NCBI GenBank assembly: GCA_002269645.1
Contig: NIVC01000889.1
Coordinates: 186,001-250,000 of the forward strand
DNA: 64,000 nt
Origin: Macrostomum lignano
Lineage: Eukaryota
Direction of reading: 5' to 3'
This document shows positions 1 through 64,000 of this stretch, in pieces (position 1 is the first letter of the stretch; each line of letters opens with the position of its first letter). The notes below the pieces were generated by a model. That model worked only from the letters and a program-made list of their open reading frames with translations, was not told where the DNA came from and ran no database searches. A program made the translations under genes and the position numbers.

Positions 1-164
1 CACCCAGTATGTCTGTCCTAGATCACCCAGTATGTCTGTCCTAGATCACCCAGTATGTCTGTCCTAGATCACCCAGTATGTCTGTCCTAGATCACCCAGT
101 ATGTCTGTCCTAGATCACCCAGTATGTCTGTCCTAGATCACCCAGTATGTCTGTCCTAGATCAC
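1..164. repeat. 23-bp tandem repeat (CACCCAGTATGTCTGTCCTAGAT), about 7 copies, cut by the window edge; probably intronic in the GPCR gene
   Basis: Exact unit repeated from base 1. Confidence 0.95.
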
Positions 165-306
165 ACAGTGGTAGATACAGAGTGCCCATCTTATCTCATC
201 TTGCAATAATTCAGACCTAAATTCCTGTCCTCAGGTTAGTTCTAAGGTTGCGCGGAGAAAAGGTTTCAAACTGCATCTAAAATCGATTCACCCACCGATC
301 CCGCAG

Positions 307-1903
<1,597 letters not shown>

Positions 1904-2618
1904 AAGAGCTGTCACAGATTTCTGGACTCTGTTGTTAGTTTCTGAATTGCGTTTGTATTACTCTACTGTCAGTAGCAATGCCGGAATTAAAGCAGAAAGA
2001 ATTTTACTTTTCTTTGCAAATAATTTTTTCACTATCATCAAAACGGTTTGCCAGATTCCGCTCATTTCGCTGACACCAGAGCACGCGCTCCCACAGGGTG
2101 TACACTCTATGCACCAGGGGGTTTGCACTAGTTGACAAGCCCGGGGCACCGAACTCGAACTCAGGACGCGTCAGACGCTGAGTTACTCCGCCCATCTGAA
2201 AACAAATTCCCGAGGCCCAAGTTTGTCAACTCATCGGCGTTGTCTGTCAGCGGCGGCGCCGTCTGGTGCTCCTCGATCTCAACCTGCAGCGCCTCGGGCA
2301 GGCGCCGGCCGCGCGTCTCCGTCATCAGGCAGAGCGCGGCGGCGGCCGCGGCGAGAGAGAACCCGGCGAACAGCAGGAACGGCAGCGGGCGCCACAGGCT
2401 GCCGAGGGCGGGCAGCAGCGTGCTGGTCAAGACGCCGATCCGAGACACCAGCGAGCCGCTCCCAACTCCGACGCTTCGCAGATCGGTAGGGAAGACCTCA
2501 GCGGCGTACAGGTAGGTGAGGTCGAAGGCCATGTTGATCCAGAACTTGCCAGCCACCGCTGTGCCGACTCGCCAGGCTGTGAGGCCGGGGAAGTCGCTGA
2601 GAACGGCGACCCCGAGCA

Positions 2619-4755
2619 AGTCTGCAAGTCTGGAAGCGGAGAGACGGGTGCGCTGGAACGAATTTCTCTTAGAGAATGGCAACCAGCCTGCCCCGTCCTC
2701 TAGAATCTGGTCCACTCTTAAAAAGCTGACCGGTCGTCCTAACGCGGATAAGAATGTCATTTTAAAGTTTAACGGAAAACAGGCCCTTTCTGGTGCCGAA
2801 ACTGCGGACCGTCTCAACTGTCAGTTCACGAGGCCGCGCCTTCACTGCTCCAACCCGCAGATGCGCGTCGTTCGTCGACGTCTTAAGGGCCTTGCTCGTG
2901 CCGCTGAAGACGCCCCTGTCTTCTCGACTGACGACATCGAAATGGCCATCAAGGGGTCCAAACCCTCCAAGGCCATCGGCCCTGATGGAATCTGCCCGCT
3001 CGTCATTAGGCACTTTGGTCCGAAGGCGAAGGCTGTGCTCCGTAACCTCTTCAATCGCTCAATCGCTTACAATGAGATCCCGGCGGTCTGGAAGAAGTCC
3101 TTAATCTGTCCCCTTCTGAAGGATGGTAAACCGCAGGACGATGGTGCGTCGTATCGCCCTATCTCCTTTCTCTCGCCGCTCGTCAAAATTCTGGAGAAGA
3201 TCCTGCTTCCGCTACTGACTGACCACCTCCAGCTCCCGGCCTGGCAACATGGCTTTCGTCCGCATCACTCCACCGTGACCGCCCTCTGCCAACTGGTTGA
3301 GCAGATCTGCTCAGGTTTTTGTTTGCCAAAACCGCCGGCCAGGACCGGCGTTAGCGCGATCGACCTTCGGATGGCATTCGACTGCGTTGACCACTACGAA
3401 TTACTCTCTGATCTCGCCGAGTCTGATCTTCCTAACACTGTTAAGGCCTGGCTTGCCAACTACATTCTTGGTCGTCAAGCTCGGACCGTCATGCGAGACT
3501 TTAAGTCGAAGTGGCGGCAGGTTCGCATGGGAGTTCCACAGGGCAGCGCCATCAGCCCGCTTCTTTTTGCCTTTTACTTGGCTAAAGCTCCTGTGCCATC
3601 CAATCCGGCCACTAAACTAATTGGTTACGCTGACGATCTTACCGTTGCCGCCTCATCCCCAAACTGTTATTCTATTGAACAACAACTGAACAGCTATCTC
3701 GCTGACCTTGCTCCGTTCCTTGAGTCGCGCAAGCTCCAAATTTCTACATCAAAGTGCTCCTCCACTCTGTTCAGTCCGGATCAGCGCGAGTACTCTCGCC
3801 AACTGAACGTGTCCATCAACGGCTCATTACTACCGCAAGCCCTCTATCCGAAAATTCTTGGTGTGACTTTCGACCCTAAGCTCTCCTTCGCTAGACACGT
3901 TACCACTCTTGCGGAAAAAACCCGGAAAAGGAACTGCCTGCTACGCTGTCTCGCCGGCTCCTCCTGGGGCTGCTGCAAGGAACTTTTGCTGACCACCTTC
4001 AAAGCGTTAGGCAGAAGCCTGCTCGACTATGCTGCTCCGGTCTGGGGCCCTATCATCTCCAACTCGTCCTGGACGCGGCTGCAATCGGTCCAGAATGCAG
4101 CGATTCGCGGGATCACCGGCTGCACTGCCCTTACCTCTGAAGCGGATCTTCATAGTGAAGTCCAGTTGCTTACCGTCCGCCAGCACAACCGACTTCTTTC
4201 GCTCCAGTTCAAGCTTCGCGCTAGACGCCCTGAACTCCCTTGTCACCACCTTTCTGGCCTTCCGCCGCCGCGCAGACTCATGAAAGCCTCCATCTTCACG
4301 GCTGAACACTTTAATGCTGATTGGACGCCGGTTCCGGCCCCGGACGTCCTTGACGCTGCTGCCTGGGATCGCGCCAGGCGGGCCCAGCATACGCAGGCAG
4401 TACAGGCCATGCTGGACAGCCTGCCACAGAACCGTGTTATTCAAACACAACGGCCAGCGATCCATCGCTCCGAAACCTGCCTCCCCCGCCGCATGCGGTG
4501 CATACTGGCGCAGCTCCGCTCCGGTTTCTGCCCGCTTCTCCAGGATTTTCAGTCGAGAATCAAACCAGGCGTCGCCGCGGTCTGTCCTGATTGCGGTCTG
4601 GAGCCCCAAACGGTGGTCCATCTTTTCGACTGCCCTGTCTATCCGACGCCGCTCTGCCCTAGTGACCTTTGGAACAACCCAATTGAGACGTCCACCTTCC
4701 TGGAGTCGACCTTCCTCGGCGGGCTGGGACCCGAGCCGTAGGTTAATACACACAC
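2619..4755 (+). mobile_element. 5'-truncated non-LTR retrotransposon (I/Jockey-group-like RT plus C-terminal Cys/His motif; endonuclease missing)
   Basis: Stop-free ORF to TAG at 4741 with RT motifs YRPISFLS, QHGFRP, IDLRMAFD, GVPQGSAISPLLF, YADD, KILGVTFD and 'CPDCGLEPQTVVHLFDCP'. Short (CA)n tail. 10-bp TSD ACCCCGAGCA at 2609-2618 and 4756-4765. Confidence 0.93.
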
Positions 4756-5540
4756 ACCCCGAGCAGGCAGAGACCGGCCAGGCCGAACGACCCAACAACG
4801 CTTGGGCGACGTCCAAGTCGCAGGCTGACGAAAGCGCAGAACAGGCGCGACGGCGGCTCCACGGCGGCCGAGGCGAGCTGGTTGACGAACACGTTGCCGC
4901 CAAGACGACCGACGCCCAGCGTGACGCCGTAGTAAGCGATGGCGACGGAGAAGAAGAGAAACCAGGAGACCAGGGCGCGTCGCCGCAGGCTCGGCTCTCC
5001 GAGCAGGTTGAAAAAATTTGCCCGCGGCTTCAATCTGGCGTCGCTTTGCTGCTCGGAGAACAGCGCCTCGGTTGAGAAACTCGTCGGCAGCCTTCGCCCA
5101 TTCCGACCGTTGTTGAGCCGGTCGATGCGGCGCAGCACCTGGTCAGCTTCGGCGAACCGACCGACGGAGACGAGCCAGCGTGGCGACTCGCTGAGCAGGA
5201 AGAGGCTGAGCGATAGGACCAGACAGCAGAGACCTGAGCAGAGCAGCTGGTCCTGGTAGTTCCTGAGCAGGTACGCGATGAGGACAACCAGAACGGCCCC
5301 CACCGTGCAGCCGTGGTTCAGATTGAGCCCCCAAACTGTGCGATGCTTTGCATCGGTGAACTCCACCGTGTAGGCCATGGCGCAAGCCGAGATGCCGCTG
5401 TCTCCGTGACCCGCTAGAGCCTGCATGATGCAGTAGAGCCACAGCCAAGGCGCTTGGGAGGCTGCGATGGTGCAGATGGCGATGTTGAGCTGCGAGATCT
5501 GCAATGCGAAATTTGTTACAGTTTTGAGGTGCATAGAAGG

Positions 5541-6071
5541 GCAGAGGTGCAGAGGTGCAGAGGTACACAGGTGCAAAGCTGCAGAGGTGCAGAGGTGCAG
5601 AGGTGCAGAGGTGCAGAGGTGCAGAGGTGCAGAGGTGCAGAGGTGCAGAGGTGCAGAGGTGCAGAGGTGCAGAGGTGCAGAGGTGCAGAGGTGCAGAGGT
5701 GCAGAGGTGCAGAGGTGCAGAGGTGCAGAGGTGCAGAGGTGCAGAGGTGCAGAGGTGCAGAGGTACAGAGGTGCAGAGGTGCAGAGGTGCAGAGGTGCAG
5801 AGGTGCAGAGGTGCAGAGGTGCAGAGGTGCAGAGGTGCAGAGGTGCAGAGGTGCAGAGGTACACAGGTGCAGAGGTGCAGAGGTGCAGAGGTGCAGAGGT
5901 GCAGAGGTGCAGAGGTGCAGAGGTGCAGAGGTGCAGAGGTGCAGAGGTGCAGAGGTGCAGAGGTACACAGGTGCAGAGGTGCAGAGGTGCAGAGGTGCAG
6001 AGGTGCAGAGGTGCAGAGGTACACAGGTGCAGAGGTACACAGGTGCAGAGGTGCAGAGGTGCAGAGGTGCA
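5541..6071. repeat. (GCAGAGGT)n 8-bp minisatellite in the SLC22 intron
   Basis: Direct sequence; lies within intron 6114-5499. Confidence 0.97.
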
Positions 6072-6777
6072 CGGGTGCACATATGAAAGTAATTTCGAAC
6101 TGCCGTTGTCGCACCTGCATGACCCGCAGCCGACCAATTCGATCAGCGAAGCTCCCGTAGACGAGGCACCCAACGATGAAGCCAAGGTAGTAGCAGCTGG
6201 TGGGCAGAGTCGCCAGGAAGGCCCTGTCGCACACCAGCTCAAATCTGGACACCGCCGTCTCCGTGAACAACGCCTCCTCTACTTGTTGGCTCAAATTCTG
6301 ATTCGTACAGTTGACCGGGAGCTGGACAGTGGTGAAGACCGGCGACAATGCAATGGCAACCACGAACACAAACTGACAGATGATCACTAGCAGGGTGAAG
6401 ACATTGTAGCGACCTGTGCCACCGATTCTGCTGAAGACGGCATCCAAGTCTGCCAGCAGTGCAGCATCGGCCAGCTTCTCCTGTTTGTCTTCGGTTTCCA
6501 TCGTGTGCACCATCGATGCGAGACTCGGACAAGTTTCAGGAGTAGAACTCAAGTAACTCCGAAATGACACAACATAGATGTCCGCTGAGTCTGAAGAGCA
6601 CACTCAGTATTGTGCTCACACAGAGGTCACTATGCTGTGCTTTTGCGTTGCCCGAATTGAACCTGTTAGTGCAGAGAGTTCAACAGTTTCTTATCTTTAG
6701 CTAGAAACAGCGGATTTCTCACCTGGCAGACGCGTTGAGGCTTGACTGTCAATAAAGCAGTTGAGGTGAGCTCAAGT

Positions 6778-7175
6778 ACTCAAGTAGAAGGACGAGAGGC
6801 ATGCAGGTTTTACAGGAAAAAGACATAGCGGAGATAAAACTTTTCATTTAGAAAATTAGGGTTCTATGATAATTTTATATTCTACATACATGTGCCATTG
6901 CCTAAAAATTATAAAAAGGGGCTCCACTTGACTCAATTGGTTTTATGAATCTATTTTATCATTTCGTTACACTTTTTATTACACAGTCATTAAGATAAGA
7001 ATGATAAAATCGATTCATGAAACCAACTGAGTATAGCTGTGTCCTTTTTATGACATGTACAATTTTTATGAAGCTTCTATCAAAAGCAATAATAATTTTT
7101 GCGCTGAAAAGATGAAAACTTCCAATCCCCGTATATTTTTTCCGGTCAAACCCGCCTCCTACGGGTACTTTCGGA
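6778..7175. mobile_element. Diverged relative of the fold-back MITE at 9691-10380
   Basis: Similar start (ACTCAAGTAGAAGGACG). Its internal inverted repeat (TTTTATGAATCTATTTTATCATT...AATGATAAAATCGATTCATGAAAC) resembles the reverse complement of the 9949-10122 spacer. Confidence 0.55.
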
Positions 7176-7250
7176 CGTTTTGCTACAGTTTAGTGGATAC
7201 AGGTACTAGTAGATCGTAAAATAAGGTAAATTAAACCAAAATGATGCAAT

Positions 7251-7530
7251 GGGGTTGTGGCCTAGTGCTTAGAGCGTCGGACTCGCGACTTGAAGATCGG
7301 GGGTTCGATTCTCGGTCACACTGGATCAATTTGTGTCCTTGAGCAAGACACTTAACTCTGCATTGCTTCAAAATGGGTGCCAGCATTAGCTGGGGTAATT
7401 GAGGGTGTGTGGCGACCCCCCAGTCCTTGGACTGAACAGCCGTACGCAGCCTTCAGATGCGCCGCGCAATAGCTGCGGCTGAGCTGTCGGTTGCACATCT
7501 GGCCCAACTGGCAATTGTGATCAATTAAAA
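7251..7530 (+). mobile_element. tRNA-derived SINE with CORE/Meta-like central domain, copy 1
   Basis: A box (TGGCCTAGTGCTTAG), B box (GGTTCGATTCT) and GTGTCCTTGAGCAAGACACTTAAC core. Two more copies at about 51.1 kb and 63.2 kb. Confidence 0.85.
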
Positions 7531-8242
7531 CAGACACTCGCCCATACTATCACCCAAGTTGGATGTTCTTGTTGGGCTTCAGCTTTTTAATGTACAGCGC
7601 CTGTAGACATGCCGCGCAAACATTAAAACTGCAATTTGATTAAAGAAAAAGAAAAGAAAGAAGAAAAGACGCTAATGTTCATTTTTTCATCCATTTTCCT
7701 AGCACTGCTAAAACGGTGTACTCCTACCGTCCTTGACTCTAACTAGGAATCTGTTCTTTTCAGTTTGCTCATTAAATTGGTTAGCCTTTGTCTACATGCA
7801 GCACTGCTCCAGGTGTGTGTGTTTTCTGGGAGCGTGTAAGTCTAATCAGCAAGGAAGCCCTTGGCAACCCGGTCTCCTACTAACAAATTCAATCTCAGAA
7901 CACTTTTTGGGCCCACTCGTGACTCGCAGATTCTTAAAAAATAACGCAAAGTTTGTGAGTCGTCTCAGTTCTCACAACCGACTACACACAGTTCGTACGG
8001 CTTGTATGCGCGATGGAAATCACAAAGCCAAGCGCAAGGCTCTACTGATTTTAATTGCAGCAAGCAGAGTTTTTAAGACTGCTGTATTTTAGAGGATTGC
8101 ACTTTTCTGAGGCACTTCAGCTGAATTCAAATAGTACTCGTATGAGAAAATGTTATAAATTCGAAAGAAACTAGATATTATATTAGAAAGAGTACACTGG
8201 AAGATAAAAAATTGAATTTTAACCAATATTGTAATATCAACC

Positions 8243-8480
8243 CCCGCCCAGCCCTCGCTCACGTCACTCTGAACTCCGCCCAGTCCTCGCTCACGTCACG
8301 CTGAACTCCGCCCAGTCCTCGCTCACGTCACTCTGAACTCCGCCCAGTCCTCGCTCACGTCACTCTGAACTCCGCCCAGTCCTCGCTCACGTCACTCTGA
8401 ACTCCGCCCAGCCCTCGCTCACGTCACGCTGAACTCCGCCCAGTCCTCGCTCACGTCACGCTGAACTTCGCCCAATCCTC
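8243..8480. repeat. 32-bp tandem repeat (about 7 copies) corresponding to the last codons and stop of the lectin CDS
   Basis: Unit GAACTCCGCCCAGTCCTCGCTCACGTCACTCT, period 32; minus strand reads EDWAEFSVT*. Confidence 0.93.
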
Positions 8481-9188
8481 GCCGTTCTCGATCTCCGACT
8501 CGACCTGAGCGTCGGTGAACAGCAGCAGGCGGCACAGCTTCGACCTCCTGTTGTACAGCGCGCGTCTGCAGTTTTTGTCTCGGCCAGCCGCCGCTACGCA
8601 GCTCACAGAGCTCGGCATCCCGGTCAGGTCTTTGTAGCAGTACTCGGTGCTCGGCTTGTAGCTGGTCCGCTTGAACTCCACTCGCCTCCAGGCGGCCGGC
8701 TGCAGCTTTGCGGCAGGTCGAGTCGCCGGCCGGAACTCGCACAGGTAGCCGCGAGGCCTCTTGCACAGCGAATTGGCGAGGCTGTCAGGATCAGCTCTGC
8801 TCAACATTCTCAAGCAGTCTTGCACTTCTGTGCTCGGCTGGCCCACAAGCCAGAGCGAGTCGTCCTCTGGCAGGTCGCCGTTGTCGTTGACTCGCTGCCA
8901 GCCCGACCTGCTGCGGTGTCGCTCATCGGCCAGGTCGGACACGCCGAGCCACAGCTCCGCACCCGAGGCCAGCCTCTTGATGGAGCTGAGGCTGTTCGCC
9001 AGCTCGCCTCCGAGCGCCGCGCACTGCAGGTTGGCCTCGCACCAGGAGAAGCTTTGGTTGGCGTTCCTGAGCAGGCACGAGTCGGACGAGTTGGAGAACG
9101 GACTCGGGCACAGCGGCTGAGCCTGGGCTGAGCCGAGAAGAGCCAACAAAAGCAGGATTGTCATCCCAAATGTTTTCAGTGTTTGCAT
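8451..9188 (-). CDS. Secreted C-type lectin-domain protein with a possible PAN/apple-like C-terminal module (intronless)
   Basis: Signal peptide 'MTILLLLALLGSAQAQ'. CTLD motifs 'FSWCEANLQCAALGGELA', 'LWLGVSD', 'W..GQP...QDC', 'YLCE'. C-terminal Cys pattern 'SCVAAA...NCRRALY...CRL'. Confidence 0.8.
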   Translation of the reverse strand: MQTLKTFGMTILLLLALLGSAQAQPLCPSPFSNSSDSCLLRNANQSFSWCEANLQCAALGGELANSLSSIKRLASGAELWLGVSDLADERHRSRSGWQRVNDNGDLPEDDSLWLVGQPSTEVQDCLRMLSRADPDSLANSLCKRPRGYLCEFRPATRPAAKLQPAAWRRVEFKRTSYKPSTEYCYKDLTGMPSSVSCVAAAGRDKNCRRALYNRRSKLCRLLLFTDAQVESEIENGEDWAKFSVT

Positions 9189-9690
9189 GGTTTTTTCTGA
9201 CAAGATTTGCTCAGAAGACTGAAATGGGTAAAGAAATTTATTTCAGAGCCAAATTTTTCCAGATTTAGCTATTGGATGTCGCCATCAGGGGGCTGGTTGC
9301 TAGGGCCAACGACCAGGATTTTATGATATAATCAGGAGTTTCATCTAGATTTCAGGGTGAAAACTGATGATTGCATGAGTTTGATCGGCAGCCATCGGTA
9401 GGTGGTGGTTGGGAATGCCCAAAGTTATGATTTGAAGCGCCGGTGAAGGGGATAAACGTCTTTCTGAAATGACAATTACAGGCTTCGCAGGGCAGGAGTT
9501 CAACTTCTCTCTCTGTAAGGCAAGTCAGAAGTGTTTTCCTAGGGGTGGAGCAGCTCACCGGTAAACGCGCCAGACTCTTGCGCCACAAGAATTTTGGCTT
9601 GTGCACAAAAACTGGCCAGGGGGTTGTGGTGCCATCAAACCCATGAGGGCCAGCCCCTGTGGCACAGAGAGTGTACATGCCTGTTCCAAA

Positions 9691-10380
9691 GACGACTCAA
9701 CTAGAAGGACGGGAAACCTCGTTTCTTAGAAAATTTTAGAGAGCAGGTTTTCCCAAAAAAATACACTACGGAGATAGGAGGTTTTCATTTTTTCAGCACA
9801 AAAATTGCTACTGCTTTTGATAGGAGGCAGATCCAGTGTTCATCTTTTTGATATGTTGTGCCTTTCTTATTGCTCTATCGATATTCATACAGCTTTTCGT
9901 TCAGAAAATTATAATTCTATGTTAATTTTTTATTCTACGTACATTTCCGCATGTCTTGTGCCTATAAACCATTAGAGTAGCACGGCTCAGCTCTTTGTTT
10001 TATTAGTCTATTTTATCATTCTTAGCTGACTGTGTAACAAATATGCGTAGCACAAATGATAAAATGGATTCATAAAATCAAATATTTAGAGCTGTGCAAT
10101 GCATTTTTTGTTTTTAGGTACAGGAAATGTACGTAGAACAAAAAATTAACATAGAATCCTAATTTTCTGAACGAAAAGCTGTATGAATATCGATAGAGCA
10201 ATAAGAAAGGCACAGCATATCAAAAGATGAACACTGGATCTGCCTCCTATCAAAAGCAGTAGCAATTTTTGTGCTGAAAAAGTGAAAACTACCTATCTCC
10301 GTAGTGTATTTCTTTCGGGAAAACTTGCTTTCTAAATTTTTCTAAGAAACGAGGTTTCCCGTCCTTCTACTTAAGTCGTC
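9691..10380. mobile_element. Fold-back/MITE-like element with about 258-bp inverted arms (9691-9948 and 10123-10380)
   Basis: The arms are near-exact reverse complements. A partial arm copy lies at about 30871-31038. Confidence 0.85.
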
Positions 10381-11593
10381 CTTCGCCTGACGATTAGAAA
10401 GTCAGGACCACTGTACACCCTGTGTGAGCGCGTGTATGAGCGCGTGCCTGTGTACAGTATTGGAGCGCTTGCATGATCAAGGAGTCAGCGGAATGGTAGA
10501 ATTGCTGTCAGCACTGGTTGTGGGACCGAAGACGTGTTGCGCCAGGATGCATGCAGCGAATATTTATATATTTATTCGAGACTTCTTTCGTTCTTTTCTG
10601 AGTTTTATGCTGTAAAAATGCAGAGATATTCTGCTTTGAGTTCACTTAGAGTCGGCTTGGTTGGCTTTCGGCACCATAGGCTGACTTTGCATGTATGTCA
10701 TGCGATTGACATGAACAGCTCTCGGTGGCCTAGCTGAATAACAGAGTTCAAAAGGACACCCTACAATTCTATAAACATTTGTTTTGAATTAAGCAGTCTA
10801 TCATATACTCGCACGCCTCATAATACGAATGTAACACGCGCTCCTATGTATGTAATGAATGACTGGCATGCTGCAAGATTTACGCATTGTTGACCCTCTG
10901 ACCGATTCACCCTCAAACATCGTCAGCTGATAACTGTGTGGAAGTCTGGGAAGTTGGCAGAAAATTATGATTGCTGCCGTGTTTTCCTGTCCAATCACAT
11001 ACACATATATGATATATTATGTTTAATCACATAACAAATTACGTATCCAATAATAAGTTAGACGCCTCCATTACGTATTTTTAGGTCGTATAGGACGTTT
11101 GTTTCTACAAAAAATGAGTGAAATGCTTCTAATAATTATATTTGTATTATATAAGAGGATTATCAGGGAGCAACAAATCGATGGCAAGAGCGAATTTTAC
11201 GAGCCTGTATACTGTGTTCTATTCGTTAAAGGAATCTATTTTTTACGGATATCGATTTTTTTAAATTGTACAATCTTAACAAAGACTTCTTATGTATTTG
11301 CTCAGATTAAATTCTCATGTCAATGGTTGAAAATTTTTATTAACGATGTTTTTACCTATATTTGTTTTTTAACTATGCGCAAATAACGTGTCCTTTAATT
11401 TTTGATATACAATAGATATAAAATTTTTAACTTCTGTTCCATAACTTTTTTAGAATATTATATTAGATATTTGCGGCCTCGTCGGCTAGACGAATCTGGC
11501 TTGGAGAGGGAGCTACCTTTAACTGTATAGAGAGAAAAACATTACAAAAAATAAAATTTTACAGCTAAAAAATCTGTAGTGAACATTTTAGGA

Positions 11594-13266
11594 ATGTCCT
11601 CCAGAAGCAAAAGTGAGCAGCAAAGAAAAAAAGAGCGCGCTAAAGCAGTAAGTTTCTTTTTGAAATTGACTGTGATACAGATATGAGATTAAATTTCGAC
11701 TGACTCGAAGTGAATTTATCTAATTTTTTTCCAAGAAAACTCGATAGGAACTGCAACATATGTTTTTAAAATTGATACCAAAAAGAGCAACATTAAACAT
11801 TAGGTTAAATTTAAATTTGATGGAAAACTTAGGTCTTTTAGTTATTTTTTGTTGCCTCATGTCATGCCAGTTTTTTAAGAAACGTATTTAGTTAGGTTCA
11901 AGAATTACTTATGAAATTAATTTTAATAAGGAGTACATTTTACTTGCTATTGACATAAGATAACTTTATGCATAGTTCACTCAAAACAAGGTTATATAAG
12001 CCTTTAAGTGAAGTCTAAACTTTTGAAGTATATTTTTATCATTTTTATAAAATTATATATTTCCAATATATCATATTACCAATAATAGCAATATGTCAGT
12101 ACAAATAGATCAGTACCTATATACCTATCTAATGAATATTTAAATAATGTCCACTATTTGACCACAACAAACAAATTATTTTGTACCTATTCTCTGTGCG
12201 CATTGACAGTACAACGAGCCTAGCAAGGAGGTAATGGAAGCCATTGTGGAGAGCCAGAGGCGGGTCAATGCCAGGCAGAAAAAGCAACGAGAGCAGCAGG
12301 AGAAGCAGAATGCTGTCGACATTGATGAGCAGCAATACGAGATTCTTGTTGGCCAGCTCAAGTAAGCTTAGTCCTCATCTTTTATCCCGTCTCATCCTAC
12401 GCCAACCTTAAGTTCATACCACCTGAATCATAAAAATCTCATCTGACTTCAATCTCATCTCAACCCAATCCCATCTCACTCCAATTATATCTCACCCCGA
12501 TCTCATCTCACCCCTATCCAATCTCACCCCTATCCAATCTCACTCCTATCCAATCTCACCCCAATCCATTCTCATCTTAGTGTTACCTCACCTCAGTTCC
12601 ATCTTAATCCAAACCCCAGATACATTTCACTCTAATCTCATCTCAACCACAATCTCATCTCAATCCTAATCTCATCTAAACCCTAATCACATCTCAACTC
12701 TAATCTCATCTCAACTCTAATCTCACCTTAACTCTAATATCACCTCAACTTTAATCTCAACTCTTATCTCATCTTAACTCTAATCTCATTTCAACCCTGA
12801 TCTTATCTCAATTTAACCCTAATCTTATCTCAATCCTAATCTCATCTTACCTTCATCAAATGTCACCCTTTCGATCTCTCTCCAATCCAACTAAATCTCA
12901 CCCCGCAGATCGGCAGAGGCCCGCAACCGGCTGCGCATCCTGCGGGCCCGGCACTCGCAGGCGGCGGAGCGCGATGTCGGGCACCTCATCGCCTGCCAGC
13001 CGACGGCACTGCGTGCGGTCCGACTGGAGGCGATGCTGCCCCCCAAGGCGGCGGAGTCTGCGGCCGGGAGGTCGGCTGGTGCCGAGGCCGACCCGGAATC
13101 GGTCGGGATGAGCAAAGCAGATGTAATTAATAAGATTAGAAATTCTGTTCTGTTTACTCTACTTATAGTAAAAACAAACGAACATGCGCTTTCTATGATT
13201 ACTAACGTTTCAAAAAATCGATAACAATTTCAGAGAAATCGACTCAACCAGCTGATGTCCGGATGA
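11594..13266 (+). CDS. LKAAEAR1: LKAAEAR motif-containing protein 1-like
   Basis: Exons 11594-11647, 12210-12361, 12909-13122 and 13234-13266, all GT-AG and phase-compatible. Spliced protein contains 'GQLKSAEARNRLRILRARH...HLIACQPTALRAVRLEAMLPP'. Confidence 0.75.
12380..12900. repeat. Degenerate ATCTC/CTAAT-rich repeat in LKAAEAR1 intron 2
   Basis: Recurring ATCTCA(C/A)C and CTAATCTC words. Confidence 0.8.
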
Positions 13267-13636
13267 TCCGTGCGACTTATGAGCAACACCCGCAATCCAA
13301 AGTGCAATAAATTAACCGTTTTTATAGTTTCATTTTTATTTTAATTTCTGTGCAATAATACTTTGAATCTGTCGTAATCTCTTTTGCAATGCAATCGATC
13401 CAAATACACTCTAATATTCTGTCCGCGTCTGGCTATATTGCATTATTGATTCTATTTTGCTATATGACAAGCTAGCCATAGTGAAATGTTTACTTAATGC
13501 CGCCATAGCAACACGAATGGCTTATCGAAACTCGGGCTAACTTTGAGACTGGCCAACATCGGGTGCACTTAGCGTGGCTAGACAGGCCAGGCAAACAGAG
13601 ATGGCGGATGGGACTGGTTTACTGCGAGCTGAGCAG

Positions 13637-14121
<485 letters not shown>

Positions 14122-14305
14122 ATGCATTTCTGTCCCGGAGCGCCAGTTCCCACATCAAATCAATACCCACACTTCAACAAGTTACCAAGTTCGCAGCTCA
14201 GCATTTGCTTCTCAGAGAATCATGAGTCGCAGTGCAGAGAACTCAAGGAATTCGATCCACTTGTATCAGAGACTTGGGCTTGGAGTCTCATATTTCGGCC
14301 ATTTC

Positions 14306-14319
14306 GTTGCTATGGCAAC
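14306..14319. promoter_or_regulatory. Palindromic RFX X-box (GTTGCTATGGCAAC)
   Basis: Matches the X-box consensus GTNRCC(N0-3)RGYAAC with one mismatch; lies outside any recognised CDS. Confidence 0.5.
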
Positions 14320-14587
14320 AAAGAACTTGACGTAGTTACTGGTTGAAAAGTTCATGGCGGCCGCAGTAATATTATCCACTTCGCAAATCCTGCCTTTTTT
14401 TGCTAAAATATGCCAGTTATGTCCGTCACTTTGGCTAGTGAAAATTTCGGCCTTTGAAAAACTCTGCTTTGAGTTTTTTCTGTTTCCTTCTGACACATCA
14501 GGTGTGCCTCTTGGTTGCTCTGCGCTTCCCCGCCTTCACTTGCGGATACGAGAGCTCTCCAGCTGCCTACGGCTTCCTCTCACTGCT

Positions 14588-15590
14588 CACCTCTCCTCCT
14601 CTCCATTCTCACCTCTCCTCCTCTCCATTCTCACCTCTCCTCCTCTCCATTCTCACCTCTCCTCCTCTCCATTCTCACCTCTCCTCCTATCCATTCTCAC
14701 CTCTCCTCCTATCCATTCTCACCTCTCCTCCTCTCTATTCTCACCTCTCCTCCTCTCCCCTCCTCTCCTCCTCTCTCTCCTCTCTTCCTCTCTCCCCTCT
14801 CCCCTCTCTCCCCTTTCCCCCTCTCTCCACTCAACCCTTTCCCCTCTCCTCCTCTCTCCTCCTCTCTCCCCTCTCTTCCTCTCTCCCCTCTCCTCCTCTC
14901 TCCCTCTCCTCCTCTCTCCCCTCTCCTCCTCTCTCTCCTGTCTTCCTCTCTCCCCTCTCCCCTCTCTCCCCTCTCTCCCCTTCCCCCCTCTCTCCCTCTC
15001 TTCCCTTTCCCCCTCTCTCCACTCAACCCTCTCCCCTCTCTCTCCCCTCTCCTCCTCTCTCCCCTCTCCTCCTCTCTCTCCTCTCTCCTCTCTCCCTCTC
15101 TCTCCCTCTCTCCCCTTTCCCCCTCTCTCCCCTCTCTTCCCTTTCCCCCTCTCTCCACTCAACCCTCTCCCCTCTCTCTCCCCTCTCCTCCTCTCTCCCC
15201 TCTCCTCCTCTCTCTCCTCTCTTCCTCTCTCCCCTCTCCCCTCTCTCCCCTCTCTCCCCTTTCCCCTCTCTCCCCTCTCTTCCCTTTCCCCCTCTCTCCA
15301 CTCAACCCTCTCCCCTCTCTCTCCCTCTCCTCCTCTCTCCCCTCTCCTCCTCTCTCTCCTCTCTTCCTCTCTCCCCTCTCCCCTCTCTCCCCTCTCTCCC
15401 CTTTCCCCTCTCTCCCCTCTCTTCCCTTTCCCCCTCTCTCCACTCAACCCTCTCCCCTCTCTCTCCCCTCTCCTCCTCTCTCCCCTCTCCTTCTCTCTCT
15501 TCTCTCCTCTATCTCACCCGCTCCTTCTTTCTCACCCCTCTCATCTCTCATCTCTGTCATCTCAGTTCTCTCTCCTCTCCTCTCTCCCCT
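14588..15590. repeat. CT-rich low-complexity array with a recurring sub-unit of about 140 bp
   Basis: Marker CCACTCAACCCT recurs at about 14827, 15019, 15155, 15298 and 15440. Confidence 0.9.
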
Positions 15591-16199
15591 CTCAATTTCA
15601 AAACTCTCACAAGGCACAGTTCCCTCTCTCAGCTGCCGTATCTGACTCCCAGAGCAGAGCTCATGCCACATTTGCATTAGAAAATTCCATTGCTGCCTCA
15701 GTGCACTCGGCGCACTCAGAACCCAAAGCATCGGATGGTGCATTAAGAAAAGAGCTTTAGCTTAAGGCGATGGCTAGGGTCACTTCGGGTCACGTGCTTT
15801 TGCGGACACGAACAAGCAAAGAAGATTTTACAGCGAAGTGCAAACAGCATCTGCTCTGCTTCATCCCGTCTTCACCCAAGCTCAAGATGCTCTATAAATA
15901 CTCGTAGATAAAAATCTGATTTCCAACGCGGAGCAGTTGCAAATCTAATCTGATTAATTCTTTATATGCAGCCAAGCAATATACTTTGCAGAGCAGCTTG
16001 GATGGGAAGAGAAGGAAGTGGGGAAGGAAAAACAGGAAACAGAAAAGTACTTCGCGATTTCTCTGTAGGGGGGGGGCGTCTGACTGGCTGCAGTGGCTCA
16101 GCGATAAAAATTGAAATTTATGAAATTTTTTCCATTGCAGACCGCTTGCCTCCAGTGTCTCTCCTGTACTGCTGCTGTTGGCGGCCTGACTAGCCTTGT

Positions 16200-16680
16200 C
16201 TCACGTTTCTCTCATCCTTTATCTCACCCTTATCTCACCCTTATCTCTCCCTTATCTCTCCCTTAATCTCACCTTTTATCTAACCCTTTATCTCAACCTT
16301 AGTTCACTCCTAATCTCACCCTAAATCTCACCTTCATCTCACCCTTATCTCTCCCTTAATCTCCCTTAATCTCTCTCGAAATCTCACCATTTATCTCACC
16401 CCTAATCTAACCCTTTATCTCACCCCTATTTTAACCTTAATCTCACCATTAATCTCACCATTATTTTACGGTTATCTCAACCCTAATCTCACCCTTTATC
16501 TCACCATTTTCACTTTTAATCTCACCTTAATCTCACTCTTATCTCACCCTTTATCTAACCCTTTATCTCACCCTTAGTTCACCCTTAATCTCACCCTAAA
16601 TCTCACCTTTATCTCACCCTTATTTCTCCCTTAGTTCACCTTTAATCTCACCCTTTATCCTATCTTATCTCACCCTTTTT
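16200..16680. repeat. Degenerate ATCTCACCCT repeat
   Basis: Direct sequence; related to 12380-12900. Confidence 0.8.
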
Positions 16681-17601
16681 CTAATCCTTTACCCATATTC
16701 TCCCACGCTTTCGCAGTCTCCCATTCCATGCAGTCACATTGGAATATTTCACAGCGCGGCCCTTTTTCCATTATCGCATTTGAGCAGTTCGCAGTCACGC
16801 ACCGCACAGAGCCCAGCTCACTTCTTCTTCTCTTCCTTCCCATTAATCCGAATTTTGCATTTGCCACTGCCTGTCCCTGACTTGACTCGACTTGGCTGTT
16901 CGAGAAAAAGCATATTTTTGAGGTTGATGCGGCCCCGAGCCTGGCTTTACAAGCCGTGTCCCCAGCGGACCTAATCAGAGATGGCTTATCGGTTCCCGGG
17001 GAGAGAGAGCTCAGCCCGTCCCCCTCAACCCTCTCCCCCGATCCTCAGTACAGTCCCCTCCACAGCCAGTCCAGGGCCCTGTGCATCCCCGTAGCCCATG
17101 GATTACCCTCTCCCAGTTTCTCCTATCTACAGTCCATGGACATCCTTGCAGGCACCTGGATTGGAAGGTAAATAACATTTTTCGGCTTGTTTTTTGTTTG
17201 AGAAACTCAATCTAAAAATGACAGTTTTACTTTAACGGCTGAATGCAGCTCGCGAAATATTTCTTTCTTTTTTAGGAGATCTTCTAGGAGGTCAATGTGA
17301 CTGTACAACTGGTTTTTCTAACTGTCCATGGCTCTGTCCAGATACGCTGCACAAGGGGATGTTGGGTGTGAGGGAAACTGTACGATCTGGCGGCTCCCAA
17401 ACCTCCCAGCCAACCCCACACCAGCCCTCGAACGCCTGGGAAAATCTCCCAACTGATAGCGCGTCCGGATTTCAATCCCCGCCAGTGCTAGAGAGGCATC
17501 ATCAGGGAGCGGACAGGCAGTGCCAGGAGAAAACTCGATTGCAAACCAGATTCGCTCGCGATAAGATTAGACATTCTATTCGGAGAATTCTGTCAAGAAA
17601 C

Positions 17602-20150
17602 ATGTCGGAACAGAAGAAGCAACAGCAGGAGGACATCGCCCTGGATGATGCGGCAGTTGACGACGTCCTGGAGGAGACGGCCGCGTGCCTCGGCGAAGGT
17701 CAAGAAGGCGGCAGCGGCTCGGCAGCGGGAGGGGTCGCCGCCGGTGGCGTGGACCCGTCGGCCAAGAAGAGGGGCCCGCCTGGCGGCTTTTTCAAGATGC
17801 CGAAAACCCCCACACTGAAGGCGCCCAAGGTGGCAGGCAAGCGGGTGACTCTGGAACGCAACCAGGATGAAGAGCAGAGGCTGGACGTCATCAGCCGCGA
17901 TCCAAACGGGCTGAACAAGCACTGCAAGGTGAACCGCCACAGTTTGCTTTTTCCATGTTTTTTGCGCCTTTTTTCAAAGGCTGCCTGCCGCAAGGAATCG
18001 TACTCTCATTAATAATTAATGAGGCTCAGTTTAGAAAGTTTTTTTCCTCTACTGCAGCGACAATTTCCAGTCCCCGCTGAGGAGAGTGCAGGATCGATAC
18101 GGCTGGCTCGAGTTCCTGCTGGCCTCTTGGCCCAGATGCACCCTGCATCCGGGGGTCTGGGGAGAGGCAGTAGAAATAGAGAGCAGGGGGAGAGGGGAGA
18201 GTAGAGAAGAGAGGGTAATTAAGACCCACCGCCATCAATCATGCGAGGGCACGGATGCTGGCTGGGATATTGTGAGGCTGCGCGCGGCCTTCCGGTTCTG
18301 TCCCAGTTCCAGGCGGCCCCCTACCTCTAGTAACATGTGCAGCAGCTGCTGCATCAAAACTTAGCGCATGGCACTGCTCAGAGCAGGGCGGCTGTGCTCA
18401 GTGTAAGGCGAAGAGCTTAGGATTATAATTTTATCTAAAATCTGTCAATAACAGCTGCTGCAGAGTAGGAATTGTATAACTGAAATTAAAATCGAAATGT
18501 TTGCACCGCTACTAACGAGTAGAGTCGTCAGGGTTTTGATTATTTCCGTTTTTTGTAGCTACGAGCGTAAGATTAAAAGAAATAGTTCTGACACATCTTG
18601 GCGTGCCCTGGGCTTAAATAGAGCAAACAATGTGCATTGCTACAGCCATGATCGTGTCTAGAATGTGTTTGCAGAGGAGATACTTTGTGATGGAGTGAAT
18701 TTTAGGTTAGCCATCAGGCTGTTTGAGCAAGGGAAATATTTGCTGGTAGAAAGCTTTTATAGCAACAGATTTAATGAAAAACAAGTTGAGCCAAGCAGAC
18801 AGATTCAACAGGGAGACACGAGCTCAGCATGTCTAAAGCCCGAGGCAGCCTGGCCGATCCTGCCGTGATGCAGGTGGCCGGCGATCAAGTCGGTGTTGAA
18901 CTGGAGAAGTCCGACATCAGCCTGACTAAGAGGGACCCCAAGAACATCAATCAGCACCTGACTGCGGTAAAACGCCACACGACCATTGAGGGTCGACTCT
19001 CAAAGCACAGAGTGTACATCCCTGACAGTATTTAACTTTTTCATTTTCAAAAACGTTGCCCCTCTAATCTGCACAACCCGCAGATTCAATTCGAAGACAT
19101 CATAGCCGAGCCGGACCCCACAGTGTTCAGCTTTGATAGTGTCTGGACCATCAGCTACAAGGTGAGAGCGAGTGGCTTTTAAGTGCATGTGGACTGCAGA
19201 TTTCCGCAACCTCAGCTGAGCTCTGAGACAGGGCAACCAATGTACAGGGCAACCAAGGGTAAAGCAGCTGGATAGCAATTTCAAAACGGATTCCGCAGAT
19301 TTTCTTTTCCGTAAAGTGTGATGGCTTTTTGCCATAGACAACAATTTATATCTAAAGAGTAAAAAAACAAAAGGGTTGCCATAACTACAGAGGAGGCGCC
19401 AAGCAGTTACAGAGGGGGCGCCAGCTACAAGGGGCGCCGACTAGAGGGTGGCGCCAGCTATAGAGGGGGGCGCCAGCTACAGAGAGGGGCGCCAGCTACA
19501 GAGGGGGGCGCCAGCTACAGAGGGGGCGCCAGCTACAGGGCGCCAGCTACAGAGGGGGGCGCCAGCTACAGAGGGGGGCGCCAGCTACAGAGGGGGGCGC
19601 CAGCTACAGAGGGGGCGCCAGCTACAGAGGGGGGCGCCAGCTACAGAGGGGGGCGCCAGCTACAGAAGGGGGCGCCAGCTACAGAAGGGCGCCAGCTACA
19701 GAGGGGGCGCCTGCAGCTACAGAGGGGGCGCCTGCAGCTACAGAGGGGGCGCCAGCTACAGAGGGGGCGCCAGCTACAGACGGGGGCGTCAGCTACAGAA
19801 GGGGGCGCCAGCACCAGAGGTTCCTAGCAGGCAGATCACTCGCTTCCACTAGCTGTACCAACCCGTGACGCCCTCCGCCCCAGGTGTTCACCACCACCAA
19901 GCTGTGGTGCTACCGCATCAGCTCGCTGATCTGCGCCATCCCAGCCGCCATCTGCTGGGGCATCGAGTTCGCCTGCCTGTCCTTCTGCACCATCTGGTGC
20001 TGGCAGCCCAGCATCAAGGCCTATGAAATCTCACTGTGGTACACCAGTCGCATCTACGAGGTCCTGTTGAAGGCCTTCATGGAGCCGTGCTTCCACGCAA
20101 TCGGCAAGATGTTCAGCCACATCGTGGTGAACGTCAGGCAGAGCGGCTGA
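17602..20150 (+). CDS. CAV: Caveolin with two candidate alternative first coding exons
   Basis: Exon 1a 17602-17928 ('RDPNGLNKHCK'), exon 1b 18829-18966 ('RDPKNINQHLTA'), exon 2 19084-19161 (signature 'FEDIIAEP', 'FSFDSVW'), exon 3 19884-20150 ('FTTTKLWCYR', hairpin segment, 'EPCFHAIGKMFS'). All junctions are phase 0. Confidence 0.92.
19390..19815. repeat. About 18-20-bp minisatellite (GGGGGCGCCAGCTACAGA) in the last caveolin intron
   Basis: Direct sequence. Confidence 0.92.
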
Positions 20151-20959
20151 TTCTGTGACGCAGCTGGGAGCTTTTATTGTTGATAAACCTGACGGACGCT
20201 TGATTAAACAAACAGGTCCAACAAGCGATGCCCAAAAATATTATTTTTAATTATTATTATATACTGAAACCATACGATTTAGGTATTAACCGTCTTAAAT
20301 GCAGTATTGACGCAAAAATTTCCAATAGATTTTTCTGTTCAAATCAAACGCTTATAAATTAATTCAATCTGCCCTCCGATCAGTGTCCGTCTCTTGTTCC
20401 GCCTGCATATTATGCTTTAATCCTGTGTCAATATGCACTATTACCGTGTAACATTACTACTGCTATTATAATAATATAACATATTAGCTATATAAAGTTC
20501 AAATTCATACGGCATTATTTCAATCATTAACTAATTAATGTTTTGCTGAAAAAAAACAAAACTCGTGTCATAAAATAAATCAATAAATAAACAATTCCAA
20601 TGTCCGCAGTGTTGTGCTGTGATAAGCGATTAAACAAAATATTGGTGAAAGTAATGGACTGATGCTTATCGAATTCTTACTTTCACATTTATTAAACTAC
20701 TTTTTAGTAGTTTAAAACTGCTTTAATCTTAATCAATCAAATTAATAAATAAATGCATGAAAACTCCAACTAGGCAATTAATGAAATAATTCTTAGTAAA
20801 ATATACCCTAGCACTACTACTGATTCAGTATAGCAGTAGTAAATATGCGCAATTTAAATAAATGCCAATATTATACACGCCAGCAATTCTTGAAAGAAAG
20901 AACTGCTTTCGGTGCTTTATTAAAAACAAAAATACAAAATCAAAGAGTTAGATTCGATT

Positions 20960-21520
20960 GGCAGAAGAGGATAATAATCCCTACACAGAAGAGGATAGTA
21001 ACCCCCAGAAGAGGATAGCAACCCCCAGAAGAGGATAGTAATCCCCAGAAGAGGATAGCAACCCCCAGAAGAGGATAGCAACCCCCAGAAGAAGAGGATG
21101 GCAACCCCCAGAAGAGGATAGTAACCCCCAGAAGAAGAGGATGGCAACCCCCAGAAGAGGATAGCAACCCCCAGAAGAAGAGGATGGCAACCCCCAGAAG
21201 AGGATAGTAACCCCCAGAAGAGGATAGCAACCCCCAGAAGAGGATAGTACAAGAATCTCCATAAGAGGATAATAATCCCAAGCGGATAATAATCCCAAGC
21301 GGATAATAATCCCAAGTGGATAATAATCCCAAGCGGATAATAATCCCAAGCGGATAATAATCCCAAGAGGATAATAATCCCAAGAGGGTAATAATCCCAA
21401 GAGGATAATAATCCCAAGCGGATAATAATCCCAAGAGGATAATAATCCCAAGAGGATAATAATCATAAGAGGATAATAATCATAAGAGGATAATAATCCC
21501 AAGCGGATAATAATCCCTGA
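20960..21520. repeat. Two adjacent related minisatellites (GAGGATAGCAACCCCCAGAA-type, then GGATAATAATCCCAAG(C/A)-type) 3' of PIGV
   Basis: Direct sequence. Confidence 0.9.
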
Positions 21521-21588
21521 GAGGCGGGAATAACAATCCACATAGCAAGATAAGAATCGCTTTAAAAGTGTGGATTTCAGTTGCATTG

Positions 21589-22147
21589 TCAGGTCCAGGG
21601 CAGGAAGTTGGCATGCATAGCTGTGCCAACCAAGCAGTACGACAGGCACCAGGCAATGAGCAGCCGGCAACCAACGCTGAGCTGATTGAAGTGCCGCAGG
21701 CAGAGTGCCAGAAAGGCCAGCGGCGAGTCGCAGCTGAGCCGGCGCCAATTCTCCAGTTGATTGCTATTGGCCGGCGTCAACATCACGTGACTAGCGGCCA
21801 GCCAATAGGGCAGCGGCGAGGCCGACAGCAGCACGCGGGTTGCGATCTGCACGTGTGCTGTAGTGAGGCAGAGCAGGCCGAGAAAGACCAGCTGGGCGTG
21901 CTGTCCCAGCAGCTCAGCCGGCTTCAGCGCTGCGAAGCCTCGACCGCTGACGACCAACTGGGCGCCGGCACCGACAGACAGGGCCAAAGCAGGCGCCGCC
22001 AGCAGAAAGTTAGGCGCCTGGCGCCACTCGTAGTAGCTGGTTGAGAGGGAAATATGTCTGTGTACTTAGTGCCTTAGTGTCTGGCTTAGATCTTAGTGTC
22101 TGGCTTAGATCTTAGTGTCTGTCCTACTGTCTTATTACCTGTCTTAG

Positions 22148-22190
<43 letters not shown>

Positions 22191-24368
22191 GCCTGCCTGC
22201 CTGTCTGTCTCTGCCTGCCTGCCTGCCTGCCTGTCTGTCTGTCTCTGCCTGCCTGCCTGCCTGCCTGTCTGTATCTGCCTGCCTGCCTGTCTGTCTGTCT
22301 CTGCCTGTCCGTCTGTCTGTCCGTCTGTCTGTCCTAGATTCTGTCCGCCTGTCTTAGCCCCAGCCGCAGGCCGGCACCCACCTGAACAATCCCACCCGCC
22401 AGTCCCGAGCCTGCACAGCAAAGTATGACGTCATCGGCGCCAGCGGACCCCCGGAGCACCAGGCCGGCGGCTGGCCGTAGCCGCGCAGGCTGTAGTTGCG
22501 CGCCAGGGCGAGCGCCAAGAGGCCCGGCTCCGGCGGCTGCCCCTCCGCGGAGGCAGTCCAGCAGAAGGAGAGGCCCATCGCCAGCTGGTGCGCCAGGAAC
22601 CCGGAGCAGGCAGCGGCCGACAGGGCACCGGAGCGGAGCGCCACCTGATTGGTGATGGTGGATTGAATGCATTGCGAGCTGGGATGCCATGGAGATGGAA
22701 AGGTTCGGGTGAACTGGGGAGATTGGGGAATCACAGGGGAATGAGATTGGGGAATCACAGGGGAATGAGATTGGGGAATCACAGGGGAATGGGATTGGGG
22801 AATCACAGGAGAATGGGATTGGGGAATCACAGAGGAATGGGATTGGGGAATCACAGAGGGAATGAGATTGGGGAATCACAGGGGAATGATATTTGGGAAT
22901 CACAGGGGAATGGGAAGATTGGGAAAAGGGGAATATAAAACACGGAAAAGTGGATGAATTGTTACAAAATGGGAAGGTTTGTGGGAAGATGAGTCGGTAA
23001 ACACCCAGAGCAATGCCCTAGCCATACCCCGGTACTCACCATGACGATTTCCTGCCAGCGTCGCCGTCGCCAATTAGTTGCTATGGCAACGCAGGCCGGG
23101 GCGGCAACCAGCAGAGCGTTGGCCAGCCCGTTGGACCGAGCGAGTCCAGCAGCGGCCAGAGCCAGGCCAGCCTCCAGATGCTGGCCCCGCCGCAGGCAGG
23201 ACAGAGCCCACAGGCTGCACAGCAGGTGGGCGGGCTCAGAATAGAAGGCCACAAAGAAGGGAGTGGCAGGTGACACGGACAGCAGGGTCAGAGCGGCCAG
23301 GCGAAGGCCGGGCCGGCCAGGATAATACAGCTCAGTCAGGTGCCAGAACAGGTGGACGCACAACAGGTGCAAACAAAAATTAACGCAATAACAAGCCAAC
23401 AGAGTGACAGTTGTTTCTGTTGCTAGGCAACCGTATTGTTGGTTGCTAAGCAGTAGGATTAGAGGAAATCTAACGGCCCGGCAGAGCATGGGGTAGAGTG
23501 GAAAGAACACGACAGAATGATCGATGACGTAACCTCGACGGGCGATGAGGACAAAGTGCACGGAGTCCCAGCGGTGGTAGCCGTCCAGAAGGAGGCGCAG
23601 GACCCAGCCGACTGGACTGGGCTCTGGCTGCTGTTCCTCGACCGACTGAGGCTCGTAGTCGGCCAGCTTGAAGGCGCCGGCATTGTGATCCGGGATGAAG
23701 TGGGAGACCGCCTGTGCGGGACGAAACAGAATGGCAGTAGTGTGGGTAAAAGGCAGGAGTAAATGAACTATATTTTGATGCGTCACTGCCTCGGCATCTA
23801 ATTAGCAATTGCTTTAATACAGTAAGAATGTATTTATTTTAGCATCCTAAAAAGATTCTATGTTCTATAATATTCATAAAGACAAAATTTGACAGGTATG
23901 CTTTTTAGCGCTAACTCAGAGGTTGGCAAACTTTTTTATTCAAATGGCAAGATAAATAATCCAGCTAATGGCTGTGGGCCAGATAAGAGGAGAGGGGAGA
24001 GATAAGAGGGAAGAGAGGAGCGGAGAGAAAGGAAAGGTGAGAGAGGAGAGGTAAGAGAAGGGAGATGAGAGAGGAGAGGGCTGAGAAAGGGGGAGGTGAG
24101 GACAGGGGAGAGAGGAGGGGAGAGGTAAGAGAGAAAAGCTGAGAAGAGGCACAAACTCTGAGCAGACCGGACTGCTATTTTGAAGTTTCAAGGGACCCAA
24201 GGGCCAGATAGAGGCTTAGTAGACTAGAGTTTGCCAACCCAAGCTAACTGAAGGCTTAAAAGATATAATTATAATTATAGTTAGCAAATTTACCTGAATT
24301 GCCAAGGATACAAATCGAACAAAAATGATTAAATGAAATTTTCTTGGCACTTTGGAGAGCAATGACAT
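21589..24368 (-). CDS. PIGV: GPI mannosyltransferase 2
   Basis: Exons 24368-24294, 23711-23040, 22644-22382 and 22036-21589 (GT-AG, in phase). Motifs 'IPDHNAGAF', 'RWDSVHFVLIARRGY...FFPLYP', 'FYSEP', 'RSNG', 'PNFLLAAP', terminal 'HANFLPWT*'. Confidence 0.92.
22146..22345. repeat. (CTGT)/(CTGC) compound microsatellite in PIGV intron 3
   Basis: Direct sequence. Confidence 0.93.
22717..22921. repeat. 24-bp tandem repeat (GATTGGGGAATCACAGGGGAATGA) in PIGV intron 2
   Basis: Period 24, about 8 copies. Confidence 0.92.
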
Positions 24369-24682
24369 TGTGTTTTTATTGCTGAAATGTATCAAATATA
24401 TTCATATTAAGCTAAATTATAAAATTGCTCAAAGCAGAAGTAATAAAACCAGACTATAAAGTTGCTTATCATAAAAAAGATGCATGATTGAACTCCTTTC
24501 ACATTGAAGCTGGTAGTGATAATGTAGGCCTAGGAAAAAGTTTTACAATGATTTTTTTCTTTTTACTATAATTAGTATTGTCATACATTGTCTTCCTTTA
24601 CAAAATCCAAACTTGTGTCAACTAGTTATTAAAAGTTGCATCAATATTAGAATTTAACTGACTAATTCTGTTTAGTCTATAT

Positions 24683-25430
24683 TAGGGTTTACAATCCTGG
24701 GATTAAAATTTGTCAGGATTTACTGGGATTATCCATGGCTAAGATTTGGGATCCTAGGATTAAAATATGTGAATCCCAGGATTTTTTGGGATTGATAAGA
24801 AGGAATAGACACTTTCAATTTTAAATTTTCATCATGTATTTTTCAGTTCCACTTCACTTTACAATGCAATTTTTTGAATATTGTTTAGTCATCCAAATAA
24901 TGAAATGTGCGAATTGTAAAATTGTTTTCTAGGAATGAATTCAAAACTTTTTTGTATGAAATTTGAGGTCCCAAATCCTGGGACAAATGTGTGTTATTAT
25001 TTTTACATTAAACCTGCATTAGATTTAAATGTGAAAGTTATTCCAATTTTAATTTTGATATTTTATTGGCTTCTTTACTACTAATTAGAACTTTTATACT
25101 ACTTACTCAAATGTCACAAGATAATGCTGTTTTTTATCTACAAACAGATCATTAACTCTATAACAGTCAAAAATGGAAGCAAAAAACACTTAGTGCATAT
25201 TTTGACTTAAAATTTAAACTCAGAAGCTTAAAATTCTGTATTTTTCTTATCCCAGGATTGAATCCCAAGATTGGCCAAATTCTAGGATTAAATCCCAGGA
25301 ACCCAGGATTACAAATACTTAGGATTTATTGGGATTGATGATCCCAGGATTATCTATAGCTAGGATATCTTGATCCCGACAATCCTGAGAATCTGAGATC
25401 AATAGAAGACTGGGATTTTGCAATGCCTAG
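24683..25430. mobile_element. Degenerate non-autonomous DNA-transposon-like element rich in CCCAGGATT/AATCCTGGG words
   Basis: Subterminal clusters of CCCAGGATT in both orientations; imperfect ends TAGGGTTTACAATCC and GGGATTTTGCAATGCCTA. No clear TSD. Confidence 0.35.
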
Positions 25431-27482
25431 TCTATATAGATTATATTGTTTTAAAAAATCATTTTTAACTGTTTGCTTATAACTTTTGCAACTATTTCTA
25501 TTGTATACCCTTCTTTTAAGAGATTAACTTAAGATTTAGAGAGAAGTTAGGGCCTAACCTAATAACCTTTTGGACCCTTTGATAACTTTGGCAATAGCAA
25601 TTGAGATTTAAAGAGAAAAATGAACCCCTTTGGCAACTTTGATAATAGCTTTTGGAATTGAATTACAATACTTGGGATAGCATTAATAGTACTATTTATA
25701 GAATATAGATAATAAGAGAGAAGTTTATCCTTAGCTAGCATAGGCCTAGCATTAGTGATAGCAATAGAATTATTAGAGATAGAAAAATAGGCCTAGGCTA
25801 AGGGCCTACCCCTAGGCCTAGCACAAAAACAAAATAATAATGATCTAGGCCTATATTTTCAATCATAAAAATGTATGTTGAAAGTAAATATATTCTTTAT
25901 TATATATACTCAGATAAAATTGTATAATTTACGGTAGTATATTTATATAGTATAAAATTAGGAATTTTAAAAATGAGGCACTTGGGGATTCTATAAGTTT
26001 TTTTTCATTTCTTTGCTAATAGGCCTAGTAAGGTGGCAAGGCCTAGCTAAATCTCACAATGGTTAAACTAGACTAGATAGACACTTGTATTATTTAAATA
26101 AAGAACCATTTATACATACATTATCAAATTTCTGCACACTTCTGTTTACTCTAATAAATAGCTGACGCTGATGCAAGAAAAAACTTCAATGCTAATCAAA
26201 TAAAATTAAAAACAGTCGAATAGAGAATTTAAATTGACGCTTTTTTATAAAGCGCATTGAATGATGCACTAGCGCGCATTATCCATTCTACTCAGACCAC
26301 AGGTCCATAGCGTCTATACGGTAGGGTAGGCGTGTATAGAGTGATACTGATAGAGATAGTAGGCCCTAAGGTCTAATAAAGCGCGATCGATCATCGACCT
26401 GCGACGTGACAGACCGGCACGAATGTAAAGTATTTTTATGTATCAATTAAATCTCCGCACTTTTTATGATGTGTCCGGCATTCTTGAATATTATTGTGTC
26501 ATTATTTAGTTAGTATTTATTCAGTAGTGAGTTTCTATTTTCGCGATTCTTACTGTACGTACTTTACTACTATTGTTTTACTGTATGCTAATTCCTATCG
26601 TATTTCAAACGCGAATGCGCTGTGTTTTGGTTTTAGTTCTCCTGCGCGCCGTATTAGTTGTAGTTGTAGGGTTGCATAGCCGTTCCAGAGTTCCAGTCGA
26701 TCCAGTTTTAATTCAATAAAAGATATAGACATTATTTATTTAGAATATATATTAATTACCTTGACTACATAGATTGTTCAGATATAAATACAAATATATA
26801 AATGAAATGAATTAAGGCGCATTGCATCCACAAGCCAAGAACGCATTCGGCATTCGTTCATTCATCTGTCATCACAACGAAAATAAGGCGATTCTTTGAA
26901 TTCTTTGACTTCAAGTAAACTTATTTTACACGAAACTATTTTAAATAACCGAAAGTGTTATGAGAAGGTATTAACAAAACACTTAACGACCAATGCCACA
27001 ACAGAAGCAAAAAGAAACTACTGCTCAGCAGATATAGTTCAGTAATATTTTTATGCGATATGGCATACCTCAAAATAAACCGTGCAGATCAGGTAAAGCG
27101 TGCGGACCGTGCGGAATTCCGTGCATATTTATTCGAACCAGCACCATGACAGTATTGAAACCAGTATATGATAAGCCTAATAGCTTAGAAAGGGGCTCAT
27201 GCTTAATACATGTTGATTAAATCAGAAAAATAAATCAAATATGAATAAAGAGGAACTACGCTCGTAATTACACAGATTTTTTTCATTTTTTCAATTGTCA
27301 ATTGAACATTGTCGATTCTGCCTACAAATCACAAAATAACCTGTATACACACCCATTTTTTGTGCTGGTGCGAAGTTTCCGCAAGCAAACGTTGTACCAG
27401 GGGCGTCGCCATGGATTTTATGGTGGGGGGGGGGGGAGGGACAAAAGCCAAGAATACAGCATGACTAAATTCTTACATGTAC

Positions 27483-30400
27483 CCCAGTGGCAAAGCCGAG
27501 CTCGGCCCGAGCTCGGTCCGCCGAGATCGGGCCGAGCTCGGCGGGTTGACGGCGGTTCTAGCTCGGGCCGACGACCTCGGGCCGAGGTCGGCTGACCGCG
27601 GTAATGCTGAGTAGCTTTGCACTATACTTTCTATTTAGCTTATTATAAAGCTTATATTGCTTCTTACAGATTGACTACATGTAGGTGGTGCCACTTTCAC
27701 TTTCTATAGACTTGTACTCTACATGTAAAATTCGGTATTACATGAAAAAGAAAAGGTGAATGGGAAAACGATATGACACGAATTGAAACCATCGAGTTAA
27801 AGATCCCATGTCATTCCTAGCATGTTAGTGCATTGCAGTGGTAATGTATATGAGCCTAGTTATGGTGAGCCTCTAGTATAACTAGTTTAATTGATTTCCC
27901 CTCGAAATTAGATACATATCCACCAGACTCAGTTCTCTGACCCAACAACTATACAACCAACAACCTTGTCCATTGTCCAGGATTAAATGATTGTGAAATA
28001 AGACAACGATTTAGAACTTAAAATAATTGAATTAAAAGAACACCGCAACAGTAAATCCATCACAAGCACACTAGTGTATTATCAAATGCTAATAATGATA
28101 CAAGATTAACTTTTCAACCAATAAGCAAGAAAACAAAGAGAAAAAGTAGCTAAACAGCTGAAAACAGAGGTTGAGTTAAGGGTTGTGATACGGATTTGGT
28201 TGAGCATTTATTAACATTATAAACTGTAAAGACTTCACTTTAGATTGTAGAACGAGACGCTTGATACGAGGAAAGCGACTGCAATTTATATTGTAAGTAT
28301 TGAGCACGATACATTGGGTGTAAGAGGCTTAAGGGTGGAAAGCAAGAGCGGCCAGAATGCAGAGCGTACATAAGAATGTACAGCGAAATATCGCAGAAGG
28401 GAGCACGCAGCGAAACTGGTAAAACACCACCTCAAAACACGGAGTAAAAAAAGCTAACAAAACAAACAATTTGCTCAGCCAAGTCACCACACTCCTCCCA
28501 CAAAGATTAAGCGTTGGATAAAAACGGGAATAAAAGACGCAAATCAGTTCACAGTCCATAGTCACTGGTAGCGCAGCCGGTCAGCTTAAGCTCTTGCCCT
28601 GGTCGAACGTCAAAGTGGCGCCGCAGAGCTCAACTCTGGCGCCTGGCCAGGCGTCTCCGCAGGGGCCTCTGGTTGATCGTCAGGCACCTCGGCAGCATAG
28701 CGGTTGCTCAACTTTGGAAGGCGCCGCAGGCACTTGATTGATGTGCCGATGGACCTCTCGACCATCGTCAAACTGGCAAGAGACACAGCCCTGGAGCAGT
28801 CGGTCAGAACAGCAGGCTTCCAGCTGCCATCAGCAGCAAAGTCCCTCGCAACGACTGCATTGCCCATCTCAATGCGGTGGTCATGGGCATGGGTGTTGTG
28901 CTGCTGCTTCTGCATCGCTTGTGGGGAGGCTTAGAATCTCACTCCATTTTCTTAGAGTGTTGTATCTAGAACATCAAGGGGGTTAGAAATGAAGCCATAT
29001 GATGAAAAAGTAAAAAAAACTGGAGTCAAATCATAAATGGAAAAACACAAAAATGATACCCAAATCTGGCCTGTAGTGCAAAACTGATGCCAAATGTGGC
29101 ATAGGGCCCTAGTATATAAAAATAGCATCAAGATCTAGTCTATAGTGCAAAAATAAAGTAAAAACCTATTATAGTAATATAAGTATACTATAGTTATACT
29201 AAAAAGTCATTAGAAAAATAATGTAATATAATATGAATACTGTGAATCAATTCAAAAAAGTAAAAAAATGGCATATATAGCAAATTACATTAAATTGCCT
29301 GCCATAAAATGTACAATTGGCATTATATCCTGGCCTATAGTACATAAACAATGCCTTAAATTAACTGATTGTATGTAATTCATGATGGCATTGCCATAGA
29401 CAAATGAACAAATAAGAAACTTAAATATAATAAAGATAAAAATATCATAGGAGCTTAAAAACCTAGCTTTATTTAGGCCATTTTAGACTTCAAATCACAG
29501 GATTTATGACCTAAGCTAGATATCATTCCTACAGTTAAGTTATGGTAACTCCTATTGCAATCCTATACTTTTCAACATTTTATCATGAAAATATGCTTTT
29601 TTTGTAGAAATTTATTCACTTTTAACTCCTAGATAACTATTTGATGGCCATTCTGAAAATAGCTGGTGAATTGCCATCGTAATATGTCTTATTATTATTT
29701 ATGAAAACATATTTCATACGCCTATTCATAAATTGTAAGCAAATCTCCATTAAACCCAAAAAGAAGCAAGTTTACATTGCATTACAGTGTAGTTAACTTC
29801 AACTAGCTATAGTTCAATTAGTTTTGGCTTAACTGTAAGACTAAGTATGTCTCCTGAATTTTTGCTGAAACATCTAAATGCTTCCAAAGAACGTGTAATA
29901 AAAATAATAGAAGCTAAATGAATTGCCACGTTAAAAAGAGCCAGACACTGTTTACAATTTTGACCATGATACGTCGACTACATGGGAGCAATATATTCAA
30001 ATGAATGGCAAAAAATGAGCAATAATTGCGCCTTAAGTAAATTCTGAAGCGGTTTATTATTTATTTTTATTTTTACTAACGATGCTATGTTCTATTATTT
30101 GGTAAATTACTCATTCATATAATTGTTAAAATCCAGTACTTCGAATTTTCCGTACCTATAACGCTTGCACTTCATGGTCGTCTCGAAGGAAAATAAATCC
30201 ATAAAAGTCAAATTGCCTACTAAACGAGGAAACTAATTCAGTAAAAACAGAATTAGTATGTATAAAAAGCACATTGCACTACTTTGGTGGATCAAAAGTG
30301 CTGTATGATTGCGTTGTTTTTGTTTATTGCAAAAGAGTCACTTTTTCAGTGTAAATTATTCATCTATATTTATGCGGTGTTCTTTTTTAATCATATCGAA

Positions 30401-30580
30401 TTGATTATCGTAGGTAAATTCTGCTTAATTGATTAACACTTTTAATCGGTTAACGGCGCGGCACCCCGAGGTTCTCCCGAGTTCGGGCCGACGTCGGCTG
30501 GCCGACTTTAGCATGACCGATCGAATGCCGAGTGGCCGACGTCGGCCCGAGCTCGGACCGAGCTCGGCTTTGCCACTGGG
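27483..30580. mobile_element. Non-autonomous CMC/EnSpm-like DNA transposon, 3098 bp
   Basis: Terminal inverted repeats CCCAGTGGCAAAGCCGAGCTCGG (23 bp exact, extending further with one mismatch), 2-bp TSD AC|...|AC, subterminal CCGAGCTCGG palindromes. No transposase ORF. Confidence 0.8.
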
Positions 30581-30870
30581 ACATTTCCATTATTTTGAGA
30601 ATCGTGCAGTGTTATGTCAGCGCTCATTTTGGCGCCGCAGGTACTCATTTTAGCGCCGCAGGCACTCATGTTGGCGCCGCATGCATTCCTCTAGCTTAGC
30701 GCGGCAGGCACTCGTTTTTGCGCTGAAGGTCTTTGGCGCCCTGAAGAAAAATTATTGATTACCACAACGGGTTACTATACAAGCAAGGACTACTAAAGTA
30801 ACTTATATATACGACGCTACACTCGAAATCTATGGTAAATGTTTTGAAGGCAACTTTTCGCCGAAAAATG

Positions 30871-31038
30871 TACACTACAGAGATAGGCAGTTTTAATTTT
30901 TTCAGCACAAAAATTGTTATTGCTTTTGATAGGAGGCAGATCCAGTGTTAATTCATCTTTTGATATGTTGTGCCTTTCTTATTGCTCTATATCGATATAT
31001 TCATACAGCTTTTCGTTCAGAAAATTAGGATTCTATGT
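30871..31038. mobile_element. Partial copy of the 9691-9948 MITE arm
   Basis: Near-identical TTTTTCAGCACAAAAATTG...CAGCTTTTCGTTCAGAAAATT. Confidence 0.8.
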
Positions 31039-31423
31039 CCCCCTGTCCTTCCGGTGGTGACGCGCCTGCGTTGTACTAGTATCACTACACATATGTCTTA
31101 TTGCTCATACGAGTACGAGTATGATACGAGTATGAAAATGCACCAAGTTGGTTCTTCTGCCGATTTTTCACACTACTTTTTATTGATGCGTCAGTGCCAG
31201 CAATCTTCACCATCGCTTGCATGGAAACTAAGCTTATGGTTCCGTTTGTGAACGTTACTAAGAATCTTCTTAATTGTGAATTGTTAAACAGGTCAATAAA
31301 TTATTAATTAAACGATCGAGGATTGTATTTTACACGCAATCTGTTTAAGTTCCATGCGTACGTGCTTGGTTTGAATTTTTTTAGCAAGCGATCAAATAGA
31401 ACTGCTTACAGCTGCCTGCAGAG

Positions 31424-34400
31424 ATGTCGAGCGACGTTGAGCCGATCGATAAAGTAGGAAAAGTTTCTACTCCATCAAATACGGCCAGTCAAGGTAATAA
31501 AAGTGCATTACCAATGATTGCAGTTGCGTTAAAATTATAGGCTGTATTGCTTCCAACCCGGACAATGTATTTAGAAATCCTTAATGGTAGCCATGCAGTG
31601 CTGCCTCCTGTGAAAACGCACGTTGTATCAACAGTATGTTTGATTTTCCCTCTGTGTATTCGGTTCTGACGAGAGAGAGAAGAGAACGGAGGGGAGAACA
31701 GAAGAGGAGAGAGGAGAGGTGAGAGGGGAGGAGAGTGGAGAGGAAAAGAGCAAGATAGTGCCAGGCAGACAAAGGAGGGAAAGGAGTAAGTGGCATATAC
31801 AATGCAAGGACATATGCAGCAATGCTAAAAATGCGTAAAATTGCCAAGGGTTTGCCGGCTCCCTTGGGTTAAATGGTTCTTCAAAGACCTACTGTAACTG
31901 CATTGCATCTACGCGAGCGACTTAGTCGAGACAGTTTTGGCAGTTACCAATTCTTCTGCGCCAAATATTCAGTTCTCATAATTAAACATGCAAAATGAAT
32001 CTGTACGCTTGCTTTGCTTGTTAAACCAGAGCCTCTGTGCTATGGCACGCAGCAGGGAGCGAGTGTTGCTATTCGAAAGAAAGCAGGGTATTGTTCCACA
32101 ATTCGCATGGATACATGCATGAATGTGTGTGTAGTCAAGCAGTTTTGCCACAAGCCAGCGAAAGTATATATATATATGATTGTGAATAAGATGAAAGCAG
32201 AGACAAACAGACTAAGCTAGTGTTAACTCGAGTGAATCTATAGAATGACGGAGGCTGCAGAAGCTCCAGAAGATTTCGCCCTTGTTGAAGAGTCCTTAGA
32301 ATTGCTGAGTGAGACATGACTGCTGCCTTAAATTTAATCATTCGTACAATGCGATATTAGAGTTGAATTGCACGTAACTTCTCATTGTTTACTTGTCAAT
32401 ACCCTCTGACAGAAAAGTGCAGGTCAGTGTTTCAACTGTTCAACCGGGGCTCGGACAGCATGCTCACCAGAGACCTCGGGTCCGCTCTGCGCGCTCTGGG
32501 CCAGATACCCAGCGATCAGGAGGTGGAGATGATCGCCTCAAAGCTGGAGCAGGATGACATCTATGACAAAGGTTCGGGCTTATCTTGTTGGCTCTCTCTG
32601 TTTTGTTCAGACAGTGTGAAATGAATATTCCCTGGAGGGCTGTATAGGCACCTTGACGCAACGATTTTTTAGGATACACAAAAATCTCCTTTGACGACTT
32701 TCATCGTGTTGTACAAGAGAATTGCGAGAGAAAAGACGACATCAGAGAAATGGTTCTCGACTCGTTTAGGGTGAGTCTTGGTCAGTCAGTCAGTCAGTCA
32801 GTCAGTCAGTCAGTCAGTCAGTCAGTCAGTCAGTCAGTCAGTCAGTCAGTCAGTCAGTCAGTCAGTCAGTCAGTCAGTCAGTCAGTCAGTCAGTCAGTCA
32901 GTCAGTCAGTCAGTCAGTCAGTCAGTCAGTCAGTCAGTCAGTCAGTCAGTCAGTCAGTCAGTCAGTCAGTCAGTCAGTCAGTCAGTCAGTCAGTCAGTCA
33001 GTCAGTCAGTCAGTCAGTCAGTCAGTCAGTCAGTCAGTCAGTCAGTCAGTCAGTCAGTCAGTCAGTCAGTCAGTCAGTCAGTCAGTCAGTCAGTCAGTCA
33101 GTCAGTCAGTCAGTCAGTCAGTCAGTCAGTCAGTCAGTCAGTCAGTCAGTCAGTCAGTCAGTCAGTCAGTCAGTCAGTCAGTCAGTCAGTCAGTCAGTCA
33201 GTCAGTCAGTCAGTCAGTCAGTCAGTCAGTCAGTCAGTCAGTCAGTCAGTCAGTCAGTCAGTCAGTCAGTCAGTCAGTCAGTCAGTCAGTCAGTCAGTCA
33301 GTCAGTCAGTCAGTCAGTCAGTCAGTCAGTCAGTCAGTCAGTCAGTCAGTCAGTCAGTCAGTCAGTCAGTCAGTCAGTCAGTCAGTCAGTCAGTCAGTCA
33401 GTCAGTCAGTCAGTCAGTCAGTCAGTCAGTCAGTCAGTCAGTCAGTCAGTCAGTCAGTCAGTCAGTCAGTCAGTCAGTCAGTCAGTCAGTCAGTCAGTCA
33501 GTCAGTCAGTCAGTCAGTCAGTCAGTCAGTCAGTCAGTCAGTCAGTCAGTCAGTCAGTCAGTCAGTCAGTCAGTCAGTCAGTCAGTCAGTCAGTCAGTCA
33601 GTCAGTCAGTCAGTCAGTCAGTCAGTCAGTCAGTCAGTCAGTCAGTCAGTCAGTCAGTCAGTCAGTCAGTCAGTCAGTCAGTCAGTCAGTCAGTCAGTCA
33701 GTCAGTCAGTCAGTCAGTCAGTCAGTCAGTCAGTCAGTCAGTCAGTCAGTCAGTCAGTCAGTCAGTCAGTCAGTCAGTCAGTCAGTCAGTCAGTCAGTCA
33801 GTCAGTCAGTCAGTCAGTCAGTCAGTCAGTCAGTCAGTCAGTCAGTCAGTCAGTCAGTCAGTCAGTCAGTCAGTCAGTCAGTCAGTCAGTCAGTCAGTCA
33901 GTCAGTCAGTCAGTCAGTCAGTCAGTCAGTCAGTCAGTCAGTCAGTCAGTCAGTCAGTCAGTCAGTCAGTCAGTCAGTCAGTCAGTCAGTCAGTCAGTCA
34001 GTCAGTCAGTCAGTCAGTCAGTCAGTCAGTCAGTCAGTCAGTCAGTCAGTCAGTCAGTCAGTCAGTCAGTCAGTCAGTCAGTCAGTCAGTCAGTCAGTCA
34101 GTCAGTCAGTCAGTCAGTCAGTCAGTCAGTCAGTCAGTCAGTCAGTCAGTCAGTCAGTCAGTCAGTCAGTCAGTCAGTCAGTCAGTCAGTCAGTCAGTCA
34201 GTCAGTCAGTCAGTCAGTCAGTCAGTCAGTCAGTCAGTCAGTCAGTCAGTCAGTCAGTCAGTCAGTCAGTCAGTCAGTCAGTCAGTCAGTCAGTCAGTCA
34301 GTCAGTCAGTCAGTCAGTCAGTCAGTCAGTCAGTCAGTCAGTCAGTCAGTCAGTCAGTCAGTCAGTCAGTCAGTCAGTCAGTCAGTCAGTCAGTCAGTCA

Positions 34401-34799
34401 GTCAGTCAGTCAGTCAGTCAGTCAGTCATCCCAACTCCAGGCCATGGATCTCAAAGCCAGCGGTCTGGTGGACGCCGCCCAGCTCTCATCGCTGCTCACT
34501 GGCTCAGGTGAGGCATTGACTCAAGCGGAGATGAAGGAGCTGCTTCAGGAAGCTGGAGTTAACAAGGACGGAAAGATTGACTACTCAAGTGAGACGGAAT
34601 TTCTGAATATAGCTCGTTTGCTAAGAAGATGTTTGACAACATTCAATCTACTACTCACAAAATACGAATTTCAGGATTCGTTGAGCAGCTGCTGCAGTTT
34701 GAAATGGCTCAGGCTGCCGCTCCCGCTGCAAAGAAAGAGACGGCAGATGAGGCCAAGCCGAAAGAGAACAAGAAGGCCAAGGGCAAGAAGAAAAAATGA
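31424..34799 (+). CDS. Calmodulin/myosin-light-chain-like EF-hand protein with a Lys-rich tail
   Basis: Exons 31424-31493 (least certain), 32413-32571, 32673-32770, 34441-34588 and 34675-34799, in phase. Motifs 'RSVFQLFN', 'LGSALRALGQIPSDQEV', 'ISFDDF', 'GEALTQAEMKELL', 'NKDGKIDY', C-terminal 'KKAKGKKKK*'. Confidence 0.85.
32781..34427. repeat. Perfect (GTCA)n array of about 1.65 kb forming nearly all of intron 3 of the EF-hand gene
   Basis: Donor at 32771, acceptor at 34440. Confidence 0.98.
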
Positions 34800-35017
34800 C
34801 TAACTTGCTTTTTTACTGTTTGTTTTCGCTAGCATAAAAACTTTTGTATATGCAGAGAGAACAATATCTCAGTGTGTATCTCAATCTGCTGTTCCTGACT
34901 TTCAAGTCTGTGTTGAGAAAAAATAAAACCTGCCCGACACACTGGTATAACAAAGTATTTATTGTACGAGAATACCGATTTTAAACAGCCTTCTAAACAG
35001 AAATAAATGATGGTTTT

Positions 35018-35559
<542 letters not shown>

Positions 35560-36670
35560 AAATCTCTTCAATGCACACAAATGGTGAGTTGTTGTCTCCC
35601 AAATACTTTTTGCCCACTTTGGAGTTGATTACCTGGAAATTATCTGAGTATCATGGAGGAGTTGGTTAGAATCCAGTTTTACCTAAAATACATGTAGTAC
35701 AACTGAGAGTGTAAATTCCTTATCAGATTTATTTTTAACAGTGAGTCACAGTGAGAAGAGTCGGAGTCGGCTAGCAGCACAAGTCCCGAGACCGATCCTT
35801 AAAAAACGCTGAAAAAAGGTTCTCGTAAATGTCTGAACAAGTATCCAAGTTGTTTAATAATAAATGGAGCTCCCTGGTGAGCTCAGGGTGTAAGCGACGC
35901 TGCAGTGCTGATGAACAAAACAATGACACAGCTACGGGGGGTCCGACGAAGAATCTATTATAGAGTTTCATAAGTGTGTAGGCATTAATCCAAACACACA
36001 CGCTGGCGCTGTATAAACAGACAGAGAGGTTTAGGCTAAGCGCTAAGCCTATAACTATTATAGCGCGCGGTGAAAGTGGAAGAGATGCCAAGTTTTTAAA
36101 CCGAAGAATCTGCAGGCAGAGTGAGCGAGCGGGAGAGTGAGTAAGAGAAAATAGAGATGCTGGACTTATGGCTCATTTCCGACGTGCCACACCGCCTTTC
36201 ATTTTACCGGGGGGGGGAGGCACAATAGCGAGAGAGCGCGGAATCGTCCCCACCAAAATGAGCTTGTCACTCAAGCGGTGCAGCCAACACTTTCACTCGG
36301 CTCTGGGCTTTTAAGGACGAAAGAGGAGGCTACACGGAGTCGGACTGGGGGAGGGGGAGAGGCAGAGGGAGACAGACAGACACACGGCGAGCTTACAAGC
36401 GACTGCAGCCCGTTAGACAGTTGGGTCGGGCGGCCCGGTTCTATCTGAAGTATAAGAGAAGAGAAGAATGCACGACCCCCCCCCCCCCCTGCAGCCCCAG
36501 TTTTACTGTGGAATAGATAAGAGAGGCCTAAGCTCTGCCAGAATAAAAGAGTAGTTTCGGGCTAGTTGAGGACCTGTCCTAATAGGTCTAAGCCAAAAGC
36601 CGTTATAAATGTACCTGTGCAGATCCAGCTGATTAAAAAGGACGTCGAAGAAGCGTTGAAGAAATTCAGC

Positions 36671-37843
36671 ATGCAGGCAGCAGCAACAACAGCGGCGGCG
36701 GATGCACTGCTGATGCTACTCTTTGTGCTGCTAGCAACACGTTCAGCTGGAGTGCAGCTGCCGCCGAATCAAGCTGACGAAGCTCAAGCAGTTGTGAGGT
36801 ACGAGAAAGGCGACTGCATCTACGAGACCATCGCCTGTCTGTACGACGACAGCTGCGGGCCGCTGCTCCGCACGGTGTACGCCTACTGTTACGAGACTGA
36901 CGGCTATCTCCGAGATCGGCCGGACGGGTCCAGGCTGCAATGCGACTCCTCCTGCTCGGTGCTCCTGTCGCTGTTATTCAACACTACTGGCGGAGCCCGC
37001 CTGACTCAGTGCAACTACAGCGGCAACGAGTTCTGGACTCAGATCGTCATACACAAGCGGCGAGCCTGCGCCGGCCTGCTGGAGAAAACCGACGCCTTGC
37101 TGCGACGCGAGCTGGATGGAGAAATCCGAACTGATTGCTGGCTGGCTGGGCTGCTGTGCGCCAAGGACTTCGCCTGCCGGTCGACTCTCACAGCCGTGCT
37201 GGACCTGCCGTGCTACGACGGACCCTGCAGCCAGGACTGCGCCGCTCGGCTCAGCAACTTTGCTAAAGACTTTGGCCACATTTTCCACACATTCCTGAGC
37301 TGCTTGTGCGGCCCGGACCTGGCAGCCGCCTGTCCTCAACCAGTGCCTGGTGATTACCTTGGCAACCGAAGCGCCGCACTGGACCAAGTTGCATTTGTAT
37401 CGCCACTGGACGGTCTGATGACTCAGCTGGGCAGGGGCGCCATCCGCGAGCACATGCGAGACATTGTCTGGCTGCTGAAGGTGTTCGAACATCCGTTCTA
37501 CTGTCGCAGCATGAAGACAATCATCAGCGAAGCAACCTGCCTGCCGCCGGTGAGCAGACAGCCTACAGTCGATGAGCCGCTTTGCACCATTGAGCCGATG
37601 TACGAACTGCCAGAAACTACAACTGTTGCTAACCAGCTCACCACCGATGCCAGTTCTCAGCAAGCTGTCCCCAGCTCAGATCCAACGACAACTGTTGAGC
37701 AACCTTACACTGACAAACCGAAGAGTGCCTCTGCCGACTCAGCGACTCCAGTTGCCAGCGCCTGCGGCAGATTCCGCACAGACTGGGAAACTTCCAATCT
37801 AATCACAGTCAGCGTTTTGATATTTTTGACAACGAAGTTTTAG
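36671..37843 (+). CDS. GAS1/GDNF-receptor-alpha-like Cys-rich surface protein, probably GPI-anchored (intronless)
   Basis: Signal peptide; two Cys modules ('IACLYDDSCGPLL...CDSSC', 'LLCAKDFACRSTL...CSQDC...CLC'); Thr/Ser/Pro-rich stalk; hydrophobic C-terminus 'NLITVSVLIFLTTKF'. Confidence 0.7.
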   Translation: MQAAATTAAADALLMLLFVLLATRSAGVQLPPNQADEAQAVVRYEKGDCIYETIACLYDDSCGPLLRTVYAYCYETDGYLRDRPDGSRLQCDSSCSVLLSLLFNTTGGARLTQCNYSGNEFWTQIVIHKRRACAGLLEKTDALLRRELDGEIRTDCWLAGLLCAKDFACRSTLTAVLDLPCYDGPCSQDCAARLSNFAKDFGHIFHTFLSCLCGPDLAAACPQPVPGDYLGNRSAALDQVAFVSPLDGLMTQLGRGAIREHMRDIVWLLKVFEHPFYCRSMKTIISEATCLPPVSRQPTVDEPLCTIEPMYELPETTTVANQLTTDASSQQAVPSSDPTTTVEQPYTDKPKSASADSATPVASACGRFRTDWETSNLITVSVLIFLTTKF

Positions 37844-38062
37844 AAAGAATTGCACTTCGCGTTTGACATTTAAATATAACACTATTTTTACTATCAATGC
37901 TACTTGAAGTACTTTGCCGAGCATTTTGAAATGTCTGACTCTCGCGCCAAATAAGCCATGCGCAAACACATTGATTTGGGGCTTGTGTGCATGATAATTA
38001 TCCATGAGGGTTGCCGTGCGATTCACAGCCATCAGGGCTGACCATCTAGGAACAGAGTGTAC

Positions 38063-38698
38063 ACTCACTCACTCACTCACTCACTCACTCACTCACTCAC
38101 TCACTCACTCACTCACTCACTCACTCACTCACTCACTCACTCACTCACTCACTCACTCACTCACTCACTCACTCACTCACTCACTCACTCACTCACTCAC
38201 TCACTCACTCACTCACTCACTCACTCACTCACTCACTCACTCACTCACTCACTCACTCACTCACTCACTCACTCACTCACTCACTCACTCACTCACTCAC
38301 TCACTCACTCACTCACTCACTCACTCACTCACTCACTCACTCACTCACTCACTCACTCACTCACTCACTCACTCACTCACTCACTCACTCACTCACTCAC
38401 TCACTCACTCACTCACTCACTCACTCACTCACTCACTCACTCACTCACTCACTCACTCACTCACTCACTCACTCACTCACTCACTCACTCACTCACTCAC
38501 TCACTCACTCACTCACTCACTCACTCACTCACTCACTCACTCACTCACTCACTCACTCACTCACTCACTCACTCACTCACTCACTCACTCACTCACTCAC
38601 TCACTCACTCACTCACTCACTCACTCACTCACTCACTCACTCACTCACTCACTCACTCACTCACTCACTCACTCACTCACTCACTCACTCACTCACTC
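38063..38698. repeat. Perfect (ACTC)n microsatellite
   Basis: Direct sequence; followed by AATAAA at about 38709. Confidence 0.98.
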
Positions 38699-38994
38699 TC
38701 ATGAGAGTGAATAAAAAGGTAATAAAAACATTGTTTGCAATCCTATTTGCAAAAATGTACACACGACCGAGTGTACAGACAGTGTCTGACACCCACCACC
38801 CCTTATTTCTAAAAATAGCCTTCCAGCTAACCAGCCACCCCAAACCCCCTCTTCCACGCTGGAGATTTCAAGCCAGGAGGGCGACACAGCTTGATAAATG
38901 CACCCAAATCTTGAATTAGGAACGTCTCAGCCAACTCAGCTTCGCTCCAAAACAGCAACAAAAGCAAAAAGAAAGCAAAGAGAATATTGATACG

Positions 38995-39636
38995 ATGGGC
39001 ATCGGCTCCAGCAGCGAAGCCCGAAGCCGCGTCATCATGATTGGCCTCGACTCGGCTGGCAAGACCACTCTACTGTACAAGCTGAAAAGTGGCGAAGTCA
39101 GCACATCGATTCCCACTATCGGGTTCAACGTTGAGACACTGAGCCTCAGTCGGAGCACCCAGCTAGTCAGCTGGGATGTTGGCGGACGCTGTTCGCTGAG
39201 ACCTCTGTGGCGGCACTACTTCAAAGACGCCCAAGGCCTGATATTTGTAGTTGACAGCTCCGATAGAGATCGGATGCACGAAGCGGCAGACGAGTTGGCT
39301 CGACTACTCGAACACGACGAGCTCGCTGGCTGCCCGCTGCTGGTGCTGGCCAACAAGAAGGACCTGCCGAGTGCCATGCCGCTGGCTGAGCTGACGGAGA
39401 GGCTGAGCGTGCCCCGTCTGCGTCTCAACCGGCCATTCCGGATGTTCGCCATCAGTGCAAGTAACTTTGATGGCGTTGCGGGAGCGTTCGACTGGCTGGC
39501 CAGAGAGGTGAAACGCCGCCTTCCAGGCTCCAAGGATAAAGCTCAAGAAGCATTGGGCAGCCATGGCAACGGCAAAATTCTACAGCTGACCGAGAGTCTG
39601 CTGCCGAAAGGGCTGCAGAAATTGCTGTTCTCCTAG
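38995..39636 (+). CDS. ARF/ARL-family small GTPase, divergent and intronless
   Basis: MG start, G1 'GLDSAGKTT', switch I '[10 protein letters not shown]', G3 'WDVGGR', 'LRPLWRHYF', G4 'NKKD'. Confidence 0.92.
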
Positions 39637-39828
39637 AAGACTTTGCTTTCTTTTTGCTCTGATTCTTAAAAAACTTTTGGAAGTTTTGAAGGTATACACA
39701 ATTTAGAAAACTGCGCTCGTACATAAAAAATAATCGATTTGTTTATTGTGCCACTTGCAGTAGCCTCTGTTGAAGATACTCTTTCGATGCAAAATTCAGG
39801 GGCAGCCGTACACCCTGAGAGAGCCTGT

Positions 39829-40188
39829 TCAAGGCTTACTGGGGATTTGCTGAGATGTCAAGGCTTACTGGGGATTTGCTGAGATGTCAAGGCTTACTGG
39901 GGATTTGCTGGAGATGTCAAGGCTTACTGGGGATTTGCTGAGATGTCAAGGCTTACTGGGGATTTGCTGAGATGTCAAGGCTTACTGGGGATTTGCTGAG
40001 ATGTCAAGGCTTACTGTGGGAATTGCTGAGATGTCAAGGCTTACTGGGGATTTGCTGAGATGTCAAGGCTTACTGTGGGAATTGCTGAGATGTCAAGGCT
40101 TACTGGGGATTTGCTGAGATGTCAAGGCTTACTGTGGGAATTGCTGAGATGTCAAGGCTTACTGGGGATTTGCTGAGATGTCAAGGCT
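39829..40188. repeat. 29-bp tandem repeat (CAAGGCTTACTGGGGATTTGCTGAGATGT), about 12 copies
   Basis: Direct sequence. Confidence 0.95.
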
Positions 40189-40689
40189 GAGGTGGGAAGC
40201 TAGCTCGTATATGTTGTTTATTCAAAATTTTTTATTTCTATTTTTTGAACAATGTTAAGGTGGCTTATTAAAATGAAATAGTAATTCATTCTTTCGTTTT
40301 AAAGGATTCTCAAGTAATTTTCGTATTTTGCTTATTAGCCGCCCCGAAGGGGGGCACTAGATTGCTAGTCTAATATACTAAAAATAGAATGTCTAAATCG
40401 CGCACTGAGATGTAGATGAAGACTAGGAAAAAAGAGGAACCCGCATTTAATCGATAGATAGACTTAACACGAGGCACAACGAATATCAATTCCCTTCACA
40501 AAAAGCCGCCAAAATTAACACAATTATAACAAAAAGCATAATTTTTTAAATCAACTCGAATAGGCATGAATTATAAAATCAGCAGAGATAAAAAATTGAG
40601 AAACGTGACAGGAGTGTGAATGACTGTGCATTCAATCAAGCAAAAGAATCAGAAACCTGCTAAGACTGAGAGACCAAGATGGGGAGAGA

Positions 40690-40900
40690 TTAAGTAGAGA
40701 TTAGATAAAGATTAGATAGAGATTACACTGTAGATAGAAATTAAATAGAAGTTAAATAGAGATTGCATAGAGATTACAGATTATATAGAGCTTAGATAGA
40801 GATCGGATAGAGATTAGATAGGGGTCGGATAGAGATTAGATGGAGATTAGATAGAGATTAGATGGGGATTAGGTATGGATTAGATAAAGATTAGATCGAG
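40690..40900. repeat. Degenerate GAGATTAGAT repeat
   Basis: Direct sequence. Confidence 0.75.
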
Positions 40901-41204
40901 ATTATTAGTTATTGTATTATTAGAGATCATATTGGCAATTAGATTTGATTGGCATAAGGATAGTTAAGCCTATAAGTGTCTAATGTACTTTTGCTGTTTT
41001 CCTTTTGTACTTTAGTTTGTTATTCCAACATCTCCGACTCCCATGGTGACTGTTTTGGAATGTTAAATAAGAAAATTTATGCGCGAAATCAATCTGGAAT
41101 TCTAATTTACCTGATTGGGAAAAATAAAAATGCCACAAATATGCAAAACATGGTCGTCTAGACGAGCAGGATGTGTTTATTTCAAGAAAGATTTTGGTAA
41201 GTGA

Positions 41205-41670
41205 GTCAGGCAATGAGTCTGGTAATGAGTATAGTAATGAGTATATTAATGAGCCTGGTAAAGAGTTTGGTAATGAGTTTGGTAATGAGTCTGGTAATGA
41301 GTCTGGTAATGAGTCTGGTAATGAGTCTGGTAATGAGTCTGGTAATGAGTGTAGTATTGAGTCTGGTAATGAGTCTGGTAATGAGTGTAGTATCGAGTCT
41401 GGTAATGAGTCTGGTAATGAGTCTGGTAATGAGTCTGGTAATGAGTGTAGTATTGAGTCTGGTAATGAGTCTGGTAATGAGTGTAGTATTGAGTCTGGTA
41501 ATGAGTCTGGTAATGAGTGTAGTATTGAGTCTTGTAATGAGTATAGTAATGAGTCTTGTAATGAGTCTGGTAATGAGTTTGGTAATGAGTCTGGTAATGA
41601 GTGTAGTATTGAGTCTGGTAATGAGTCTTGTAATGAGTATAGTAATTAGTCTTGTAATGAGTCTGGTAAT
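41205..41670. repeat. 12-bp tandem repeat (GAGTCTGGTAAT)
   Basis: Direct sequence. Confidence 0.93.
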
Positions 41671-42088
41671 GATAAAATGGTAAAATATCCTTTGGTTTCA
41701 GCTAAGGAAGGGGAAAAATATTTCGCCTATGTGAATTGAAATTCTCCCCAGCCCAATTCCCTGCCTGCAAATCCCTCGACGAAAAGAAAAAACAAAAAAT
41801 TCCGAGAAGAAAACAGAAGCAGTTGCTGAGCAGTGGCAAAGGGCGGCTCTGCCTCCAGCGGGATTCTGAGTGAGAAGGCCCGATCCTCTGCATTGGATGG
41901 GAAGCACATTGACGAACAGCGGAGACGACGTGGGGAAGTGGGAGGAGGGGAGGGGATTTAAGAGAACTGCCCTGCTGGAGGCGCGTTTAAAGCAGCTGGG
42001 CGGAAAATGCCAGCTTCAGTTGAATAAATTATTGGCTGAAAAAGCTGGAGAATTAAAAGTGAAGTACCGCTTCTGTTCCTTAGGTAAG

Positions 42089-42400
<312 letters not shown>

Positions 42401-42814
42401 TCTCTCAGCCTCCGCACCCGCCCTCAGTTGCCATAATCCCGCTCTGAAATCCCAGCTCATCTCAAGCCACAAAGCTCAGCTGACGCTGATTCCGCAGAGG
42501 CCGTGGGCTCCAGCTCACCCAGCCTGTATTTGGCAAGCCAAGTTCATCCTGGCACAGAAATCTCACAGCTCATTCGCCATGTTAACTAAACCCTTGGAGC
42601 GATTTCCTCAGCTCCATCAGCCCGCTTGCACTTTAGCTATGGCCCTGGAAGCCACTGTCACCCGTCCATAGCTTTCACACTCAGAGATAAACCTGGTTTA
42701 CGATCGTATTTTTGGCAGTTTGTTCCGGGGTTCTCAAGCTTGCCGAGCTGAATTTATTGGTTTTTCTGGAAAAGTCTCGAGCAGCCTGTTTGTTAGTCTG
42801 ATTAAAGTATGGGG

Positions 42815-43105
42815 GAAAGAGGGAGAGACTGGGGAGAGAGGGAGACACTGGGAGAGAGGGAGACACTGGGGAGAGAGGGAGACACTGGGAGAGAGGGAGA
42901 CAGGTTGAGATACAGGGTGAGAGAAGAGAGTCACAGGGTGAGATACAGGGTGAGGGAGGAGAGTCACAGGATGAGAGAGGAGAGTCGCAGCGTGAGATAC
43001 AGGGTGAGAGAGGGAGTCACAGGGTGAGATACAGGGTGAGAGAAGAGAGTCACAGTGTGAGATACAGGGTGACAGAGGGAGTCACAGGGTTGAGATACAG
43101 GGTAA
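42815..43105. repeat. GA-rich minisatellites (GGGAGACACTGGGAGAGA-type, then GAGATACAGGGTGAG-type)
   Basis: Direct sequence. Confidence 0.8.
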
Positions 43106-43295
43106 GACTGAAAGAGATGCTCTCTGTGAATCCATTGGGAGCTGAAATCTCATTCCTGGATCCCAATGAGGTCAAATCAAGGTCACACCGCACTTCTCCG
43201 TCAACCAAAGGTAGCTTTTAAACTGTGAGAGAAATTGTATATTAATGACCTAATTAACCAGGTAGCCTAGGCCTCGCAAAAGACTGCCTTGAGCA

Positions 43296-48922
<5,627 letters not shown>

Positions 48923-48984
48923 GTGCCGCTTGAGCACGGAGGAGAACCTCAGAGTTGGTTTTGCCTGACTGCTTTGGATCATTA

Positions 48985-49810
48985 GATTGGATCTATTGAG
49001 ATGAGATTGGATCTATTGGGATGAGATCAGATTTATTGGGATTAGATTAGATCTATTGGGATGAGATCAGATCTATTGAAATAAGATTAGATCTATTGGG
49101 ATGAGATTGGATCTATTGGGATTAGATTGGATCTATTGAGATGAGATTGGATCTATTGGGATGAGATAGAATCTATTGGGTTGAGATCAGATCTATTGAA
49201 ATTAGATTAGATCTATTGGGATGAGATCAGATTTATTGGGATGAGATTAGATCTATTGGGATGAGATCAGATCTATTGAAAAAAGATTAGATCTATTGGG
49301 ATGAGATTGGATCTATTGGGATTAGATTGGATCTATTGAGATGAGATTGGATCTATTGGGATTAGATTGGATCTATTGAGATGAAATTGGATCTATTGGG
49401 ATGAGATTGGATCTATTGGGATGAGATCAGATTTATTGGGATGAGATTGGATCTATTAGGATTAGATTGGATCTATTGAGATGAAATTGGATCTATTGGG
49501 ATGAGATTAGATCTATTTGGATGAGATCAGATCTATTGAAATTAGATTAGATCTATTGGGATGAAATTGGATCTATTGGGATGAGATAGGATCTATTGGG
49601 GTGAGATTGCATCTATTAGGATTAGATTGGATCTATTGAGATGAAATTGGATCTATTGGGATGAGATTGGATCTATTGGGATGAGATCAGATTTATTGGG
49701 ATGAGATTGGATCTATTAGGATTAGATTGGATCTATTGAGATGAGATTAGATCTATTGGGATGAGATCAAATCTATTGAAATTAAATTAGATCTATTGGG
49801 ATGAGATTGG
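48985..49810. repeat. 20-bp degenerate tandem repeat (ATCTATTGGGATGAGATTGG)
   Basis: Direct sequence. Confidence 0.93.
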
Positions 49811-50109
49811 GCGTAAAAGTGGGTGTAGGTCATTTAGAGTGGGTTTAGGTTATACATTTTTATTAAATATTTTAGCTTTCACTACAAACAAATCGTTTTT
49901 GTGTTTCTGCAGTCTCGAACAATCACCTTTGTCATTAATATAAGCGTTACACACTATTAATAATACTCTGACTAAAGTCATTTTCGATTAGTTCAAATGA
50001 GATTTGTTGTTTATTTTTAACCTAAAAAGAAAGCAAAGCATGGTTTATTAAATATCTTAAAGATTATAAAGTGGATTATGGGATTCGGTTAAGGTTACAT
50101 GAAATTCAG

Positions 50110-50645
50110 GTGCGATTGAATAGGGCTCATGTGAGATTGGATAGGATTCGGGTGATATTCGATAGGATTCAGGTGAGACTGGACGGGATTCAGGTGAGAT
50201 TGGATAGAATTCAGGTGAGATTGGATATGGCTCAGGTGATATTAGATACGGCTCAGTTGAGATTTGATAGGGCTCAGCTAAGATTGGATAGGATTCTGGT
50301 GATATTCGATAGGATTCAGGTGAGATTGGATAGAATTCAGGTGAGATTGGATACGGCTCAGCTAAGATTGGATAGGATTCTGGTGATATTCGATAGGATT
50401 CAGGTGAGATTGGATAGAATTCAGGTGAGATTGGATACGGCTCAGCTAAGATTGGATAGGATTCTGGTGATATTCGATAGGATTCAGGTGAGACTGGGTA
50501 GGATTCAGGTGAGATGGATAGAATTCAGGTGAGATTAGATAGGATTCTGGTGAGATTGGATAGAACTCAGGTGAGATTGAATAGGGCTCAGGTGAGATTG
50601 GATACGGCTCAGGTGAGATTGGATAGAGCTCAGGTGAGATTAGAA
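50110..50645. repeat. 21-bp degenerate tandem repeat (GGATAGGATTCAGGTGAGATT)
   Basis: Direct sequence. Confidence 0.92.
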
Positions 50646-50711
50646 AGACTCGAATGCAAAGATGGTTTTGGCACTTTGACTTCTTCGGGTTGCGCAGTTG
50701 CCCAGCAGCTG

Positions 50712-52019
50712 TCAGTCGGTTCCAGGCGGTTCCTGCACCTCCTGTTTCACTGCTCTCAGACCCAAAACCGGCTCCGAAGCAGAGAAGCTGCTGCTGGGAA
50801 TTTCCGTATCTTCATGCCCTGTGTCTTCGCCTTCCGCCTCATGTGCAGCCTCCCGCTCTGCCTCCGTCATCTCTTGAATAAAATCATCGAATCCGTTTTC
50901 ACCCTCCGCATTGTCCAGCAGATCTTCTTCAACTTCGGAGGAGTCCAGCCGAGTCTCGCGTACGAACACGAACACCTTGGTTAAAACGATTCAAAACGTA
51001 AAATTATAGCAATAATGTTCTCACATACTACTGGTGAAAGCGTTTTAAAATTTGGGTCAGACGTGGACCGACAGCTCAGCCGCAGCTATTGCGCGGCGCA
51101 TCTGGAGGCAGTCGCCACACACACCCTCAATTACCCCAGCTAATGCTGGCACCCATTTTACAGCTGGGTGAACTGAAGCAATGCAGAGTTAAGTGTCTTG
51201 CTCAAGGACACAGATTGTTCCGAGTGGGTCAAGAATCGAACCCCTAACCTTCAATGCGTGAGTCCGAAGCTCTAACCACTAGGCCACAACACCTTAGGAC
51301 CCCTTAAGTTAAGAAATAGTTAACAAAAATGGAAGCAAAATAAAGCTTAATACGATAGTACGGGTCAACCCGCAGCCAATTCCGCTGGCCTCTGAGCACG
51401 CAAACGGATGCGTACGCAGGCAAACGCTCACACAGGGTGTACAAAAGCCCTGACAGCGGCCCTGGCCTCAGAGGTTGGGTATTAATCGCACAACGAGTTG
51501 CGCTAATTAATTAATCACCTATAAATTACATGCATGGTTATTTTTCGCTACGGAAAACATGTTTCTTTCCTTTTAGTAGCTGTACTGCCTACTTGTCAGT
51601 AGTCAAGTCGAAAGTTCTGGCGCACCTGCACCCCAGCTGGCAGACCCTCCTGCTCCGGAGTGTTCGATGCTGTCACCTGCAGCGGTTTCAGCCCGCTGAT
51701 GCTGGCGTGCTCTGGCAGGCAGTTGAAGTAGAAGGCGCAGTCGCCACCGAGACCGAGGCGACGCCGCACTGTGTCGATGGCTTTGTTGAAGGCCATATGG
51801 CGGGCCAGCTGCACCGAAGCTCTGGCTGTCCAGCTGCACATTCGGTCGGGTTGGAAGTGCTGCTCAGTGAGGGTGGGCAGCGAGTCGGGCTTCGGGATCA
51901 GGAAGTTGATCTGGACGCATTCCAGTCGGGAACGGCCCGCTGTCGGCTGCTGCAGATGTTGAAGACGGCCGAGGTGCATCGGGTTGGGCTTCTGGCGTGG
52001 CTGTGTGTGACCACGGATT
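50712..52019 (-). CDS. 3' exons of a gene with a SUMO/ubiquitin-like domain and acidic tail; 5' exons not located
   Basis: Exons about 52019-51626 (CAG|GTGCGC donor) and 50975-50712 (TTTTAACCAAG acceptor) join in frame. Sequence 'ARHMAFNKAIDTVRRRLGL..CAFYF...SNTPEQEGLPAGVQVFVF' resembles SUMO-like folds. Confidence 0.55.
51068..51291 (-). mobile_element. tRNA-derived SINE copy 2 (internal deletion), intronic
   Basis: Reverse-complement match to 7251-7530, lacking the CAGTCCTTGGACTGAACAGCC segment. Confidence 0.85.
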
Positions 52020-52179
52020 CTGTATACTCAGAGAATCATGTAGCTCCCATGATGCCCGTAAAAAGAAAAATTTAGTCAAGTTCCAAGCTTTTTTCGCAAT
52101 TTTAGTCTATGGCTTTGGTTTAGAAACTTTGCCTTTTGAAAGGAATCAACGAGGAATAAGCTACATGTACACTTCTACA

Positions 52180-52533
52180 AGTACCAGTGAGCTCAGGTGA
52201 ACTCTCATCCAGTTCTACCAGTGAGCTCAGGTGAACTCTCATCCAGTTCTACCAGTGAGCTCAGGTGAACTCTCATCCAGTTCTACCAGTGAGCTCAGGT
52301 GAACTCTCATCCAGTTCTACCAGTGAGCTCAGGTGAACTCTCATCCAGTTCTACCAGTGAGCTCAGGTGAACTCTCATCCTGTTCTACCATTGAGCTCAG
52401 GTGAACTCTCATCCAGTTCTACCAGTGAGCTCAGGTGAACTCTCATCCTGTTCTACCATTGAGCTCAGGTGAACTCTCATCCAGTTCTACCAGTGAGCTC
52501 AGGTAAACTCTCATCCAGTTCTACCAGTGAGCT
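52180..52533. repeat. 34-bp tandem repeat (CCAGTGAGCTCAGGTGAACTCTCATCCAGTTCTA), about 10 copies, no spacers
   Basis: Direct sequence. Confidence 0.95.
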
Positions 52534-54874
52534 CGCTCGCACGGGCGTATTCAGCATGCCAGTGAAGTATGAGACAGACCAGGCCTATGGGCTAGGGTCT
52601 GCGATCCTCCACGCCTGCCCCTATCTTCAGCAGGTAAAGGCTGGTGGGACGTCTGCACCCTCTATTTACCGCTGGCAGCCGCAGACCCCCCTCACGCTGT
52701 CTCGCAAGCCGACCCAGGGTACCCGTCCCCGCGAGTGTTTAAGTCAGGCCCTAGGGCTGCCGGACTGTCTGGGCTCCGGCGCTGGGGACCCATCCAGTGG
52801 CTTTTGCCGTACTTGGGTATGCAGATCTGGCTCGCCAGTCCGCAGGCCGTGGTACTGCTCAACGTACCCTCTAACGCCTTAAGGTGTTCGACCGTGCCGA
52901 CGGGCTGGAAGGCCGGGGAGTAGTCCGGTCGCAAGCGGTCCCCCTCCTGGTGTCGGGCCAGCCTTGAGGGTTCTTTTGGCCTACTGCCCGGTCAGGTGGA
53001 GCGGCCGGGTGGGTACCGCACCCCTTCGAGGGTAGCCCACCAACCTTTATCATGGCCTTCGAGCCGACTATGGATAAACAAGCTATTTCTAGGGACGGGG
53101 ACCCTTCTAAACCCCAACCTCAGTCCGACGGACCGGACGGCCCTGCTGGCAGATCCCAACCGACTGATTCAACTGTGGCAAAGGAAGGACCGGCTGGCTC
53201 TGCTGGCAGATCCGACCAGAGCTACCAAACTCAAAATACCCAAAGACCTGCCAGCTCTGCTGGTGGATCTAAGGGAACCGCGAGCTCTGAGCCTAAAGGA
53301 CCGGCCAAATCTGGCAGATCCGACGAAGCTCAGCGGGCTCGGCTTGAGCGCAAACGCGCTAAGCAACGCGCCAAAAGGCAGGCCAAGAAGGGAGCTGCGG
53401 GGGCCAAAGCGGCGGCGTCCACCATGGATGCTGAAGCGACTGGCGTCCCAAGGCAACCAGACGGGCCGGCCGGTGGAAGCTCCAGTAGTTCAGCGGCGGC
53501 GCTCCCTGGAGATGCTGCTGCGGCTGCTGAGGCCGAAACCACGGCGCAACATATGGCCACTGCCAACAAGGAGGTTCCTTCGGGAGCTACCTTTGCGGCG
53601 AAGGCCAAGGCCAAAATCTCGGGAGTGATCATCCAAGGTCGCGACCAGGACTGGACCACTGATCCGCTTCAAAAAGTGTGGAGTGCTGTTGACTCCTATC
53701 TGATTGAGCTGACTGTCGAGGAGGGAATCTCCATCGGCATTGAGCAGATGGTGCTGCAAAGCACATTCGCTCTTATTGCTTCTACATGTAGCAGTGAGGA
53801 GGACGCTCAGCAGCTGCTCCAGCGGCTACCGACGGTCTCCTTGGATGCTGACCTCGGCGGAGCCCTTTTTCTTCGTGAAGGCCGGCGTCCAAAGACAATA
53901 CCCTACGTGGTTTTTGTCCCTGCAAAGAGCACCGCAGCTGGACCAGACGTTGTCCTCTGGGTCCTACTGCGCCTGAATCCCGACCTCCCTGTTAGTGGAC
54001 TGGTGTATCACCGCAATGTCCGCAGGGGGAGACGGGCAAGTCAATTTTCCTCGGCCTTTCCAACGTTTGGGCGAGTCGGTCCCTAACCTAGGGAAACGGA
54101 TCCTTTTTCCAGCTGGGTGCCCTCAAGCTCAAGATGCGCCGAGGAAAGTCTGCCAAAGGGAAGGCTGCTGCCAACCCCGGCATCTCCGGCAAGAGCGGAG
54201 CGCAGTCTAAGGCCCAAGGAAAGGCGCAAGCCGATCCCAAATCCAGAGCTGCGTCTCGCCCCTCTGCTAGCAGCAATTCGGCGACCCCGGTGACGGCTCC
54301 GGCCAAGCCCCGGGAACCGAACCTGCCAGCCGGAGAAGGAGTTGAGGACGAGGCCGGGTCTTCGGAATCCGAGCTCTCCTCGGCCACCATTTTGCATGCA
54401 GTCAGTTTCTTTAGACAAATAGACACGGTTCACTGGTGGGGTCTGAAGACAAAGATGCAGATGAGGAAGCTTCCTCCATCCTGTCATCGGAGCCTGAGGA
54501 CTCTGCTGGGGGGAGGGGGGGCTGGTGGGGGTGAGGAGGCCATGGACGTCGACCAACTCCCATCTCCCAGTCAAGCCCCAACGGCCTGGGACGAGTACAA
54601 TTTGCTGTCCAAGTCTCCTTGATGGCCCGGGGCTCTAGCCAGACATTGCATTTAATACAGTATGACTAAGCTCCACGCTGCCAAAGGAGCGACATTCTGT
54701 CTGCAAATAAATTTACAGCATTGCGTATCTGCGTCAGTAAATCTGATGAAGATTGCTGAGCTGTACAGGCCAGGCCTCATTCTGATCCAGGAACTCTGGA
54801 CAGCTCTTATTGCTCCATCTCGGCATCCCTCGCCACCTCTGCCGTTCCTGGGATTCGCGGTTTTGTATGTCTGA
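52534..54874 (+). mobile_element. 5' half of a degenerate non-LTR retrotransposon (R1/LOA-like ORF1 and start of APE endonuclease), 3'-truncated
   Basis: About 500-nt GC-rich UTR. ORF1 53052-54622 is broken by a frameshift near 54025 and a stop at 54089 ('ATFAAKAK', 'LLRLNPDL'). ORF2 remnant 'LQINLQHCVSAS...GLILIQELW' is a typical APE N-terminus. Confidence 0.75.
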
Positions 54875-55570
54875 GATGCTTCCTCGTGAGTTTTCCATCT
54901 TCTCCCTCGACCTTGACGACTTTGGCCCACTCGGGTTCTCTCGCCAGTTGAATGACTGGGCCGCGCAGCAGATGTCCTCTCATTAGTTCCGGTGACATCC
55001 CAGTTGCTGAATGCTTTGCATTTCTATATTGTAGCTGTCGATACTGGCTTGCATGTCATTGTGATCAAAAGCTACACGAAGTGGTTTTTAGATCCCGGAC
55101 GAACCTTTCTGGTATGCCATTTGAGCGAGGATGGTACGGTGGTGTCAAAAGATGTTTACAGCCAATCGCTCGGAGCCAGGTTTCCATCTGTTTCGAGACA
55201 ATCTGAGGTCCGTTGTCTGTGACAGTGACAGACGGCACTCCCTCCTGTGCAAATGTCCGACGGAGTGAGGAACACTTGTGCCACTGATGTCCTTCTCTCT
55301 TCTTTGGACAGCTTCACACGCCGCAGCGAAAGCAGCGACATTCTTCCATGTCAAATCTTCACAGCAATTTCCGCAGGATTTCCCTGTTGTGGAGACCAAA
55401 TATGAACCGGTCACGAAGTCTTTCCGAGTCGTCCACAAAGTCGCAGCCCTCCGATAGTCGCTTCAGCCTGCGACTGTAGGCCAAGATGCCCTCACTGCTC
55501 TCTTGATTGGCCTTGTGGAACTTGAATCTACCAACGATTACAGACTTCTCGCCCATCCTCGCCGCCATTG
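54850..55570 (-). mobile_element. Internally deleted Ty3/Gypsy LTR retrotransposon remnant (gag joined to integrase core and GPY/F-like tail)
   Basis: Gag 'RFKFHKANQESSEGILAYSRRLKRLSEGCDF...LRDRFIFGL'. Integrase 'LRRTFAQEGVPSVTVTDNGPQ...HLLTPPYHPRSNGIPERFVRDLK'. Tail 'GPVIQ...VEGEDGKLTRKHL'. No LTR identified. Confidence 0.85.
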
Positions 55571-56524
55571 TTGGACCTCTCGTTAGGTCTTAAAAAGGAA
55601 CTGAAGTCTGATCGCTTGGTTTGAGTGGACCTTTTTTCTTTTTTGACCTTTTTTGTCGCTGCTCTCGTTTGTCAAATTAGCTGTCAAGTCATTCGCGACC
55701 TGGCCCTGAGGCGCGCCCTGTGACGCTGAACGGTATTTTGTTGTTGTTGTTGCTGCTGGTTGTCAAATCAATACGGTAAACTCAAAAAAGCTATAGAGTA
55801 GAACAAAAATAACGTATGCAACAGTTTGAGTTCAGCGTGATGTGATTCAGTCTAAATTCCGCCTCGTATCCTTCTTGACTCAATGCTTATGACATAACTG
55901 TTTTTCCTCTGCAAAATCATTTTTTTAGTTTTAGCTTTAGCCTCTGCTAATGCTCCTACGCTCCTATTTATTCTGAATTTTTAGTAATCTTTCTGACCAA
56001 AACACAAATTTAACCCAATGTTAATGGGCCTTTTAACTACTCGCAAGTACGTATTGTTGATGAGTAACACCCGATAACACCTGTTGAGGAAGAAAAGTTT
56101 ACTGTCTGACAAAAAATCAAATCTGAATAAGACTTCATTCTAGATGGGAGATGCATACACAATGGATTGCACAAATATGATCACTTTCAATTAATGTACT
56201 TCAGTAACTCTCTATGGTTCTCCAAGAATGAAAAAACAGACAAACTACTTTTTGCGAAGATTATAAGTAGTTTCGAAGAGTTTTGCTTTCGAAAAAACTT
56301 TCAAAGCTCGGCATGTTGTGAGCGTTTACGGTGGGAAATGAACTCAGTTTACTTTGAAGTACTGAAGTTTTGTCAGTAAAAAGTATTTGCTTTTTATGGA
56401 AAAGCAGCCAAGAGATTTTTAAACTACGAATATATTGACTTTATCTATGAGATATCTTTTTTAGTTTTTTGTTAATCTGTTCTATATTTAGCCCACCTAG
56501 AAACTTAAGACAAAATTTCCTGAA

Positions 56525-56720
56525 TCTGTCTCTTGTGTCTGTCTTGTGTCTGTCTTGTCTCTCTTGTGTCTGTCTTGTCTCTGTCTTGTCTCTCTTGTGT
56601 CTGTCTTGTGTCTGTCTTGTCTCTCTTGTGTCTGTCTTGTCTCTTATGTGTTTGTCTTGTCTTTCTTATGTGCCTGTCTTGTCTTTCTTATGTGCCTGTC
56701 TTGTCTCACTTGTGTGTCTT
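56525..56720. repeat. Degenerate (TGTCT)n repeat
   Basis: Direct sequence. Confidence 0.85.
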
Positions 56721-57394
56721 TTGTTTGCTTTTCTTCTTCCTATATTGCTATATAGCATGAGTAGATGAAATGGAAAATAAATTCTGTCTCTCAGAATAGT
56801 AGGGGGACTCAAGAGTTCACTGGTAGGTCAGCAACAGAAGACGATGCAGCGGAAACGACTGCTCAACACGCGAGCACGAGGCAACCGGAGCACACACTGG
56901 GCCAGCCCCGCCCTCCCAACCCCACACCAACGTGCTCGGGTGCACAAAAGCCTTTTATTGGCCAACTCTAAACACCGACCCTCCCTGCTCAGCCCGAAAA
57001 GCAGTCCTGTGGAGCCATTCGTATGACAGCTAAAAATATTTGCCTTCTCAGCCACAACGCGCTGGCAGGCTGGGGTTGCTGTGATAGAAGCACAGTGCCA
57101 GTGACAGTATCTATATTGTTGAGCTCAGTGCACGCTCGCAAACTGCAGTGTTTCACGTCCTGCGACGACAGCTCCCCCCCCCCTTCCACACCACCAACCC
57201 ACTGGCGCACGCAGCTATTAATTTTCCATCTGCGCTTCTTTTGTCCATCGCTGTCGGTTCCCCTCCAGAGCGCATCGGAGAAATTCTGCCACGTCAGCCA
57301 GACAGAGCCGTGTTTATATAGCTGACCTCTCTCTATTTTGCCCTATAGAACTACGCTTTCATTGCTAGAGAAATCTCATTTCGAACTGTAAAGT

Positions 57395-61177
<3,783 letters not shown>

Positions 61178-61439
61178 TTTAGGAAGGCATGGCAAATTCG
61201 AACTACAAGCGTACTGGCCCATCCATTCCGTTATCAAATTTTTAGCTCAGTTTTAACCAATTCAAATTAACTGCTTACTGTCTAACACACGAATTATCGA
61301 AGGCAAGCAAAATTATTTGAACCAGATATACGCTGAAGCTGTTATGTACTAAAAGAAACTCTTCGGAGAATCAAAGCGATCGTAAATAGCCCAATGAGCC
61401 GGTTGGACTTTTGCGTTTACTTAGTAGTTGCATTTGCTA

Positions 61440-62105
<666 letters not shown>

Positions 62106-62736
62106 GATTCTAAAGAAACTGGAAGCGTAAACAAGTGCAGGAATACGCTCGTAATTATTGCTACTAACCTGTCACCCAATGCTGCTGCTGCATTTGTCAA
62201 TGTATATTTAATCATAAAGAATAGACGAGCAAACCAAAAAGCGCATGGTGATTAACATTGTACGAGTCTAGTGAAAATTTGCTCTAAGATATAAGCAATG
62301 GCTAAACAGCATTGTATAGACAGGCCAAGCAGCTGTGGCTGCGGGCTTTAAAAAGAAACTTCAAATTTCAGAGATAAAACGCGTTCAGAAGAACTCCAGC
62401 AGCTTCAGCCGTTGCAACGCGGCGTTGCGAAAAAAAGTCAATGGAGCAGTTTTAGAAAGAGTTTTATTTATTAAGAACTAAGAGAAGGTTAAATTGTGCA
62501 TATATCGTATTGTTAGCATCAACTCAGGAGGTACCGACGTTGGCTGCACGAAAAACACCTCTAGATGACTGGAGCAAAGTCCATATGGTCCCGAATCCCA
62601 GCGTACGAATCCCTATCAACAGTGGATTCAATATAAGATGTATAAAAAGCAGCAAAAATATTGAAGTATAACTGCAATAACAAGTGCGTCTGTCTACGTT
62701 TGCAGCAATTCAGTTCGGTTCAGTAAAGCAGCTTCA

Positions 62737-63821
62737 CTATTCGACATTTCTGGCAAAGTGGAACCAGCAATTCGAGCCGTCGTAGGCGCCGAGCTCTTGA
62801 GTGACCTTGGCCAGCCTCTCGTGCTCCTTCTCAAGCCAGTCGATCTCCTGCATGACGCTATCCTGCTCCAGCTGGTAGCGACTCACCAGTTCCGAGACCT
62901 GGCGGAGCTGCTCACTCTCCGTGACGCCGCCGCCGCCGCTGCCGCTGCCGCCACCGCTCGTGGCGTTGCGCAAAAGCGCCTCAATGCTGGCGTTCAGGGC
63001 GTCCGCTTGTGCGTCAAAGTCGCCATTTTCTGTCGTGGCATCATTGGTTTGGGATTTATTATTAGGGATTCAAGTTTGGAAAATTCAACCGGAAAATAAA
63101 CAAGAGAATGAGACCTGCGGGTCAAAGTTTTAGTCATCCTAGCAACACGCAAAAGACATTAACTAACAGAACGCTCATAATTAATAATTTATAAAAGCTG
63201 CCCCAATCGGGCCAGATGTGCAACCGACAGCTCAGCCGCAGCTATTGCGCGGCGCATCTGAAGGCTGCGTACGGCTGTTCAGTCCAAGGACTGGGGGTCG
63301 CCACACACACCCTCAATTACCTCAGCTAATGCTGGCACCCATTTTACAGCTGGGTGAACTGAAGCAATGCAGAGTTAAGTGTCTTGCTCAAGGACACAAA
63401 TTATTCCGAGTGGGTTAAGAATCGACCTTTCATTCGTGAGTCAAACGCTCAAACCACTAGGCAAAGCCCAGAATGCACCACCAGAAAAAACCTTCCCGAT
63501 AAGATACCAATGGAAAATCTTGTAATATAACAGTAGAAGTTCGACAGCAATAGGACACTCACTGGAAATGTTCACCAATGCTTCGATGTCTTTAGCCAGA
63601 TCGGCGGCACTCCTCTGTAGTAAGCTGGCATTGACTTTCGCTTCGCTAGACAGTTTTGACAGTTGGCCCAGCTTCAAGTCCGTCTCAGCCTGCCTGTCGA
63701 GAATCTGACCCAGCCTGGTCTCCATGTTGTCTAGGGAGTCGGCCACCGACCTCACTTGCTGATAGGCCGACATCGCATCCGACAAATTGGCATTCGAATC
63801 TCTTAGCAGGCTTTCCGAGCG
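62737..63821 (-). CDS. Last two exons of a long coiled-coil extracellular protein, laminin gamma chain-like; gene continues beyond the window
   Basis: Exons 63821-63563 and 63029-62737 (phase 1). Heptad pattern, several N-glycosylation sequons, terminal 'EIDWLEKEHERLAKVTQELGAYDGSNCWFHFARNVE*' with a single Cys and terminal Glu as in laminin gamma tails. Confidence 0.6.
63209..63462 (-). mobile_element. tRNA-derived SINE copy 3, intronic
   Basis: Reverse-complement match to 7251-7530. Confidence 0.85.
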
Positions 63822-64000
63822 CTAAATTTTTTAAACCATAGTAAGGTTAACAATGTTAGTAATAATTTCGGTGAAAACCATTGGTGACATCGTCCCACAA
63901 ACAGCGCTGATGCAATGCTTCCCATTTCACTGACTCATATTACATGTACGTTACAGAGTGAAATACTAAATACTACTCTGCACATTTGCAATAGAAAATT

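What the first reader, a model, noticed from the sequence alone, without database searches (positions are those of the whole stretch)
2609..4765. LINE inserted antisense into an SLC22 coding exon carries splice signals that could remove it in frame (candidate retrotransposon-to-intron event)
Seen: a 10-bp TSD (ACCCCGAGCA) brackets the element, and removing it restores ...GLCLLG-VAVLSDF...GKFW...YAAEVFPT. The RT ORF has no stops, which suggests a recent insertion. On the host (minus) strand the (CA)n tail reads GTGTGTGTGTATT, giving GT donors at 4757, 4755, 4753, 4751 and 4749; GTGTGT is also the donor of the GPCR intron at 955. The element's truncated 5' end reads CCCGTCTCTCCGCTTCCAG| (acceptor 2630) with a second CAG| at 2622. 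Donor 4755 or 4749 with acceptor 2630, or donor 4753 with acceptor 2622, keeps the frame and adds only a few residues (e.g. LLG-VLAD-LLGV). Inference: the gene may stay functional through intronisation. Unspliced, it stops at TAA 4743 and loses its C-terminal helices.
Basis: partly seen in the sequence, partly recalled or inferred. Interest (0 to 1): 0.8.

Follow-up and report, generated by a model that had tools for sequence, protein, structure and literature searches.

The report
LINE insertion interrupting a flatworm transporter gene
A recently inserted, 5'-truncated LINE retrotransposon sits backwards inside a coding exon of an SLC22-type transporter gene of the flatworm Macrostomum lignano; it has splice-like signals at both ends, but nothing yet shows that it is spliced out, so it is most likely an ordinary gene-disrupting insertion.

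Summary
A 2,137-nt non-LTR retrotransposon fragment (2619-4755, + strand) lies antisense in exon 2 of a minus-strand SLC22-family gene of Macrostomum lignano. It has an open 706-codon RT frame, no endonuclease domain and a short (CA)4 tail, and a perfect 10-bp target-site duplication flanks it. Deleting it restores one open frame that is colinear with paralogues and with human OAT1.

The intronisation reading is untested and weaker than stated.
- In-frame pairing is guaranteed. The (GT)n tail offers all three phases, and the host frame stays open for 200 nt into the element.
- None of the tail donors matches the species' GT[G/A]AG motif.
- The antisense element holds 4 consensus GTAAG donors and 9 further internal YTNCAG acceptors that would compete.

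In favour, acceptor 2630 has the best pyrimidine tract of 206 AGs, and three YTNCAG acceptors cluster in the terminal 35 nt. The only public gene model of the locus reads into the LINE instead of skipping it.

Most likely this is a recent disrupting insertion in a redundant gene family of a duplicated genome. RNA-seq would decide.

The parts
2609..2618 (.). Left copy of the 10-bp target-site duplication ACCCCGAGCA. On the host strand it is part of codons L-L-G-V.
   Evidence: Exact 10-mer found only here and at 4756-4765 in the window.
2619..4755 (+). 5'-truncated non-LTR (LINE) retrotransposon, 2,137 nt, antisense to the host gene.
   Evidence: RVT_1 E=8e-30. Relatives are 1,000-1,200 aa with an added Exo_endo_phos endonuclease domain that is missing here. 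PDB hits are R2 and L1 ORF2p. There is no second copy in the window.
2621..4741 (+). Open RT reading frame of the element: 706 codons plus TAG. RVT_1 domain at 3146-3862, YADD at 3626-3637, CX2CX9HX4C at 4583-4633.
4742..4755 (+). 14-nt 3' end of the element, GTTAATA(CA)3C. On the host strand it reads as the (GT)n run.
   Evidence: The closest relative, P0014, likewise ends with a stop codon followed by G(CAA)6.
4756..4765 (.). Right copy of the TSD.
6115..6501 (-). Host SLC22-like gene, exon 1 (ATG METEDK... to ...RLRVMQ, donor CAG|GTGCGA).
5499..6114 (-). Host intron 1 (inferred), filled by the minisatellite (GCAGAGGT)67.
   Evidence: The public model P0001 starts exactly at the acceptor (ISQLNI...).
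4756..5498 (-). Host exon 2, the part upstream of the insertion (ISQLNI... to ...GLCLLG-V).
   Evidence: 100% identical to P0001.
2161..2618 (-). Host exon 2, the part downstream of the insertion (end of TM9, TM10-TM12, C-terminus; stop at 2163-2161). Still an intact open frame.
4743..4745 (-). Premature stop (TAA) met by the unspliced host frame, four codons into the element (..GVCVY*).
4748..4757 (-). Cluster of five candidate GT donors (G at 4757, 4755, 4753, 4751, 4749; phases 0, 2, 1, 0, 2). Only 4757 has G at -1. None matches GTRAG.
2622..2658 (-). Cluster of three YTNCAG candidate acceptors. Their AG ends at 2653 (needs phase 0), 2630 (phase 2, best pyrimidine tract of 206 AGs) and 2622 (phase 1).
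2619..2634 (+). 8-nt near-duplicate AGTCTGCA|AGTCTGGA at the 5' junction of the element. It creates the acceptor at 2622.
4007..4757 (-). Path of the public automated gene model A0A1I8HLU0: a 34-nt 'intron' 4757-4724, then a 238-codon antisense-LINE frame to the stop at 4007.

Best explanation
A non-LTR retrotransposon integrated by target-primed reverse transcription into the codons for the end of transmembrane helix 9 of an SLC22-family transporter gene of Macrostomum lignano.

How it arose:
- The nick on the host-sense strand lay after ...TGCTCGGGGT, whose terminal GT can pair with the element's (AC)n RNA tail.
- Reverse transcription stopped, or switched template, in the linker before the RT domain. 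The copy therefore lacks ORF1, the promoter and the endonuclease, and was dead on arrival.
- Repair left a 10-bp TSD.
- The event is recent: identical TSD copies and 706 open codons.

What it does:
- As the DNA stands, the host frame stops four codons into the element and loses TM10-12.
- The most likely functional outcome is a null or severely reduced allele. This would be tolerated because the family is expanded (tandem paralogues) and the genome was recently duplicated.
- Transcripts are probably a mixture of read-through and heterogeneous cryptic splicing between the (GU)n tail, internal GTAAG/YTNCAG sites and the terminal acceptor cluster.
- A minority of such products may be in frame.

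Shown here: the structure, the insertion, the frames and the motif audit. Inferred: the TPRT details, recency and the functional outcome.
For: Structure and family:
- TSD and exact frame restoration.
- RT domain without an endonuclease domain, compared with full-length relatives.
- The microsatellite tail is a family trait.
- Colinearity with paralogues and with OAT1 across the junction.
- Premature stop.

Splice audit:
- Donors are non-consensus for the species.
- The best donor is out of frame with two of the three terminal acceptors.
- There are 4 internal GTAAG donors and 9 more internal YTNCAG acceptors. The total of 12 is twice the shuffle expectation of 5.9 +/- 2.3.
- An ATTAAA lies on the host strand at 4315.

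Genome and database context:
- SLC22 paralogues sit in a tandem array.
- M. lignano is a hidden polyploid: the DV1 assembly has 180 Mb of non-repetitive blocks at least 95% identical, and the species shows an excess of paralogues.
- The only public gene model of the locus does not skip the element.
- No spliced or empty-site protein exists among 5.8 billion database proteins.
Against: - Acceptor 2630 has the best pyrimidine tract of 206 AGs. Three YTNCAG motifs fall in the last 35 nt, where about 0.1-0.2 would be expected. About 5% of shuffles put even one within 15 nt of the end. Survivorship of a splice-competent insertion would produce this pattern.
- The best donor, 4757, pairs in frame with 2653.
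- A 2.1-kb intron is a normal size for this species.
- Real local introns use weak signals, including GTGTGT.
- No intact empty-site copy of this gene was found in the public protein sets. If that is true of the genome, the insertion allele may be the only copy.
- Absence from the NCBI annotation is uninformative, because transcripts overlapping repeats were filtered out.
Confidence: 0.62

Rival explanations
1. Intronisation. The whole element is removed as a new ~2.1-kb spliceosomal intron, from a (GU)n donor in the antisense tail to one of the three terminal acceptors. The result is a transporter with 5, 7, 9 or 14 extra residues at the extracellular end of TM9 that still works.
For: - In-frame, stop-free products exist for 4757+2653, 4755/4749+2630 and 4753+2622.
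- Acceptor 2630 has the top-ranked pyrimidine tract of 206 AGs. The three terminal acceptors all match the species' YTNCAG motif, as does the real intron-1 acceptor TTGCAG.
- A CTAAG branch-like motif lies 16 nt upstream of AG 2653 and 39 nt upstream of AG 2630.
- GTGTGT is used by the neighbouring inferred intron.
- The mean intron length is 1.1-1.4 kb.
- The insertion point lies 3-4 residues before a loop whose length varies between OAT1 and this protein.
- Precedents exist: the 412 element in vermilion, Tc1, Ds, ONSEN.
Against: - There is no RNA evidence.
- In-frame pairing is guaranteed by (GT)n, so it is not evidence.
- A random donor x terminal-acceptor pairing is in frame only about one time in three.
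- Donors are non-consensus, and three of the four in-frame donor choices have T at -1.
- Nine other YTNCAG acceptors and four GTAAG donors lie inside the element.
- The public gene model found no such isoform.
- Real local acceptors have poor pyrimidine tracts, so tract strength may not drive site choice in this species.
Confidence: 0.2
2. The terminal acceptor cluster is used for spliced-leader trans-splicing or for internal exonisation rather than for clean removal. Possible products are an SL-capped RNA encoding only the last ~150 residues, or chimeric mRNAs carrying antisense-LINE exons (for example an exon bounded by acceptor 4700 and donor 4173).
For: - 30-39% of M. lignano genes are SL trans-spliced.
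- The SL acceptor motif [T/C]TNCAG is matched by 2653, 2630 and 2622.
- An acceptor without a good upstream cis donor is the known requirement for trans-splicing. The SL itself ends in ATG.
- Consensus donors and acceptors lie inside the element.
Against: This is purely motif-based. SL acceptors normally sit near 5' ends of genes or in operons. No transcript data are available.
Confidence: 0.1
3. The public gene model is right: a 34-nt micro-intron (4757-4724) joins the transporter to a 238-residue protein read from the antisense strand of the LINE.
For: UniProt A0A1I8HLU0 (P0001) has exactly this structure. The antisense frame is open for 298 codons.
Against: - The antisense frame has no homologue other than the model itself.
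- It would replace TM10-12 with an Arg-rich, non-membrane sequence.
- The model also lacks exon 1, as expected of an ab initio call that dodges a stop codon.
- Long open antisense frames are expected in 56% GC sequence.
Confidence: 0.03
4. Assembly artefact: the LINE is not really in this gene.
For: The genome is highly repetitive and hard to assemble.
Against: - A perfect TSD with exact frame restoration is the signature of a real retrotransposition event, not of a chimeric join.
- The same insertion is present in the sequence behind P0001, which differs at two codons. That assembly, however, shares PacBio reads with Mlig_3_7.
Confidence: 0.03

Closest known systems
Retrotransposon 412 in an exon of Drosophila vermilion, spliced from the pre-mRNA (Fridell, Pret & Searles 1990; cited)
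   Same: A retrotransposon lies antisense in a coding or exonic region. Cryptic donor and acceptor sites at or near the element's ends allow it to be removed as an intron. The upstream 5' splice-site context matters.
   Different: 412 is an LTR element, and its splicing was shown by RNA analysis and is imprecise and inefficient. Here the element is a truncated LINE, and splicing is only predicted.
Splicing of DNA transposons out of exons: Tc1 in C. elegans (Rushforth & Anderson 1996), Ds in maize (Giroux et al. 1994); references listed
   Same: An exonic TE insertion is partly rescued by cryptic splice sites in or beside the element, sometimes in frame.
   Different: Those are DNA transposons with terminal inverted repeats, shown experimentally. 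This is a LINE, with no data.
Introner elements / transposon-derived introns (review PMC11282704)
   Same: Splice signals are supplied by the element and by the TSD or flanking exon. The TSD sits at the exon-intron junctions.
   Different: Introners are short, mostly DNA-transposon-like families that create hundreds to thousands of similar introns. Here there is one 2.1-kb LINE copy, no family-wide evidence, and an acceptor that depends on an accidental truncation point.
ONSEN intronisation in Arabidopsis (PMC12112155)
   Same: A full-length retrotransposon inserted in an exon was spliced out as a new intron soon after insertion.
   Different: A plant LTR element, documented with long-read cDNA. 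Most exonic insertions in that study gave truncated transcripts instead.
Antisense LINE-1 effects on host transcripts in mammals (for example PMC3192792)
   Same: The antisense strand of a LINE is rich in cryptic splice acceptors and poly(A) signals that perturb host transcripts. Here there are 12 YTNCAG sites against 5.9 expected.
   Different: Those cases are intronic L1s causing exonisation or premature termination. This is an exonic insertion of a different LINE clade.
Non-LTR retrotransposons with an APE endonuclease, RT and C-terminal Cys-His motif and with simple-repeat tails (Jockey/CR1/I/R1 supergroup; from general knowledge)
   Same: The closest relatives have the architecture Exo_endo_phos + RVT_1. 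There is a C-terminal CX2CX9HX4C motif, and a stop codon followed almost directly by a microsatellite tail.
   Different: The best database relative is only 42% identical and the clade was not resolved. R1-clade elements that target (AC)n repeats (Mino) are a lead recalled from memory, not tested.

Membership tests
Non-LTR (LINE) retrotransposon insertion made by target-primed reverse transcription | Reverse transcriptase of the non-LTR type | tested here: met
   RVT_1 E=8e-30 with YADD. PDB best hits are R2 (2e-11) and L1 ORF2p (2.5e-4). 128 relatives at E<=1e-10; of the 120 listed, most of the full-length ones carry Exo_endo_phos + RVT_1.
Non-LTR (LINE) retrotransposon insertion made by target-primed reverse transcription | Target-site duplication flanking the insert; 3' end complete with a tail; variable 5' truncation | tested here: met
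   10/10 TSD. The 3' end is stop + 14 nt ending in (CA)n, matching the stop + (CAA)6 of relative P0014. The endonuclease domain and everything upstream are absent.
Non-LTR (LINE) retrotransposon insertion made by target-primed reverse transcription | Multiple dispersed copies of the same family in the genome | not testable with these tools
   There is one copy in the window and none in L001. No M. lignano genome search is available. No M. lignano protein of this family is in the database.
SLC22 (organic ion transporter) family of the major facilitator superfamily | Full-length sequence similarity to SLC22 members, stronger than to other MFS families | tested here: met
   SLC22A6 1e-52, SLC22A3 9e-49, SLC22A12 4e-48 and OCT1/2 1e-39 to 1e-44 over residues 76-486. 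By contrast GlcP scores 2e-9 and SV2B 7e-8. Pfam Sugar_tr and MFS_1.
SLC22 (organic ion transporter) family of the major facilitator superfamily | Large extracellular loop between TM1 and TM2 | tested here: not met
   The loop is about 60 residues shorter than in the three M. lignano paralogues. The similarity to solved SLC22 proteins starts only after it, at residue 76. This makes it a divergent SLC22-like member, best called 'SLC22-family/SLC22-like'.
Transposon-derived spliceosomal intron (intronised TE) | Canonical GT...AG boundaries at or near the element's ends | tested here: met
   Five GT in the tail. Three YTNCAG within 35 nt of the other end.
Transposon-derived spliceosomal intron (intronised TE) | Removal preserves the reading frame | tested here: inconclusive
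   It is possible for 4 specific donor/acceptor pairings among the terminal sites and impossible for the others. The possibility is guaranteed by (GT)n.
Transposon-derived spliceosomal intron (intronised TE) | Spliced mRNA observed (junction reads or cDNA) | not testable with these tools
   No transcript data are reachable. No spliced product was found in the protein database. The public model does not skip the element.
Introner-type element family | Many near-identical copies that each form an intron | not testable with these tools
   Only a single copy was seen.

The most novel reading that the evidence does not exclude
This LINE lineage carries a built-in 5' splice-site cluster on the antisense strand of its microsatellite tail, (CA)n read as (GU)n. 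Antisense exonic copies that happen to be truncated at an acceptor-rich stretch are spliced out in frame. In that case LINEs, not only DNA-transposon 'introners', would be creating new introns in a flatworm, and this locus would be an intron caught at birth.
Probability: 0.08. Interest if true: 0.7.

Novelty: new member of a known kind. Interest (0 to 1): 0.3.

Why it matters
If junction reads showed in-frame removal, this would be a dated, sequence-resolved case of an intron born from a LINE in an animal. The TSD, the donor (the element's own tail) and the acceptor (set by the truncation point) would all be identifiable. Most documented recent intron gains instead involve DNA-transposon-like introners.

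As it stands, it is one more young retrotransposon insertion disrupting a member of an expanded transporter family in a repeat-rich, recently duplicated genome.

Its practical value is modest:
- It flags a mis-predicted public gene model, A0A1I8HLU0, which is a chimera of transporter and antisense LINE.
- It shows that this LINE lineage was active recently in M. lignano.

Tried and rejected
1. Looked for other copies of the element or of the SLC22 gene in the window by blastn/tblastn. None found. The repeat finder was swamped by microsatellites.
2. Tried to reach the same locus in annotated assemblies.
   - Exact look-ups of P0001, the lectin-like ORF and the Arf-like ORF were not on record.
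   - A homology search with the neighbouring GPCR found nothing.
   - So neither transcript-based gene calls nor an empty-site copy could be inspected.
3. The absence of this gene from the NCBI proteins first looked like evidence of non-expression. I rejected that, because the Mlig_3_7 submission dropped transcripts overlapping repeat annotations.
4. Unconstrained U1 duplex energies ranked 4755 nearly as high as 4757. That is a register-slip artefact on a (GT)n run, so I replaced it with fixed-register counts.
5. Considered intron size as an argument against splicing. Rejected, because the mean intron length is 1.1-1.4 kb.
6. Considered pyrimidine-tract strength as decisive. I played it down, because three real or inferred local acceptors have weak tracts.
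7. Wasik et al. 2015 (PMC4603488) is not held.
8. The LINE clade could not be resolved. The best relatives are unnamed metagenome or assembly proteins at no more than 43-44% identity.
9. L001 (the paralogue array) carries no copy of the element.
Full report
**Organism and locus**

The reconstructed host protein matches UniRef A0A1I8HLU0 of Macrostomum lignano at 100% identity over exon 2. Three M. lignano paralogues match at about 41%. The window is therefore from this free-living flatworm. Its genome is more than half repetitive, with 15% simple or tandem repeats. It was recently duplicated, and the sequenced DV1 line has 180 Mb of non-repetitive blocks that are at least 95% identical.

**Checking the observation**

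The 10-mer ACCCCGAGCA occurs only at 2609-2618 and 4756-4765, and the match does not extend on either side. Between the two copies lie 2,137 nt (2619-4755). The + strand frame 2621-4738 is open for 706 codons and ends at TAG 4739-4741. It contains an RVT_1 domain (E=8e-30) with YADD intact, and a C-terminal CX2CX9HX4C motif.

The closest database proteins are only 42-44% identical. When full length, they are 1,000-1,200 residues long and carry an Exo_endo_phos endonuclease domain ahead of the RT. That domain and everything upstream are missing here, so the copy is 5'-truncated and cannot move by itself. Solved-structure hits are R2 and LINE-1 ORF2p.

After the stop codon there are only 14 nt, GTTAATA(CA)3C. 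The closest relative, P0014, ends in the same style: a stop codon followed by G(CAA)6. A minimal 3'UTR plus a short microsatellite tail is therefore a trait of this group.

**The host gene (minus strand)**

- Exon 1 is 6501-6115, with donor CAG|GTGCGA.
- Intron 1 is 6114-5499 and is almost entirely a (GCAGAGGT)67 minisatellite.
- Exon 2 starts at 5498.
- Removing the insert and one TSD copy gives an uninterrupted frame of 525 codons.
- That frame aligns without any gap at the junction to the paralogues.
- It also aligns to human SLC22A6/OAT1 (E=1e-52), followed by SLC22A3, SLC22A12 and OCT1/2. Other MFS families score far worse.
- The junction, ...GLAGLCLLG|VAVLSDF..., falls at the outer end of TM9, just before a loop of variable length.
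- The TM1-TM2 loop is much shorter than in the paralogues, so 'SLC22-like' is the safest label.
- Unspliced, the frame reads ...CLLGVCVY and stops at TAA 4745-4743, losing TM10-12.

**The splice-signal audit**

This coincidence carries no weight, however. GT every 2 nt gives phases 0, 2, 1, 0, 2. The host frame is open from 2818 downwards. So all 15 AGs in the last 200 nt of the antisense element yield a stop-free product with a restored C-terminus for at least one tail donor.

*Donors.*
- Published analysis of 187,627 M. lignano cis junctions finds GT[G/A]AG at about 65% of donors (PMC8629364).
- None of the five tail donors matches it. They read GTGTG, GTGTA or GTATT.
- In fixed register to U1, 4757 (GGG|GTGTGT) makes 5 Watson-Crick and 2 wobble pairs.
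- 4755 and 4753 make 4+2. 4751 and 4749 make 3+2 and 3+1.
- The two local introns make 6+1.
- All three real or inferred local donors have A at -2 and G at -1: CAG|GTGCGA, AAG|GTGTGT, and CAG|GTAGGA in paralogue P0003, which is a transcript-based model.
- Only 4757 has G at -1.

*Acceptors.*
- AG 2630 is preceded by 14 pyrimidines in 17 positions, the best of all 206 AGs in the element.
- The real local acceptors have only 9-10 of 17.
- The P0003 intron has an A-rich 3' end...ACTAATTTAG.
- Acceptors 2630 and 2622 both match the species' YTNCAG motif, as does the real intron-1 acceptor TTGCAG.
- I found a third YTNCAG at 2653, 16 nt downstream of a CTAAG branch-like motif. It needs phase 0.
- The best donor 4757 therefore pairs in frame with 2653 and adds 14 residues, RTRLSASRLADLLG.
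- Three YTNCAG motifs within 35 nt is unusual. The whole element has 12, against 5.9 +/- 2.3 in dinucleotide shuffles. Only about 5% of shuffles put even one within 15 nt of the end.
- Two of the three exist because of an 8-nt near-duplication at the 5' junction, AGTCTGCA|AGTCTGGA.

*Competitors.*
- The antisense element also contains four consensus GTAAG donors (4173, 4134, 3642, 3070).
- It contains nine further YTNCAG acceptors (4700, 4598, 4137, 4079, 3973, 3191, 3116, 3088, 2904).
- An ATTAAA lies at 4315 on the host strand.
- Clean removal of the whole 2.1 kb would have to ignore all of these.
- Intron size is not an obstacle, since the mean intron length is 1.1-1.4 kb.

**Independent evidence**

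None is decisive.
- The only public model of the locus is A0A1I8HLU0 (P0001). It starts at exon 2 and leaves the exon at the 4757 donor. It then jumps a 34-nt 'intron' to CAG 4724 and reads 238 codons of the antisense LINE to a stop at 4007.
- This looks like an ab initio path around the stop codon. At the least, the pipeline had no evidence for a LINE-skipping isoform.
- The model differs from the window at two codons inside the LINE (4475-4477 and 4109-4111). The same insertion therefore exists in a second assembly or copy. The differences could be polishing differences.
- No empty-site, spliced or truncated product of this gene is present among 5.8 billion proteins.
- Attempts to reach the locus through its neighbours failed.

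**Interpretation**

The shown facts are a recent TPRT insertion of a dead-on-arrival LINE into TM9 codons of an SLC22-like gene, and a premature stop in the unspliced message.

The most probable consequence is loss or strong reduction of function of this copy. This would be tolerated by redundancy: the paralogues form a tandem array and the genome is duplicated. Heterogeneous cryptic splicing would accompany it. I put this at about 0.6.

Genuine intronisation giving a working transporter is possible. The terminal acceptor cluster and the 4757+2653 pair make it somewhat more credible. I put it at about 0.2.

Because 30-39% of genes in this species are SL trans-spliced at YTNCAG acceptors, and the SL ends in ATG, trans-splicing or LINE exonisation at these sites is a further alternative, at about 0.1.

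**Comparison with what is known**

Removal of exonic TEs by cryptic splicing is long established:
- the 412 retrotransposon in Drosophila vermilion, Tc1 in C. elegans and Ds in maize (references);
- an exonic ONSEN insertion in Arabidopsis;
- introner families that create introns en masse, reviewed in PMC11282704.

Antisense LINEs are known sources of cryptic acceptors. This locus would be a new example of a known kind, notable only if RNA data show precise in-frame removal. The test is simple and uses existing public data.

Noticed in passing
window 955-1549 and 5499-6114: Both inferred introns next to the finding consist almost entirely of tandem repeats: (GACA)140 in the GPCR intron and (GCAGAGGT)67 in SLC22 intron 1. 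Both introns use non-GTRAG donors (GTGTGT, GTGCGA).
   Followed up: partly
window 45017-48232, 58152-59556, 32781-34428, 38062-38698, 61442-62100: There are very long tetranucleotide arrays: (CTAA)805, its inverted counterpart (TAGT)351, (GTCA)412, (CACT)159 and (GACA)167. More than 40 tandem arrays score >=200 in 64 kb.
   Followed up: no
window 2619-2634: An 8-nt near-duplicate, AGTCTGCA|AGTCTGGA, lies exactly at the 5' junction of the LINE. It may be filler or a template-switch product, and it creates the second CAG acceptor.
   Followed up: partly
window 4007-4903 (minus strand): A 298-codon open frame runs antisense to the LINE. The public UniProt model A0A1I8HLU0 reads it through a 34-nt 'intron', so the model is a transporter/antisense-LINE chimera and also lacks exon 1.
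   Followed up: yes
window 310-954 + 1550-1903 (+): These are the 3' exons of a rhodopsin-type GPCR (7tm_1, E=1.6e-7) with Gly-rich runs in the third loop. The gene is convergent with the SLC22 gene, with only 257 nt between the two stop codons. No relative at E<=1e-20 was found among 5.8 billion proteins.
   Followed up: partly
window 8451-9203 (-), 38995-39636 (+), 22962-23786 (-): Other genes in the window are a secreted C-type-lectin-like ORF, an Arf/Arl-family GTPase (Arf, E=8e-57) and a PIG-V mannosyltransferase fragment. The lectin-like and Arf-like ORFs, looked up by exact sequence, are not on record in the contig collection.
   Followed up: partly
L001 10001-21749 (NIVC01000896.1): SLC22-like paralogues form a tandem array. 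One is intronless (P0002). One has a single 77-nt A-rich intron, CAG|GTAGGA...TTTAG|G (P0003), at a position different from intron 1 of the window gene.
   Followed up: partly
L002/L003 5161-5182: The closest relative of the LINE (42% aa identity, unnamed ENA assemblies) is also 5'-truncated (720 aa, RT only). It ends with a stop codon followed by G(CAA)6. The same locus appears in two samples.
   Followed up: partly
window 53052-54086 (+), 36566-37843 (+), 48269-48922 (+): These are long ORFs with no Pfam match. 53052-54086 is Lys/Arg/Ala-rich and could be TE-derived.
   Followed up: no
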